NCBI GenBank assembly: GCA_016182875.1
Contig: JACPFQ010000002.1
Coordinates: forward strand, 1 to 52,435
Origin: Candidatus Doudnabacteria bacterium
GTDB lineage: Bacteria; Patescibacteriota; Doudnabacteria; UBA920; O2-02-FULL-48-8
Direction of reading: 5' to 3'
DNA length: 52,435 bases
Shown: one piece after another, positions 1 through 52,435 of the stretch
How positions within the stretch are numbered: the stretch's first letter is position 1
Layout of the letters: each line of letters starts with the position of its first letter
Notes under the pieces: model-generated
The model's input: only the letters and a program-made list of their open reading frames with translations
What the model was told of the DNA's origin: nothing
Databases searched by the model: none
Position numbers and translations under genes: made by a program

Positions 1-142
1 ACGGCTACACTTACAACCCGCTGGACTTTTTATAAGACAATAGGGGAGAACTAACACCAAAACCCCGCCTTAAGGCGGGGTTTTGGTGTTAGTTCTCCCC
101 TATTGTCTTATAAAAAGTCCAGCGGGTTGTAAGTGTAGCCGT
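1..142. repeat. Perfect 142-bp palindrome at window start (mirror copy of M23 gene 3' end and terminator)
   Basis: 1-71 is the exact reverse complement of 72-142, centred on CCTT|AAGG. Confidence 0.95.
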
Positions 143-1409
143 AGGGCACCCGGTAGCTGCCAAAGATCTTGGTGAACTGTCCCTCGGCAACGTCGTAGCC
201 TTCCGCGTCAAACACGGTAAAGTGAAGATGATATCCGCGATGAGATCCGTAAAGCAGTCTCGTGGTGTTTCCCGTATTTCCCTCAAAGCCGACCAAATCA
301 CCCTGCTTTACCTCTTGCCCAGGATGGGCCTTGAAGCTGCTCAAATGGGCGTATAAAGTAATCAGCGCCCGGCCGCCGGCAATGTTGTTGTGCTTTATGG
401 CAATCCAGTTGCCGTAAGCGCCCTGGCCGGTTCCTGAGTCGAGCACCGTCCCATCCGCCGCGGCATAAATCGGAGTGCCGGCGGGACCGGCGATATCCAG
501 CCCATTATGAAAATTGTAGCCCAAACTGGTAAAGCCCGTATTGCCGTATCCCTGCGTCAGTATGCCATCCATGGGCCAAGCTAGCAAACCTTTTCTCGCC
601 GGCAGCCTCCTATTGCCGAGTTTTTTTCTTATTTCGACCTCGAGGTTGTATATTTCCTTGGAAATCTCTTCTTCCAGTCCTTCCTGTTCGGCCAGCAGTC
701 TTTGATAAATCTTTTCCTGCCCGCGCGTGTCATCCAGTATCTGCTGCTTGGCGCTTCTTTGTCCCTGCAAACCGCTTTTCGCAGTGTCCAGCTGGCCGAG
801 CAGGGCATCAAGCGTGGCTTTTTGCTTCTTCAGGTCGCGCTGCTTCTGCTCAAGTTCGATTTTCAATTGTTTGATTTCGGTCAAAATCTCGCTCGTCTTA
901 TCCTGGATGTTGCTGGAGTATTGCAGCTGGTCGATAAAATCCGTAAGATTATTGTTTTCCAAGGCAATCTCAAGCGGAGACATTTCCTGCATTTCGTTGA
1001 TTTGCCGGATAAGCTGGACCAGGTTTTCCTTTTGCTCGACAATCTCGGCCTCGGTGCGGATAATGGTTTCCGTGACTTCGGCGATATCGAGATTGGTGGC
1101 GTCGATTTTCGCTTCGGTCGATTCGATCTGCGCCTCGGTTTCGGCAATTTCCAGATTGACCAGGGCAATCTGGTTCTTAAGCGAATTGGCAAGCGCCTTT
1201 CTTTCCTTTATCTCTTGCTGCAAACCGTCAATTTTTTTGTTGATGTCATCAAGCCGCTTTTGCTTCTCCTGCTTAAGCTTCTGCAGTTCATCGACGTTCT
1301 GGCCGGCAACGGGAGCGTTGGAATAAAAACCAAACCCGAGCATTAGGACTAATGCGGCTGAGGTGATTATTTTCTTGTTATTTGGTTTCAGTTGAGTGCC
1401 AATTCTCAT
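108..1409 (-). CDS. Coiled-coil M23 family peptidase (EnvC/PcsB-like murein hydrolase or activator)
   Basis: N-terminal hydrophobic segment, long coiled coil, HNGLD, YAHL and HLHF M23 motifs; ATG 1409 preferred over TTG 1445. Confidence 0.88.
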   Translation of the reverse strand: MRIGTQLKPNNKKIITSAALVLMLGFGFYSNAPVAGQNVDELQKLKQEKQKRLDDINKKIDGLQQEIKERKALANSLKNQIALVNLEIAETEAQIESTEAKIDATNLDIAEVTETIIRTEAEIVEQKENLVQLIRQINEMQEMSPLEIALENNNLTDFIDQLQYSSNIQDKTSEILTEIKQLKIELEQKQRDLKKQKATLDALLGQLDTAKSGLQGQRSAKQQILDDTRGQEKIYQRLLAEQEGLEEEISKEIYNLEVEIRKKLGNRRLPARKGLLAWPMDGILTQGYGNTGFTSLGYNFHNGLDIAGPAGTPIYAAADGTVLDSGTGQGAYGNWIAIKHNNIAGGRALITLYAHLSSFKAHPGQEVKQGDLVGFEGNTGNTTRLLYGSHRGYHLHFTVFDAEGYDVAEGQFTKIFGSYRVPYGYTYNPLDFL

Positions 1410-1422
1410 TACCAATATTATA

Positions 1423-1980
1423 TCACGTTTCAAACATTTGAGCAAGGCGTTTTTGGGTCATCCGCCCACGCTCCGCATCGCTCGCAGGCTTATTATCCTG
1501 CCACTCCGAAGCATAGGAATATTTTTCGCTGACTTTTATATTCTGGCCTTTTCGAATGGATGAAATGACATAAACCATGTCCTGAGGCCTAAGGCGGCGC
1601 ATGATTGCTCCCAAAATTCGTGCATCAGAAGGGTTTACCACCCCTAAGTGGCCCTCTATGATATTATTGTCAAATCTGTTCATAATCGATCTCTCGCTCG
1701 GCTTTTTCTCGCCAGGGGGCGCGTTCGGCGGCGTAAAAATCGCGGCGTCATCGCGGTTAACTATACTGTGCAGGACAGCCAAATCGACAGCGTCCTTGAA
1801 ATCGTACAGAACTATCCCCTGCTCAGTTTCCAATTTCCTGCGCATCTGCATAAATTCGGGGTCATTGCGGCTTTCGTAATCGACCGAAATACGCTGAGAT
1901 TCCAAAAGCATCTTCGCTTGCTCGCGGGCGAGGCTCTTTTCAACCGGATATCCAAATTCGGGCCGATGCACTTCTGCCAT
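1423..1980 (-). CDS. Hypothetical protein
   Basis: 185-aa ORF coupled to the gltX stop; no recognised motif. Confidence 0.65.
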   Translation of the reverse strand: MAEVHRPEFGYPVEKSLAREQAKMLLESQRISVDYESRNDPEFMQMRRKLETEQGIVLYDFKDAVDLAVLHSIVNRDDAAIFTPPNAPPGEKKPSERSIMNRFDNNIIEGHLGVVNPSDARILGAIMRRLRPQDMVYVISSIRKGQNIKVSEKYSYASEWQDNKPASDAERGRMTQKRLAQMFET

Positions 1981-3476
1981 TAAAATAAAAGTTCCATGGC
2001 TTTGTTAATTCTTTTCAAAATTATTTCCTTGCCATCCGGCAGGACCGCCAGCGCATCCATGACCTCAAAGGGTCCAGGGCTGGCCTCGAGGCCGGTTAGA
2101 GCCGCTCTCAGCGGCCAAAGCACTTCCCCGGTTTTAAGATTGTTTTGCGCAATCCAGTCCTTGATTTTCCTTTCAAGGACCTCTTTGCTGAAACCTGTTG
2201 AGTCGAGTGTTTGTAGAAATTGAGATAGAGCTTGGAGATTCTTTAGAATAACTTGTTTATCGGCATTTTTCCAAATCAAAAGCGGAGCATCATATTGCGG
2301 GTCAGCAAAGAAATAGCCGACTCTCTCCCCTACCTCGGATAGTTTCTTGAGCCGTTCTTGCTCAAGCAGCAAAATTTTTTCAAAAAATTGTTTCGGGTAT
2401 TTTTCAATATTTACTCCAGCTTTGACCAAATACGGCACGCATCTTGCGAACAACTCTTCAATCTTCATTCTGCGCAAGTACATGCCGTTGAGCCAATCAA
2501 GCTTGTCGAGGTCAAAAACCGAGCCAGCCTTATTGAGCTTGTCCAGAGAAAATTGCGCGACCAGCTCGCGCAGGTTGAAAATCTCTTCCGATGTCTTCGG
2601 GTTCCAGCCAAGCAGGGCCACAAAGTTAAGCAGAGCTTCGGGCAAATACCCCTTTTCCAAAAAATCCCTGACTGCAACCGCTCCTTCCCTCTTTGAAAGC
2701 TTTTTCCTCGATTTGTTCAGGAGCAGCGGCAGATGAACAAACTGCGGCGATTCCCAGCCGAACGCCGAATACAGCAAAATATGCTTCGGGGTCGAAGGAA
2801 TCCATTCCTCGCCTCGAATGACGTGGGAAATTTTCATTAAATAGTCATCCACGACCACTGACAAATGATAAGTTGGAAATCCGTTTGACTTAAGAAGAAT
2901 TTGGTCGTCGATGTCATTGCTGGAAACTTCTATTTCCCCATGCACGGCATCGGTAAACCTGATTTTTTTATCTGAGGGCACATTGAGGCGAACGACATGG
3001 GGCTCTCCCTTCTGTAATTTTTGTGTCACTTCTTCCGAGGAAAGGCTGAGGCAATGCTTGTCGTACTTAGGCGGCAGTTTTTCCGCCTGCTGCTGCTTGC
3101 GCAGTTCTTCCAGGCGCTGCGCCGTGCAGAAGCAATAGTAAGCCGCCTTCTTGGCTATTAATTCCTCGGCATGTTTTTTATAAATATCGAGCCGCTTTGA
3201 TTGCAAATACGGGCCATACTCGCCGCGCTCCTTGACACCGTTGTCCCAATAAAAACCCTCATCCGGGGTGAGCCCAAAGTCAGTCAGAGTTTGCACGATA
3301 TTCTCCAGAGCGCCGGGCACAGTGCGCTCCTGATCCGTGTCTTCGAGCCGCAGGATAAATTTGCCATTGTTTTTTCGCGCCCAGAGGAACTCGTACAGCG
3401 CAGTCCGAAGCCCGCCGACATGCAAAAATCCCGTAGGGCTAGGAGCAAACCTTGTTCTTACTTCTTGTTTTTCCAT
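1980..3476 (-). CDS. gltX: Glutamate--tRNA ligase
   Basis: RFAPSPTGFLHVGG, RLEDTD, HVIRGEEW, KLSKR. Confidence 0.97.
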   Translation of the reverse strand: MEKQEVRTRFAPSPTGFLHVGGLRTALYEFLWARKNNGKFILRLEDTDQERTVPGALENIVQTLTDFGLTPDEGFYWDNGVKERGEYGPYLQSKRLDIYKKHAEELIAKKAAYYCFCTAQRLEELRKQQQAEKLPPKYDKHCLSLSSEEVTQKLQKGEPHVVRLNVPSDKKIRFTDAVHGEIEVSSNDIDDQILLKSNGFPTYHLSVVVDDYLMKISHVIRGEEWIPSTPKHILLYSAFGWESPQFVHLPLLLNKSRKKLSKREGAVAVRDFLEKGYLPEALLNFVALLGWNPKTSEEIFNLRELVAQFSLDKLNKAGSVFDLDKLDWLNGMYLRRMKIEELFARCVPYLVKAGVNIEKYPKQFFEKILLLEQERLKKLSEVGERVGYFFADPQYDAPLLIWKNADKQVILKNLQALSQFLQTLDSTGFSKEVLERKIKDWIAQNNLKTGEVLWPLRAALTGLEASPGPFEVMDALAVLPDGKEIILKRINKAMELLF

Positions 3477-4243
3477 TTATAAACCTTCCAAATGAACACC
3501 GGCACGGCATTCCACATTCTCGGCAGCCGCCACGGCTGGGTGATAAGCCGCCAAAGCCATTCCAGGCCCAAATTATGCATGAGTCCGGGCGCCATTAGCC
3601 TTTTGCCGGCGATATAATCGAATGTGCCGCCTAAGCCAACAGCTGCTTTCACATTAAGCCTGGCCAGAGTTTCCGAAAGCCACATTTCTTGCTCGGGAGG
3701 GGAATAAGCTATCAACAGTATATCAGAGTTGCTGGCGGCTATCTCCCCTGCCAACTGGTCGTCAAAAACATTGCCGGAGACGATCAAATTGATTTTCAAA
3801 TCCGGGAACTTGCTTTTAAGTTGGTTTGCAGCCAAGGCGGAAACGCTGACCCTTCCCCCAACCAGCGCAAGCGAATAATTTTTTTCGGACGCCAGCCTGG
3901 CGATGTCCCAGATGAGTTCACTGCCCCTTACCTGCTCTTTGATAACCGAGCGAATGTAGATTGGATTAAAAACAATTGCCAGAAGACTGGTCAGCAGGTA
4001 ATGCCCTGCGGATGATAGATACTTTGCGGCCCAAAGAATGCCTATACCATCAGGCAAAGATAAATCTGCCTTGTTTAAAGCATCTTTATACTTCTCGTTT
4101 GTCTGGGCAAAAACGATTAATTCCGAATATGGCGTGACGAGGTAGTGCGGCTGCCCTGATTTCACAAACTCGTCGATCTTGTTGATAGTTTCTGTTTTTG
4201 AGATATTATCCACTAAAACGCCAGCGATATCTATTTTGGTCAT
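3458..4243 (-). CDS. WecB/TagA/CpsF family glycosyltransferase
   Basis: ADLSLPDGIG, PPEQE, GLGGTFD, GLEWLWRL..PWR. Confidence 0.9.
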   Translation of the reverse strand: MTKIDIAGVLVDNISKTETINKIDEFVKSGQPHYLVTPYSELIVFAQTNEKYKDALNKADLSLPDGIGILWAAKYLSSAGHYLLTSLLAIVFNPIYIRSVIKEQVRGSELIWDIARLASEKNYSLALVGGRVSVSALAANQLKSKFPDLKINLIVSGNVFDDQLAGEIAASNSDILLIAYSPPEQEMWLSETLARLNVKAAVGLGGTFDYIAGKRLMAPGLMHNLGLEWLWRLITQPWRLPRMWNAVPVFIWKVYKWKNKK

Positions 4244-4283
4244 AATTCTTAAGTTAAAATAAGTTAAAATACGTTAAAGTATT

Positions 4284-4820
4284 TTAACTTTTAGCTAACC
4301 CTATTTCGAGGATCGGGTAATAATGGGGGTGGTGTAAGAGCAACCTGCTTTCGTACAGAATTACTCTATCTGCGGTAAAATTCAGATGCTGGAGCTCGTC
4401 GTGGGGAAAGTTTTCAATTCTCCTTTGAGGATTCATCACATGATCCATATGCAGGTTAGCAAGCTTAACGTGAGGATAATATGTCCTCTCCTGAAATCGG
4501 AAACCGTCAGATTCGAACACGGCTTGCATGCTGGATTGCAATTCGGCGAGCGCTTCATTTGATTTCAATGCCAGGTGAATCTGCTGGTGAAATTTGACCA
4601 AGCGATCAAAAGCGATGGAAAACTTATTTTTCTCTTTCGCGGCTTCAGGAAAAATCATTTTCACCCTTTCAACTTCCATATCAGTCAGCTCACCAAAAAA
4701 ATTAAGGGTAATGTGAAGGTTCGTAGTATTAACGTAAGCTATTGGCAGGCGGTTTTTGGTGATTTCGCCGACTTTTTTCTTGACTTCGTCCGGCAATGGA
4801 ATGGCAGTGAAAACTCTCAA
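4284..4820 (-). CDS. thpR: 2H phosphoesterase / RNA 2',3'-cyclic phosphodiesterase
   Basis: MRVFTAI, NLHITLNF and PHVKL (second 2H motif variant), LYES. Confidence 0.85.
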   Translation of the reverse strand: MRVFTAIPLPDEVKKKVGEITKNRLPIAYVNTTNLHITLNFFGELTDMEVERVKMIFPEAAKEKNKFSIAFDRLVKFHQQIHLALKSNEALAELQSSMQAVFESDGFRFQERTYYPHVKLANLHMDHVMNPQRRIENFPHDELQHLNFTADRVILYESRLLLHHPHYYPILEIGLAKS

Positions 4821-4898
4821 GAGTTTAGAAATTAGATATTAGATATTAGAAATTTGGGCACTTCAAATTATAGCATAAACCTGTTAAACTAGTGACGC

Positions 4899-5141
4899 AT
4901 GAAAATACAAAAAACTTACAAAAAATCCCCTTATCTCCACTCTGCCGCCCACGTGCTGGCGGATGAACTGTCAGTCAAACTCAACGACAAAAAGCATTTC
5001 GGATTTTACCTCAAGATGGCGCTTACACATGACCACGGTTTGCTGCGCGGAATTGCGGGTCAGGTTTTGGAAAGTAGTACTACCAAAAAGCCGGGAGCGC
5101 TGTTCGCTTATTTACTTAAGAAATCCAAAAATGATACTTGA
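4899..5141 (+). CDS. Small hypothetical protein
   Basis: 80-aa ORF overlapping the def start; ends PGALFAYL. Confidence 0.65.
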   Translation: MKIQKTYKKSPYLHSAAHVLADELSVKLNDKKHFGFYLKMALTHDHGLLRGIAGQVLESSTTKKPGALFAYLLKKSKNDT

Positions 5142-5625
5142 AATCGTCACTGTTCCCAATCCGATACTGGAGCAAAAAACCAAACCGGTCGAAAAACTCG
5201 ATCGGACAATTTTAAATTTGGCAAAAAATATGGTCGAGACCTGCCGCAACGCCCAAGGCATCGGTTTGGCCGCACCGCAAGTCGGAAAATCAATAAGGCT
5301 GTGCATCATCAATCTGGAGCACATGGGCATTCCGCCTTTTGTACTGGTAAATCCGAAAATCACTAACAGGTCATGGAAGAAAGTTGAGATGGAAGAAGGT
5401 TGTCTTTCGATTCCCGGAATCTACGGCATCGTCAAACGACCGGAAAGGATAAAGGTCAAAGCCTTAAATCTCGAAGGAAAAGAGAACGAACTCGAAGCTG
5501 ACGGCCTGCTGGCGCGTGTGATTCAGCACGAAGTTGATCACCTTGACGGCATTTTGATTACCTCAAAACTAATCCGCAGGACCGATGGCACCGAAAGTAA
5601 GGATAGAAAACAGCTCAAGGAATGA
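5131..5625 (+). CDS. def: Peptide deformylase
   Basis: GIGLAAPQ, EGCLS, QHEVDHL; start ATG 5131. Confidence 0.97.
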   Translation: MILEIVTVPNPILEQKTKPVEKLDRTILNLAKNMVETCRNAQGIGLAAPQVGKSIRLCIINLEHMGIPPFVLVNPKITNRSWKKVEMEEGCLSIPGIYGIVKRPERIKVKALNLEGKENELEADGLLARVIQHEVDHLDGILITSKLIRRTDGTESKDRKQLKE

Positions 5626-6545
5626 AAATCATCTTTGCAGGCACAACTGAATTTGGAATTCCCACTTTGGAGAAACTATTAACTCTCAACTATCAACTAT
5701 TAACTGTTATTACCCAGCCAGACAAGCCAGTTGGCCGCAAAAAGCCTCTCACTCCCACGCCAATCAAACTTTGGGCGGAAAAAAATGGCATTCCTGTCCT
5801 GCAGCCAGAAAAAATTCGAAATTCGAAATTCGAAATTCGAAATTTGGACCCGGACCTGATGCTGGTCGCAGCTTATGGACAAATTATTCCTGAGGAAATA
5901 CTTAATATACCCAAATACGGCTCCATAAACATTCACGGCTCACTTCTCCCCAAGTACCGCGGCCCGACCCCGATTCAGGCAGCCATACTAAACGGCGATG
6001 ATGCCACGGGAGTAACACTCATGCTTATGGTCGAGCGTCTAGATGAAGGTCCGGTGATTGCCTCGAATGAAGTGAAAATCAAACGGCACGAAACTTTTCC
6101 ACAACTCTATGGCCGCCTATCATTAACCGCATCCGAACTCGTTGCAAAAACCCTGCCCGCATGGTTCGCAAAAAAAATTACGCCTCAACCCCAGGATAAC
6201 TCTCAGGCTGCCTATACTGGGTTTTTTGATGTTAAGTCAGGCCGAATTGACTGGACCAAAAGCGCTTCTGAGATCGACAGAAAAATCAGGGCGTTAAACC
6301 CCGAACCCGGCACCTGGACAACACTGAATAATAAATCTGTTAAAATATTAGAAGCGGAAGAAATACCGGACGAGGAGCTTATCGGACTGGCAGGCAAAAT
6401 CAGCGCCCGAAACAAACAACTTGTCGTAAAATGCCAGACTAACAGCCTAAAAATTACGAAGCTTCAGCCGGAAGGCAAAAAAATCATGCCTGGCGCGGAC
6501 TTTGCAAACGGCTTGAAAGACAAACAAAACAATATTTTTATCTAG
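5622..6545 (+). CDS. fmt: Methionyl-tRNA formyltransferase
   Basis: TQPDKP, AAYGQI, NIHGSLLPKYRG, LDEG; follows def. Confidence 0.96.
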   Translation: MKIIFAGTTEFGIPTLEKLLTLNYQLLTVITQPDKPVGRKKPLTPTPIKLWAEKNGIPVLQPEKIRNSKFEIRNLDPDLMLVAAYGQIIPEEILNIPKYGSINIHGSLLPKYRGPTPIQAAILNGDDATGVTLMLMVERLDEGPVIASNEVKIKRHETFPQLYGRLSLTASELVAKTLPAWFAKKITPQPQDNSQAAYTGFFDVKSGRIDWTKSASEIDRKIRALNPEPGTWTTLNNKSVKILEAEEIPDEELIGLAGKISARNKQLVVKCQTNSLKITKLQPEGKKIMPGADFANGLKDKQNNIFI

Positions 6546-8999
6546 ATGAATGAAGGACTAAGCACAACTGAGGCCAAAAAACTGCTCCATGAATTGGGCC
6601 CCAATAGGCTTTCCGACGGCTCCCAATTCAGCTTCTACGGACTGCTATTTTCAGAGGTTTTTAGTTTCTTAAACATCCTCCTGATATTGGCCGGTTTTGT
6701 TGCGCTCGCCATCAAGGATATACTCGATGCGATTTTGATATTCGCAATTGTGCTGTTAAACAGCATGATGTCGTTTTGGCAGGAATACAAAGCCGAGCGG
6801 ACATTGGAAGAGCTCAAAAACTTAACTTACTCATACGTCAGAGTGATTAGAAACGGAAAGGCCGTGCCGCTCAACAGCGAGGAGTTGGTGCCAGGTGACA
6901 TCGTTTATCTGGAAATCGGCGACAAAGTTCCGGCGGACGGCTTGGTGCTTGAATCTCTTAATCTGGAAGTAAACGAATCGGCTCTGACCGGCGAGGCGCT
7001 GCCCGTATACAAGCTGCCTTCGGATATCGAGAAAAATCAGGTTTTCGGGGGGACTTTGGTTGTGGCCGGGCACGGTAAAATCAAAATCAGCGCCACGGGT
7101 ACCCAAACCAGATTCGGCCGCATTGCGCAAACCCTCGAATCAATGAGGGAAACCGAAACTCCGCTGCAGCTGCAGATCAAACATTTAACTTTAAACGTCG
7201 CCTTAATTGCCATTGTGGCCAGCGTTCTAATTTATATCACGGGCATTTCCCTGGGACATAAGCAAATCGACATGTTTTTGGTGGGGGTCAGCACTGCGGT
7301 TGCGGCTATTCCTGAGGGCTTGCCGGCGATAATCCTGATAACGCTGGCGGTGGGCGTCAAGCGAATGGCGCTGCGCAAAGCGGTCGTGCGAAAAATGGTC
7401 GCGGTGGAGGCGCTCGGCTCAATCAACGTCATAGCAACGGACAAAACCGGAACGTTGACGAGCGGCGAGATGAAAGTTCAGAAGCTGTGGTTTGATGGAA
7501 AACTGCTCGGTCCGGAAGAATTCAAGCACACCCTCAAGTCCAACGCCGCGGCAAATAAATTATTGGATGCCCTCATCTTTCCCACCACAGCCAGCCTTGC
7601 GTATAAATTTGACCACGGCACCAAGGCGGTACTCGGCGACTCGACTGAAGGAGCGCTCCTGATACTCGCGCAATCGCTGGGCATCAATTACGAAGTCCAT
7701 AAACAGCAGGCCAAATTGGTGGAAGAGTTCGGCTTTGACCAAAAACGAAAAACCATGAGCGTTATTGTGGAGCGCGACAACGGGCTGGAGGCCTTTATTA
7801 AGGCTTCTCCGGAATATACCGTCCAGTACTCCACGAGAATTCTCCAGGATGGAAAAATCAGGATTCTGAACGAGAACGATAAGCAGCAGCTGACCAAACA
7901 ATTCGAAAATCTTGGAAAAAACGGATACCGTATTTTGGGATTCGCTTATCGAAACAACATAAACCGGAGCCCCCGCTACGTCAGGGCCGAGGTTGAATCC
8001 GACCTGGTTTTCCTGGGTTTCGCCTGTATTTCCGATCCTATCCGGCCGGAAGCAGTGGAAGCCATCAGGCTCGCGTCAAAAGCGGGAATAAGAACCATTA
8101 TGGTTACCGGCGACAATCAGCTCACAGCCATGTCAGTTGCCCGCCAGCTGGGGCTTGCTGCCGAGGGAGATGAAGTCATAACCGGACAAGACCTGGAAAA
8201 AATCAGCGATGAGGAACTGCAGTCAGTCATCTGGAAAGTCAAGATTTTTGCCAGGACGAATCCCGAAGACAAGCTAAGGATCGTTAAAGCGCTTCAAACC
8301 GCAGGCGCCGCCGTGGCCGTGACCGGAGACGGCGTCAATGACGCCTTGGCGCTTAAGCAGGCCGAAATCGGAGTTGCCATGGGCAAAAAAGGAACCGACG
8401 TCGCCAAAGAGGCTGCCGACATAGTTATTACCGACGATAATTATTCAAGCATTGTCAGGGCTGTTGAAGAAGGCCGCACCATCTATGACAATGTCCTGAA
8501 ATCGATCCGCTATTTGATTTCGACCAACATTTCCGAGCTCGCCACCATTCTTATGGCTCTGCTTATAGGCTTGCCTCTGCCGCTGGTGCCGGCTCAGATT
8601 TTATGGATAAATTTAATTTCCGACGGCCTGCCGGCGATAGCGCTTGCGTTGGACCCAAAAGATCCGGACGCCATGCGCCGCCCTCCGAGAAGCAAGGAGC
8701 ATCGCCTGCTCGACTTGGCTTCATTTGCTCTGCTGCTTTTATACGGACTGATAATAGCGGTCATTGCGCTGGCCGCATACTGGCAAATCCTAAAGACCAC
8801 CGGAAATGTGGTGCTGGCCCGAACGTGGACCTTTACTATTCTCATTCTCTTACAGCTGCTGATGGCCTTCATCATCCGCCGCAATTCCCACACCAACTAC
8901 AAGCTGATTCTGGCCGCAGTTTTTACGGTTGGCATTCAATTCCTGATTCTCATCAACCCAATCTTCTATCCCCTGTTCAAGATTCAAAAGCCATGGTAG
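6546..8999 (+). CDS. Cation-transporting P-type ATPase (type II, Ca2+-like)
   Basis: PEGL, DKTGTLT, TGDN, GDGVND, QILWINL. Confidence 0.93.
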   Translation: MNEGLSTTEAKKLLHELGPNRLSDGSQFSFYGLLFSEVFSFLNILLILAGFVALAIKDILDAILIFAIVLLNSMMSFWQEYKAERTLEELKNLTYSYVRVIRNGKAVPLNSEELVPGDIVYLEIGDKVPADGLVLESLNLEVNESALTGEALPVYKLPSDIEKNQVFGGTLVVAGHGKIKISATGTQTRFGRIAQTLESMRETETPLQLQIKHLTLNVALIAIVASVLIYITGISLGHKQIDMFLVGVSTAVAAIPEGLPAIILITLAVGVKRMALRKAVVRKMVAVEALGSINVIATDKTGTLTSGEMKVQKLWFDGKLLGPEEFKHTLKSNAAANKLLDALIFPTTASLAYKFDHGTKAVLGDSTEGALLILAQSLGINYEVHKQQAKLVEEFGFDQKRKTMSVIVERDNGLEAFIKASPEYTVQYSTRILQDGKIRILNENDKQQLTKQFENLGKNGYRILGFAYRNNINRSPRYVRAEVESDLVFLGFACISDPIRPEAVEAIRLASKAGIRTIMVTGDNQLTAMSVARQLGLAAEGDEVITGQDLEKISDEELQSVIWKVKIFARTNPEDKLRIVKALQTAGAAVAVTGDGVNDALALKQAEIGVAMGKKGTDVAKEAADIVITDDNYSSIVRAVEEGRTIYDNVLKSIRYLISTNISELATILMALLIGLPLPLVPAQILWINLISDGLPAIALALDPKDPDAMRRPPRSKEHRLLDLASFALLLLYGLIIAVIALAAYWQILKTTGNVVLARTWTFTILILLQLLMAFIIRRNSHTNYKLILAAVFTVGIQFLILINPIFYPLFKIQKPW

Positions 9000-9000
9000 A

Positions 9001-9026
9001 AAAAACCCCCGCAACGCGGGGGTTAA
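9001..9026. terminator. Hairpin between convergent genes
   Basis: AACCCCCGC-aac-GCGGGGGTT with an A tract on the left. Confidence 0.7.
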
Positions 9027-9062
9027 ATTTTGATTTTTGACTTTTGAATTTTGAATTTGCAA

Positions 9063-9473
9063 TCACATTTGCCCGCCCATTCCAGCCGAACTGCCCATGC
9101 TCATCGAGCCTTTGCCCCATGAAGCATAAAGCGCCCAAGCGCCTACCACGAGGTGAAGAAGTGAATCAGCAGGGTTCTCGAGGTTTGCTCCCAAGAAGCT
9201 GGTCGAGATTAAGAGGCTGTAAAGTCCTATCAAAACTCCGACTACGCCCAAAACCATGACGAGCGGCCTTTGAGCCGGGGCTGGGAAGGTATATGCCGCC
9301 ACGAGGCCGACAACGCCGAGCACCAAGTGCGCCCAGTTTTCGCCGTTATCAAACCACCATGCCTTTCCGAAAATGCTTTGCTCTGCAGTCGGTCCGATAA
9401 CGCCAAAGAAACCCAAAAGCCCTACGAGAACAAGCACTGCTCCCCCGACCACTAAAAATTGCTTAGGATTCAA
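9063..9473 (-). CDS. Small multi-pass membrane protein (DUF4383-like)
   Basis: Four hydrophobic segments, N-x-x-H-L and LHL motifs, SD GGGGGTG before TTG. Confidence 0.75.
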   Translation of the reverse strand: MNPKQFLVVGGAVLVLVGLLGFFGVIGPTAEQSIFGKAWWFDNGENWAHLVLGVVGLVAAYTFPAPAQRPLVMVLGVVGVLIGLYSLLISTSFLGANLENPADSLLHLVVGAWALYASWGKGSMSMGSSAGMGGQM

Positions 9474-9629
9474 TTTGTTTCACCCCCTTCCAGCATTGTC
9501 TATCTATTACTACTTTTGCTTGGGTTTATTTTAGAATAGGGCTGCTTTTTAGGCAAAAAAGTTATCAACAGCAGAGTTCGTAAAGTACTAAGTTAAAAGT
9601 TCTAAGTTTAGACTTTATGAACTTAGAAC

Positions 9630-10841
9630 TCAGAACTTAGAACTAATCTTATAAATCACTCCAGCTTTGTCGTCAGAAACATATAAATCTCCGTCATGAA
9701 AAACGGCGTCTACCGGGCGGCCGAGGGCAGTTCCTCCTTGCAGCCATCCGGTGATAAAATCCTCAATGCCTTGATAATTTCCTTCATCGTCGAATTTAAT
9801 TCGAACGAGCTTATAGCCTGTCGGCGTTGAGCGATTCCACGAGCCGTGAAAAGCTACTATCAAGTCGTTCTCCCAATCATTCGGTCCAAATCCTTTGGGT
9901 ACAAATGCCAGACCTAATGGAGCGGAATGCGCCTGCATTTCGACGTGAGCGGGAGCTTTGCCGCCGCACTCTTTGCCAAACGGGTCGGGAGTGTTTTTGC
10001 CGTAACACGTCGGCCAGCCATAATCCCTACCCTCTTCGATTATGTTGATTTCTTCCGGCGGGATATCGTCGCCGAGTAAATCGCGGCCCATGTCGGTCCC
10101 CCACATTCTGCCATCTTTGTCCCAGGTGAAAAAAACCGTATTGCGCAGTCCCTTGGCGAAAAGTTTGAAGTCCGAACCGTCGGAATTCATGGAATAAATC
10201 GCAGCTCGTCTGGAATCGGATTCGTTGCATACATTGCAAGATGATCCTATGGATACAAAAAGTTTATCCGGTCTAAGATCGGGGTTGAAAATATCTCGGT
10301 CCCTTGGTTCAAACCCTATCGTTCTAGTAAAATGCCCTCCGCCTTCCGTCGGTAGGTCAGCGATCTTTGTCAATTTACTGTTATCCCAAAATATAGAACC
10401 TCGGGATATTTTGTTCTCTTCCGCGATATAGATAACATTATCATCACCGTTTATCTGAAATGTCAATCCATGCGGTTTACTAAGACTGGCATAAATATCT
10501 TTCTGGCTTACCAAATTCCCATCACGGTCCTTTTGTACTTCTGTTACTATTCCCTGCTGGGTGCGACTTACCCATAAATCTCCTGTGCCATCAAAAGCTA
10601 GGACGCGCGCTCCTGAGAGATTCTCGGCGAAAATTTCGATGGAAAACCCGTCTGGCAATTTAAGTGGCATGCCGGTTTTGTTCTCGCCGGGCTTGGGAAT
10701 AAGCTCAGCAATATCCTGCTTGGGCTCATTGATCGCCGGTCCCACCCCCCTCAAGTTTTTCCAGTAAAAATTAATGCCCCAAATCAAAACAAGCCCTAAG
10801 ATTACGAGTACTACATTACGATATAGTATTTTAGTATTCAT
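9630..10841 (-). CDS. PQQ-dependent sugar / sorbosone dehydrogenase family beta-propeller
   Basis: SIGSSCNVC, GLRNTV, DYGWP, AHSAPLG, HGSWN, GRPVD. Confidence 0.9.
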   Translation of the reverse strand: MNTKILYRNVVLVILGLVLIWGINFYWKNLRGVGPAINEPKQDIAELIPKPGENKTGMPLKLPDGFSIEIFAENLSGARVLAFDGTGDLWVSRTQQGIVTEVQKDRDGNLVSQKDIYASLSKPHGLTFQINGDDNVIYIAEENKISRGSIFWDNSKLTKIADLPTEGGGHFTRTIGFEPRDRDIFNPDLRPDKLFVSIGSSCNVCNESDSRRAAIYSMNSDGSDFKLFAKGLRNTVFFTWDKDGRMWGTDMGRDLLGDDIPPEEINIIEEGRDYGWPTCYGKNTPDPFGKECGGKAPAHVEMQAHSAPLGLAFVPKGFGPNDWENDLIVAFHGSWNRSTPTGYKLVRIKFDDEGNYQGIEDFITGWLQGGTALGRPVDAVFHDGDLYVSDDKAGVIYKISSKF

Positions 10842-11479
10842 ATTTCGAGCCAATTTTGTTCCCGCAGATCATTGAACTCAATCCCAACCTTAGGTAGCAA
10901 CATTTTCGGCAGAGCATGATGTCCGGTGAACATATTTATGTTAATCATGGCATCGTGGACCGGGAACGCGATCTTCGGCTTGATTTCCTTGGCATAATCA
11001 AGTGATTCAGAAATTTTGAGCCAGGGACCGGCCACTGGCAGGGCTAAAATTTCGACGTCTTTTTTTGGATTAAAAAGGTTGTCTCCGGGGTAGAAGAATC
11101 TGTCGCCAATCATAAACCCGGTATTTTGCACCTGCCCATATTCCTCGTAAATAACCGCATGCTTTTCGCCACGCCCTTCCAGGTTGATTCCCTTGAACTT
11201 ATCAGCCTGTCCATGCTCCAAAAGCCGGAAGCTTACACCTGATTCTGACAAAATTCTCCCCACCGCGCTATTGGTCCAAATTACAGCATCAGGACTGTTT
11301 TGCAAAATCATCTTGACCGAATCAATGTGCAAATGGTCAGGATGCTCATGGGTAATCAAAATTAGGTCGATATTTTTGACCTCGTTCTGAGCCGTACTCC
11401 AAGCGCCCGGGTCAGTAAGAATCCTGACCCCATTCTCTTCGATAAGCAAACAGCAGTGCCCAAGTTTGGTTATTCTCAT
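10838..11479 (-). CDS. MBL-fold metallo-hydrolase
   Basis: GHCCLLI, TDPG, THEHPDH, PGD, PVHD. Confidence 0.9.
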   Translation of the reverse strand: MRITKLGHCCLLIEENGVRILTDPGAWSTAQNEVKNIDLILITHEHPDHLHIDSVKMILQNSPDAVIWTNSAVGRILSESGVSFRLLEHGQADKFKGINLEGRGEKHAVIYEEYGQVQNTGFMIGDRFFYPGDNLFNPKKDVEILALPVAGPWLKISESLDYAKEIKPKIAFPVHDAMININMFTGHHALPKMLLPKVGIEFNDLREQNWLEI

Positions 11480-11483
11480 GGAT

Positions 11484-11810
11484 TTATTCTAACATATCGA
11501 TTTTAGCGGCAAGAATGAAGTCATTCTCGGAAAGCCCGCCTATGGCATGGGTCCAAAGCTCGACTTTGACCCGGCTGTAAGCAACGAACATGTCCGGATG
11601 ATGCCCCTCTTCCTGGGCGAGCAGAGCGACCTTGTTTACAAATCCCATGGTCTCCACGAAATTTTTGAACTTGAACTCCTTCCAGATTTTTTTGTCGTCA
11701 CTGTACCAGGACTTAACCTGGGTTAAGTATTTTTTGACCTCATCCGGCGCCATGGGCGGCATGCCAGATTCGCACGGCACGCATTTACGATGCGTTAGTT
11801 TGGTATTCAT
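11484..11810 (-). CDS. Pterin-4-alpha-carbinolamine dehydratase
   Basis: CVPC, EGHHPD, WTHAIGGLSENDFILAAKID. Confidence 0.93.
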   Translation of the reverse strand: MNTKLTHRKCVPCESGMPPMAPDEVKKYLTQVKSWYSDDKKIWKEFKFKNFVETMGFVNKVALLAQEEGHHPDMFVAYSRVKVELWTHAIGGLSENDFILAAKIDMLE

Positions 11811-11826
11811 AAAAATTCATGGGCGA

Positions 11827-11944
11827 GGACTAGTCGCAAAAACCAGCTTTCGCAGGGCCGCTCATCGGCCCGAGAACGCAGGTCGCAAAATTTGTGGCTT
11901 GATGCCCAAATTTTGACGACCGGTAGTTTTTGCCGATCTAGTCC
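11827..11944 (+). repeat. Structured repeat family A, copy 1
   Basis: Shares AAAAC..GCTTTCGCA..GAGAACGCAGGTCGCAAAAT..ATTTTGACGACCGGTAGTTTT with 18629 and 44370. Confidence 0.9.
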
Positions 11945-11947
11945 GAG

Positions 11948-12730
11948 CTAATAAGTATTAATTAAGCCTCTGTCGAGTGCTTTTCTGAAACTGCTTCTAA
12001 TATATACTATCGACAAGCTAAGATAAAACAAATTCAAAAGCAAGCTGATCCAAAATTTGTTCGGATCAAAATGCCCAGTATGAATAACCTCCCGCAAGCC
12101 TTCAAAAACATAACTCGTCGGAAGAATCGCGGCAACCTTTTGCGCCCACACCGGCAGAAAAGTCACTGGATAGTAAATGGCCGAAAAAGGGGCAAACAGC
12201 GACGTGAAGGTCCAAGCCATAAACTGAATTTTGGTCCCGTACCGGAAAACTATCCCGGCAATGAAAAATCCCATGAACCAGCCAGTCAGCATAAGCGAAA
12301 AGATGAACGGAATAAGATAAAAGCCATAGCTGAACACGGCTATTTTATACAAAAACAATGCGACCAAGCCAGTGAAAACGAAACCCAACAAGCCCTTGAT
12401 AATCCCGTTGACGACCACCGCAATCAGCCATTCGCTAAGCCTAAGCGGAGAAACAAAAATATTCACCAAGTTATGGCTCCAATATTCTTCCAGCAGGTTG
12501 ACCGAGACTTCGCCCTGAGTTCTGAAAATAATATGGTAAAAAATGATTCCCGAAATAATGATATTAATAATCAGCAAGTTGCCGGCCAAGCCCTCGACGT
12601 ACAAACCAGTCAACCCCCAAACAAACAAGTCAATCGTCGGCCAGTAGAAAGTGTCTGCGGCCCGGTCCGGGTTTCGAAACAATAGATAACTATAGCGCAA
12701 GATTATCGCGTAAACTCTCGACCAGCTCAT
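11948..12730 (-). CDS. ABC-2 type transporter permease
   Basis: About six TM segments, YYPVTFLP.W...P; coupled to the ATPase gene. Confidence 0.88.
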   Translation of the reverse strand: MSWSRVYAIILRYSYLLFRNPDRAADTFYWPTIDLFVWGLTGLYVEGLAGNLLIINIIISGIIFYHIIFRTQGEVSVNLLEEYWSHNLVNIFVSPLRLSEWLIAVVVNGIIKGLLGFVFTGLVALFLYKIAVFSYGFYLIPFIFSLMLTGWFMGFFIAGIVFRYGTKIQFMAWTFTSLFAPFSAIYYPVTFLPVWAQKVAAILPTSYVFEGLREVIHTGHFDPNKFWISLLLNLFYLSLSIVYIRSSFRKALDRGLINTY

Positions 12731-13647
12731 TCCTTGCCTCCTTTTGCCTTCTCCAAGAAGAAATCCTCCAGCGACGGCCGCTCAATGCTGATCTCGTCAT
12801 AGCTGATTCCGGATTCGCTTAGATTCTTCAAAAACGCGGGAATTTCTCTTTCTTTTATATCAATGATAACGTAGCGGCCGTCCTGCGTGTACGTCAATCC
12901 ATTCGCTTTACAGTACTCAAATAGTCTCGGCTGGATTGCAGTTACAACCAGCAGGCGCACATGCGAGATTTCAATTGTCTTCGCCAAATTCTCCGGGGTG
13001 TCGTCGGCGATTATTCTGCCGCGGTTGATGAAAACCACCCGATCGCAAAGCTCTTCGACTTCGGCCATATTATGGGACGTAATGATGATGGAAATCTGAA
13101 ATTGCTTGCGCTCGTTGGCCAAAAATTCCCTGATGTAGGCCGCGACTTCCGGATCCAGAGAAGCCGTGGGCTCGTCCAATAACAAAACTTTGGGGAAATT
13201 TATAAGGGCCTTGGCAATGTTCAGCCTGGTTGTCTGCCCCGCGGAAAGATGCCGAACTTCCTTGTTCAAAAGCGCTTCCAGCTGAAACGTCTTTACGATT
13301 TTATCAATTCGCGATTTTCTGTCATCTATCCGATAAAGATACGAAATAAAATTCAAGTTCTGTTTAACGGTCAAAAGCCAGGGCAGTTTGGTGTAGGCTG
13401 AGGAGAAATTCAGCTGTTCCAAAATCTCCGAGCGGTGTTTGTGAAAATCCCTACCAAAGTAGCTGACGCTTCCGCTCGTGGCCGTGGTCAGCCCCAACAA
13501 CATCTGGAGGGTGGTGGTTTTGCCCGCGCCGTTGGGTCCGAGCAAACCCAAAATTTCCCCTTCTTTGAGCTCGAAGGAGATATTGTCGACGGCCGTAAAT
13601 CTGCCGAATTTCTTCGTTAGATTTTTTACTTCCAAGATGTAATTCAT
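12727..13647 (-). CDS. ABC transporter ATP-binding protein
   Basis: GPNGAGKTT, LSAGQ, LLLDEPT, SH. Confidence 0.95.
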   Translation of the reverse strand: MNYILEVKNLTKKFGRFTAVDNISFELKEGEILGLLGPNGAGKTTTLQMLLGLTTATSGSVSYFGRDFHKHRSEILEQLNFSSAYTKLPWLLTVKQNLNFISYLYRIDDRKSRIDKIVKTFQLEALLNKEVRHLSAGQTTRLNIAKALINFPKVLLLDEPTASLDPEVAAYIREFLANERKQFQISIIITSHNMAEVEELCDRVVFINRGRIIADDTPENLAKTIEISHVRLLVVTAIQPRLFEYCKANGLTYTQDGRYVIIDIKEREIPAFLKNLSESGISYDEISIERPSLEDFFLEKAKGGKE

Positions 13648-13913
13648 GCTCTCTGGAAATCATTATACCCTTTTAGCTCCCGCTCCGAAACCTCGACTCT
13701 ATCAACGCGGGCATGCTTCGGCCCAACCCGGCACCATTCCACGAATCGATCTAAGGCTTCATCGCTTCCTTCCGCTTCGATAAAAACCGTGCCGTCCGAT
13801 TCATTGCGGGCAAAGCCGGTTACTCCAAGCTCTGAGGCTTTTTCCCTGGCATACAGCCTGAAATTCACCCCAACCACATCGCCAAAAATTCTAATGTTAT
13901 AATGTTTAAGCAT
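13644..13913 (-). CDS. acyP: Acylphosphatase
   Basis: GDVVGVNFR, GFARN..DGTV, GP..ARV. Confidence 0.9.
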   Translation of the reverse strand: MLKHYNIRIFGDVVGVNFRLYAREKASELGVTGFARNESDGTVFIEAEGSDEALDRFVEWCRVGPKHARVDRVEVSERELKGYNDFQRA

Positions 13914-15638
13914 ATGCCAAAAAAATATCTAATCGCCATCTTAATTATCGTAGGCTTTCTGCTTTTTGCCAATACCTTCAATAACCAAATGTTTTGGGAC
14001 GACGACGACATCATTCTCAAAAACCAGTTCGTCCATAATTTTGAACTTACAAAATTCTTCACCGAAAACCAGATTGCCGGCTCCGGCCTGGTAAGCAACT
14101 ACTGGCGGCCGTTCATGCTGTCCGTGTTTTCTATAGAGTGGCAAATCTGGAAGGACTGGCCGCCAGGTTATCACTTCGTCAATACGAGTTTGCACATCGC
14201 CAATGCTATTTTGCTCTTTTTTATCCTAAGAAAACTGTTGGCCTCGGTAGAGATTGCTTCGTCGCTACGCTCCTCGCAAATGCGCAATAACGCATCTGCG
14301 AGCGAAGCGAAGCAGTCTATTTCTAAGCTACTAGCTTTTCTTACAAGTCTTGTTTTTCTTATCCACCCCCTGCAAACCGAGGCTGTGGCCTATGTTTCGG
14401 GTCTGGCTGATCCCCTTTCTACATTCTTTATTCTCTTAGGAATACTCTTCTATCTCAAATTCAGAGGTACCTATTTTAGCCATGGCTACTTTAGGTACCG
14501 ATATTACTGGTTAACGATTGGTTGCTATATTGCCGCTGTTTTGTCGAAGGATACGGCCGTCATCATGCCGGCCATGTTAGCGATTACTGATTACTTCTAC
14601 CTTAAGGAGCAATCAATTAAAGCTAGGGTTTGGAAAGTCTTGAAATCCATATGGCCATTCTTTGCTTTGGCCGGCCTTTACTTGATACTGCGGGCCACAA
14701 CCCTAAATTTTAACAACACGTTCAATGTTTACGGAGAAGAAAATGCTTTCACCGAAAGTTTTGGAATTAGGCTGCTGACATTCTTTCGAGCCATGATCCT
14801 ATACATGCAGCTTCTGTTTTGGCCCCGCAGCCTGCATATGGAGCGGACTTTCGATATTCCTCACAGCCTGCTTATTCCTGACGTGCTATTCGGAGGGTTT
14901 GCAGCGATAGCTTTGCTGGCCGCAGCTTTCGCAACGGTCAAAAAATATCCAATTGTCAGCTTCGGGATTCTTTGGTTCTTTGCCCGGCTGTTTCCCAATT
15001 CCAACCTGCTGTTTCCCAACAGCGGCCTTATCTACGAACATTGGATGTACGTGCCGATGATCGGGATTTTTCTAGTTGTGATTTGGTTACTGCTAGAATT
15101 GACGCAAAAATTTAATGATAAAATAAAAAATTCGACTCTAGCTCAGTACGATTACATAAAAATATCGGTCGCTATTTTTATGTTATATCTAATTCCTTTG
15201 TCTGCAAAAACAATTTTCCGCAACAACGATTGGGACAACCCCATCAGATTCTACAACCAAACCCTGCGATACGCGCCGGGCAGTTATCGCGCCATTAACA
15301 ATTTGGGAATGGCCTATGCTGACGGCAAACAACATGACAAAGCAATCGAAGCTTACGAAAGGGCTATCGCGGTTGATCCAAATAACGCCGTAGCTCATCA
15401 CAATCTCGGCAACAGCTATAAGGAGCTTGGAAAGCTCGACTTAGCCGTTGAGCATTTCGAAAAGGCCATAAGCAAGGATTCGGATTTTCTTTTCTCGTAT
15501 AACGCCCTGCTTTCGTTCTACTTAAGCCAAAAGGACTATCAATCAGCTATTGAAGTTCTTGAACGCCTTAAACACAAAAATCCTAATGACCAAACTCTAG
15601 ATAAATTAATAGAACAGTTCAAAAGCCTCCGAAGATAA
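13914..15638 (+). CDS. GT-C fold membrane protein with C-terminal TPRs (TMTC/DUF1736-like)
   Basis: WDDD after TM1, YWRP, HPLQTEAV, many TMs, NNLG/HNLG TPR repeats; alternative ATG at 13902. Confidence 0.85.
   Translation: MPKKYLIAILIIVGFLLFANTFNNQMFWDDDDIILKNQFVHNFELTKFFTENQIAGSGLVSNYWRPFMLSVFSIEWQIWKDWPPGYHFVNTSLHIANAILLFFILRKLLASVEIASSLRSSQMRNNASASEAKQSISKLLAFLTSLVFLIHPLQTEAVAYVSGLADPLSTFFILLGILFYLKFRGTYFSHGYFRYRYYWLTIGCYIAAVLSKDTAVIMPAMLAITDYFYLKEQSIKARVWKVLKSIWPFFALAGLYLILRATTLNFNNTFNVYGEENAFTESFGIRLLTFFRAMILYMQLLFWPRSLHMERTFDIPHSLLIPDVLFGGFAAIALLAAAFATVKKYPIVSFGILWFFARLFPNSNLLFPNSGLIYEHWMYVPMIGIFLVVIWLLLELTQKFNDKIKNSTLAQYDYIKISVAIFMLYLIPLSAKTIFRNNDWDNPIRFYNQTLRYAPGSYRAINNLGMAYADGKQHDKAIEAYERAIAVDPNNAVAHHNLGNSYKELGKLDLAVEHFEKAISKDSDFLFSYNALLSFYLSQKDYQSAIEVLERLKHKNPNDQTLDKLIEQFKSLRR
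14251..14318. repeat. Palindromic element family B, in frame within CDS
   Basis: AGATTGCTTCG..CTCGCAAATGCG-caataa-CGCATCTGCGAG..CGAAGCAGTCT. Confidence 0.85.
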
Positions 15639-15657
15639 CCGGAAGCTTTTATCTTTA

Positions 15658-16089
15658 CTATTTCCAAAGAGCCAGTATCACGCCAAACACCAGCAGCTGC
15701 AGAAGATTGTAAGCGTTGTTGAAGCACCAAAGCTTCCAGGACTTTCCTTCCCACAACACGCTCCCCAGCGTCACCGGAGCTACAAACCCGAGCCAGTTCC
15801 AGAATCCGGTTTGCAAACCGGCCGAAACGCCTTCAGTTTTTAAATAGCTCTGCGCAAAAACTAAGGCATGCGCCAGGACATACGCCATAACCAGCGAACC
15901 GATGAAGGAAATGACGTAACCCTTGGTCGCTTCCTTTTTCATGGCTTCTTTCCTGGCTGTATCGTTTGGGTCCATACCCATCATGCGCATCCAGGTTTTG
16001 CCAAACAGCGCCCCGTACCAAACAAACCCCAAAACCATGCTGGCGATTCCGCAAACCAGCACAGCCCAATAATTGATAGGAACTTGCAT
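15658..16089 (-). CDS. DUF1761 family membrane protein
   Basis: INYWAVLV, GFVWYG..FGKTWM, four TMs; start ATG 16089. Confidence 0.85.
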   Translation of the reverse strand: MQVPINYWAVLVCGIASMVLGFVWYGALFGKTWMRMMGMDPNDTARKEAMKKEATKGYVISFIGSLVMAYVLAHALVFAQSYLKTEGVSAGLQTGFWNWLGFVAPVTLGSVLWEGKSWKLWCFNNAYNLLQLLVFGVILALWK

Positions 16090-16102
16090 AATTTTCCCCG
16101 AG

Positions 16103-16245
16103 ATAGATTGCTTCGTCCCCCGGATCGGAGTCCGGGGCTCTCGCAAATGCGAATGGGTTTGTAGCCTGCCGATTCATCGGCTGATAAATCAGCGAGCTAC
16201 TCGCAAATTCGCATCTGCGAGCCGCGTAGCGGCGCGGCAGTCTAT
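16103..16245. repeat. Family B palindromic element with nested GTAG-type hairpin
   Basis: Same arms as 14251; nested GTAGCCTGCCGATTCATCGGC..GCTAC at 16161-16200. Confidence 0.85.
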
Positions 16246-16394
16246 TAATTGCCTTTATTTGTTTTTACGGGTTCGTGGGAGTTATCCTCGCACGCGCACT
16301 CAACCAGTGGCTGGCCCTGCAAGCTGCAGCCTTCGGTGCCGCAGTTCTTGGCTGTCTCCGACACTCCCCCGCAAACCGGACAAACGTAATGCAT
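16245..16394 (-). CDS. 49-aa Cys-rich putative metal-binding protein (absent from ORF track)
   Basis: MHYVCPVCGGVSETAKNCGTEGCSLQGQPLVECACEDNSHEPVKTNKGN; fills the gap co-directionally. Confidence 0.75.
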   Translation of the reverse strand: MHYVCPVCGGVSETAKNCGTEGCSLQGQPLVECACEDNSHEPVKTNKGN

Positions 16395-16402
16395 AAGTTT
16401 TG

Positions 16403-16475
16403 TGTCATCCTGAACTTGATTCAGGATCTAGAACTAAAGCTTGAACTGGATTCCGGATCGATGTCCGGAATGACA
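16403..16475. repeat. Palindromic element family C
   Basis: TGTCATCCTGAACTTGATTCAGGATCT...GATTCCGGATCGATGTCCGGAATGACA: two hairpins inside TGTCAT/ATGACA ends. Confidence 0.8.
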
Positions 16476-16485
16476 GTAAGACTTT

Positions 16486-17256
16486 TTATTTTATCTCAAA
16501 CACTACCGTTATTGACGCTGTAATATCCTGGCTTCCCTGCTCAACCTGGGGCGCTCCGCCGCGTCCACCCAAGTCAGGCGCTGCCATGCCTTTTTCGTAC
16601 ATCATGGGAATAGGCGTTGCATAGCTTCCCTCGGAAATGCTCACGACCTTGCCCAGGCGCAGGCCCGCTTCCGCAGCCAGCTCAACTGCTTTTTCTTTGG
16701 CTTTGGCAATCGCCTGCTTCCTGGCCTGCTGGCGCAGGTTGTCGGCGTCATCGAACGTAAAGTAGACCCCGCCGATTTCATTGGCTCCGTTGTTGGTTGC
16801 GCCGACCAAAATATTGCTGACTTTTTCCGTAGAATTTTCAATACCCCGCACCTTAACCGTGACAGTTTGGTTGGCCTGATAGCCCGTAATCTTATTCGTG
16901 CCTTCTCGGTAATCGTACGTCGGGTAAATGGAAAACTGCGAAGTGGCGATGTCTTTTTTATCCACCCCTTGTTTTTTTACGAAATCAATTATCTGATTTA
17001 TTTTCTTGCTGCTCTCGTCTTCCACGAATTTAGCCGTAGAGCCGGTGGTAAGTACCCCCACATTAATCACGGCCAGGTCCGGCACAGCCGCGACTTTTCC
17101 TTCGGCCGAAATCGAAATTGTATTCTCCGGTTTCTTGGGGCTGATGGTTTTTGCGACCGTGTAGATTTTTTCGACAACCAGCAAAACCACGAACGCCGCC
17201 AATGCCCCGGCGAGCAGAACTACGAGCCACTTTGGCAAATTGTATTTTGTTTCCAT
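16486..17256 (-). CDS. SIMPL domain protein (DUF541/BP26)
   Basis: N-terminal TM, AEGKV..VPDLA, I.T..FSIYP.YDY, AIAKAKEKA..LA, V.FEI. Confidence 0.92.
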   Translation of the reverse strand: METKYNLPKWLVVLLAGALAAFVVLLVVEKIYTVAKTISPKKPENTISISAEGKVAAVPDLAVINVGVLTTGSTAKFVEDESSKKINQIIDFVKKQGVDKKDIATSQFSIYPTYDYREGTNKITGYQANQTVTVKVRGIENSTEKVSNILVGATNNGANEIGGVYFTFDDADNLRQQARKQAIAKAKEKAVELAAEAGLRLGKVVSISEGSYATPIPMMYEKGMAAPDLGGRGGAPQVEQGSQDITASITVVFEIK

Positions 17257-17299
17257 TTATTGGTAAATTCGTAAATTAGTACTTCGTAAAATTCAGGAA

Positions 17300-17690
17300 G
17301 AAAAATGGCCTCCTAAAAAAGTCGGGAAGCCAGCGGTGGGGGAAATGAGCCAGACACGCCTGGGTCGAACAACGTTGTGGTACAGCCAGATGCGGCCGAC
17401 CCACGTCCCCCTCCCGACTGGGGTAGGCATTGCGCCTACCTACGGCAACACAAACTCCTACGCCTTCTTCAGCGCCTAGTTGGTGTTGTTGTTGCCGTTG
17501 TTGGTCGTGTTCTGCATCGCGATGCTCCTTCTGTGTACTTTCGTGTACGCCGGTTATCCGCCCGGCGCGTGAGGGCCCACGTCAGGATGAAATCTTGCCA
17601 CAATGGCAAAATAAAAAGCGGTCTGATTCGTCGACCTCCTTTCTGTTGCTTTTGCCACTGCAACTCAAACCTCAACCGGACAATGGCCTA
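17300..17690 (-). ncRNA. Putative structured RNA or leader containing a 13-codon Asn-rich ORF
   Basis: Several long stems, upstream TTGACG-17-CACACT, T-tract after the last stem; family not recognised. Confidence 0.4.
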
Positions 17691-17761
17691 CTAATAGTGT
17701 GAAATATTTATTTGCTCCCGTCAAGCACAGTTATTAACATTCTTTGCCTATCATAGAATTT

Positions 17762-17872
17762 AAGCGATAGGCCGCAATTCTTCCCCTCCTAGGATAGGAG
17801 GGGGCAGGGGAGGTACGGTTAAAGCCCTAACTTTCTACCAGTCCCCGACGGCTGGTGAGGTAGAGAATTTCT
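17762..17872 (-). repeat. Repeat family D, copy 1
   Basis: Reverse complement shares ACCGTACCTCCCC, CCCCTCCTATCCTAGGAGGGGAA and CTACCTCAC modules with 38793-38935. Confidence 0.85.
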
Positions 17873-17954
17873 CTTAGTCTCCCCTATTCTAGGGGAGAAA
17901 TCCTGGCGCTTGCGACAAGAGAACGGGTAGTTTTTGCGGCTATGCCCGATCGAC

Positions 17955-17995
17955 AAAAAACGAGCAACCAATCAACGAAATGGTGCTCGTTTTTG
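17955..17995. terminator. Hairpin with A/T tracts, possibly bidirectional
   Basis: AAAAACGAGCA...TGCTCGTTTTT. Confidence 0.55.
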
Positions 17996-18183
17996 AATGA
18001 GCGGAGGGTCAGCGCCGATGCCGACCCTCCCCTGATGTCGCTTGCCCCCTTACAAGCGGTGATGGGGTACTTGCCGATTTGCGGATTTGAGGTGGACTTG
18101 TACCGCCCTTGCCGCTGCCAGCTTGCCCACTTGGCAACTCAACAGCCGGGCGGATGGGCCCTTCCCTCACGAGTCCACACAGC

Positions 18184-18375
18184 TCAATCCGTCGTCCTCC
18201 CTTCGTCTGCGTCAGGCGAAGCATCTTCATCTGACGAGTCTGGATCGACGCCCGCGAGAACGGGCTCATCGGAGTTGTCAAATTCAGCTCTGCGGTCACC
18301 TCGCTTGTCGTTACCGCTTCTTCGCGGAGACCGAGCGGTTCTCGTACTCGCCCGCGTTCGCTTGGACGTCGGCAT
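18184..18375 (-). CDS. 63-aa low-complexity hypothetical protein (basic N-half, acidic C-half)
   Basis: SD AAGGAGG ahead of ATG 18375; MPTSKRTRAS...DADEGRTTD. Confidence 0.45.
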   Translation of the reverse strand: MPTSKRTRASTRTARSPRRSGNDKRGDRRAEFDNSDEPVLAGVDPDSSDEDASPDADEGRTTD

Positions 18376-18628
18376 GTGGGGCCTCCTTCCGTATGCCAAA
18401 ACAATATCAAAAGATTAGAGCCTGTTCAAGCTCCATTCTTAACTTAAAAATTCGCACAAACTATTTAATCAAAAAGGCTTGTGGGCGGATATTTCTCCTG
18501 TATCCAATCCCGAATCTTCTCTTTGGAAGATTTTGGCATAAAACCCCTTTCTCTCGCAAGAGGTTACATATTTATTATCTTCTATCGAAAGTTCCGTAAA
18601 GTGGTTACTATAAAGACCCGTGAGTGAA

Positions 18629-18744
18629 GGCGCATCCGAAAAACTAGCTTTCGCAGATCGGCTCATCCGATCGAGAACGCAGGTCGCAAAATTTGCGGCT
18701 TCCATGCCCAAATTTTGACGACCGGTAGTTTTTCGGGATGTGCC
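18629..18744 (+). repeat. Structured repeat family A, copy 2
   Basis: Same core as 11827 with compensatory stem changes. Confidence 0.9.
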
Positions 18745-18748
18745 AAAC

Positions 18749-18943
18749 TCACTTTCTCCGTTTCTTAGGAGGTGGTGGAACTTTTGCTCCCTTTTTGCGG
18801 GCTTCGGACAGGCCGATCGCTATGGCCTGCTTTCGGCTTCTGACTTTCTTGCCGCTGCGGCCGCTTGTAAGTTGGCCACGCTTCATCTTGTGCATGGCCC
18901 GCTCCACTGTCTTGCCCGCTTTTTTCCCGTACCTTCTCGCCAT
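18749..18943 (-). CDS. Small basic protein (DUF6496-like)
   Basis: MHKMKRGQLTSGRSGKKVRSRKQAIAIGLSEARKKG. Confidence 0.85.
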   Translation of the reverse strand: MARRYGKKAGKTVERAMHKMKRGQLTSGRSGKKVRSRKQAIAIGLSEARKKGAKVPPPPKKRRK

Positions 18944-19057
18944 AAACTTGCCTTCTGAAAATGTTATACACAGATATAGCATAAATATAGTAAAGCAGCC
19001 GGCCGGCATCAATTAGTCAATATCACAAGTAATAAAAAAGCCCGCAACCGGGTTTTC

Positions 19058-19210
19058 TGGCTGGGGAGGTAGGATTCTTCAGCGCTCGCTGAGGCTCGCG
19101 CGGACTGGGTTGCGCCGGAAGCTACGTTTGCTCGCTTTCGTCGATCATTCGGCAGCGTCGCCCACCGACTTGCCTCACTTCAACCCGTTCGAATCCTACG
19201 TTTATGTTCT
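19058..19210 (-). mobile_element. 153-bp element downstream of tRNA-Gln ending in a duplicated tRNA 3' end
   Basis: 20-bp direct repeat TGGCTGGGGAGGTAGGATTC at 19058 and 19211. Confidence 0.7.
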
Positions 19211-19285
19211 TGGCTGGGGAGGTAGGATTCGAACCTACGGATGACGGATTCAGAGTCCGTTGCCTTACCGCTTGGCTACTCCCCA
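19211..19285 (-). tRNA. tRNA-Gln (CTG)
   Basis: TGGGGAGTAGCCAAGCGGTAAGGCAACGGACT-CTG-AATCCGTCATCCGTAGGTTCGAATCCTACCTCCCCAGCCA; full cloverleaf with encoded CCA. Confidence 0.96.
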
Positions 19286-19296
19286 AATCAGCTCAT

Positions 19297-19325
19297 ATTC
19301 TAACTTTTTTTGATATTTGTTTCAA
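19297..19325 (-). promoter_or_regulatory. Sigma70-type promoter of tRNA-Gln
   Basis: TTGAAA-17-TAGAAT. Confidence 0.7.
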
Positions 19326-19327
19326 GC

Positions 19328-19936
19328 CTAGAATCCCAAAACCTCATTTACAAAAATCACTCTTAACCGTCCCTTGGCAACCTCGCGGTTGATAATCAAA
19401 AGCTTGCTCACGAAACTGCCGGTGGTGATATTGTAAGCCTTGTTGGCGCGTACTGATTCGAGCGGCAAAACATACTCATAGATACGCTTAGTCCCATCAT
19501 CCACGTCAGACACCAATTTCTGGCCGCCCACTACCCAAATCACATGGTCAGCGCCGTTGGCGTAGGCCGGAAGCTGGCTGCCGGTATTGGAAGCTATCAT
19601 GAGCTTGCCGTCCACGGTTGCGGCATGCACCGAGCCTATTGCCCACTCTGGAGCCGCGCCCAATTGTTTTTTCGCCCGCGCGTCCAGCTGCGGAAATTTG
19701 GCGCGGGCCGGACTGTATTTACCCGAGTCATTCAGTTCTTTATCAATGCCAAGCGTGCTCAAAGTCACTGAGGTCATGGTCATGACTTCAGCGCCCGCAG
19801 GGATCAATGCCAAAACGCGGCTTTTGGCTTCCGCTCCGGTCTCCACCGTCTCGGCTTCGATGCCGTTGGCCTTGAGCGCTTCAATGGCTTTTTGAATATC
19901 CCCTTTCGAGGCAAGTTGCGAATAGTCTTTGAGCAT
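19328..19936 (-). CDS. LUD domain (LutC/YkgG-like) protein
   Basis: GSVHAAT.DG.L..AS.TGSQLP.YA.GA..VIWVVG.QKLV. Confidence 0.85.
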   Translation of the reverse strand: MLKDYSQLASKGDIQKAIEALKANGIEAETVETGAEAKSRVLALIPAGAEVMTMTSVTLSTLGIDKELNDSGKYSPARAKFPQLDARAKKQLGAAPEWAIGSVHAATVDGKLMIASNTGSQLPAYANGADHVIWVVGGQKLVSDVDDGTKRIYEYVLPLESVRANKAYNITTGSFVSKLLIINREVAKGRLRVIFVNEVLGF

Positions 19937-20032
19937 AGCTATTAATTATATTAACCTATTTTCGGGATTTGTACAAAATCTAATTTCCCAGTAAGCTTAA
20001 GCCAAAGAACTTGTTATAAGGGGGTGAGACAA

Positions 20033-20287
20033 ATGGCAGAAGAAAAACCAATCGGCAAAGTGGTCCACTACTACGACAAGGCCATGGTGGCGATTATCGA
20101 ATTAACCGCCCCGCTTAAAGTCGGGCAGACCATCCACTTCAAGGGCGGCGAAGATGACGTCACCCAAGTCGTCAACCAAATGCAGTTTGACCGCGCCGAC
20201 ATTCAGGAAGGTGTGGCGGGCCAGCGAGTGGGAGTGAAAGTGGACCAAAAAGTCCGCGACACGGACCAGGTATTTTTGGCGGAATAA
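20033..20287 (+). CDS. Small beta-barrel protein (EF-Tu domain II / U32 C-terminal-like)
   Basis: IGKVVHYYDK..VAIIEL...LKVG..I; SD GGGGGTG. Confidence 0.8.
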   Translation: MAEEKPIGKVVHYYDKAMVAIIELTAPLKVGQTIHFKGGEDDVTQVVNQMQFDRADIQEGVAGQRVGVKVDQKVRDTDQVFLAE

Positions 20288-20289
20288 AG

Positions 20290-20559
20290 ATGTTTGATCA
20301 ACTTAAAGATTTATACAATTTAAGAAAGCAGGCTGATGAGATGCAGAGGCAGCTGGCGCAAGAACTCGTCACTGGCAAGTCAGTGGACGGGACCTTTACC
20401 GTGACTTTGAATGGAAACCATGAGTTGGTAGAAGTGAATGTTTCGCCGGACATAGACCTCAACCAGCCGGAGATTGCCAAGAATATCAAACAGGCGTTTG
20501 ATGACGCCCAGGAACAGCTTAAGCACCTTTTGAGTAAAAAATTCCAGGGAATGATGTAA
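20290..20559 (+). CDS. YbaB/EbfC family nucleoid-associated protein
   Basis: MFDQLKDLY.L..QA..MQ..L, VTLNG. Confidence 0.85.
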   Translation: MFDQLKDLYNLRKQADEMQRQLAQELVTGKSVDGTFTVTLNGNHELVEVNVSPDIDLNQPEIAKNIKQAFDDAQEQLKHLLSKKFQGMM

Positions 20560-20568
20560 CCCCCTTTC

Positions 20569-20638
20569 CCATTCCCGCGGAAGCGGGAATCTTGCTAAGA
20601 TCCCCGATTACTAGTCCTAATCCTCGCCTCGGGGATGG
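20569..20638. repeat. ATTCCC-N8-GGGAAT palindromic element (dRS3-like, related to family C)
   Basis: CCATTCCCGCGGAAGCGGGAATC...GATCCCCG...CGGGGATGG. Confidence 0.7.
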
Positions 20639-20680
20639 TTAAAAGGAGTTTGGTGAATAATCACGTCTTTGGGCTTAAGC

Positions 20681-20763
20681 GAGGAGCTTTTACGTCAAAG
20701 GTCACCTTTAACGTAAAGGAAACCCTTACCGAAAAGGTGACCTTTGAGGAAGAAGGGCTCCTC
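20681..20763. repeat. REPIN-like nested inverted repeat
   Basis: TCAAAGGTCACCTTT / AAAGGTGACCTTTGA inside GAGGAGC / GCTCCTC; resembles the RAYT-flanking REP. Confidence 0.7.
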
Positions 20764-20777
20764 TCTAAAAAGCGAAG

Positions 20778-20806
20778 TTGAAAATTGCTCAGGGTTTGGT
20801 TATAAT
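20778..20806 (+). promoter_or_regulatory. Promoter of hppA
   Basis: TTGAAA-17-TATAAT. Confidence 0.75.
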
Positions 20807-20843
20807 GCTAGAGCTTTTGAAGCTTTTTTAATTTGTAAATAAC

Positions 20844-20910
20844 GTCATCGCGAGCGAAGCGTGGCGATCTCTTCCAGAGATTGCTTCGTCGTTTTACTTC
20901 TCGCAATGAC
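20844..20910. repeat. Family B-related palindromic element in hppA 5' UTR
   Basis: GTCATCGCGAGCGAAGCGTGGCGATCT..GAGATTGCTTCG..CTCGCAATGAC. Confidence 0.85.
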
Positions 20911-20925
20911 ACAAAAGGACAATAT

Positions 20926-22950
20926 ATGCTTACTGAGTCCAGTATTACAGGGTTCGCGATTGTTGCAGGGATTGCCGCAATTGTTTACGGCATTGTCCTT
21001 GCCCGCACGGTTTTGCGGAAACCTTCCGGAGATGAAAAAATGCGCTCCATTGCGGCCGCCATCCAGGAAGGCGCTAATGCTTTTTTGGCCCGCCAATACA
21101 AAACCGTGGCCGCGGTGGCCGTGGTGCTTGCCATTTTGATTTATTATTTCTTTGGCCTCCAGACTGCGGCAGGATTTCTTATCGGCGCTATTTCCTCAGC
21201 GCTCGCCGGATTTGCCGGCATGTATGTCGCGGTAAGAGCCAATATCAGAACTGCCGAAGCCGCAAAAAAGGGTTTGGCCCCGGCTTTTTCTCTGGCATTC
21301 AAGGGCGGCGCGGTCACTGGCCTATTCGTGGTTGGTTTGGGGCTTCTGGCCGTGACTTTGTTCTTCGTCTGGACTGGCCGCGAAATCGCCCCGCTAATCG
21401 GACTCGGATTCGGCGCCAGCTTGATTTCGGTCTTTGCCCGCCTGGGCGGCGGCATCTTCACCAAAGGCGCGGATGTCGGCGCTGATTTGGTCGGCAAAAT
21501 CGAAGCCGGCATTCCGGAAGATGACCCTAGAAACCCGGCCGTGATTGCAGACAACGTCGGCGACAACGTCGGGGATGACGCGGGCATGGCCGCTGATCTT
21601 TTTGAAACTTACGCTGTCACCATCATTGCGGCCATGATATTGGGTAGCATTTTGTTCGAAGGAAATGAAATATTTGTTCTTTATCCTCTTGCTTTAGGCG
21701 GTATTTCCATTTTCGCCTCAATCATCGGCAGTTTCTTTGTCCGCTTGGTGGGCAAAGGAATAATGACTGCTCTATACAAAGGCCTGATAGTTTCAGGCAT
21801 ATTGGCGGCGCTTGGGTTCTACTGGGTTACGCAAAGTTTATTCATCCCGTTCTTCAGCCGTGGCCTGTTCCTCTCAACGCTTGTCGGTTTGGCAGTCACC
21901 GCGTTAATGGTGGTTATTACCGAATATTACACCTCAAAGAAATTTAAACCGGTGCAGTCAATCGCCCAGGCGTCAACAACCGGACACGGCACCAACATCA
22001 TTACCGGCCTGGCCGTCTCCATGCAGTCGACCGCTCTTCCCGTGCTGGCAATTATCGGCGGGGTGCTCCTCTCCTACCATCTCGGGGGAATTTACGGCTC
22101 GGCCATCGCTGTCGTATCCATGCTTTCCATGGCTGGCATCATCGTGGCCATCGATGCCTTTGGTCCGATCACGGACAACGCCGGTGGCATTGCCGAAATG
22201 TCCGGTTTGCCGCAGTCGGTGCGGGAATCAACTGATGCTTTGGATGCCGTAGGTAACACTACCAAAGCAGTAACCAAAGGCTATGCCATTGCCTCAGCCG
22301 GTCTTGCCGCAGTCGTACTCTTTGCGTCCTATACAGAAGAACTTAAAAGACTGGGTCAGAACCTGACCTTTGACCTTTCTGACGTGCAAGTGCTCGCCGG
22401 GCTGGTAATAGGCGGCCTACTCCCCTACTTGTTCAGCTCAATCGCGATGCAGGCCGTGGGCAAAGCCGGGCATGCTGTGGTGGAAGAAGTGCGAAGGCAG
22501 TTCAAAGAAATTCCCGGCATCATGGAAGGAACCGGCAAGCCTGATTACGGCCGCGCCGTGGACATCGTCACCAAAGCCGCAATCAAAGAAATGGTTATCC
22601 CAGCTTTGCTTCCTGTGGTGGTTCCGATTTTGGTGGCCGTGATCCCATTCCTCGGACTCAAGGCTTTGGCATTCCTCGGACTCAAGGCTTTGGGTGGAGT
22701 GCTTGTCGGCTCCATCGTCACCGGATTATTCGTAGCCATTTCCATGACTTCAGGCGGGGCGGCCTGGGACAATGCCAAAAAATTCATCGAAGAAGGCAAC
22801 TATGGCGGCAAGAAATCATTTGCGCACCAAGCGGCAATCACGGGTGATACGGTGGGCGACCCTTATAAAGACACGGCAGGCCCAGCCATCAACCCGATGA
22901 TTAAGATTATAAACATAGTAGCCCTGCTGATCATCGGACTACTGGTCTAA
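20926..22950 (+). CDS. hppA: Membrane-bound proton-translocating pyrophosphatase, probably K+-independent
   Basis: [26 protein letters not shown] (Lys variant), [10 protein letters not shown]; start ATG 20926. Confidence 0.95.
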
Positions 22951-23045
22951 TCACAAAAAGTAAAACGCCTCAGGGTCTTGAGACGTTTTATAATTTCTAC
23001 TATAATTATCGCATCGTTTTTATTCCGCCGCCCGAGGAGGACACA

Positions 23046-23492
23046 ATGAAACAACGGCTCGCAATGAGTCAGAACCAGCAGCAAAGGCCAGTGCTGGCCC
23101 TCGACTGCGAACTCGACATCGAACCGCGTCCAGGGACGCGACGAACGCTCAAGCTCGATGAGATGGACTCTCAAGGCGCTCTCCGCCCCGTCATCATCAT
23201 GGAGAGCCCGCATTCGATCAGAACCATCCGATTCGACGAGGGATTCGACCCGACTGAGTTTTTCAAGGAAGATCGGGGTCAATCACTCGCCGGGTTCTAC
23301 GAGAAGGCGGGTGTCTGGTTTGAGCGCGAGGACCTGGAAGAGGGGCTGGTTCATGTCATCGTGCACCACGGCCGGCAGTTCGTCGACCAGCTGGTCACAA
23401 AAAAACAACTCGCTCCGTTCTTCAAGTTCTTCATCTGCGAAGATGACGAGCCCGATGCGGACGAAATCCTACTCGAAGAATCCTTCGCCTAA
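23046..23492 (+). CDS. Orphan hypothetical protein with own promoter and SD
   Basis: GAGGAGG SD, upstream TTGAGA-17-TATAAT, 148 aa. Confidence 0.7.
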   Translation: MKQRLAMSQNQQQRPVLALDCELDIEPRPGTRRTLKLDEMDSQGALRPVIIMESPHSIRTIRFDEGFDPTEFFKEDRGQSLAGFYEKAGVWFEREDLEEGLVHVIVHHGRQFVDQLVTKKQLAPFFKFFICEDDEPDADEILLEESFA

Positions 23493-23518
23493 TGAGCGAA
23501 CGCTTCGAGTTCTTTTTT

Positions 23519-23568
23519 TTCCGACGCTCGGCGAAGCCGAGGTCGGAACTCCGACCGAAGCGTCGGAG
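23519..23568. repeat. Double-hairpin family E (CCGAC..GTCGG twice)
   Basis: TTCCGAC..GTCGGAA followed by CTCCGAC-cgaagc-GTCGGAG; same layout inside secA. Confidence 0.85.
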
Positions 23569-24669
23569 TTACTCTACTTTATCAATTATCCCGCCGCCAA
23601 GTAATTCTTCGTCTTGATAAATCACAGCTGCCTGACCCGGCGTAATTGCCCTTTGCGGCTGATCAAATATTATTCGCAGTTTGTCATTGTCATCGTCATT
23701 GTCAATAGTCGCATCAAAATCCGGATGATGATAGCGAATAGACACACCCGCGTTCAAAGGGAACTTAGGAGCTTTGTCAGTCCACGAAACATCCGTGACT
23801 GTGAATTCTTTCTTCCAAAGCTTGGGGTCATTCTGGTCATTGGTCACCAATAGCCGGTTTGAGTCAAAATCCTTACTCGCCACATAATATGGCCCGCTTC
23901 CGCCAATACCGATGCCCTCGCGCTGGCCAATCGTGTAGTATGGCAACCCCTGATGCATTCCCAGAATCTGGCCCGAAGTGGTGACTACTTCCCCCGCTTC
24001 GGCTTTGATTTTTTCCTTGAGAAACTCGCGGACGTTGATTTTGCCGATAAAGCAAATCCCCTGCGAATCTTTTTTGGCATGATTAGGCAGGCCAAACTCT
24101 TTCGCCATTTCTCTCACTTCTGACTTCTTATATTCGCCGATCGGAAACAAGACCTTGGAAAGCTGTTCCTGCTTCAGAGTATACAAAAAGTAACTCTGGT
24201 CTTTCGCCGGATCTGCTCCTTTCAGTAATCGGTATGATATTTTGACTTTTAAATTGTCATTTTGACTTTTGATTTTTGACTTTTGAATTCTAGCGTAGTG
24301 CCCCGTAGCAACAAAATTCGCGCCCAAAGACAAAGCTTTGTCCAAAAAAAACTTGAACTTAATCTCGCTGTTGCACATCACATCCGGGTTTGGCGTCCTA
24401 CCCGCCTTGTATTCCCGCAAAAAATACTCGACAACCTTTTCGTAATATTCTTTTTCGAAGTTCCAGACGTAGAAGGGTATATCCAAAAGCTTGGCCACCT
24501 TGCGGGCGTCCTCGGCATCTTCGGCCCAAGTGCAGCCATAATGCCCAAAGTCCTCGCTCCAGTTCTTCATAAACACGCCAATAACGTCAAAACCTTGCTT
24601 TGCAAGCATTGCCGCGCTGACCGAGGAATCCACTCCTCCGCTCATGCCGACAACAACTTTTCTCTTCAT
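23569..24669 (-). CDS. mnmA: tRNA-specific 2-thiouridylase
   Basis: SGGVDS, TPNPDVMCN, ATGHYA, KDQSYFL, DSQGICF, PGQ. Confidence 0.97.
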   Translation of the reverse strand: MKRKVVVGMSGGVDSSVSAAMLAKQGFDVIGVFMKNWSEDFGHYGCTWAEDAEDARKVAKLLDIPFYVWNFEKEYYEKVVEYFLREYKAGRTPNPDVMCNSEIKFKFFLDKALSLGANFVATGHYARIQKSKIKSQNDNLKVKISYRLLKGADPAKDQSYFLYTLKQEQLSKVLFPIGEYKKSEVREMAKEFGLPNHAKKDSQGICFIGKINVREFLKEKIKAEAGEVVTTSGQILGMHQGLPYYTIGQREGIGIGGSGPYYVASKDFDSNRLLVTNDQNDPKLWKKEFTVTDVSWTDKAPKFPLNAGVSIRYHHPDFDATIDNDDDNDKLRIIFDQPQRAITPGQAAVIYQDEELLGGGIIDKVE

Positions 24670-25310
24670 GCAAAGGGCACCTTTGCAACTGAGTCTATTA
24701 GCATAGAATCGAGTTCTTTTCTTAGTTTAATTGCATCTAAACTCTGGGTCGTAAATTTAGGAAATTCTTGGATCGTTTTAAATTGATTCAATATTATATC
24801 GCTTTCACATGAAATATAACCATCCTTTTTTAAATAAAACATATAACTGCTCCAGGGATAGGTTTCAGGAGTCTTAGAAATGCCTGCGACTGTGGGATTT
24901 TGATGGATGTATGCGGAGAGCCAAAGTAGATAAGAGTCGTCATCAATTAAAACTTGTTTAAATTGATCTTGAAATACGTGACCAACGCGATCATATTTCT
25001 TGTTAAAATATTTTGAATAACTAGAACATAATTTCAAAATAAGCTTACTTGTCGGAATGTTACCATTTTGCTTAATCAAAATATGAAAATGATTTGGCAT
25101 TAAACAATACGCAATTAGTGAGAAGGTATTTGCCGGCAATTTTCTTATTCTTGATGTTGGATTGTCTTCTGGGTATAAATTTTGTCTTAGACGAAGTAAG
25201 AAGAATTTATAATCCTCTGGGTCAATAAAAATATTATTTTTGGCATTGCCCCTATTATAAATATGATAATACGCTCCAGCACCAAATTCTTTGTAATCAC
25301 GAATACCCAT
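24666..25310 (-). mobile_element. REP-associated tyrosine transposase (Y1 HUH, RAYT)
   Basis: YHIYNRGN, YCLMPNHFH, YIHQNP, YPWSS; flanked by REP hairpins; AT-rich. Confidence 0.9.
24669..24687. repeat. REP hairpin at RAYT 3' end
   Basis: TGCAAAGG-gca-CCTTTGCA. Confidence 0.8.
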
Positions 25311-25324
25311 ATATTTACTCTATA

Positions 25325-25362
25325 TGCAAAGGTGCCCTTTGTCAACAAAGGGCACCTTTGCA
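25325..25362. repeat. Inverted REP pair upstream of RAYT
   Basis: TGCAAAGGTGCCCTTTG-tcaa-CAAAGGGCACCTTTGCA. Confidence 0.85.
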
Positions 25363-25368
25363 ACCTCA

Positions 25369-26106
25369 CTACTCTACAAATTGCTCGGCTTGTTGCAGGT
25401 CCCTGAGAGTATTGATACCAAAAATCTCTTCAGGCTTTATCTCTAATGTATTTATTTTTACCTCCTGTCTGACCGCTGTTGCAACCAGATCAGTTAGGTA
25501 TTTTTCAGGATGTGAATTATTAAGTGCGCTATCGATATTTTTCCAAAGCCATTGCGTATTAAATATATAAATTCCAGGATTTACTTCGGTAATTGTCTTC
25601 TCGGCGTCGGTCAAATGAGCTAATTCAGTAATCTTCACAATGTAGCCTTTTTCACGAATAATGCGCGCAAAATTTGAAAAAATATGATATGGTTCCTCGA
25701 AACTTTTCACGTCTGCAGTAAACATAGTAAATTTCGACTTTGTATCTAAATGATATTTGATAAGTCTACGCAAACTTTCAACTTTTATTAATGGCATATC
25801 ACCATAAAGCACCAAAACATTGTCAGTAGTCACGTAATCCTTTGCAACTGCCACAGCGTGAGCAGTCCCTAGTTGTTCCTTCTGCTCGATATAAAGGTAT
25901 TTATCACCTAAATGTTGCTTCACCAGGTCAGCTTTGAATCCGACGACAATCACCGCAGGCAGCTCCAACCCAAGCTTATCAACTTCAATAAGCAAGTGAG
26001 AAATCAGGGACCTGCCGTTGAGTTCTACCAGCACTTTCGGCAGTTCCGGATGGCCCATGCGCGTACCCTTGCCGGCGGCCAAAATTACGACCTGGACATT
26101 ATTCAT
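25369..26106 (-). CDS. GlmU-like uridyltransferase domain only (no acetyltransferase beta-helix)
   Basis: ILAAGKGTRM, PKVL, EQLGTAHAV, YGDMP, EVNPGIY, EKYLTD, GIN; ends at 245 aa. Confidence 0.88.
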   Translation of the reverse strand: MNNVQVVILAAGKGTRMGHPELPKVLVELNGRSLISHLLIEVDKLGLELPAVIVVGFKADLVKQHLGDKYLYIEQKEQLGTAHAVAVAKDYVTTDNVLVLYGDMPLIKVESLRRLIKYHLDTKSKFTMFTADVKSFEEPYHIFSNFARIIREKGYIVKITELAHLTDAEKTITEVNPGIYIFNTQWLWKNIDSALNNSHPEKYLTDLVATAVRQEVKINTLEIKPEEIFGINTLRDLQQAEQFVE

Positions 26107-26435
26107 AAATCGATTCGAAATTCCGAGCCCCACTTGGCGAAGCCCAGCCGTTCATAAAAAGCATGCAGTCTTGAGTTAGAATCTCTGCTGGTCAAAATCA
26201 ATTTATAGCATCCCTGAGCTTTTGCTTCCGCGATTGCTTTTTTAACCAGTTCTGACCCGATTCCGCGCTTCCGGTAGTCCTCTTCGACATAGAGGTCCTC
26301 CAAAAGACCAAACGGCTCTTTGTGGAGATCGTTTCTTAAAATATATAGGTACTGTCTGCCGACCTGTTTGCCGTCTTCGTGAGCAGTGATTTTCAACGCA
26401 TAGCTGTCTCTTACGATTGATGTATTAAGTTCCAT
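26103..26435 (-). CDS. GNAT acetyltransferase, GNA1-like
   Basis: GLLEDLYV...RKRGIG...GCYKLIL...FYERLGF. Confidence 0.82.
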   Translation of the reverse strand: MELNTSIVRDSYALKITAHEDGKQVGRQYLYILRNDLHKEPFGLLEDLYVEEDYRKRGIGSELVKKAIAEAKAQGCYKLILTSRDSNSRLHAFYERLGFAKWGSEFRIDL

Positions 26436-27394
26436 ATGAGCTTGGCGGTTTTGGAAGCATCATGCCGGAGCAGGCTTCTGTTTAATTTATCAGCGGTTTT
26501 TTTCTTGTAAATAACCTGAGAAACAAGTTTGGCTTGATGCGCCTTGACGCCCAACCTTTCCATTTGCTTAACATCCGGTTCCACGAACTTTGCGTTTTCT
26601 TTTTTATATGCCAAAATCGATTTGCTCGAAGGCTTTTGATTATTGACGATGGCATAATTAAGCTTAGCAACACCGAGATATTTTTGCAGATTTCTGGCAA
26701 AATCAGAGGCCTTAAAGCCGTCGGTTTGTCCGGCTTTGGTCATGATATTGGTGATTAATATTTTTTTGGCTCTCGATTTTCCTAAAGCCTCTCTGATTCC
26801 TTTTACCAGCAAATTCGGAACGATACTGGTGTATAAGTCGCCCGGACCAAACACTATTGCGTCGGCCTCTTGCAAGGCAGCCATGGCTTTGGGGTTTGCT
26901 GAAGTATTTGGTTTTAATTGTAAGCTTTTGATTCTTGAGCGTCTGAAATGCGGCTGATCGATGTTATGTTCTCCGACAACTCTTTTGCCGCTTTCCAAAT
27001 AAGCTATGAGCAAGCCTGGCTTGAGTGATGCCGGCAAAACTGAACCGCGGACATTAAGCAGTTTTGCCGCCAAGTCCACTGCTGTCTCAATGTTACCAGT
27101 AGTTTTTTCCAACGCCGCCAGGATAATATTGCCGACCGTATGGCCTTTCAGGGATCCTTTTTCAAAGCGGTAAGAAAAAAGCTCGGTCATTTGCTTGTCA
27201 GTATAGGAAAGTCCGACCAGACACTGCCGCAGATCACCAGGCGGAAAAATGCCCAAGTCCCTTCGCAATACCCCGGTAGAACCGCCATCATCCGCGCTCG
27301 AGACAATCACGGTATTATTGGAAGGGTATTTGCGCAGACCGCTAAGCAGAGTAAACGTTCCGGTTCCTCCACCGATTATCACTATGTTCTTCAT
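26411..27394 (-). CDS. yvcK: YvcK/GlmR (CofD-like) protein
   Basis: IGGGTG, DDGGSTG, PPGDLR, GHTVGN, GPGDLYTSIVPNL, RHD. Confidence 0.92.
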   Translation of the reverse strand: MKNIVIIGGGTGTFTLLSGLRKYPSNNTVIVSSADDGGSTGVLRRDLGIFPPGDLRQCLVGLSYTDKQMTELFSYRFEKGSLKGHTVGNIILAALEKTTGNIETAVDLAAKLLNVRGSVLPASLKPGLLIAYLESGKRVVGEHNIDQPHFRRSRIKSLQLKPNTSANPKAMAALQEADAIVFGPGDLYTSIVPNLLVKGIREALGKSRAKKILITNIMTKAGQTDGFKASDFARNLQKYLGVAKLNYAIVNNQKPSSKSILAYKKENAKFVEPDVKQMERLGVKAHQAKLVSQVIYKKKTADKLNRSLLRHDASKTAKLIWNLIHQS

Positions 27395-28563
27395 GTGTGT
27401 TTGACCTTTTCAAATGCTCTCAATGCCTTGTCCATTTGTTCCTTGGTGTGAGCTGCGGATATCTGCACACGGATTCTGGCCTTGCCCTTGGGCACCACAG
27501 GGTAAGTAAATCCGCGGACATAAATGCCTTCCCCAAAAAGTGCGGCTGCCATTTCGCTGGCCCGTTTTTCTTCCATAAGCATTACAGGAGTGATTGGGTG
27601 TTTGCCGTCGCCGCCCAAGGTAAATCCCAGTTTTTCCATGCCTGACCTAAAGTAGTCAGTGTTGTCTTTCAATTGCTGTTTGAGCTTGGTGAATTTTGCG
27701 TCGAAGTTTTGCAAAACGTACAAGGCCGCGTTGGCTATAACCGGAGCAAGGCTATTGCTGAACAAGGCCGTGCGCGAGCGCTGATGGAGCACTTGGATGA
27801 TTTCCTTTCGCCCTGCGGTAAAGCCGCCTCCGGCCCCGCCCAGCGCTTTGCCAAATGTCGAAGTCACAATATCCACCCTGTCCATTAACCCCTCGACAGT
27901 GCCTCGCCCTTTTTTTCCCAAAACTCCGGACGCGTGCGAGCCGTCGACCATGACCATTGCATTATATTTCTCGGCCAAGTCGCAAATTTGTCCAAGCTTC
28001 GCCGTGTCGCCATCCATGCTGAATACTCCGTCAGTGGCAATCAGTTTCCGTCGTTTGTCCGAAGCCAACTCAAGCTGGCCTGCCAGATCCTCCATATCCG
28101 AATGCTTGTAGCGAAACCTTTCGGCTTTACAAAGTCTAATGCCGTCAATGATGCTGGCATGATTGAGTTCGTCGGAAAAAACAGCATCACCCTCCTTCAA
28201 GATCGTTTCGAACAGGCCGGTATTGGCGTCAAAGCAGGAAGTGTAGGTGATGGCTTCTTCGGTTCCGAAAAATTTGCAAATTTCTTTTTCCAGGTCTATG
28301 TGAATTGTCGAGGTGCCGACGATGAATCTAACGCTTGCTTCGCCAAAACCATGCTTGTCTATCCCTTCTTTAGCGGCGCGAGCAAGCTCTTCGGATCCCG
28401 CAAGTCCTAAGTAATTATTCGCGCAAAAGTTAAGCAAGGCCTTGCCGCCGATCTTTACCTCGGTCCCTTGCTTGCCTTCCAAAACCCCGACATCCTTCCA
28501 CATCCCGCTGTCTTTGATTTCCTTAAGCTCTTCTTGAAATTGTTGCTGATAGTTGTTAAACAT
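27391..28563 (-). CDS. kbl: Glycine C-acetyltransferase (2-amino-3-ketobutyrate CoA ligase)
   Basis: NFCANNYLGL, SVRFIVGT, SCFDAN.G, GKALGG, YPVVPKGKARIRVQISAAH. Confidence 0.93.
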   Translation of the reverse strand: MFNNYQQQFQEELKEIKDSGMWKDVGVLEGKQGTEVKIGGKALLNFCANNYLGLAGSEELARAAKEGIDKHGFGEASVRFIVGTSTIHIDLEKEICKFFGTEEAITYTSCFDANTGLFETILKEGDAVFSDELNHASIIDGIRLCKAERFRYKHSDMEDLAGQLELASDKRRKLIATDGVFSMDGDTAKLGQICDLAEKYNAMVMVDGSHASGVLGKKGRGTVEGLMDRVDIVTSTFGKALGGAGGGFTAGRKEIIQVLHQRSRTALFSNSLAPVIANAALYVLQNFDAKFTKLKQQLKDNTDYFRSGMEKLGFTLGGDGKHPITPVMLMEEKRASEMAAALFGEGIYVRGFTYPVVPKGKARIRVQISAAHTKEQMDKALRAFEKVKHT

Positions 28564-28572
28564 AAAAATAAA

Positions 28573-29217
28573 TTATTTTTTCTTAAAAATCACCCACCAT
28601 CTTGCCCAAACTTTGCCATTCCTATTTTCCAAGATTTCTTTCGGCTCCCCCTCTATCTCAAAATCGTTTTGTCGAGCCAATTCCTGTAATTCTTCTAAGG
28701 TAAAGTAGTGCTGTATACCTCTTTTATCGCCTTCGGTATCGACAGCGGTATATCCATAATCAGCAACTTGCTGCCGCGGACTCATTGTGTCTTTGACCGA
28801 GCGGCCTTGAAAAACAAAAATAGAATCCGGCTTCAAGACCCTGGCGGCTTCTGAAAAAGATTTTTGAATATCCACCCACATGTTGTGATGAATAGCGCCT
28901 ATGCTGACAGCGGAGTCAAAACTCCCATCCTCGAATGGAAGTTGTGAAGAAATTCCTTGCCGGAGGTCAGCCTGAACTCCGGCTGCCCGCGCTCCCTTGA
29001 GCATCTCTTCGGAAATGTCGATGCCCACGACTTGCTTGCCTTTGTCCTCCAAAAATTTTGTGTATCTTCCCTTACCGCATCCTATATCTACAACTTTATT
29101 GCCAAATCGGCTTTCATTTTGTTGATATAAATCAAAAAATTCCGGGCGCTCGGAAGCGTTCCACGCGTCGGCACGGGCGTTCCAGTCACGTTTGATTTGA
29201 TCGTGGTAGTCTGACAT
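28573..29217 (-). CDS. Class I SAM-dependent methyltransferase
   Basis: VDIGCGKG, GIDIS, LPFEDGSFD, RVLKP. Confidence 0.9.
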   Translation of the reverse strand: MSDYHDQIKRDWNARADAWNASERPEFFDLYQQNESRFGNKVVDIGCGKGRYTKFLEDKGKQVVGIDISEEMLKGARAAGVQADLRQGISSQLPFEDGSFDSAVSIGAIHHNMWVDIQKSFSEAARVLKPDSIFVFQGRSVKDTMSPRQQVADYGYTAVDTEGDKRGIQHYFTLEELQELARQNDFEIEGEPKEILENRNGKVWARWWVIFKKK

Positions 29218-29220
29218 AAA

Positions 29221-30348
29221 TTAAAATTGGATTAAAAATTTCGGGTGCTTAGCCATCATATCTTCAAATCTCTCTTTAGTATACTCGGAAATAGGCAAAA
29301 TTGTCCCCTCGCCCCTGTTCAGTATGATGTTGAACAGCTTTTCCTGAACGCCGTTGCTTGCGTCTTCCATGAGCGTCCTGGTAGTTTCCCAAGTCTTCCA
29401 GACTTGCCTGCCAGCCACGCAATGCATGGTCATACCTTTCATGACCAATTTATTATAGTCTTCATCAAGCACAAATTGACCGTTTTTAAACCCAAATAAT
29501 ATCACGTTACCTCCTCTGCGTACGGCCGCAATAGTGTTGTTCACTGAGCTGTTAAAGCCGGCCATCTCAAAAGCAACATCAAAACCCACACCTTCGGTAA
29601 TATTTTTAAGCTCCCTGATAATCTCCGCGTCGTGTTCGTAAGGCTGATTTTTTTGCGACGGTTTTAAGGGAATGACATAATCTATGCCTGATTTGCCCGC
29701 CATCTCTCGTGCAATGGGATTGGGCTCGATACCAATGATGCTTTTCGCCCCCAAACCCTTGACTACAATGGTCAAGAACATTCCGATCGGCCCAAGGCCA
29801 AAGATCGCCACTGTCTTGCCGCGGACATCGACTTTTGAGGCGGCATGTACGGCGTTGCCGAACGGCTCCTGCATGGCCGCTACCTCTGGGCGGATCTTGG
29901 AAGTATCTGTCTTCCAAACAATGTGCGCGGGCACCATGGCGTATTCCGCAAACCCGCCGTCATGGGAAATTCCTAGAATCTTTTCATTAGTGCAGACTTC
30001 CTTCTGACCGTGCAAGCACTGATAGCAATGGTTGCAGACCACATGCGACTCGCATGAGACAAAATCGCCGGGTTCGAGGTTTTTGACTTTTGGCCCAACT
30101 TTTTTCACCTCGCCAAAAAATTCATGACCGATTATGCGATATGGCTTTTTTTCGGCGCTTATAGAATCCAAAATCTGATTTTTGAAAGCCTGGCGGTACC
30201 AAATCCCCTTATCCGTGCCGCAGACACCGGCGTAATGAACTTTGATGATGACGTCATCCCCTTTGGTAATTACCGGCTCAGGAACTTCGGCTTTCTCAAA
30301 GCCAGTCTTACCCTCCCAATCTTTTATTCTGAGTATTAGAGCTTGCAT
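29221..30348 (-). CDS. tdh: Zn-dependent L-threonine 3-dehydrogenase-like protein
   Basis: GVCGTD, GHEF, ESH..C..C..C.......C, QEPFGNAVH, G.GPIG; near kbl. Confidence 0.85.
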   Translation of the reverse strand: MQALILRIKDWEGKTGFEKAEVPEPVITKGDDVIIKVHYAGVCGTDKGIWYRQAFKNQILDSISAEKKPYRIIGHEFFGEVKKVGPKVKNLEPGDFVSCESHVVCNHCYQCLHGQKEVCTNEKILGISHDGGFAEYAMVPAHIVWKTDTSKIRPEVAAMQEPFGNAVHAASKVDVRGKTVAIFGLGPIGMFLTIVVKGLGAKSIIGIEPNPIAREMAGKSGIDYVIPLKPSQKNQPYEHDAEIIRELKNITEGVGFDVAFEMAGFNSSVNNTIAAVRRGGNVILFGFKNGQFVLDEDYNKLVMKGMTMHCVAGRQVWKTWETTRTLMEDASNGVQEKLFNIILNRGEGTILPISEYTKERFEDMMAKHPKFLIQF

Positions 30349-30349
30349 T

Positions 30350-32173
30350 TTATTCGACTGTGACGCTTTTGGCCAGATTGCGGGGGCGATCGACATCCCT
30401 TTCCAAGGCAACCGCAATATGATAGGCAAACAGCTGCAGGGGTATCGTGTTCAGCAAAGGTTCCAGCAATTCCATGGTTTTGGGAACGTAGATGATATCA
30501 TCAGCAACCTCACTGGCTTCAGTGTCTTGCTCGGTAGCGATAATTAAAGTGCGTGCGCCGCGAGCCCGAACTTCCGCGATGCTGTTCTTCATTTTTTCAT
30601 AAAGTTGATTTTTAGTTAAGATGGCCACTACCGGCACGTCCTTGGAAACCAAAGCTAACGGCCCATGCTTCATCTCTCCGCCCGCAAAGCCTTCGCAGTG
30701 AATGTAAGAAATTTCCTTAAGCTTCAATGCCCCTTCAAGAGCGACTGGATAATTAACCCCGCGGCCCATGAAAAGAATATTGCGGTATTTCTTGTACTGC
30801 TTCGCTACATTTTTTATTTCATCATTCTGTTTTAAAATCTCGTTCATTTTTTCGGGAATTTCCAGCAGCGATTGCAATATTCTCTGGCCCGTGGCCAAGG
30901 AAGTATGCTTAAGCCTGCCAAACTGCAATGCATAAAGCAGTAAAACCGCGATCATATTCGTGTACGCTTTCGTGGAAGCCACCGCCAACTCAGCTCCCGC
31001 GTGGATGTAAGTGCCGGCGCCGGCTTCTCTGGCTATGGTGGAGCCGACGACATTTACGATGCCCCGCACAATCGCACCCTTCCTTTTCGCTTCACGCAAT
31101 GCCATTAAAGTATCAGCAGTTTCTCCGGACTGCGAAAGCAACAGAACCAATGTGGACTTGTCGACCACCGGATCTCTGTAGCGAAACTCGGAGGAAAAAT
31201 CCACTTCCGTAGGCAGATTGGCCAGGCGCTCAAAAGCGTACTTGCCTACCAGTCCGGCATAGCGCGCCGTGCCTTCGGCGATAATCATTACCCTGTTTAC
31301 AGAGCGCATTTGCTCCTCTGTCATATTTAGGCCGCCGATTTTTGCCGTACCTTCCTTCATATCCATGCGGCCGCGGAGGGCGTCCTCAAAAACTATAGGC
31401 TGGTCAAATATCTCCTTAAGCATAAAATGCTCAAACCCGCCTTTCTGCGCCGATTCTTTACCCCAATCTATTTGCATTACATTCTTTTCCACTGCTTCAT
31501 TTTTCAAATTGACAATCTTGAAACCAGACTGCTCAATGGTCGCCACTTCACCGTCTTTTAGAAACTGAACCATTCTGGTATAAGGAGTAAAAGCAGTGAT
31601 ATCGCTGGCGACAAATTGCTCAAGGTCCGACATGCCGATGCATAGGGGGCTTCCTAAACGGGCCGCGACCAGTCGATCTGGATGATCGGCATGCATAACC
31701 AAAATGCCGTAAGTGCCGCGCACCTTAAGCAAGGATTTTATGACGGCTTCGGTCAGATCTCCGTCATAATTTTCGTATATAAGCTGGGCCAAAACTTCAG
31801 TATCGGTCTCTGACTCAAATTTGACTCCCCGCATGACCAGCCGTTCTTTCAGCTCGCGATAATTTTCGATAATGCCGTTGTGGACAATGGCCAGCTTGCC
31901 TGCCACGACATGGGGATGCGCGTTAAACTCCGTAACGCCTCCATGCGTTGCCCAGCGAGTATGGGCAACGCCCACTCTGCCAGGCAAATTCTTGCCTTCG
32001 ATTTTTTTTTCAAGCTTTTCCACCTTACCAACTTCTCTAACACGATTTATTCGTCCATCGTTAAGCACCGCAACACCAGCGCTGTCATAGCCGCGGTATT
32101 CCAAATCTCTCAATCCTTGCAGAAGGATTGGTAAAGCTTGTTGCTTACCGACATATCCGATAATGCCACACAT
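30350..32173 (-). CDS. glmS: Glutamine--fructose-6-phosphate aminotransferase
   Basis: MCGI, EYRGYDSAG, HTRWATHG, SQSGETAD, PRNLAKSVTVE. Confidence 0.98.
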   Translation of the reverse strand: MCGIIGYVGKQQALPILLQGLRDLEYRGYDSAGVAVLNDGRINRVREVGKVEKLEKKIEGKNLPGRVGVAHTRWATHGGVTEFNAHPHVVAGKLAIVHNGIIENYRELKERLVMRGVKFESETDTEVLAQLIYENYDGDLTEAVIKSLLKVRGTYGILVMHADHPDRLVAARLGSPLCIGMSDLEQFVASDITAFTPYTRMVQFLKDGEVATIEQSGFKIVNLKNEAVEKNVMQIDWGKESAQKGGFEHFMLKEIFDQPIVFEDALRGRMDMKEGTAKIGGLNMTEEQMRSVNRVMIIAEGTARYAGLVGKYAFERLANLPTEVDFSSEFRYRDPVVDKSTLVLLLSQSGETADTLMALREAKRKGAIVRGIVNVVGSTIAREAGAGTYIHAGAELAVASTKAYTNMIAVLLLYALQFGRLKHTSLATGQRILQSLLEIPEKMNEILKQNDEIKNVAKQYKKYRNILFMGRGVNYPVALEGALKLKEISYIHCEGFAGGEMKHGPLALVSKDVPVVAILTKNQLYEKMKNSIAEVRARGARTLIIATEQDTEASEVADDIIYVPKTMELLEPLLNTIPLQLFAYHIAVALERDVDRPRNLAKSVTVE

Positions 32174-32176
32174 AGT

Positions 32177-32923
32177 TTAAAGTTTGCTCCAGTTAAATTC
32201 AAAAATCATTTTCTGGGTTTCATAAATTTCCAGGTTTGAGATGATGATGCCGACAGGATTATCGCTGTTGTCCATGCTGATGTGCGCGACCTTGCCGCCG
32301 TAAATCAATTCATAAGTCGCCTTGAGATCTTTTTTGCTCGTCGGCATCCATTTTCTTTCATCAAGGCCGACCAGATGCCCGCCCTCGCTCAACGAAATCG
32401 TTTTGACCGAAATTTCTTGCTTGATTCTGCGCTTGCTGAAATCCGGCATGGCTTCATAAACGTTTTTGCGAATGCCGGCTGAGGAATACGCATAATAAAT
32501 CTTATCATCGCTTTTTTCCAGAGTCTGCAGGACATCCTCAAGAATCATTCGAATACCTTCCGGCCCTTCGTAAAATCTGGCTACCGGCTTGCCCCCTCTT
32601 TTCTCGAACATCAACTTAAGTTCAGCCAAGCCGTCCTGTGCCGACTGTTTGAGGCTTTCCAGCTGGTCTTGCTTCTGCTTAATAAGGTTTATAATTTTCT
32701 CAGGTTGAGAAGCGACGAAGTATTGATGCGTTGATTTATCCAAATAATTAACCAGGCCTTCCTCGAGAAGCTTTTTGAGTGCGTCATAAGTGGTTCCGCG
32801 GTTGATTCTGGCATGGGTTGCCACGTTTCGCACGGGCGAAGGCCCGAGTTCAATCAAGGACAAATACACCGCGATTTCTTTGTCAGATAAGCCTATTTCT
32901 TTAAGCAATGCCTCGGTTTGCAT
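32177..32923 (-). CDS. TrmB family transcriptional regulator
   Basis: GLSDKE..VY..L, R.TTYD.L..L...GLV, FYEG.EGI; alternative starts 32947 and 32962. Confidence 0.88.
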   Translation of the reverse strand: MQTEALLKEIGLSDKEIAVYLSLIELGPSPVRNVATHARINRGTTYDALKKLLEEGLVNYLDKSTHQYFVASQPEKIINLIKQKQDQLESLKQSAQDGLAELKLMFEKRGGKPVARFYEGPEGIRMILEDVLQTLEKSDDKIYYAYSSAGIRKNVYEAMPDFSKRRIKQEISVKTISLSEGGHLVGLDERKWMPTSKKDLKATYELIYGGKVAHISMDNSDNPVGIIISNLEIYETQKMIFEFNWSKL

Positions 32924-33044
32924 GAGTATTAATATTCTATTCTTCATGCTTACATTTGTCAATTCTATTTCTACAACTATTCATAAAATGCGGAATATCC
33001 CAATTTAAACTAGATATTTCTTGTCAGTAATCGTTTGACAAACT

Positions 33045-33074
33045 AAAAAGCCCAGCTCTTGACGAACTGGGCTT
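33045..33074 (-). terminator. Intrinsic terminator after ATPase gene
   Basis: AAGCCCAG..CTGGGCTT with T tract on the - strand. Confidence 0.65.
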
Positions 33075-33089
33075 GTCCACAAAATGTTA

Positions 33090-34877
33090 TCAAAACTTCA
33101 CGGTGTCGCCGGGGTTAAGAGTACTGGCTTTGGGCTCAGCTGGTTTTGGTTTAGGTTCTTCCGGCTTTTTGGATTCTAATGTGCTGACAGCTTTCTGCGC
33201 TTCTTCTTCAACTTTCTGCTGGGTCATTTTATTTATAGTCTCCCAAACGGGATTTTCCTGTTTTTTGCCCTCGGTTCTGCGGGGTTGGTCGCCCGCTCTT
33301 CTGCCCGGGTTTTGCGGCCGCTGCTCTTTTCTCCTGTCTTCGCGCTTTTCTTCCCGCCCATCTCCCTCGCCTCGCTCGACGCGAGTCGAAGCGGGGATGG
33401 GCGAGGCTCGCCCCGATGAAATCGGGGCGGCGAACTTAGCCTTCCGGTCAACTTTGGGGGCCAAAGGCGCTGTAGCTCTGATTTCAGAGGCCGGGCCGGT
33501 AGTTACCCGCTCGCGGTATCTCAACTCACCCTGCAAATCTTCCTGCTCCACCGCTTTGCTTTCTATCATGGCAACCTCGGCGTGAAATTCCGCTCCCATC
33601 CATTTGTTGATTTTTTCCTCTATCACGCTCCTGTCGTTTGCATAGCGCTCCCTCGAAACCTTGATGACCTTGTCTTCATTTTGGGTTGGGACCGAAATCG
33701 GCGGCAGGGTCGTGGCGGAAAAAGGATTGGAAGACACGCCGTTAATCATCAGCTTGAGAAGAATATTATACTTGGGCAGGTTCAGAAGGTCGTTGGGCGT
33801 GAAGGTTGGCTCAAACTCCGTTTCCAAATACTCCGCATCGTCGGCACCCACGCGGAAACAAATCATGGTTCCGACGTTCCCGAAGATAGCGTCGCGCACT
33901 ATCGTATTTCTGTCGGAAACCAGCTGGTTGATGTATTGATGAGCCACGATTAGGTTGAGCCGGTACTTTCTGGCTTCGGACAGAATATTGGCAAACGATG
34001 TGGTGGCGAAATTCTGGAATTCGTCGACATAAAGATAGAAATCCTCTCTCTCCTCTTCCGGAATATCCACGCGGCTCATGGCGGCCAGCTGCAGTTTGGT
34101 AATCAGCATCGCGCCCAGGAGCGCGGAATTATCCTCCCCGATCCGGCCTTTGGAAAGATTAATCAGAAAGATTTTTTTGTTGTCCATGATATCGCGAAGG
34201 TCAATGGTGCTTTTGGTCTGGCCCACGATATTGCGAATTATGGCCGAAGACAAAAACTGCCCGACTTTGTTCTGGATTGGCGCTATGGCTTCGTTTCGGA
34301 ATTTGTCGTTGTAGTTCGCAAACTCATCCACCCAGAACGAGCGCACCACCGGATCCTTGATGTTATCAACTATTTTCTTGCGGTAGGTTCTGTTGACCAG
34401 CATGCGGGCTATTCCAAGCAGAGTGTTTCCAGGGGAATCAAGCAGGGCAAGAATAGTATTGTTGAGGATATACTCCATCCTCGCGCTCCAAACTCCTGCC
34501 CAAATTTTGGTAAAGACGCCCATCAAGCCCGAGGCCACCAAGTGCTTGTATTTGGGGTCCACGGCCTCAAGAGGATTGAAGGCTATCGGATAATCGATGT
34601 CCGCGGGGTTGAAATAAACAACGTCGTTGACCCGGTTTGAGGGGATGTAGTCGAGTATTCGCTCGACAGAATCGCCGTGCGGATCCACAAAGGCAACTCC
34701 GTGGCCGCTTTGAATATCCTGCACGACCATATTCTCTATCATGGTCGTCTTGCCCATGCCGGTTTTACCAATCACATACACATGCCTTCTGCGGTCATCG
34801 CGGCGGATGCCGAAAGGCACTTCGCGATTGCGGAAGTTGGTTTTGGCGAACAAAGTTATGTCGTTGTCTGAGTTCAT
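33090..34877 (-). CDS. TrwB/VirB4/HerA-like P-loop ATPase
   Basis: RRRH.Y.IGKTGMGKT, DPHGD, YVDEFQNF, SEARKY; disordered C-terminal tail. Confidence 0.9.
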   Translation of the reverse strand: MNSDNDITLFAKTNFRNREVPFGIRRDDRRRHVYVIGKTGMGKTTMIENMVVQDIQSGHGVAFVDPHGDSVERILDYIPSNRVNDVVYFNPADIDYPIAFNPLEAVDPKYKHLVASGLMGVFTKIWAGVWSARMEYILNNTILALLDSPGNTLLGIARMLVNRTYRKKIVDNIKDPVVRSFWVDEFANYNDKFRNEAIAPIQNKVGQFLSSAIIRNIVGQTKSTIDLRDIMDNKKIFLINLSKGRIGEDNSALLGAMLITKLQLAAMSRVDIPEEEREDFYLYVDEFQNFATTSFANILSEARKYRLNLIVAHQYINQLVSDRNTIVRDAIFGNVGTMICFRVGADDAEYLETEFEPTFTPNDLLNLPKYNILLKLMINGVSSNPFSATTLPPISVPTQNEDKVIKVSRERYANDRSVIEEKINKWMGAEFHAEVAMIESKAVEQEDLQGELRYRERVTTGPASEIRATAPLAPKVDRKAKFAAPISSGRASPIPASTRVERGEGDGREEKREDRRKEQRPQNPGRRAGDQPRRTEGKKQENPVWETINKMTQQKVEEEAQKAVSTLESKKPEEPKPKPAEPKASTLNPGDTVKF

Positions 34878-34954
34878 ATTGTTTTAAAGTTTAAAGGTTA
34901 TAAAAGTTAAAAGAGGCATAAACTTTCTAACCTTACAACTTTTTAACATTCTAA

Positions 34955-36280
34955 CTAACCTACTGGCAGATCCGGAGGTGGGGCTGCTTTGACCGCTCCG
35001 ACTCTTTCTAACTGGGATACCCTGACGTTGGGCGCAACTGGGAAGTGGAAAATCGAGGCCAGCTCCTCCGTGTTTAAATACGTCTCCCCGCTTCCTTGCC
35101 AAATTTTCCTGCCAATAAAATAATGCCACATGTGCCGCATCCTCGTAAGCTTCCTTTGCCGCATGATCGGAGCCTCAAGCTTTTTAGAGACATAGTAATG
35201 AAGGTCAGTCCAAGTGTGCCCGGTATCGGGCTTAAGCCCGTTCATATTAATGTCGTCAAATCCCCGAAACGCGCCGACTAATTCCGGCGACCGGCGCCGC
35301 CTGTTGAATCTGTCCTTGGGCGCTAGATAAAGCAGCCTGATTTTAACCTCAAAAGTCAGCTTGCTCAAACCGTGCTCAATCGCGGCGATTACCTGCTTCT
35401 CGACATCGCTTTTGTGCAGCATCAGCGTCGGCGGCTCCTCTTTTATTTTTGTCGGGGCTTTCTGCTCGGCCTCGGGGTTGATGCCCATCAAATCGCGGAC
35501 AATAATGTCCATGAAAACTCTCGGAATTTCCATTATAATATCGAACAGCCCGGCAGAATTCTTTTTGGGCACGCCTTTCAGCTCATCTAACAGATGCTGG
35601 ACATGATCCTTCCAATCGTTGCCGATTGCCCGGATGACTAGCTGGTAAGCCATCAATTCGTAAGGCTCGATATTGCTCATGACTTCGATAATATTGGCCA
35701 CCGGATCGACGAAGGTTTTTTGCTCCGGATGCTCAAACTCGGTAAAGACTCGAATCGGATAAGCGTTGGCGTTCCTCTTGTTCAGCTGCGTGCCCCAAAA
35801 ATCAAAGTCGACTTTGTCGGGATAAAATTCATGCGGCATGTTTCTCATATAGTCTTCCACTTCCTTAATTTCCGCTTTCGGGTATTGCGCGAATATCGCG
35901 CTCTCCAGCAGATCCCTGTATCTTTCTGCGACTCGAAAAATATACGAGACTTTGCCGCCAAGGCTGACTATTTCACAGCTTATGTGAAGATTCATCTTCC
36001 CGCTCAAAACTTCTCCCCAGGTCAGGCTCGGTCTCATGGCGTGCAGGGCTGTGAAAACCTGCTCCATGGCCTTCGGCGAGCGCTCACTCAGCTCTTCTAT
36101 GCTGACCTCCAAGAAAATCCACTTGATCTTGGCCATAAACTTATTCTGATTCCTCAATACTGTCAGCTTCCACCACATCCAAACAAGCAGGCAGACCAGG
36201 GCTAAAAAAAATATCCACCCAAACCCGCCGCTTACCAAGGAATCTATAATGGCGAAGAGGTCCTTAAACGCCGAAATCAT
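34955..36280 (-). CDS. Membrane-anchored partner of the ATPase
   Basis: N-terminal TM, PKAMEQVF..LH, S.EIVS, AQYP, LN.EELA..FHFP. Confidence 0.8.
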   Translation of the reverse strand: MISAFKDLFAIIDSLVSGGFGWIFFLALVCLLVWMWWKLTVLRNQNKFMAKIKWIFLEVSIEELSERSPKAMEQVFTALHAMRPSLTWGEVLSGKMNLHISCEIVSLGGKVSYIFRVAERYRDLLESAIFAQYPKAEIKEVEDYMRNMPHEFYPDKVDFDFWGTQLNKRNANAYPIRVFTEFEHPEQKTFVDPVANIIEVMSNIEPYELMAYQLVIRAIGNDWKDHVQHLLDELKGVPKKNSAGLFDIIMEIPRVFMDIIVRDLMGINPEAEQKAPTKIKEEPPTLMLHKSDVEKQVIAAIEHGLSKLTFEVKIRLLYLAPKDRFNRRRRSPELVGAFRGFDDINMNGLKPDTGHTWTDLHYYVSKKLEAPIMRQRKLTRMRHMWHYFIGRKIWQGSGETYLNTEELASIFHFPVAPNVRVSQLERVGAVKAAPPPDLPVG

Positions 36281-37404
36281 TGAGCCGTTTGGGTTAATAC
36301 GTACTTATCCTTGCCCACTTTTTGGAAATATTTCTTATTGGAAAGCCCGACCAGTATCGTATTGCGCTTCACCATCCGGCGCTTGAAAACCTCTGTTATG
36401 ATTTCCTCCCGCGACAGCGGCCGGCCGGCTTGAGCAATCACCTCCCGAATCACGTCCGCGACAACCCCTTTTTTGTAGCCCCATTCGACGAGCGCATAAA
36501 TTCCGCGGCCGATCAAGACAAACCGGTCGTCCTTAATCAACTCGTTGTGCACGGTTTCCTGATAAGCGGTGCGGCTGTCAAATTTGCTGTCATTGATAAG
36601 CTTGGTGATCGCCGAATAATGCTCGGGCTTGCCGTGATGCTTAAGCACGAGATACGCTTTGTCTCCGACGTCGCGGGGTTTGACTTCCGACCAGTCCTTC
36701 AACCCGATTTCATTGAATGGGTTGATTTGAATCGCTTTGGATAAATTAAGATAACTTTTTGTCACCTTGTCGGTCAGTTCAAATTGGTGTTGCTTGTAAT
36801 AATCGGTTTCTTTGAATTTGGCGTAAAATTCATCCTGCGGCATCACCCGGCCGGCATTTTTCAGCAGTTCCATGAACTGGGCGATGACCTCGTCGAGTTT
36901 TTGGGAATTGAACCCGACCACGCGCCAAGCCTCGTAATAATTCTGGTTTTCGCGTTCATAACTGAACTGCCCGCCGACATGCAGTAAAAACTTCACCGCC
37001 CTGGATTCTCTCTGTTCAGCTTTGCCAGGCAGCAGGGTCTGAATCAAAAACTCCTCGGAAATAATATTGCCATGCTCGGCGATAGTGTCAAAAATCAACT
37101 GCAGGGCGCTGACCAGCTCCGCAGGCTTTTTCTTTAGCAGGACAGCCAAGGAATCTTTTTCAATCTGGCGCACCCGTTCGCGCGTAAGATTATACTGCTT
37201 ACCGATGGCTTCCAGCGTGCTGATTTCGGCATTTTCCAAACCAAACCTGGCGGTCACAATCAGCCGCTCCCTGTCTTTAAGAGTCGTAAGTAGCCTAGAA
37301 ACCAAACTCGCCGGTTCAAAAGTTGAAAGGTGGCTTTGAGTTTGCGAGCCGATTATTGTATCCAAAATGTTGGATGGCAAAACTTGGTCTTGTTTATCGT
37401 CCAT
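36277..37404 (-). CDS. Sigma70 region-4 HTH + HARE-HTH/RNAP-delta-like protein
   Basis: RFGL....TLEAIG....LTRERVRQIE, TVHNELIKD.RFVLIGRG.YAL.EWG; start ATG 37404. Confidence 0.85.
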   Translation of the reverse strand: MDDKQDQVLPSNILDTIIGSQTQSHLSTFEPASLVSRLLTTLKDRERLIVTARFGLENAEISTLEAIGKQYNLTRERVRQIEKDSLAVLLKKKPAELVSALQLIFDTIAEHGNIISEEFLIQTLLPGKAEQRESRAVKFLLHVGGQFSYERENQNYYEAWRVVGFNSQKLDEVIAQFMELLKNAGRVMPQDEFYAKFKETDYYKQHQFELTDKVTKSYLNLSKAIQINPFNEIGLKDWSEVKPRDVGDKAYLVLKHHGKPEHYSAITKLINDSKFDSRTAYQETVHNELIKDDRFVLIGRGIYALVEWGYKKGVVADVIREVIAQAGRPLSREEIITEVFKRRMVKRNTILVGLSNKKYFQKVGKDKYVLTQTAQ

Positions 37405-37419
37405 AATTAAAGTAAATAT

Positions 37420-37448
37420 AGTATAGCACAAAGTTTGATTTCTGTCAA
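37420..37448 (-). promoter_or_regulatory. Sigma70-type promoter
   Basis: TTGACA-17-TATACT with extended TG. Confidence 0.75.
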
Positions 37449-37470
37449 CTTTTGTGCCTAACTAAGCCAA

Positions 37471-37530
37471 GCGCATTTGCGAGGAGGCCAGAACCGAGCA
37501 TTAATCTCGGCTGGCCGACGAAGCAATCTA
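37471..37530. repeat. Family B half-element with inserted hairpin
   Basis: GCGCATTTGCGAG...GACGAAGCAATCTA. Confidence 0.75.
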
Positions 37531-37752
37531 ATCTAAAATTTATACCGCTGATTTATCAGCTTCTGTCCCCAATACTGCAATACGTTCCCGTATTGCAGTA
37601 TGCCTATACTTATACCTATACGCATATTTTGTAATCGCAAAATTTACGCAAATAAAAAAACTTGGATGATCTTCGGATGGCTGTCCTGCCGATGTTCCCG
37701 ATTTTATCGGGAGCGAAGGCAGAACAGCCCCAAGAAACAATCCAAGCGCTCA

Positions 37753-38295
37753 TCAGAGACGGAGGAGACGGAGCCGGTGGAAAACATCCCACGGCAACTG
37801 GTCGTCGGGAACTTCATCAATGGGCATGAAGCTCCAGGAGCCGCCGACACGCCTGTGAATGCCTCGCTGGTCGTCGTGATCGACGTGGAGGAACTCGCAC
37901 ACGTTGCGGTCATCCTCGTAGCGGAACCAGACATGGCGGCGCGCTGAGGTCGGCGTAGACAGAAACTGCCAACGTGGCTGTTCGGCCAATTGTGTGAACC
38001 GAAACCGTATTCCCCGCGGAAGCTCGGAAACCTTGAGCCGGTCGTCCGAGCCGAATATGAGCAGGTTTCTCCCCCACGGGTCGGGCTCACGTACACCCGC
38101 TGCCGGCGGATATGCTCTTCGAAACCCGAGCTCGCCGAGAATTCTGTCCATTTCTTTCTTGCTCGCGCACATGTGCGTGAACTCGATGTCATCGCCGGGC
38201 TTGAGCTCGATCTCTACGCCGGTTTCCGGGTCGATGACGGCAGGGTCTCCCGCGTACCGAACCATGTACTCTCTGCCTCTTTGCGGACGATTCAT
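37753..38295 (-). CDS. Orphan hypothetical protein
   Basis: 180 aa, SD AGGAGGAGG, GC-richer than flanks. Confidence 0.7.
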   Translation of the reverse strand: MNRPQRGREYMVRYAGDPAVIDPETGVEIELKPGDDIEFTHMCASKKEMDRILGELGFRRAYPPAAGVREPDPWGRNLLIFGSDDRLKVSELPRGIRFRFTQLAEQPRWQFLSTPTSARRHVWFRYEDDRNVCEFLHVDHDDQRGIHRRVGGSWSFMPIDEVPDDQLPWDVFHRLRLLRL

Positions 38296-38565
38296 GACAG
38301 CCTCCTCCTTTCGGCTTTTCAGAGTTCAATATCATAGCACTACTCAGTTGCCCGGTCAACAGCTAGTGGGAGCTAATGACTATTCCCATTTTTGTACATC
38401 TGAGGGGTTAAGTTAGTCTACAAAGGTTGGGAATTCCCAGGTTTCGTAGACAAGTTTCTCACTCGACATAAATTTAGCGATCGCTATTTTTATGTCACTC
38501 GGACTATTCGCCTACTCGTGGTGAGCTTGCCAAACGAAGATATAATCTGAAATAATTATACTGAT

Positions 38566-38772
38566 ATGAAAACACGCTCAGAGCAACCTCGGTTTGATTT
38601 CGAAGAAGAGAAGCCAAAGAGGCAGAATTTAAACTTGTCGCAGGAATACCGCAAAGCAATAGAAAGCGGACAGGGCTGGTGTTCACATTGCCAAGAGCCG
38701 CTTGGTCAGGGCGATAGTGACTGTTTTATGTGCAATCGACAACGGACGAAACAAGAGAAATCAAAAGGCTGA
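38566..38772 (+). CDS. Small zinc-ribbon-like protein
   Basis: CSHC...CFMC; TATAAT upstream. Confidence 0.55.
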   Translation: MKTRSEQPRFDFEEEKPKRQNLNLSQEYRKAIESGQGWCSHCQEPLGQGDSDCFMCNRQRTKQEKSKG

Positions 38773-38792
38773 AGTCTAAAATTTCTGCTTGG

Positions 38793-38935
38793 ACCGTACC
38801 TCCCCGCTTTGCCTAAATCTAAAGTTCCCCTCCTATCCTAGGAGGGGAAAAACTGCGGCTTATCGCTTGAGGCAAGGCCTTAGGGTTCCTCCCCTGAAAG
38901 AAACCCCCTACCTCACTGGCCGCCGGGGGCTGGAG
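38793..38935 (+). repeat. Repeat family D, copy 2
   Basis: Shares modules with 17762-17872. Confidence 0.85.
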
Positions 38936-38991
38936 GCTAGGAAGGGTAAATTCAAGATATAAACAAAAAACCCGGCAGGCCCGGGTGTTTT

Positions 38992-39888
38992 TTAAGCTCG
39001 GCTGCGGCTCCAATTATGCCAGACTAAGAGCAGCGGCGAGGCGATGAAAATCGAAGAATAAGTACCGGCCGTGATTCCAATCAATAAAGCCAAAACAAAA
39101 TAGCGGATCGTTTCGCCGCCGAAAAGTATAAGCGCCAAAAGCACGAATATGACAGTCATGGAAGTATTGATCGAGCGGACCAGAGTCTGGTTGATGCTGT
39201 TGTTGATGATTTCGGACAATTCCAAGCCGGCGCTTATTCGCAAGTTCTCGCGAATCCGGTCAAAGACAACTATCGTGTCGTGCACCGAGAAGCCCAAGAC
39301 CGTAAGCAGGGCCGTGACAAACAAGCTGTCAATTTCAATGTTATAAAAATGCCCAAGCAAGGCAAAGACGCCGACAACGATAAGCAAGTCATGAATCAAG
39401 GCGACAATAGCGGCCACACCGAATTTCCAACTTGAGACTGGCTTGGAAACTTTTCTGAAAGCATAGGCAATATAGAGAATAATGCCGAGCGAAACCAAAA
39501 TTAGCTGGACGACAGCCTTGGAGCGCAGTTCTTTGCCGATCACCGGGCCAATGGACGTAAACTGCTCTTCCTGAATTCCCTGATATTTATCAATCAGCGC
39601 GTTAAGCAGCTGGTCGTGTTCTTCTTTTTCTTGCGGACCGGTTCGTATAATCACTGACTGCTCCCCCGCCGGCTGGACGACGGCATCATGGAAGCCAGCC
39701 TCAATCAACACCGCTCTCACTTCCGATGCCGCAGGCACGGTGTCGGGAAATCTAACTTGGGTCAAAGTCCCGCCTCTAAAATCAATGCCGAAATTAAGAC
39801 CGTAAACAATCAGCGCGATAATCCCAATGAGGGCAAATACCCCTGAAACCCCAAACCAGAATTTATAATGTTTGATAATATTAAGCAT
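38992..39888 (-). CDS. secF: Protein translocase subunit SecF
   Basis: GIDFRGG, IGPVIGKEL, HD, GFSVHDTIVVFDRIRE, RSINTS, GTYSSIFIA. Confidence 0.97.
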   Translation of the reverse strand: MLNIIKHYKFWFGVSGVFALIGIIALIVYGLNFGIDFRGGTLTQVRFPDTVPAASEVRAVLIEAGFHDAVVQPAGEQSVIIRTGPQEKEEHDQLLNALIDKYQGIQEEQFTSIGPVIGKELRSKAVVQLILVSLGIILYIAYAFRKVSKPVSSWKFGVAAIVALIHDLLIVVGVFALLGHFYNIEIDSLFVTALLTVLGFSVHDTIVVFDRIRENLRISAGLELSEIINNSINQTLVRSINTSMTVIFVLLALILFGGETIRYFVLALLIGITAGTYSSIFIASPLLLVWHNWSRSRA

Positions 39889-41233
39889 GCTTTGCTTCCT
39901 CCGACATTCTCGGTACGCCATAGAGCCAGTGATGAACCAAAATATTATGGCCCACTAAGAGCCTCAAAAACGTTCTGGTAACCGTGATGGCCGTAAACAT
40001 TGAAATAAGAATGCCGATGCTCAAAGTGATGGCAAACCCGCGGATGATGCTCGTGCCAAAGTATGCCAGGATGAAAGTCGTAATCAAACTCGAAAAGTTG
40101 GAATCCCGCACCGAAAGCCAGGCGCGCTTAAAGCCCTCTTCTACAGCCTGCTCTAGTGTCCGGCCTCTTCTCAGTTCCTCTTTCATGCGCTCAAAAATCA
40201 AAATATTCGCGTCCACTGCCATGCCGATAGACAAAATAAATCCGGCGATGCCCGCCAAGGTCAGGGTAATACCCATGAGCTTGAACATAGCCAAGCTTAT
40301 GAGAGCGTAAACCGTCAAAGCAATAACAGCCAAAAGTCCAGGCAGGCGGTAGTAAATAATCATAAACAGCGCGATTACGGCAAATCCAATGAGCCCGGCC
40401 GCAACACTTTTTCTAACTGAGCTTAGACCCAAAGTTGCGCCGACGTTTTGCTGCTCGATGAGCTTGATGGGTACGGGCAGGGCTCCGGAATTAAGCCGGG
40501 TCACTAATTCCTTGGCCTGCTGGACGCTGAACTGGCCAGTGATTATAGCCCGCCCATTGTTTATCGGCTCGTTGACGACTGGTGCTGACAAGAGCTGGCC
40601 GTCCAGGAATATTCCCACCCTTTTGTTGATGTTTCTGGTGGTAATGTCGGAAAACTTTTTGGTGCCTTCGGCATCGAATTGCAAGGCGATGGTGGGAGCG
40701 CCGGTGCGCTGGTCAAACTCAAGGCTCGCCCGTTCCAGCTCTTTGCCGGTAAGTCCGGTGTGAATGAAGATCTGATTCTCATCTATGATTATTTCGCCTT
40801 TTTCATTGGGAGTTACTTCAGGAGGATTGGGATTCTCTTCCTTGAATTCCAAAAACGGCGTTTGGCCAATCAGTTTAATGGCTTCGTTGATATCCTTAAC
40901 GCCCGGCAGTTCCACAATGATTCGATTGCTGCCGGAGACCTGCACTACTGGTTCGGAGACTCCAAAAGCGTTGACGCGCCGCTCAATCACGTCGCGGGCC
41001 GAATTCATGGCGTCGGAGCGGGCGCCTTGCTCAATATCCTTAAGGTCTCCTTCGTAAACCAAATGCGTGCCGCCCTGCAAGTCCAATCCCAGGTTCAGCT
41101 TGAACTGTTTTTCGAAATTAATTTTGAGCGGCTTAAGACTGACTTTGCCGCCCTTGGGCCAGACAATATAAAAGCTTGCTGCGGCAAGCAATAAAATGAA
41201 TATAAATTTAATGTATAATCCTTTGCGCCTCAT
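39881..41233 (-). CDS. secD: Protein translocase subunit SecD
   Basis: LGLDLQGG, RRVNAFGVSEP, GALP, GMAVDANILIFER. Confidence 0.97.
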   Translation of the reverse strand: MRRKGLYIKFIFILLLAAASFYIVWPKGGKVSLKPLKINFEKQFKLNLGLDLQGGTHLVYEGDLKDIEQGARSDAMNSARDVIERRVNAFGVSEPVVQVSGSNRIIVELPGVKDINEAIKLIGQTPFLEFKEENPNPPEVTPNEKGEIIIDENQIFIHTGLTGKELERASLEFDQRTGAPTIALQFDAEGTKKFSDITTRNINKRVGIFLDGQLLSAPVVNEPINNGRAIITGQFSVQQAKELVTRLNSGALPVPIKLIEQQNVGATLGLSSVRKSVAAGLIGFAVIALFMIIYYRLPGLLAVIALTVYALISLAMFKLMGITLTLAGIAGFILSIGMAVDANILIFERMKEELRRGRTLEQAVEEGFKRAWLSVRDSNFSSLITTFILAYFGTSIIRGFAITLSIGILISMFTAITVTRTFLRLLVGHNILVHHWLYGVPRMSEEAKHA

Positions 41234-41238
41234 GAGTC

Positions 41239-41309
41239 TGTAGCCTGCCGATTTACGTGTCCTGTCGAATGACAGGATTGGCTCTTGTAGCCAGCCGATT
41301 CATCGGCTA
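41239..41309 (+). repeat. Two GTAG-type REP-like hairpins in secD leader
   Basis: TGTAGCC(T/A)GCCGATT twice; matches 16160-16182. Confidence 0.75.
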
Positions 41310-41468
41310 TCCAGGACATAAAAAAGAGGTTCTTACCTCAGAGAAAATTATAGCAAAAATCTCAAAAATTGCAACAAAAGTAAGCCTGTTAACAATTTAG
41401 GCGATAGCAGAAATTGTTAACAAAAATAAACTTGGGCTGCACAATCGCTGCGCAGCCTTCCCACAGGA

Positions 41469-41849
41469 TCACCATTCGTAGCCGGTGGCACTCCCTGGCG
41501 GTCCCTCGTACTCCTTGCATTCAGTATCGTTCGACAGTTCAGCGTACGTTCCCTTCTTCCAGCACCACCAACAACGGTACTCCTCGTCTTTTCGAGGTTC
41601 GTCGCTGATTTTGAGCCAAACGATATGGGGTCCGATCTCTAACTTTTTCTCTTGCTCTGACATTGTTCGCTCCTTTCCTGCGACGCCCAGCATCAACTTG
41701 CCTGATCCGACGGCAATGGGTACCAGTTGCTTGCGCTCGACCATCTGGCGAACCACGTCAATCCGAGTGCCTGTGGCGCGACTATGCGCCTCGATCGCTG
41801 CGCTCAGTTCTGCTTCCGAGATATCGCTGAGAATTTTTACCCTTTCCAT
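41469..41849 (-). CDS. Orphan protein, possibly two fused ORFs
   Basis: SD GAGGAGG; second in-frame SD+ATG at 41663; CWWC motif. Confidence 0.6.
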   Translation of the reverse strand: MERVKILSDISEAELSAAIEAHSRATGTRIDVVRQMVERKQLVPIAVGSGKLMLGVAGKERTMSEQEKKLEIGPHIVWLKISDEPRKDEEYRCWWCWKKGTYAELSNDTECKEYEGPPGSATGYEW

Positions 41850-41858
41850 CGAGCCTCC

Positions 41859-42149
41859 TCAAACGACATCGTCGTAACCTTCCGGTTCCACGCCGTGCTT
41901 GCGGCAGAGTCCGCGAAACTCTTCGCCCATCCACGCGGCATCGAGGTTCGGATTAGGACGCTGCGGGTAAGGCCCGTCCTGTCTTCTGGTCGGCATGTCC
42001 TTGCTGTGCGAGAAGTGAATGGAGCCGCCTTTCCGTTTGCTCCAGTCACAGCCAGTCCGGACGGAAATTTCCAATTTCGCGTCTGGTGAAGTTTCGTAGA
42101 TTTCTTTCACTAGCGCGAACAGCTGATCCAGAGTGATTTGGCTGTACAT
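41859..42149 (-). CDS. Orphan hypothetical protein (96 aa)
   Basis: GGAG-type SD ahead of ATG 42149. Confidence 0.6.
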   Translation of the reverse strand: MYSQITLDQLFALVKEIYETSPDAKLEISVRTGCDWSKRKGGSIHFSHSKDMPTRRQDGPYPQRPNPNLDAAWMGEEFRGLCRKHGVEPEGYDDVV

Positions 42150-42153
42150 GTTT

Positions 42154-42312
42154 TCACCACTCCGTTCGTTGACTGTGGCAAAACGGACAGCTGTAGTAAG
42201 GGCAGCGAAATACTTCTCGAGGATGGTCCTTCGCATCCTTTAGCTGACGCTTCAGTTCCCTGACTTTCCTCCGCAGCTTTCTGGCATCTTCCCGCAGTCT
42301 CTTGAGTGTCAT
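42154..42312 (-). CDS. 52-aa basic coiled-coil protein with CPxxxCPxC (absent from ORF track)
   Basis: SD AAGGAG; MTLKRLREDARKLRRKVRELKRQLKDAKDHPREVFRCPYYSCPFCHSQRTEW. Confidence 0.55.
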   Translation of the reverse strand: MTLKRLREDARKLRRKVRELKRQLKDAKDHPREVFRCPYYSCPFCHSQRTEW

Positions 42313-42375
42313 TTACATCTCCTTGCGAAAGGGGGCGGGAGTGGGTCAGGCTCCCCGGATTTAACGACCCCTGTT

Positions 42376-42927
42376 CTACCAACAGCCTGATACCATTCGA
42401 ACCATTGAAGGATCGGCCGCGTCGCGGACGTAGTCTACTACATCGAATCCGTCGCCTTGCCGGATGCGCGGGTGCACGAATCCAACCACGAACAGTTCCT
42501 TGCCAGGATCAGCGTAGAACGCGTGGATCTCGCAGGACTCAACATCGAACACTTCACCGGCGACATGCGGCTCTTCATGCATCGGTGTTGCTTCCAGAAC
42601 CCCGACCGGCTGAAGTCCGAGCTCAACTCCGCCGTCAGGCTCTGGAAAACCGTGCTTGAGTCCCAGCACCAAGAAGGTGCTGTGGCCGCGCAAGTGCGCG
42701 TGGACGTCGGTTCTTCCCCTTGCCCGCATGAGGACAAGCTCGCAGTCCTCAGGTGGAAGGCCGCGCGGCTCGACGATCCGCCGCACGGCCTCCAGCGGGA
42801 ACCAACCGATGCGGAAGCCAAGCAGGTCCTGGATATCGACGAGACCTGAAAACGGATCCGGGCTCGGTGTGATCGAAGCGGCGACTTCGTTCACAATCGA
42901 TGAACGAATTGCCTGATTCAAAACCAT
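42376..42927 (-). CDS. Putative cupin-fold protein
   Basis: DVHAH....TFLVL and GEVFDV....IHAF resemble cupin motifs 1 and 2; SD GGAGGAG. Confidence 0.6.
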   Translation of the reverse strand: MVLNQAIRSSIVNEVAASITPSPDPFSGLVDIQDLLGFRIGWFPLEAVRRIVEPRGLPPEDCELVLMRARGRTDVHAHLRGHSTFLVLGLKHGFPEPDGGVELGLQPVGVLEATPMHEEPHVAGEVFDVESCEIHAFYADPGKELFVVGFVHPRIRQGDGFDVVDYVRDAADPSMVRMVSGCW

Positions 42928-43023
42928 GGAACTCCTCCAATTCATAAAGCTGCAGCCAGCACGCTACAGCGGTTGTTTAGGGTTTTTGTGCTGGCCACCC
43001 GGGGCTAAGCTTCTCCCCGGGCG

Positions 43024-43063
43024 AACAAAACAAAAACACCTTCGGCAAAAGTCCGAAGGTGTT
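43024..43063 (-). terminator. Intrinsic terminator within leader (attenuator)
   Basis: AACACCTTCGG-acttttg-CCGAAGGTGTT followed by TTTGTTTT. Confidence 0.85.
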
Positions 43064-43079
43064 GGAATTAAAAGTTAAA

Positions 43080-43166
43080 TTACACCAGGTCTAAACGGAC
43101 TTTGCCAGAAAGCAAAGCCCAGTTCCAAGCGGCTGAAATTTCTTTATTGATTACGATATATATCAT
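43080..43166 (-). CDS. Putative leader peptide (28 aa)
   Basis: MIYIVINKEISAAWNWALLSGKVRLDLV, overlapping alternative stems. Confidence 0.55.
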   Translation of the reverse strand: MIYIVINKEISAAWNWALLSGKVRLDLV

Positions 43167-43174
43167 AACTTAAT

Positions 43175-43206
43175 ATTATAATATCTCATCAAAGCGCGAT
43201 TGTCAA
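43175..43206 (-). promoter_or_regulatory. Promoter of the leader/cupin operon
   Basis: TTGACA-17-TATTAT, with TATAAT 3 nt further. Confidence 0.75.
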
Positions 43207-44354
43207 TAAACCACGCGCGAGCGGCAGTCAGCTCGGAACGGCTCCGGGATTTTGGCGCAGGTGGCCAGGAATGTTTCGCCTTTCTGAAGCAGAGCCAGGT
43301 CCACAAAAATACCGTTGTAGCAATACTGCTGGTAATCAGCGTCAATGAACTTGCAGAATCTTATTGCCGAGTCAAACTCCCCTTTTTCATTGATGTAATC
43401 CCTGACTGCGCCAAAATAGCAATTGTTTCTAGCATCCTCGCTGCCCCCGTACAAGCACAGCCGTTTGCTTTCCTGGTCATTACGCAAGGTGGAGCCGGCG
43501 ACATCCCGCCCCATGCTCTGGTAGCAAAGATGCCGAAAGTCCGCCTCAGCCTTGTCGCACCACTTGAAGCCCTGCTCAAAATTCCAGCCGTTGAGCTTGA
43601 GAATCATGGAGCTTGAGAGGAAATAGCAACTACTTTTGTACTGCCGTTCTACGATATCGCAAGGGTAAAGCGGGTTCTCCGGCTTGGTGTATTTGGATTT
43701 ATGGCCGGTTTTTTCTTCGGTAGTGATGTTTTCCATGAATGCGCCGGTATAGCAAATTTCGCGGGCCGCGTATTCGGGGTCCAGAATGTCGCAGTCTTTG
43801 ACCGACTGCGGCACTTCGTCATCCCGGAACTGCATAATTCCATGCCCTAGGCCATGCGTGCACTGAAACCAGTTGAAATAATTCTCCTTGGGACTGCCGC
43901 AAACCTTCGCCACTCCTTCTTCATAGCTCGGAGCCGTGGCCAAATATTCTTCCAGCAAGCCGTGATAATAACCGGAATGACAGACCGGCAAGTACTCGGG
44001 TGAGGCCTTGGGGACGCTTCCGTAAACATGCAGAGCAATGTTGCCGACAATGTGCGAAAGCGGATGACAATTGCTTTTGGCATAACCCCCTAAATTTTGA
44101 AGGTCATCCAGAAGAATGAGCGTTTTCTTGCCCCCGTTTTGCTTCATGTAAACTTCAAACGCAGCTTTGTAGCAACCGGTCTTTTCTTTTGGCTGGGGCT
44201 TAGCTTCGCAGTCGGAATGAATGACGGCGGCTGAAGCGACGTTGGGAGCAAGAGCAGTGCTGCCTGGTTCAGTACTTCGGCTATTCCAAAGTAAAAAACC
44301 AAGCGCCGCGATTCCCACGAAGGCAATAATTTTTTTTATCATCGAGTTATTCAT
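43203..44354 (-). CDS. Exported Cys/His-rich helical repeat protein
   Basis: N-terminal TM; CHPLSHIVG, CHSGYYHG, CTHGLGHG, CYTGAFME and repeated C-Y..G units; start may be 44342. Confidence 0.8.
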   Translation of the reverse strand: MNNSMIKKIIAFVGIAALGFLLWNSRSTEPGSTALAPNVASAAVIHSDCEAKPQPKEKTGCYKAAFEVYMKQNGGKKTLILLDDLQNLGGYAKSNCHPLSHIVGNIALHVYGSVPKASPEYLPVCHSGYYHGLLEEYLATAPSYEEGVAKVCGSPKENYFNWFQCTHGLGHGIMQFRDDEVPQSVKDCDILDPEYAAREICYTGAFMENITTEEKTGHKSKYTKPENPLYPCDIVERQYKSSCYFLSSSMILKLNGWNFEQGFKWCDKAEADFRHLCYQSMGRDVAGSTLRNDQESKRLCLYGGSEDARNNCYFGAVRDYINEKGEFDSAIRFCKFIDADYQQYCYNGIFVDLALLQKGETFLATCAKIPEPFRADCRSRVVY

Positions 44355-44369
44355 ACTTATTTTTAGCGA

Positions 44370-44465
44370 GGTACTTTGCAAAACTAGCTTGCGCAGCGCG
44401 ACGGCGCGAGCACGCAGGTCGCAAAATCAGCAGATTTTGACGACCGGTAGTTTTGCAAATGTACC
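44370..44465 (+). repeat. Structured repeat family A, copy 3
   Basis: Same junction sequences with shortened, covaried stems. Confidence 0.88.
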
Positions 44466-44473
44466 GAGCGACC

Positions 44474-45571
44474 TCACATGAAGTTGTGCGCCGGCCAGGT
44501 CAACAGCTCCAGAAACTTCTGCTTGAGCGGCCGCTTGACCCATTCAAACAGTTTGATTTCCTTGGCCATCTGTAAGTCAGACAAAAATTGCTGTTTTAAT
44601 CGAGCGTTGAATTCCAAGCTGCTGCTTATGATGTTCGCTTCATAGCAAAACCAGAAGCTCAAATTGTCGAGGTTGGCGCTGCCGACCGTGCCCCACCTGC
44701 CGTCGACGACGCCGGTTTTGGCATGAAGTAAACTGCCCTGGTATCTGAAAATCCGAATCCCCGCTGCAAGCGCCAATCCGAAGTAAGAAGCGGCTGCCAT
44801 ATCAAGCGACAAATGGTCAGAGGTCACGGGCACGAGCAGTCGCACATCCACTCCTCTTTTGGCAGCCTTTCGCAGTGATGAAAAAAACCGCAAGTCCGGC
44901 ACGAAGTAGGGTGTGGTCAGGTAAATATAATTTTTTGCATTCCTTACGGCTTGAATGAATGCATCACGCAAATATCGCTTGCGGTACTTAAACGACCGGA
45001 AGGTTCGCAAATAAGGCGAGCTTGCCAAAAATTTAAATTCTGAGAAGTTCGAATTAAGGTTCTGAATGACCGTGAACCGCCTCTTCCTGGCGATTTCCAG
45101 CATTCGCGCAAACACCCGTTCCATCTCATGGACTATCGGTCCGGTAACCCGAACATTTGTATCGCGCCAGGTGCTCATCGCACCGCTAATACCTAAGCCT
45201 CCAGTATGCCCAATTTTCCCATCGACTACGAGGATTTTTTTATGGTCGCGGAAAAACCAGGAAGTAAAGTTATGAAGCCGCCAGGGACTTATGGGATTGA
45301 AGAAGAAAACCTGGATCCCGGCTTCAGAGAGGGTCCGTGCGACATCGGAGCTGTAAAAGTCCCTGCTCCCGACCGTATCGAGAATCATCCGCACGCGCAC
45401 CCCGTCTTTGGCCTTTCTTAAGAACAAGTCAACAAATTTTTTCCCGATCTCGTCAAAATGAAAGATATACTGGTCCAAGTCAATCGAGCCTGCGGCATTT
45501 TGGCAGTCCGAAAACATCGCTTCCAGGGCAGACGGCGCGTCCGTATAAAATTGCCAAGTGGTTTCGCTCAT
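44474..45571 (-). CDS. Cardiolipin synthase-like phospholipase D (ClsB type, no N-terminal TMs)
   Basis: Two HKD motifs: HKKILVVD and HAKTGVVD. Confidence 0.92.
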   Translation of the reverse strand: MSETTWQFYTDAPSALEAMFSDCQNAAGSIDLDQYIFHFDEIGKKFVDLFLRKAKDGVRVRMILDTVGSRDFYSSDVARTLSEAGIQVFFFNPISPWRLHNFTSWFFRDHKKILVVDGKIGHTGGLGISGAMSTWRDTNVRVTGPIVHEMERVFARMLEIARKRRFTVIQNLNSNFSEFKFLASSPYLRTFRSFKYRKRYLRDAFIQAVRNAKNYIYLTTPYFVPDLRFFSSLRKAAKRGVDVRLLVPVTSDHLSLDMAAASYFGLALAAGIRIFRYQGSLLHAKTGVVDGRWGTVGSANLDNLSFWFCYEANIISSSLEFNARLKQQFLSDLQMAKEIKLFEWVKRPLKQKFLELLTWPAHNFM

Positions 45572-45576
45572 TTCTT

Positions 45577-46086
45577 TTACCTTTTCCCTTTTACCTTCAC
45601 TGAGACTTTCCGGGGCGCTTTATCCGCCGCCTGTCTCACTAGCTCGGAACTCGATTGAATCTTGCCGCCATGCCCGACATTGAAAATCATTTTTATGCCT
45701 AATTTTTTACAGGTCTGTATATCAGTGTAGAGCGAAGATTTTGGGTTGGCCGCATCCTTTTCATTTCTGTCGCCTCCGTTTGCGAAAATATCCGGTTTTA
45801 ATTCTCTCAATTCTTTCGAAACGCTCATATCTTTTGCGTTTGGCTGATGATTGGTGATCACAACATGGTCGACATACTTAATCGCTTTAATCACTTCCTT
45901 GCGCTCCCGCTCGTTCATAAACACGTAGCCCTTCTTCTTAAGAACCCAATTATCGTTGTTAAGAATCACCACCAATTCGTCACCCAATTTCTTGGCATCA
46001 TGAAAAAGCCGGATATGTCCGGGATGAAGCGGGTCAAATCCCCCGCTTACCGCCACCACTACCTTTTTTTCTTTTTGTTCGGTCAT
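45577..46086 (-). CDS. Cytidyltransferase-like nucleotidyltransferase (TagD/RfaE-II/RibL family)
   Basis: SGGFDPLHPGH, PDIFANGGDR, SSS; start ATG 46086. Confidence 0.88.
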   Translation of the reverse strand: MTEQKEKKVVVAVSGGFDPLHPGHIRLFHDAKKLGDELVVILNNDNWVLKKKGYVFMNERERKEVIKAIKYVDHVVITNHQPNAKDMSVSKELRELKPDIFANGGDRNEKDAANPKSSLYTDIQTCKKLGIKMIFNVGHGGKIQSSSELVRQAADKAPRKVSVKVKGKR

Positions 46087-46109
46087 GTGACTTATTTTAG
46101 CATGAAAGC

Positions 46110-46192
46110 GCGACGGGTGGCACGATTTGGGGACCCCAACAGCGCGCAACGAAGTGAGCACTGGCGGGGTAAATCGTGACAGGACCCGTCGC
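46110..46192. repeat. Long imperfect hairpin element
   Basis: GCGACGGGT/ACCCGTCGC, CACGATTT/AAATCGTG and ACCCC/GGGGT nested arms. Confidence 0.75.
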
Positions 46193-46753
46193 CTATGAGC
46201 TAAACTCCCAGTGCCACCACTCCGGAGGATACGCATGCCACCCGGCTGATAACATGACCTTTTTAAGCAGTCTGCGATTGGCCCAGGCCTGCTTCTGCCA
46301 CTGATTCAAATTGATAAACTCTTCGTAATAATCAAGCGCGGATTCAACAGTGAGGTTATCATGGTCAGTCCCCATATAGAGCTCGCGGCCCTTGCCGTCG
46401 ACAATGGTTAAATCCACTGCTCCGCCATTGCGGTGAGTATCCAGACGTTGAACTTTTTTGTAAGGCTTGGCGGCGTAGGTGTAAACCAAGCTATCAATTC
46501 TCTTGGCCGAAAGCCTGGGATACATCAGTTGAAAGCGCTTGCGGAAACTGCTGATTATTTCGAGCTGAGTTTTTCTGCTCCGCTTCATATCCCAAATTTT
46601 GAAATTATATCCTTTGGGCAAAAATTTTCTGGCCGCAACTAACGCCTTCACCGCCGACTCGCGGCCGCAAATCACTGGTGAATGATGCCACCCGAAGAAG
46701 TAATATCTCGGCTCGGTCGCAAAGCCATATTTCTTTACATCAAGAAATTTCAT
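46193..46753 (-). CDS. D-Ala-D-Ala dipeptidase (VanX/DdpX, M15D)
   Basis: THRNGGAVDLT, NRRLL...M, EWWH. Confidence 0.88.
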   Translation of the reverse strand: MKFLDVKKYGFATEPRYYFFGWHHSPVICGRESAVKALVAARKFLPKGYNFKIWDMKRSRKTQLEIISSFRKRFQLMYPRLSAKRIDSLVYTYAAKPYKKVQRLDTHRNGGAVDLTIVDGKGRELYMGTDHDNLTVESALDYYEEFINLNQWQKQAWANRRLLKKVMLSAGWHAYPPEWWHWEFSS

Positions 46754-46853
46754 CCCGTTTAGAAATTTCTGGCGCCAAAATTAAATAGCGCGTTAATTTT
46801 AAAATCAGCCATTGATAAAGTCCTATTTATAACTGTTAAATTTCTAACGGGAT
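46752..46853. repeat. MITE-like element with terminal inverted repeats
   Basis: ATCCCGTTTAGAAATTT ... AAATTTCTAACGGGAT. Confidence 0.7.
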
Positions 46854-47423
46854 TCATTGAACCTCTGCAATTAATTTTTTAGTCAAGTCTTTTGGCAGAC
46901 CCATGACACTATCCAATGTACCTTCTATATGGTCCACAAAAGGCGCAAATTCAGGACGTTCAACACCAAGGCCGCCGGCATGCTCAAACGTTTTGCCGCT
47001 TTTGATAAAATCGCGGATGGTCGATTCACCGAATGGCCGCTTGAAAAAAACAGTAGCTTTATCTATGCCCGAGGCCCTTTTGCCTGTTTGCAAGTTGGTA
47101 ACCACCACCGCAGTTACGCCTCCGACTGGCTTTCCCTGATACCCTCGCAGCGTAGTAAACGCTTCCTCTTCGGATCGTGGCTTCTCCAAAACCTCGCCTT
47201 CAAAAACCACAGCCAGGTCGGCGGTGATCAACAAGCCTTCAGTTCCCAACCTAGGAACCAAAGCATCTGCCTTCGCATTTGCAATAGCCAAAACCATTTG
47301 GCTTGGATCGTCATGCCTAATCGCCTTTTCATCAATATCAGCCGCTATAATCTCAAACTCATAGCCCATTTCTCGCAGAATATCCTGTCTTCTTTTTGAC
47401 GCTGAACCCAGAATTATCTTCAT
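46854..47423 (-). CDS. maf: Maf family nucleoside triphosphate pyrophosphatase
   Basis: IILGSAS.RR, DIDEK, AKA, TAD, EKP, VMGLP. Confidence 0.92.
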   Translation of the reverse strand: MKIILGSASKRRQDILREMGYEFEIIAADIDEKAIRHDDPSQMVLAIANAKADALVPRLGTEGLLITADLAVVFEGEVLEKPRSEEEAFTTLRGYQGKPVGGVTAVVVTNLQTGKRASGIDKATVFFKRPFGESTIRDFIKSGKTFEHAGGLGVERPEFAPFVDHIEGTLDSVMGLPKDLTKKLIAEVQ

Positions 47424-47569
47424 AGTACCTTTCGTACGAATAACCCCATCTAACTTACAATAGCACGCGCTTCAGTTTTTTAAAATCATTCATAAAATTT
47501 CTTTAAAATAGAAGGGTGGAAGCAAAAAGGGATTGGTTCCACCCCTGAATTCGTGCGGAGTTGAGCACG

Positions 47570-47878
47570 CTACTTACCCTGCTCATTGTCGTCCTTGACC
47601 CTTGTAGGGTCAATGCCCATCGCGCGAAGGCCACGGCAGTCATTTGCCGTGAATTCGTACCTCTTGCCTGCGGGCAACTGGCGATTTGGGTTCGTGATCA
47701 TCGGCACGCGGCCTTGCTTGCGAGAGGCGAACCCGACCACAGCTTCTAACGTCAGGCGCATCTCGTAGCCCGATTCGCGGGCTTTGGCCCTAACAGCTTC
47801 GACCGTCGGGTCTTCGGCGACCACAGCCGCGATAGCGTCAGCAAGCTCCTTGGCGAATTTATTAACCCAATCCTCCAT
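47570..47878 (-). CDS. Hypothetical protein with SD
   Basis: GGGAGG SD, 102 aa, hairpin downstream at 47512-47546. Confidence 0.7.
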   Translation of the reverse strand: MEDWVNKFAKELADAIAAVVAEDPTVEAVRAKARESGYEMRLTLEAVVGFASRKQGRVPMITNPNRQLPAGKRYEFTANDCRGLRAMGIDPTRVKDDNEQGK

Positions 47879-47942
47879 GGTGTCCTCCCGTACGAACGAC
47901 TTGCTTTACCTATCAATAGCTTAGTTTTCCTAAAAATAAATG

Positions 47943-48779
47943 TCAAAAATCTTTGAAATAGTACATTTGATACGGCGGGATTGCTCCCTTTTCGAAATCA
48001 TCGGCAAGCTTATTCCACTTATTGACTCGCTCGGGGTACCAGGTCTGTCCCTGCATCAACTTATCATTTTTATGTTTCTGGTAAATATATTCAAAAAGTT
48101 TAGCCCATTCCCTGTACGTAGAGTTGGAAACCAGACCGTCGGTCCCGAATCTCTGATGGTAATCATAAAGCACCACAGGGACGTACAAAAAATTTTCTGG
48201 ATAGCGGTTGCCAAGAGTAAGAAAAAACTCCCAATCTTCCATTTTGTGCATGTTAGCGTTAAACCTAACGCCATCGTCTATTACCTTTCTCGAATGAAAT
48301 GCGCCGGTGGTATCCGTGTGAAGCTTGCGATGAAAGATATCCTGAACTGTTATTTTTTCCGAAAGTTCAGCCGACTGATCTATGCTTTTTACCAGCTTGC
48401 CGTTTTGATATAGCTCCAGAATCCGAGTTCCCCGAGGAAAGCCCCAGACTGTGTTCGGATTCCGCTCAAGCCAGCTAAGCACAGTCTCCAAATAAGCCGG
48501 CCTCAGTGTATTGTCGCTGTCCAAATATGCAATCCAATCTCCTTGGGCATGCTGCAGGGCGCTGTTCCTGGCCACAACCTGGTTTTGGTGTTCTTGAAAG
48601 CGGTATTTGATTCTCGAATCGGCAAACTTTTCAACCACTTCTTTAGTATTATCCGTCGAACCGTCATCGATAATTATCAGTTCCCAGTTGGAATAAGTTT
48701 GGGCCAGAACGCTTTTAATCGCCTCGCCCAATATGTAGGCGCGATTGTAGGTTGGAGTGATAATTGAAACTAAGTTCAT
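47943..48779 (-). CDS. Family 2 glycosyltransferase
   Basis: SIITPTYNR, IIDDGSTD, ARN, YLDSD, EDWE. Confidence 0.93.
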   Translation of the reverse strand: MNLVSIITPTYNRAYILGEAIKSVLAQTYSNWELIIIDDGSTDNTKEVVEKFADSRIKYRFQEHQNQVVARNSALQHAQGDWIAYLDSDNTLRPAYLETVLSWLERNPNTVWGFPRGTRILELYQNGKLVKSIDQSAELSEKITVQDIFHRKLHTDTTGAFHSRKVIDDGVRFNANMHKMEDWEFFLTLGNRYPENFLYVPVVLYDYHQRFGTDGLVSNSTYREWAKLFEYIYQKHKNDKLMQGQTWYPERVNKWNKLADDFEKGAIPPYQMYYFKDF

Positions 48780-49204
48780 TTGAAGTTGGCTTTAATTATT
48801 TCGGAAAGCCCAGGGATAAGATTGGTCATATTAAGAGCCTCTTCGGGTGCAAACCATTTGAAATCAGAATGCTCTTCGGAGTTGGGCTTGACTTTAGGCA
48901 CCTGGTCGAACTCAATTTTAAACACGCAGTAACCGTAATCAGCTTCGGGATATCTCACATAATATCTGCCTATCTCAATCAGTTGTCCGCCATCCAAACC
49001 TGTTTCTTCCTTAAGCTCTCGAATCGCGGCTTGCAAAAAGTCCTCGCCTGGGTCTACTCCACCGCCAGGCAAAGCCCAAGTATTGGGGTAATCTTCAGGG
49101 TCGTTGCGCAAGACCAGCAGTAGTTTGCCGTCGCATTGCACCAAAATACCGACTGCATCGAATTTCTTATTGAAATTTTCAATTGGCTCGGCTGAAATTA
49201 TCAT
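48776..49204 (-). CDS. NUDIX hydrolase
   Basis: PGGGVDPGE....AAIRELKEETG. Confidence 0.93.
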   Translation of the reverse strand: MIISAEPIENFNKKFDAVGILVQCDGKLLLVLRNDPEDYPNTWALPGGGVDPGEDFLQAAIRELKEETGLDGGQLIEIGRYYVRYPEADYGYCVFKIEFDQVPKVKPNSEEHSDFKWFAPEEALNMTNLIPGLSEIIKANFK

Positions 49205-49210
49205 AAGACT

Positions 49211-49636
49211 TTAGAACCAGGTCTGTTTCCTGTAGTCAAGATAGGCTTGCCCGAATTTTTCTATAAGTAATTGCTCTTCCCTGCGCGCGCGATAAATTTC
49301 CACTAGAAGCAACCCAATCCAAAAAGCGTAAAAGTAAATATTATTCAGCATGAGCGCTATCCCCAAGAAAGCCAGCGTGGAAAAAACATAGATAGGATGC
49401 CGGATTTTGGAATAAAGGCCTCGTGTGATTAATCCTTTTGCTTCGGGCCAGAAGCTGAACGATGTCCCCAACTGAATTCTTGCCAAGGCCCAGAGAACCA
49501 AAGAAGGTATCGTTACCACCAAACCAAGCACATGCAAAATATCCCGATTGGCTTCCTTTAGAGTGACTACCAAAAGTATTCCAATCAAAATAAAATCAAT
49601 ATAGATGTCAGATAAAAAAGTTAAAAAATTCTTCAT
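49211..49636 (-). CDS. ICMT/PEMT family membrane methyltransferase
   Basis: L...GLYS.IRHPIY, EE..L...FG..Y..Y. Confidence 0.88.
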   Translation of the reverse strand: MKNFLTFLSDIYIDFILIGILLVVTLKEANRDILHVLGLVVTIPSLVLWALARIQLGTSFSFWPEAKGLITRGLYSKIRHPIYVFSTLAFLGIALMLNNIYFYAFWIGLLLVEIYRARREEQLLIEKFGQAYLDYRKQTWF

Positions 49637-50282
49637 ATAAGCACCCTAGCTATGACAGCGGGCGGTTCCTGAGGTGACTTGGCAATCGCATCAGGCCCAG
49701 CCGCCTTAATCAGGCTTTCGTACTGGTACCCCCAGGCACAGCCAATAGTTTTGACTCCGGCCCGCCTGCCGCCTATGACCTCGTCAGATGTGTCGCCGGT
49801 ATAAATGACATTTTCAGGTTTCAGGTTCCAAGTTCGAAGCACGGACAATACGTATTCGGGGTCTGTTTTGTCCAGATTGCCGACTTCCACGTCTCCGGCG
49901 ATGCCCTTGAAATATTTTATGACGTCATGACTCTGGAAGGTCTTCTTTATCAGCTCATTGGAATTGCTCGACAACATATATAAGCCGTAATCTTTCGACA
50001 ATGACTCTATAACTTCCTTCATGCCATCGAAAAACGGGGGCAAGGGGTCTTTTTGCGCGAGCTGGCGCCAGAACTCGCCTGCTTCTTCCACTTTATCAGC
50101 CGGAATACCGAGAACTTCGGTATAAAAAATTCTCCAAACGCCGGTAGCGTTGCTGCGCACCACATCTGCAGTGACGTCCATGCCATTGCCATAAGCCTTG
50201 GCATTATGATCCCACCGCGCAATAGACTGCTCGATCGAATCCGCCACCACCCCATCAAAATCCAGCAATACCGCTTTTTTCA

Positions 50283-50283
<1 letters not shown>
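49633..50283 (-). CDS. HAD family hydrolase (phosphoglycolate phosphatase-like)
   Basis: DFDGVVADS, SSN, GD...E, WGY; start ATG 50283. Confidence 0.9.

Positions 50284-52435
<2,152 letters not shown>

Follow-up and report, generated by a model that had tools for sequence, protein, structure and literature searches.

A family-restricted three-way-junction repeat of Patescibacteria and its possible nature as an insertion element

Introduction

Bacteria of the candidate phyla radiation have tightly packed genomes of about 0.8 Mb. We analyzed a stretch of 52,435 nucleotides from a Candidatus Doudnabacteria genome (the window), in which one complex fold recurs three times between genes. The locus raises the question of what such a repeat is: a chance resemblance, a gene for an RNA, or a mobile element. 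A preliminary description of the window had proposed selection on structure and had offered two identities, namely an undescribed non-coding RNA or ribozyme and a single-stranded DNA substrate of a mobilising nuclease.

Results

Three copies in the window adopt the same fold

The three copies were found where the preliminary description had placed them, all on the written (+) strand, and including their end boxes extended them to the coordinates below. Scores are those of R1, the covariance model built from the 15 full copies of the source genome.

11823..11948 (+): copy 1, full element of 126 nt with GCGAGG box, outer stem, three-way junction and CCGAGC box; 139 bits
11827..11843 (+): copy 1, 5' strand of stem P1, partner at 11926-11944 in the minimum free energy (MFE) and centroid structures
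11846..11879 (+): copy 1, arm P2, with lower stem GC.UUC/GAA.GC and the conserved GCA/GA internal loop
11855-11860 with 11866-11871 (+): copy 1, upper stem of arm P2 in the predicted fold
11881..11921 (+): copy 1, arm P3, with GGUCG/CGACC base, bulged A and A/U stem in the predicted fold
17917..17953 (+): decayed remnant that retains a GAGAACG box, fused to the 3' strand of P1, and a degenerate end box
18624..18748 (+): copy 2, full element of 125 nt with variant end boxes GTGAAG and CCAAAC; 126 bits
44366..44469 (+): copy 3, full element of 104 nt, of a subfamily with short P2 and P3; 122 bits

The element opens with a GCGAGG 5' box, which is followed by a variable complementary outer stem and a conserved inner stem, AAAAYUA/UARUUUU. 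The inner stem leads into P2 with its conserved GCA/GA internal loop, a 1-base linker, P3 with its conserved bulged A, and a 2-base linker; the 3' end is the CCGAGC box. The frame can thus be written as (A)GCGAGG plus stem at one end and stem partner plus CCGAGC(GA) at the other. Judging from their letters, the end boxes of the written strand could pair as GC-GA-GG/CC-GA-GC with tandem G-A mismatches.

The MFE values of copies 1, 2 and 3 were -59.3, -60.4 and -49.0 kcal/mol, and each copy folded into the three-way junction that had been proposed for it. The corresponding z-scores were -7.5, -7.9 and -8.0, with none of 200 shuffles equally stable; the reverse strands were nearly as stable (z of -8.1, -6.8 and -6.7). 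The paired stem changes of the preliminary description (GGGCCG/CGGCCC versus GATCGG/CCGATC versus GCGC/GCGC, and TTC/GAA versus TGC/GCA) were present and recurred family-wide. The same was true of pair changes in the outer stem, which can be read directly as three different stems in the three copies. Among the family-wide copies, the junction and loop bases of the core were conserved, while the stems covaried.

A fragment had also been suspected at 17905-17940. It exists, and its position shifts to about 17917-17953; it contains a 12-nt exact match to copy 1, lacks the P3 arm and the 5' half, and was not among the R1 matches in the covariance-model scan of the genome.

The element is multi-copy and confined to one family

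The source genome (G000) is an assembly of 788,893 bases in 14 contigs. An exact two-box pattern matched it five times, compared with no match for the reversed control, and BLAST combined with a motif scan revealed 15 full copies of 104-207 nt in these 789 kb. R1 recovered all 15 at 81-144 bits, together with one variant at 30.6 bits. A chance origin of the three-copy pattern is therefore excluded.

When relatives were scanned with R1, as the preliminary description had suggested, matches were found in 19 of the 24 other genomes of the same family (1-16 per genome) and in none of 121 genomes from five sister families, a class-wide sample; a smaller sample gave 0 of 36. One genus includes both element-rich genomes (G024 and G022) and an element-free one (G014). 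A degenerate pattern applied to one genome per species returned 59 loci, 46 of them in Candidatus Doudnabacteria. Of the 13 loci in records not titled Doudnabacteria, three passed R1 (98.7, 90.6 and 52.6 bits) and ten failed. The pattern scan of metagenomes also retrieved 59 loci, and viral contigs gave no match to the pattern.

The novelty of the element held against Rfam 15, no family of which matched it at gathering score or at E up to 10. The whole window gave only a tRNA at gathering score. At E up to 10, copy 1 scored 14.3 and 13.9 bits at best, where the cut-offs are 81 and 48, and seven further copies reached about 18 bits against a cut-off of 78; these loose hits, at 14-18 bits, were chance-level microRNA or snoRNA matches. 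No description of the element was found in the portions of the full-text literature, or of a preprint, that a search by terms returned. The element is a real, family-restricted structured repeat absent from RNA catalogues, and its bearers are one small family of ultra-small groundwater bacteria within Patescibacteria.

Stems covary, and the fold of the written strand is preserved

The covariation alignment comprised 101 R1 matches, which gave 79 distinct rows over 29 model pairs. Canonical pairs occupied 97.6% of the paired cells, compared with 78.6% after shuffling and 29-45% with slid partners, and double changes were present at 25 of the 29 pairs among the 79 distinct copies. The covariation score was 0.516 versus 0.155 and was reached by none of 500 shuffles; the alignment behind it was fitted to R1 and is thus biased toward structure. 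Typical changes included UA:46, GC:27 and CG:3 in P2 (columns 43/99), and CG:46, UA:27 and CG:34, UA:29 at the base of P3. Since an independent MAFFT/RNAalifold analysis of the 15 copies of the source genome agreed, with double changes in 13 of 29 pairs, the structural claim stands despite the model-fitted alignment. The three-way junction is strongly supported, and selection on structure, which the preliminary description had proposed from three copies, is well supported in the larger alignment.

The choice of folding strand was also borne out. On the written strand, G-U and A-C cells in the 29 model pairs stood at 51:16; the nominal binomial value of 2e-5 is overstated because the copies are related. 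Of 75 distinct copies, 61 had the lower MFE on the + strand, and the difference averaged -3.6 kcal/mol. The G-U excess and the lower MFE support the written (+) strand as the strand whose fold is kept, and the mutational asymmetries of coding and leading strands would favour the opposite strand. One genome of the family (G009) carried seven copies with near-identical cores, in which a few outer-stem pairs beside the boxes differed, with compensation.

Copies abut the ends of opposite-strand genes with a fixed polarity

All three window copies had been described as intergenic between minus-strand genes. This was confirmed for copies 1 and 3, whereas for copy 2 only the right neighbour could be assigned, the left-side ORFs matching no protein family. 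Copy 1 lies between a pterin-4a dehydratase gene and an ABC-2 permease gene, and its last base overlaps the stop codon of the permease ORF (11948-12730, minus strand). The 3' end of copy 2 directly abuts the stop codon (18749-18751) of a minus-strand DUF6496 ORF (18749-19012). Copy 3 is 4 nt from the stop codon of a minus-strand PLD-like ORF (44474-45571), and its left neighbour is a minus-strand ORF of 383 aa without a family.

The same arrangement was evident throughout the source genome. In 14 of its 15 copies, the CCGAGC end pointed toward the 3' end of an opposite-strand gene or tRNA: the opposite-strand stop codon was -1 to +4 nt from this end in ten copies and 33 and 61 nt away in two, while one copy was 23 nt from a tRNA-Met and another about 5 nt from a tRNA-Pro, the latter assigned by flank identity to loci with ARAGORN tRNA-Pro calls. 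The fifteenth copy (C9:99542-99665) was located 5 nt upstream of a same-strand tRNA-Cys. The neighbouring genes have unrelated housekeeping functions. They include methionine aminopeptidase and an HtrA-like protease, L3 and the next gene, EF-Tu and S10, PBP and a Mur ligase, CorA and CysRS, ribonucleotide reductase, and S41 peptidase and AlaRS, in addition to the ABC-2 permease, pterin dehydratase and PLD-like genes of the window.

We tallied context automatically for 44 copies with 1.5-kb flanks. An opposite-strand ORF stop was within 10 nt in 16 copies and within 70 nt in seven more; an opposite-strand tRNA end and a same-strand tRNA start were each within 10 nt in three. Four copies had a same-strand ORF within 10 nt; these ORFs (53-128 aa) are doubtful, three overlapping the element and two masking a tRNA-Pro. 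Among 78 distinct copies, 34 had a reverse-complement stop codon starting at +3 or +4 past CCGAGC, and 28 had none within 10 nt of that box. The other end of the element was 11-500 nt from the next gene, and the 5' flank was T-rich and G-poor, corresponding to the complement of the ribosome-binding region of that gene. A -10 box at a fixed distance upstream was considered and rejected; position frequencies revealed only the A/T-rich, G-poor flank. TTGACR directly followed the 3' end in just three of 78 copies. Scans of copies 1 and 3 for sigma-70 promoters, and for terminators on both strands, gave none.

Contig C4 has a uniformly negative GC skew and carries copies in both orientations (-, + and -), each antisense to the local genes. 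Since the orientation flips with gene orientation under a uniform skew, the polarity follows transcription, not replication. The folded strand mostly coincided with the C-rich strand, which is the leading-strand template, and it is also the template strand for transcription of the host genes.

Three other features were noted in the surroundings. One is a repeated G+C-rich hairpin, (A)TCCCCGC-GAAA/TTTC-GCGGGGA(T), which on one strand is followed by a T-run:

C8:6850-6863, C8:2127-2140, C4:83442-83455, window 20574-20587 and C9:292323-292336: sites of the G+C-rich hairpin in the source genome

By its look, this hairpin is a canonical intrinsic terminator, and at some loci it lies just beyond the structured element. 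Another is a conserved stretch of about 45 nt, 9-10 nt past the 3' end of the element in three genera (G018, G012 and G007), with no Rfam match at gathering score. The third is a separate stretch of G012 (locus positions 1426-1503), which lies between tRNA-Thr and a copy of the element and ends in ...GGGCTCCA. Its sequence resembles the 3' half of a tRNA, ARAGORN made no call there, and the stretch may represent an interrupted tRNA or what is left of one.

The same frame holds alternative cores

Two further modules were associated with the frame.

46108..46192 (+): module 2 in the window, a second structured repeat, long hairpin of about 85 nt
C1:~22090-22178, C4:102253-102336 and C9:156466-156601 (-): other sites of module 2 in the source genome, hairpins of about 85-95 nt
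C9:95323-95421 (-) of the source genome and locus positions 2083-2175 of the same-genus genome G001: module 3, a third core in the same frame, three-way junction

Module 2 has conserved internal loops and a covarying middle stem and gave no Rfam match. It stands alone at three sites, lies inside P3 of three copies of the element, and once replaces the core in the GCGAGG...CCGAGC frame. Its window copy follows the same polarity rule, as the 3' end abuts the stop codon of a minus-strand M15 peptidase ORF (46193-46753). The hairpins of module 3 resemble P2 and P3 of the main element in reverse order. At the rplC stop codon, G001 contains module 3 with the same stop-codon junction, whereas the source genome contains the main element there. 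Empty frames that might have been targets before insertion were also looked for, and a single 42-nt hairpin, at C9:293602-293643 (-), came up; it has GCGAGG and CCAAAC end boxes and no core and may, though doubtfully, be a minimal frame or an empty one.

Close relatives differ by gains and losses of copies

Four public runs carry this DNA; all are DNA runs of a single study, possibly the one from which the genome came, and no RNA run was among them. Contigs assembled from DNA runs broke inside copies, as expected for repeats, and provided one informative joint. A contig of run X2 carried an empty allele of copy C1:3968-4073, at a depth of 4.1 versus about 13 for the main form. It joined positions 1426 and 1581 of the reference locus through 27 other letters, of which the last ten equal the reference just before the copy. 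Relative to this allele, the reference contains an extra 116 nt, consisting of 4 nt, the 106-nt element and a 6-nt tail, and a 3-nt ATA repeat leaves the exact boundaries ambiguous. The aminopeptidase (map) ORF ends at a TAG located in the tail and would be two codons longer without the insert; this empty/filled pair thus shows, for one case, that the insert supplies the map stop codon.

Comparisons between genomes pointed the same way. Among the 22 genomes with L3, R1 matched the rplC locus only in the source genome, with two copies, and once in G012 at 56 bits, a match that was not placed; in 20 of the 21 other genomes, R1 thus found nothing at the rplC locus that would correspond to the copies after rplC and between tuf and rpsJ. 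The next ORF started 0-12 nt after the rplC stop codon in most family genomes, and the C-terminus of L3 was identical in all. In most of these 22 loci, an ORF starting MLIIGHRG... directly followed rplC, often overlapping or a few bases from its stop codon, so that the usual S10-operon order is interrupted before rplD. In G001, the site of copy 3 was empty and that of copy 1 held a degenerate frame carrying module 2. Remnants were present at 17917-17953 of the window and beside full copies in other genomes. Copies therefore come and go between close relatives.

The nearest relative was in the same genome for only 31 of 78 copies. Over the compared columns, copy 3 and a copy in G012 were 94% identical; G012 belongs to a different genus and has an L3 protein of 69% identity. 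The tRNA-Pro-linked copies of the source genome and G024, from two genera, were mutually nearest at 89% identity, and their flanks were unalignable. Nearest-neighbour identity was rejected as a clock, the cores being as similar between genera as within genomes. There was no signal of a target-site duplication, with a longest shared flank word of 3.14 in true pairs versus 3.08 in mismatched pairs; the single empty allele would allow a target repeat of 2-3 nt, ATA or TA. Flank complementarity of at least 6 nt beyond the boxes was found in 5 of 43 copies, compared with about 1.6 expected. Neither an autonomous version nor orphan halves were found in the source genome.

No mobilising enzyme tracks the element

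The window contains one gene of a transposase family:

24666..25310 (-): intact gene of the Y1 HUH (RAYT-like) transposase family; PF01797 40.5 bits, NF047646 52.6 bits

The product, a protein of 214 aa (24669-25310), has an NF047646 score below the cut-off of 80. The protein has the motifs H-F-H and Y-I-H-Q-N-P, and a PDB sequence search with it gave nothing meaningful. Within its operon, the gene has a tRNA methyltransferase-family gene on one side and a nucleotidyltransferase gene on the other. It was present in 7 of 25 family genomes, the source genome included: 6 of the 19 other element-bearing genomes compared with 1 of 5 element-free ones. It was absent from 97%-complete genomes with 13-16 element matches, and no R1 match was found near the gene and its homologues in eight loci (26.8 kb). 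By sequence, the RAYT-like protein is a weak candidate mobiliser. As a mobiliser that tracks the element, Y1_Tnp was rejected, its presence pattern not matching that of the element. RVT_1 (10 of 25 family genomes, with a single protein in the source genome, and no matching pattern) and the Xer-like Phage_integrase, PF00589 (23 of 25 genomes, including element-free ones), were rejected as well.

Discussion

We assign a probability of about 0.5 to the reading that the copies are a lineage-restricted, structure-dependent insertion element, REPIN/MITE-like in character, that is multi-copy within one Patescibacteria family. It draws on what the data show, namely many copies confined to one family, covarying stems, a preferred strand, a rule of polarity, and gains and losses between relatives. 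This reading fits better than a single regulatory RNA because the 15 copies are family-restricted and are gained and lost among close relatives. New copies would land at the outer boundary of a gene with a fixed polarity, the CCGAGC end coming to lie beside a stop codon or tRNA end. Along with the element, the inserted DNA would bring a short tail supplying a stop codon on the strand of the host gene, so that insertion in the last codons or in a spacer of 1-5 nt would be tolerated. The fold of the written strand would be recognised by trans-acting copying machinery or a binding protein, in which case only copy lineages that preserve the fold would persist, as in REPIN populations.

Several observations count against an insertion element: no enzyme tracks it, no signal of a target duplication was seen, and no autonomous form was found. 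It behaves like a REPIN or MITE, yet the defining tests of both kinds failed. The core identity of 89-94% between genera would also fit a functional RNA. The data do not favour either of the two identities offered by the preliminary description. The element is undescribed in Rfam, the enzyme survey identified no mobiliser, and placement mostly on the leading-strand template does not fit the usual replication-fork model of single-stranded DNA. Neither this template nor the template of host transcription is normally exposed as single-stranded DNA, and the standard single-stranded DNA transposon model leaves the polarity unexplained. RNA-based readings stay alive mainly on account of this placement of the folded strand, antisense to the host genes and for the most part on the template of the leading strand.

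The copies could be paralogous genes of a small non-coding RNA family, a ribozyme or a protein-binding RNA made from the + strand, with the junction as its functional site. We regard this as rather unlikely, although the preference of the + strand for folding, the core sequence highly conserved between genera, and the purine-rich conserved loops and tandem G-A at the end boxes, which exist on the + strand only, all point to it. Moreover, copy C9:99542-99665 lies between the sole spacer with promoter-like sites and tRNA-Cys and tRNA-Leu, a gene arrangement that implies a transcript of the written (+) sequence; in three other genomes, four copies have a similar position, 4-6 nt upstream of same-strand tRNAs. 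Most copies, however, are inside operons and antisense to both neighbours, as at rplC and its next gene and between tuf and rpsJ; copies 1 and 3 have neither a sigma-70-like promoter nor a terminator; the T-rich 5' flank is the reverse complement of the ribosome-binding region of the next gene; copies are gained and lost between close relatives; and no Rfam ribozyme family matches at E up to 10. The reverse-complement RNA might instead act in cis, as a 3'-UTR or intercistronic structure within the host mRNA or pre-tRNA; it could shield the message upstream, define where processing occurs, or hold a stop codon close to the next start. In operons this is the strand certain to be transcribed, it also folds well, and many copies lie 0-4 nt after a stop codon and 11-32 nt before the next start, or 6-10 nt past opposite-strand tRNA 3' ends. 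Such a role is improbable in our view. Both the MFE differences and the A-C:G-U ratio speak for the opposite strand, and on the mRNA strand the conserved boxes turn into tandem pyrimidine mismatches. The structure is not followed by a U-tract (at some copies, a canonical terminator is located further downstream), the neighbouring genes have no function in common, and five copies with the opposite polarity are upstream of tRNAs.

RNA could also be the route of movement, as for a bacterial SINE-like element whose source copies reside in the 5' leaders of tRNA operons, an idea to which we give little credence at present. Copies in tRNA leaders would be transcribed as the folded (+) RNA, and RNase P cleavage at the tRNA would leave a defined U/A-rich tail of 4-7 nt, which would pair with the A/T-rich stop codon on the sense strand of a gene and be copied into DNA. 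Such a mechanism would explain selection on the + fold, the antisense polarity and the exact abutment to stop codons and tRNA ends; it would also explain why the 5' end is defined, at (A)GCGAGG, and why the insert bears a stop codon. In a sibling of this idea, the conserved junction would be a new catalytic or protein-recruiting RNA module, held in a G-A-clamped frame that can take alternative cores. It is highly improbable that the copies are structure-specific single-strand recombination sites, attC-like, which a tyrosine recombinase reads and at which cores are exchanged within the frame. The basal boxes are indeed conserved and mismatched below a variable, even branched, top; the site abuts a stop codon with its folding strand opposite the gene; and two genomes of one genus carry different cores in the same frame with the same junction. 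The copies are nevertheless dispersed beside core housekeeping genes without cassette arrays, the sole family-wide tyrosine recombinase is a single Xer-like gene found in element-free genomes too, and the end boxes do not fit what we take to be the attC R/L consensus, compared without a model.

This one family keeps up to 16 copies of an elaborate fold inside essential operons, including those of tuf and rpsJ and of rplC and its next gene. The three-way junction is conserved to a degree expected of a ribozyme, the polarity relative to transcription is strict, the insert brings its own stop codon, and a common frame can take alternative cores. Such features are not usually combined, and no recognisable transposase stands alongside them. 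This combination offers a testable entry to non-autonomous mobility in minimal genomes. It also opens a second question, whether recognition at the RNA level or of single-stranded DNA drives the movement, and it adds a well-supported candidate family to the RNA catalogues.

Relation to known elements

REP/REPIN sequences with their RAYT (Y1 HUH) systems are found in enterobacteria and pseudomonads. They are short, multi-copy and intergenic, often just past stop codons, and are maintained as vertically inherited populations. Recognition acts on a folded single strand, so that their stems change in compensating pairs, and they make no target-site duplication. The element is likewise short and multi-copy, has a single-strand fold with compensatory changes, and has a RAYT-like gene in the window. 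In contrast to REP/REPIN, its fold is a three-way junction inside a boxed stem and not a hairpin or hairpin pair, its polarity relative to genes is strict, and the RAYT-like gene is below the family cut-off, unflanked by repeats and absent from the majority of genomes with the element. Bacterial MITEs folding in RNA (Correia/NEMIS of Neisseria, ERIC, BOX, RUP and Rickettsia palindromic elements) have terminal inverted repeats and a target duplication. The element shares with them a length of 100-200 nt, paired ends, co-transcription with neighbours, insertion polymorphism and the lack of an internal transposase. It differs from DDE-type MITEs in that the end boxes GCGAGG/CCGAGC are only partly complementary, there is no duplication signal, and the best conserved part is the interior junction with its covarying stems. 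Unlike single-stranded DNA elements of the IS200/IS605 type (PATE), its orientation follows the local genes, and its folded strand is mostly not on the lagging-strand template.

Recognition of the attC site of integrons is structure-specific; the site has conserved boxes at its base and a variable top, it directly follows an ORF, and its active strand is opposite the coding strand. The element similarly has conserved base boxes and a variable top, adjoins an ORF and folds on the non-coding strand; it differs in having no arrays, no integron integrase and no evident R/L box consensus and in having essential genes as neighbours. It is also unlike an intrinsic terminator, as copies 1 and 3 contain no terminator-like site and T makes up 36-56% at +3 to +8; the tRNA-linked copy at C9:99542-99665 has one weak internal terminator-like site. 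Finally, although it matches no non-coding RNA or ribozyme family of Rfam 15 at gathering score, its degree of covariation and its conserved unpaired bases are typical of these families.

Follow-up and report, generated by a model that had tools for sequence, protein, structure and literature searches.

The window analysed here is a stretch of 52,435 nucleotides from the genome of a tiny groundwater bacterium (Candidatus Doudnabacteria; 789 kb, 94% complete). Between positions 25369 and 32923 its minus strand carries eight genes in the order trmB-glmS-tdh-methyltransferase-kbl-yvcK-GNAT-glmU N-domain (glmU-N). From trmB to glmU-N the spacings between successive genes are 3, 1, 3, 9, -4, -25 and -4 nt; the widest gap is hence 9 nt and the deepest overlap 25 nt. 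The ATG of tdh lies 1 nt past the stop codon of glmS, and the ATG of glmU-N overlaps the stop codon of the GNAT gene (ATGA). Directly upstream of trmB is a promoter-like site (TTGACA-17-TAGAAT, 32934..32962, minus strand), which matches 11 of 12 consensus positions. It is the best match between 24500 and 33300, and a consensus match is all that supports it. A terminator-like hairpin at 33048-33074 belongs to the preceding gene. An initial reading of the letters without database searches (the sequence-only reading) had proposed a co-directional, abutting eight-gene operon here, a GlmU with only its uridyltransferase domain, a GNAT with the motifs G..ED..V and GCYK.IL, and no mutase gene in the window. 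All four claims held, the first for all genes, their order and their strand. The tight operon structure is established, and so are the gene identities, within the limits given below for tdh and trmB.

We compared the locus with three samples: 61 genomes of the same order, the best 80 of 339 GNAT loci in species-representative genomes, and 201 genomes drawn evenly from the phylum. The 80 wider loci form a biased and non-independent set: they are the ones most like the query, and no fewer than five sit on contigs that also count among the order-level relatives. Because the arrangement recurs in all 11 GNAT-carrying relatives in the order, the cluster is not a chance juxtaposition.

The first gene, trmB (32177..32923, minus strand), encodes a TrmB-family helix-turn-helix (HTH) regulator of 248 aa (PF01978, E 1.3e-13; 51 bits vs a cut-off of 25.6), and its ATG at 32923 agrees with where homologues begin. 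Against full-length TrmB equivalogs the protein scores 19-31 bits (cut-offs 500-650); sugar-sensing TrmB is about 340 aa long, with a C-terminal sugar-binding domain. TrmB comes first in the cluster in 8 of 11 order-level relatives and 22 of 80 wider loci. The sequence-only reading had put the operon under one regulator. A TrmB HTH gene does head it, and the regulatory role is inferred. Next comes glmS (30350..32173, minus strand), encoding glutamine--fructose-6-phosphate transaminase (607 aa; TIGR01135, 784 bits vs a cut-off of 418). The tdh product (29221..30348, minus strand; 375 aa) is a Zn-dependent, MDR-type L-threonine 3-dehydrogenase by its PDB matches: the best five, at E 2e-64 to 1e-44, are L-threonine 3-dehydrogenases without exception, and the next-best family follows at E 5e-31. 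Its score against the NCBIfam equivalog NF003808 is 262.6 bits, under the cut-off of 380. The class-I SAM-dependent methyltransferase (28573..29217, minus strand; 214 aa; PF08241, E 1e-24) sits between tdh and kbl in just 3 of 11 relatives and 1 of 80 wider loci and is a facultative member of the cluster. Kbl, glycine C-acetyltransferase or 2-amino-3-ketobutyrate CoA ligase (27391..28563, minus strand; 390 aa), exceeds the cut-offs of both NF005394 (567.3 bits vs 460) and TIGR01822 (525.8 vs 493). YvcK (26411..27394, minus strand; 327 aa) is a CofD-related protein of the YvcK/GlmR family (TIGR01826, 303.5 bits vs a cut-off of 196), and its best PDB matches are UPF0052/YvcK structures. The family assignment rests on this sequence criterion; UDP-GlcNAc binding and stimulation of GlmS are inferred from sequence alone.

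The last gene, glmU-N (25369..26106, minus strand), encodes the N-terminal uridyltransferase domain of GlmU and nothing more. We used the ATG at 26106 instead of the GTG at 26133 given by the ORF lister, which yields a protein of 245 aa. It matches TIGR01173 with 171 bits over model positions 2-237 of 452, aligns with residues 5-248 of solved GlmUs (E 4e-35 and weaker in the PDB), and retains the LAAGKGTRM and E-V-N-P-G motifs. A full-length glmU elsewhere in the genome would have refuted the sequence-only reading. None was found in this 94% complete genome, where the window's own N-domain is the best GlmU match, and no Hexapep protein (left-handed beta-helix) was detected genome-wide at E<=0.1. 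Full-length GlmU was likewise found in none of the 61 genomes of the order and none of the 201 sampled genomes of the phylum. The truncation is the norm across the phylum sample and not a peculiarity of this organism. Compared with the bifunctional bacterial GlmU, the window's protein is plainly homologous to the uridyltransferase domain and serves the same end product, whereas the search for the beta-helix acetyltransferase domain and its trimer came up empty in the gene, the genome, and the order and phylum samples. Acetylation is here proposed for an unrelated fold.

Other parts of the pathway lie outside the window. The sole PGM/PMM-family gene of the genome is found on another contig (C9). 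It scores 380 bits against the PgmG model, 315 against archaeal GlmM and 170 against bacterial GlmM (cut-off 448). MurA is encoded in the genome. Three further open reading frames contain a GNAT domain, one of them on contig C4 without glm context. Single-Pfam searches of the whole genome for other acetyl-CoA-forming enzymes returned none of pyruvate:ferredoxin oxidoreductase (POR_N), Pta, AckA, ADP-forming acetyl-CoA synthetase (CoA_binding_2), AMP-binding ligases, PFL or E1_dh.

The candidate for the acetylation step is a minimal GNAT acetyltransferase of 110 aa (26103..26435, minus strand; open frame of just 118 codons). It matches PF00583 with E 2e-19, at profile positions 37-116 only, and aligns to about residues 54-160 of solved GNATs. 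Its two motifs read G43-L-L-E46-D47-L-Y-V50 and G75-C-Y-K78-L-I-L81. The family comprises 187 protein clusters, and lengths in a subset of 120 are mostly 107-117 aa. Members of this conserved mini-GNAT family thus run to about 110 residues and lack the N-terminal beta1-alpha1-alpha2, a third of the fold. In other GNATs this missing part helps to shape the acceptor site.

How similar is this family to the eukaryotic glucosamine-6-phosphate N-acetyltransferase Gna1, as the sequence-only reading had suggested? Searched against the PDB, the family profile matches Gna1 of T. brucei, yeast, Arabidopsis, A. fumigatus, human and C. elegans (E 2.6e-12 to 1.3e-5). These matches are interleaved with polyamine and N-alpha-acetyltransferases (including Naa30), the E-values are typical of those between GNAT families, and the best match of all, 2dxq, is a protein of no known function. 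We then combined the family alignment to yeast Gna1 (Sc) with published residue roles (PMC3413214), using a C. elegans (Ce)/Sc numbering offset of 6 derived from the pairs Tyr149/Tyr143 and Cys141/Cys135 in that paper, and counted conservation over 81 family sequences. The acetyl-CoA pyrophosphate-binding loop R/Q-x-x-G-x-G/A is present as R55-K-R-G58-I-G60, with R55, G58 and G60 in 80-81 of 81 sequences. E46 and D47 (E in 80/81, D or N in 81/81) align with Sc E98/D99 on beta4 (Ce Glu104/Asp105), which bind the 3- and 4-hydroxyls of the sugar (PMC3413214). K78 (81/81) aligns with Sc K130 of G-C-Y-K, whose equivalent Ce Lys136 binds the 6-phosphate, and Y94 (81/81) with Sc Tyr143, the catalytic Tyr that stabilises the CoA thiolate (PMC3413214). 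Ce R164, a C-terminal Arg, also binds the phosphate (PMC3413214); the family's R107 (80/81) lies two positions ahead of the expected column in the yeast alignment and does align with the Arg in the C-terminal M-R-L-D-L of the T. brucei enzyme. R55, R84 and R107 are all kept in 80-81 of 81 members. At the position of the active-site Cys (Sc C135, Ce C141), which is reported as common to all GNA1 (PMC3413214), the family has a Ser (S83; 78/81).

Our results show that the Gna1-type substrate-binding residues are conserved in the mini-GNAT family. The claimed likeness to Gna1 (GNPNAT1, EC 2.3.1.4) nevertheless held only in part. Both proteins belong to the GNAT superfamily and share the Glu-Asp on beta4, G-C-Y-K with its 6-phosphate Lys, the catalytic Tyr within F-Y-x-x-x-G-F, a C-terminal strand bearing a basic residue and, by proposal, their position in the pathway, after GlmS/GFA1 and before a mutase. 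However, Gna1 has 150-190 aa and a full GNAT domain, while the mini-GNAT has 110 aa, no beta1-alpha1-alpha2 and Ser for Cys, is prokaryotic and operon-encoded, and resembles Gna1 no more closely than GNAT families resemble one another. It is not a bona fide Gna1. Gna1 is a strand-swapped homodimer with its acceptor site at the interface. That the mini-GNAT acts on a glucosamine phosphate at all, and whether on GlcN-6-P or GlcN-1-P, is inferred without biochemical or structural evidence.

The gene co-occurs with that for GlmS. Within the order the GNAT occurs in 12 of 61 genomes and GlmS in 13, namely in those 12 and in one other (G031), which has trmB-yvcK-HAD-glmS and no mini-GNAT. In the phylum sample, GlmS accompanies all 14 GNATs, compared with 84 of the 187 remaining genomes, and in 8 of these 14 the two genes are not neighbours. 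A GlmU N-domain (E<=1e-40) is found in 12 of the 14. The 84 genomes with GlmS and no mini-GNAT also mean that another acetyltransferase must exist in the phylum, and it is possible that it occurs in the present genome too. Among the wider loci, 45 of 80 have glmS, yvcK or glmU-N beside the GNAT, and 33 (from cyanobacteria, DPANN archaea and some Patescibacteria) show neither glm nor acetyl-CoA context.

It could be argued that the pathway keeps the bacterial order. The mutase would act first to form GlcN-1-P, which the mini-GNAT would acetylate in place of the GlmU C-domain before passing GlcNAc-1-P to GlmU-N. GlcN-1-P is the substrate of the domain that GlmU has lost, the GNAT and glmU-N genes overlap in the window and adjoin in 4 of 11 relatives, and we infer that, with no N-terminal wall, the acceptor site could become accessible to the other phosphate position. 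We think this order is unlikely. The residues common to the mini-GNAT and Gna1 include the Lys that binds the 6-phosphate, the only mutase fits PgmG and archaeal GlmM better than bacterial GlmM, and in most of the wider loci the GNAT lies beside glmS or yvcK, not glmU-N.

A second alternative is that the mini-GNAT is a protein acetyltransferase for YvcK/GlmR or GlmS, through which the acetyl-CoA level regulates amino-sugar synthesis instead of feeding it. The gene yvcK is indeed the most frequent neighbour of the GNAT gene (11 of 11 relatives, 42 of 80 wider loci, the reading frames often overlapping), post-translational modifications of B. subtilis GlmR were reported in 2026 (PMC13046274), and the N-alpha-acetyltransferase Naa30 is among the PDB matches. 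Yet the pathway would then be left without any acetyltransferase, several gene orders part the GNAT from yvcK and place it by glmS, tdh or kbl, and the set of Glu-Asp and Lys fits the Gna1 alignments and is missing from the Naa30 and polyamine-acetyltransferase alignments we examined. This makes the alternative very unlikely in our judgement.

The source of the acetyl group is suggested by the rest of the cluster. In the order, Kbl is present in 11 genomes, every one GNAT-positive and every one with Kbl inside the cluster, and tdh/kbl are linked to glm genes in 10 of 11 relatives; lack of such a conserved linkage would have refuted the sequence-only reading. The sole GNAT-positive genome without Kbl (G051) has a phosphoketolase (1333 bits, cut-off 962) and Pta between glmS and yvcK. 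The 49 GNAT-negative genomes contain no Kbl, one phosphoketolase and five POR_N. Beyond the order, 23 of the 45 glm-linked loci hold a module that forms acetyl-CoA, and these modules fall into four non-homologous kinds: MDR-Tdh/Kbl in 15 (one also with an acetyl-CoA synthetase, 827 bits, cut-off 657), SDR-type Tdh with Kbl in two (PDB 2yy7, E 6e-124), phosphoketolase with Pta in two, and the alpha, beta and gamma subunits of 2-oxoacid:ferredoxin oxidoreductase in four. For the other 22 no module was found within the stretch retrieved. The linkage of tdh/kbl to glm genes comes in three gene orders and with two non-homologous types of Tdh, and at some loci the GNAT sits between tdh and kbl. Where tdh/kbl are missing, phosphoketolase with Pta, the oxidoreductase or acetyl-CoA synthetase takes the slot. 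On well-supported branches of the GNAT tree we count at least four changes involving MDR-Tdh/Kbl, three involving the oxidoreductase, two phosphoketolase and one SDR-Tdh, all of them minimum numbers. An analogous cluster occurs in a mini-GNAT-negative genome (L127), where ATP-citrate-lyase-like genes and another GNAT, of 150 aa, come after glmS.

Kbl yields glycine as well as acetyl-CoA. Tdh and Kbl might be there to provide glycine, be it for protein, for one-carbon units or for wall peptides, or to form aminoacetone or pyrazine signals, and their linkage to the GNAT would not be about acetyl-CoA; Tdh has been named among the quorum-sensing-related genes of these radiations (PMC7567580). This, too, seems very unlikely to us. 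What the slot replacements, including the ATP-citrate-lyase-like genes, have in common with Tdh/Kbl is acetyl-CoA, not glycine, and Kbl was found in none of the 49 GNAT-negative genomes of the order.

Our preferred reading is that the operon is a self-contained module for de novo UDP-GlcNAc synthesis, in an organism and a phylum without bifunctional GlmU. We consider this likely, with the GNAT's substrate and activity, the direction of flux through Tdh/Kbl, the specificity of the mutase and the roles of YvcK and TrmB all inferred. GlmS would produce GlcN-6-P, and the mini-GNAT would N-acetylate a glucosamine phosphate, more probably GlcN-6-P, as Gna1 does. The single phosphohexomutase encoded elsewhere would shift the phosphate to C1, and the stand-alone GlmU-N would uridylylate GlcNAc-1-P to give the product used by MurA. 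Tdh and Kbl are predicted to convert threonine to glycine and acetyl-CoA; they share the transcript and cleave threonine, so for each amino sugar one acetyl-CoA would be formed. As in Bacillus, YvcK/GlmR probably tunes GlmS, and TrmB is the likely transcriptional regulator. The two central proposals of the sequence-only reading, that the GNAT stands in for the missing GlmU domain and that threonine supplies its acetyl-CoA, find support in comparative genomics; what the enzyme does and on which substrate in the first case, and flux direction in the second, remain inferences.

Bifunctional GlmU is regarded as the universal and essential route to UDP-GlcNAc in bacteria. The authors of a 2026 preprint on S. 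aureus NagU and partial-GlmU routes note bacteria with an N-terminal-only GlmU and take this to point to "an unidentified acetyltransferase" with a glucosamine-phosphate intermediate as its substrate (bioRxiv 10.64898/2026.06.23.733835). The mini-GNAT family is a candidate for this enzyme. That study differs from ours in its subject, a eukaryote-like uridyltransferase and not acetyl transfer, and the sections of it consulted (extended data excluded) name no GNAT and no coupling to acetyl-CoA supply. The enzymes are those of known tdh-kbl operons (Tdh judging by its PDB matches), but here tdh-kbl lie inside an amino-sugar biosynthesis operon and not a catabolic one. As in the GlmR (YvcK)-GlmS pair of B. 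subtilis, yvcK is linked with glmS, but here it is transcriptionally fused to an acetyltransferase gene. In the literature we searched, we found no prior description of the system, and neither tdh-kbl in an amino-sugar operon nor the yvcK-acetyltransferase fusion in print.

On a bolder reading, bacteria whose GlmU consists of the uridyltransferase half alone, and perhaps DPANN archaea of this kind, would have their missing glucosamine-phosphate N-acetyltransferase in the family of about 110 aa. Acetyl-CoA metabolism in Patescibacteria would then exist largely for that reaction, with dedicated generators hard-wired into the amino-sugar operon and swapped in place over evolution. The generators in this joint reading are threonine (two unrelated dehydrogenases with Kbl), phosphoketolase with Pta, 2-oxoacid:ferredoxin oxidoreductase, acetyl-CoA synthetase and ATP-citrate lyase. 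The evidence tips us slightly towards it. As a further extension, YvcK could conceivably complete the acceptor site of the truncated GNAT physically.

For the step missing beside GlmU-N there is now a candidate that can be put to the test, a small and specific enzyme family. If the proposal is true, engineers of GlcNAc production, too, would have an interest in an enzyme of 110 residues and Gna1-like chemistry. The replacement of one non-homologous module by another in a single operon slot is an unusually clear case of selection on the supply of a metabolite, not on a gene. Genome-reduced fermentative symbionts would keep threonine catabolism, or another acetyl-CoA-forming set, because each amino sugar of their wall needs one acetyl group.

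Of the readings that account for every context found in our analysis, the simplest is a UDP-GlcNAc module in which Tdh and Kbl feed acetyl-CoA to a 110-aa GNAT (the mini-GNAT). We consider this reading likely, with both the activity and the substrate of the mini-GNAT being inferred. In the proposed pathway, GlmS would supply GlcN-6-P, and the mini-GNAT would acetylate a glucosamine phosphate with acetyl-CoA delivered by the operon's Tdh and Kbl. After a mutase step, the GlmU N-domain would complete UDP-GlcNAc.

The eight-gene operon described in the sequence-only reading held. Eight minus-strand ORFs lie within 25369-32962, and all of them were identified with Pfam and NCBIfam. They encode a TrmB-family HTH regulator (32177-32923; PF01978, E 1.3e-13), GlmS (30350-32173; 784 bits, cut-off 418), an MDR-type threonine dehydrogenase (29221-30348), a class-I SAM methyltransferase (28573-29217; PF08241, E 1e-24), Kbl (27391-28563; 567 bits, cut-off 460), YvcK/GlmR (26411-27394; 303.5 bits, cut-off 196), the mini-GNAT (26103-26435; PF00583, E 2e-19) and a GlmU that consists of the N-domain only (25369-26106; TIGR01173 positions 2-237 of 452). 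The threonine dehydrogenase, at 263 bits, does not reach its equivalog cut-off (380). Its five closest relatives among solved structures are without exception threonine dehydrogenases (E 2e-64 to 1e-44), and the next family follows at E 5e-31. If the likeliest start codons are used, the intergenic gaps from trmB to glmU-N are 3, 1, 3, 9, -4, -25 and -4 nt. The region's best promoter-like site is found directly upstream of trmB, and a terminator-like hairpin lies at the end of the preceding gene (both are consensus matches only). An Rfam scan of the window found no glmS ribozyme; the sole match was one tRNA. The methyltransferase gene (minus strand, between tdh and kbl) recurs at this place in no more than three of the 11 relatives and one of the 80 wider loci, and the proposed pathway gives it no role.

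Some of the neighboring genes are also worth describing. Between glmU-N and mnmA there is an IS200/Y1-type gene (24666-25310, minus strand) that resembles a REP-associated tyrosine transposase (PF01797, E 3.5e-10; NF047646, 52.6 bits, below the cut-off of 80). The gene overlaps the start of mnmA by 4 nt, and a promoter-like site of its own lies at 25317-25345. Positions 33090-36280 (minus strand) hold an ATPase resembling T4SS coupling proteins (TrwB_AAD_bind, E 2.5e-12), whose long C-terminal tail is charged and of low complexity; after it comes a 441-aa protein without a Pfam family. In G012, a genome of the same family, a similar 583-aa protein occupies the equivalent place upstream of trmB. 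The same genome lacks the block from glmS to the GNAT: its T4SS-coupling-like gene, trmB, glmU-N and mnmA are joined directly, with flanks as in the window. Hence, the block appears to be a single unit that can be inserted or deleted. In G012 glmU-N is followed directly by mnmA, whereas in the window the transposase-like gene separates the two.

The assembly to which the window belongs, as contig 7, totals 789 kb in 14 contigs and is 94% complete. Its closest relatives with a name are 'Candidatus Doudnabacteria'. Among sequencing runs, no RNA run turned up; the four DNA runs come from a single groundwater study and may be where the window originates. The genome encodes MurA and therefore needs UDP-GlcNAc. 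A full-length glmU elsewhere in the genome would have refuted the sequence-only reading, but none was found in this 94%-complete assembly, where the window's N-domain is the sole strong GlmU match. There is also no hexapeptide-repeat protein in the genome at E<=0.1. A weak match to the GlmU C-domain (L003, E 0.0015) is 121 aa long and has no NCBIfam hit; we judged it, from sequence alone, to be bactofilin-like and not an acetyltransferase. The single phosphohexomutase of the genome, on contig 9, has its highest scores with the PgmG and archaeal GlmM models and stays below every cut-off. Family searches for seven acetyl-CoA-forming families (POR_N, Pta, AckA, CoA_binding_2, AMP-binding ligases, PFL and E1_dh) had no match in the genome, and each of these searches was positive in 3 to 13 of 14 control genomes. 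Since no other source was found among these seven families, the claim that Tdh and Kbl are the acetyl-CoA supply remains standing. A point against the pathway reading is that the genome encodes three other GNAT ORFs, which we have looked at only superficially.

Both sequence motifs previously noted in the GNAT were found in the 110-aa protein, whose frame is open over just 118 codons. Of the 116 positions of the Pfam profile it matches 37-116, and solved GNATs align at residues ~54-160. By this alignment, the mini-GNAT is without beta1-alpha1-alpha2. The short length is not a sign of decay, because 187 protein clusters match the family at E<=1e-5, the 120 of them examined are mostly 107-117 aa long, and an alignment of 52 members contains 13 invariant columns. 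Proteins of 194-2000 aa include no fused form at E<=1e-10, although this evidence is weak. A confident atlas model of the mini-GNAT (pLDDT 0.92) matches only generic GNAT clusters without functional names. A 103-aa 'minimal acetyltransferase', At1g77540, has reportedly been described from Arabidopsis.

How similar is the mini-GNAT to Gna1? The family profile matches 57 distinct PDB sequences at E<=1e-3. The top match is 2dxq, an uncharacterised Agrobacterium acetyltransferase, and the second is T. brucei Gna1 (E 2.6e-12). Gna1 proteins of yeast, Arabidopsis, A. fumigatus, human and C. elegans follow (E 1.2e-9 to 1.3e-5), with polyamine and N-alpha-acetyltransferases scattered between them. That the ranking is not exclusive to Gna1 speaks against the pathway reading. 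Residues were mapped through an alignment to yeast Gna1, a study of C. elegans GNA1 (PMC3413214) and a GNAT review (PMC4964394). E46/D47 correspond to the pair that binds sugar hydroxyls in Gna1 (PMC3413214), K78 to the lysine that binds the 6-phosphate and Y94 to the catalytic tyrosine. R107 lies near the C-terminal phosphate-binding arginine, with a two-position offset in the alignment. In contrast, the conserved cysteine of GNA1 is replaced by S83. The mapped residues, together with R55 and R84, are kept in 78-81 of 81 family members, and conservation is alike in the 48 members with nearby glm or acetyl-CoA genes and the 33 without. We think it likely that the mini-GNAT acts on an anionic amino sugar in the manner of Gna1, an inference about activity and substrate that rests on no assay or structure. 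It is not a strict member of the Gna1 family, given its truncated fold and missing cysteine. These two features, and the absence of an assay and a structure, also count against the pathway reading. GNA1 enzymes have been mined from thermophiles (PMC9829697).

Within the order we sampled 61 genomes, including the window's own. Twelve of them encode the mini-GNAT (E<=3e-29). GlmS exceeds its cut-off in 13, the same twelve plus G031; this one GlmS-positive genome without a mini-GNAT is a further point against the pathway reading. Kbl is present in 11 genomes, every one of them mini-GNAT-positive, and YvcK in 17 (E<=1e-20). POR_N is strong in five genomes, none of which has the mini-GNAT or Kbl. 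Full-length GlmU is found in none of the 61, and a strong N-domain-only GlmU in 17. The predicted linkage of tdh and kbl with glm genes held in the order: among the loci of eleven relatives, yvcK-GNAT is present in all 11, tdh and kbl in 10 each, glmS in 9, trmB in 8, glmU-N in 4 and the methyltransferase gene in 3. One of these loci is truncated by a contig end, and one other genome has glmS on another contig. In G051, the relative without tdh and kbl, the exact tdh/kbl slot is occupied by two other genes, one for a phosphoketolase (1333 bits, cut-off 962), the other of the Pta family (289 bits, narrowly below 310). Only one other genome of the 61 has a phosphoketolase.

In relatives of the family without an adjacent glmU-N, an NTP-transferase of ~280 aa is found on the same contig 3-4 kb upstream of trmB (G032:C7:26996-27532, G037:C12:13067-13597, G049:C7:18010-18543, G052:C13:47325-47858 and G058:C50:32264-32791). 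It matches GlmU model positions 2-176 and could possibly be the uridylyltransferase of this family.

A pattern scan of species-representative genomes yielded 339 loci encoding mini-GNAT family members, of which the best 80 were kept. Since these loci resemble the query most, the set is a biased one, and five or more of them are the same contigs as those of order-level relatives. In 45 of the 80 loci, tblastn places glmS, yvcK or glmU-N beside the mini-GNAT, in at least five gene orders. An acetyl-CoA-forming module is present in 23 of the 45. Fifteen carry MDR-Tdh and/or Kbl, in some cases with the mini-GNAT between tdh and kbl, and in one case with an additional acetyl-CoA synthetase (827 bits, cut-off 657). 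The others carry a threonine dehydrogenase of the SDR type (E 6e-124 to PDB 2yy7) with Kbl (two loci), phosphoketolase with Pta (two) or a three-subunit 2-oxoacid:ferredoxin oxidoreductase (four). Two more short or context-poor loci read tdh-GNAT-kbl and phosphoketolase-GNAT. The mini-GNAT tree is poorly resolved, but even if only its well-supported branches are counted, the module type must have changed several times independently, and phosphoketolase and Pta stand in place of tdh-kbl in two separate clades. Because the replacing enzymes have acetyl-CoA as their common product, it is the acetyl-CoA module that matters.

In Magasanikbacteria-titled clusters, a sugar phosphatase of the HAD family (beta-phosphoglucomutase type) recurs between glmU-N/glmS and yvcK (loci L042, L045, L048, L064, L075, L078 and L090; L118, 6448-7089). 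The L075 protein scores 240 bits against the HxpB model (cut-off 191), and both a phosphatase and a mutase are possible. The gene also occurs in G031, the order genome without a mini-GNAT.

The remaining context is less informative. At 33 of the 80 loci we found no glm or acetyl-CoA context and no informative conserved neighbors; nearby genes encode a tRNA synthetase, ZPR1-like proteins, regulators and primase. By record titles, these loci belong to cyanobacteria, DPANN archaea and some Patescibacteria. The cyanobacterial and DPANN mini-GNATs have identical conserved residues with no glm or acetyl-CoA gene nearby (L059, L061, L065, L079, L085, L088, L092, L094, L096, L109, L114 and L115; L047, L055, L072, L089, L091, L095, L102, L116 and others). 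Some records titled Gammaproteobacteria, Methanosarcinales or Saccharibacteria show Patescibacteria-like or DPANN-like contexts and are possibly mislabelled.

Across the phylum (201 evenly drawn genomes), the mini-GNAT is found in 14. All 14 also encode GlmS, compared to 84 of the 187 others. The two genes are at most 4 kb apart in 6 of the 14 and distant or on different contigs in 8. Hence, their co-occurrence cannot be explained by one mobile block alone. N-domain-only GlmU (E<=1e-40) is present in 12 of the 14. No GlmU exceeds the family cut-off in any of the 201 genomes; matches stop near model position 245, and one extends to 307. For this sample, the truncated GlmU is the rule in the phylum. 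In the 201 phylum and 61 order genomes alike, the only GlmU is the N-domain form of ~250 aa. Truncated N-domain fragments of E. coli GlmU keep uridyltransferase activity. The 84 GlmS-positive genomes without a mini-GNAT must use another acetyltransferase, and this reliance on another enzyme in many genomes counts against the pathway reading.

As a control, we inspected glmS neighborhoods from 20 GlmS-positive genomes without a mini-GNAT. None of the 20 has tdh, kbl, phosphoketolase, Pta, oxidoreductase or acetyl-CoA synthetase near glmS by tblastn. Pfam detected ATP-citrate-lyase-like genes directly beside glmS in two, one of which continues with a 150-aa GNAT; in a third locus, a GNAT of 169 aa lies at a distance of two genes. 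We rejected these GNATs as mini-GNAT members (hhalign 25% identity at a probability of 96%, and a probability of 39%). The Patescibacteria locus with the 150-aa GNAT (L127, 3599-8685, minus strand) carries glmS, then ATP-grasp_2 plus Citrate_bind, CoA-ligase and a citrate-synthase C-terminal domain; in L134 (6466-11350, plus strand) the first two of these genes adjoin glmS. Such loci weaken the control as a negative. They strengthen a more general pattern, in which glmS, an acetyl-CoA source and a GNAT occur together.

A preprint from June 2026 (bioRxiv 10.64898/2026.06.23.733835) states that species with an N-terminal-only GlmU imply an unidentified acetyltransferase; it cites a planctomycete as having the N-domain alone. 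In the literature we searched there is no account of the operon, of a GNAT replacing the GlmU C-domain or of a link from threonine to GlcNAc in these bacteria; this negative is limited, since taxa with partial GlmU may appear in the preprint's extended data. The chemistry that we infer is Gna1-like, carried out by a minimal prokaryotic GNAT whose operon would couple acetyl-CoA supply to the synthesis of the wall precursor.
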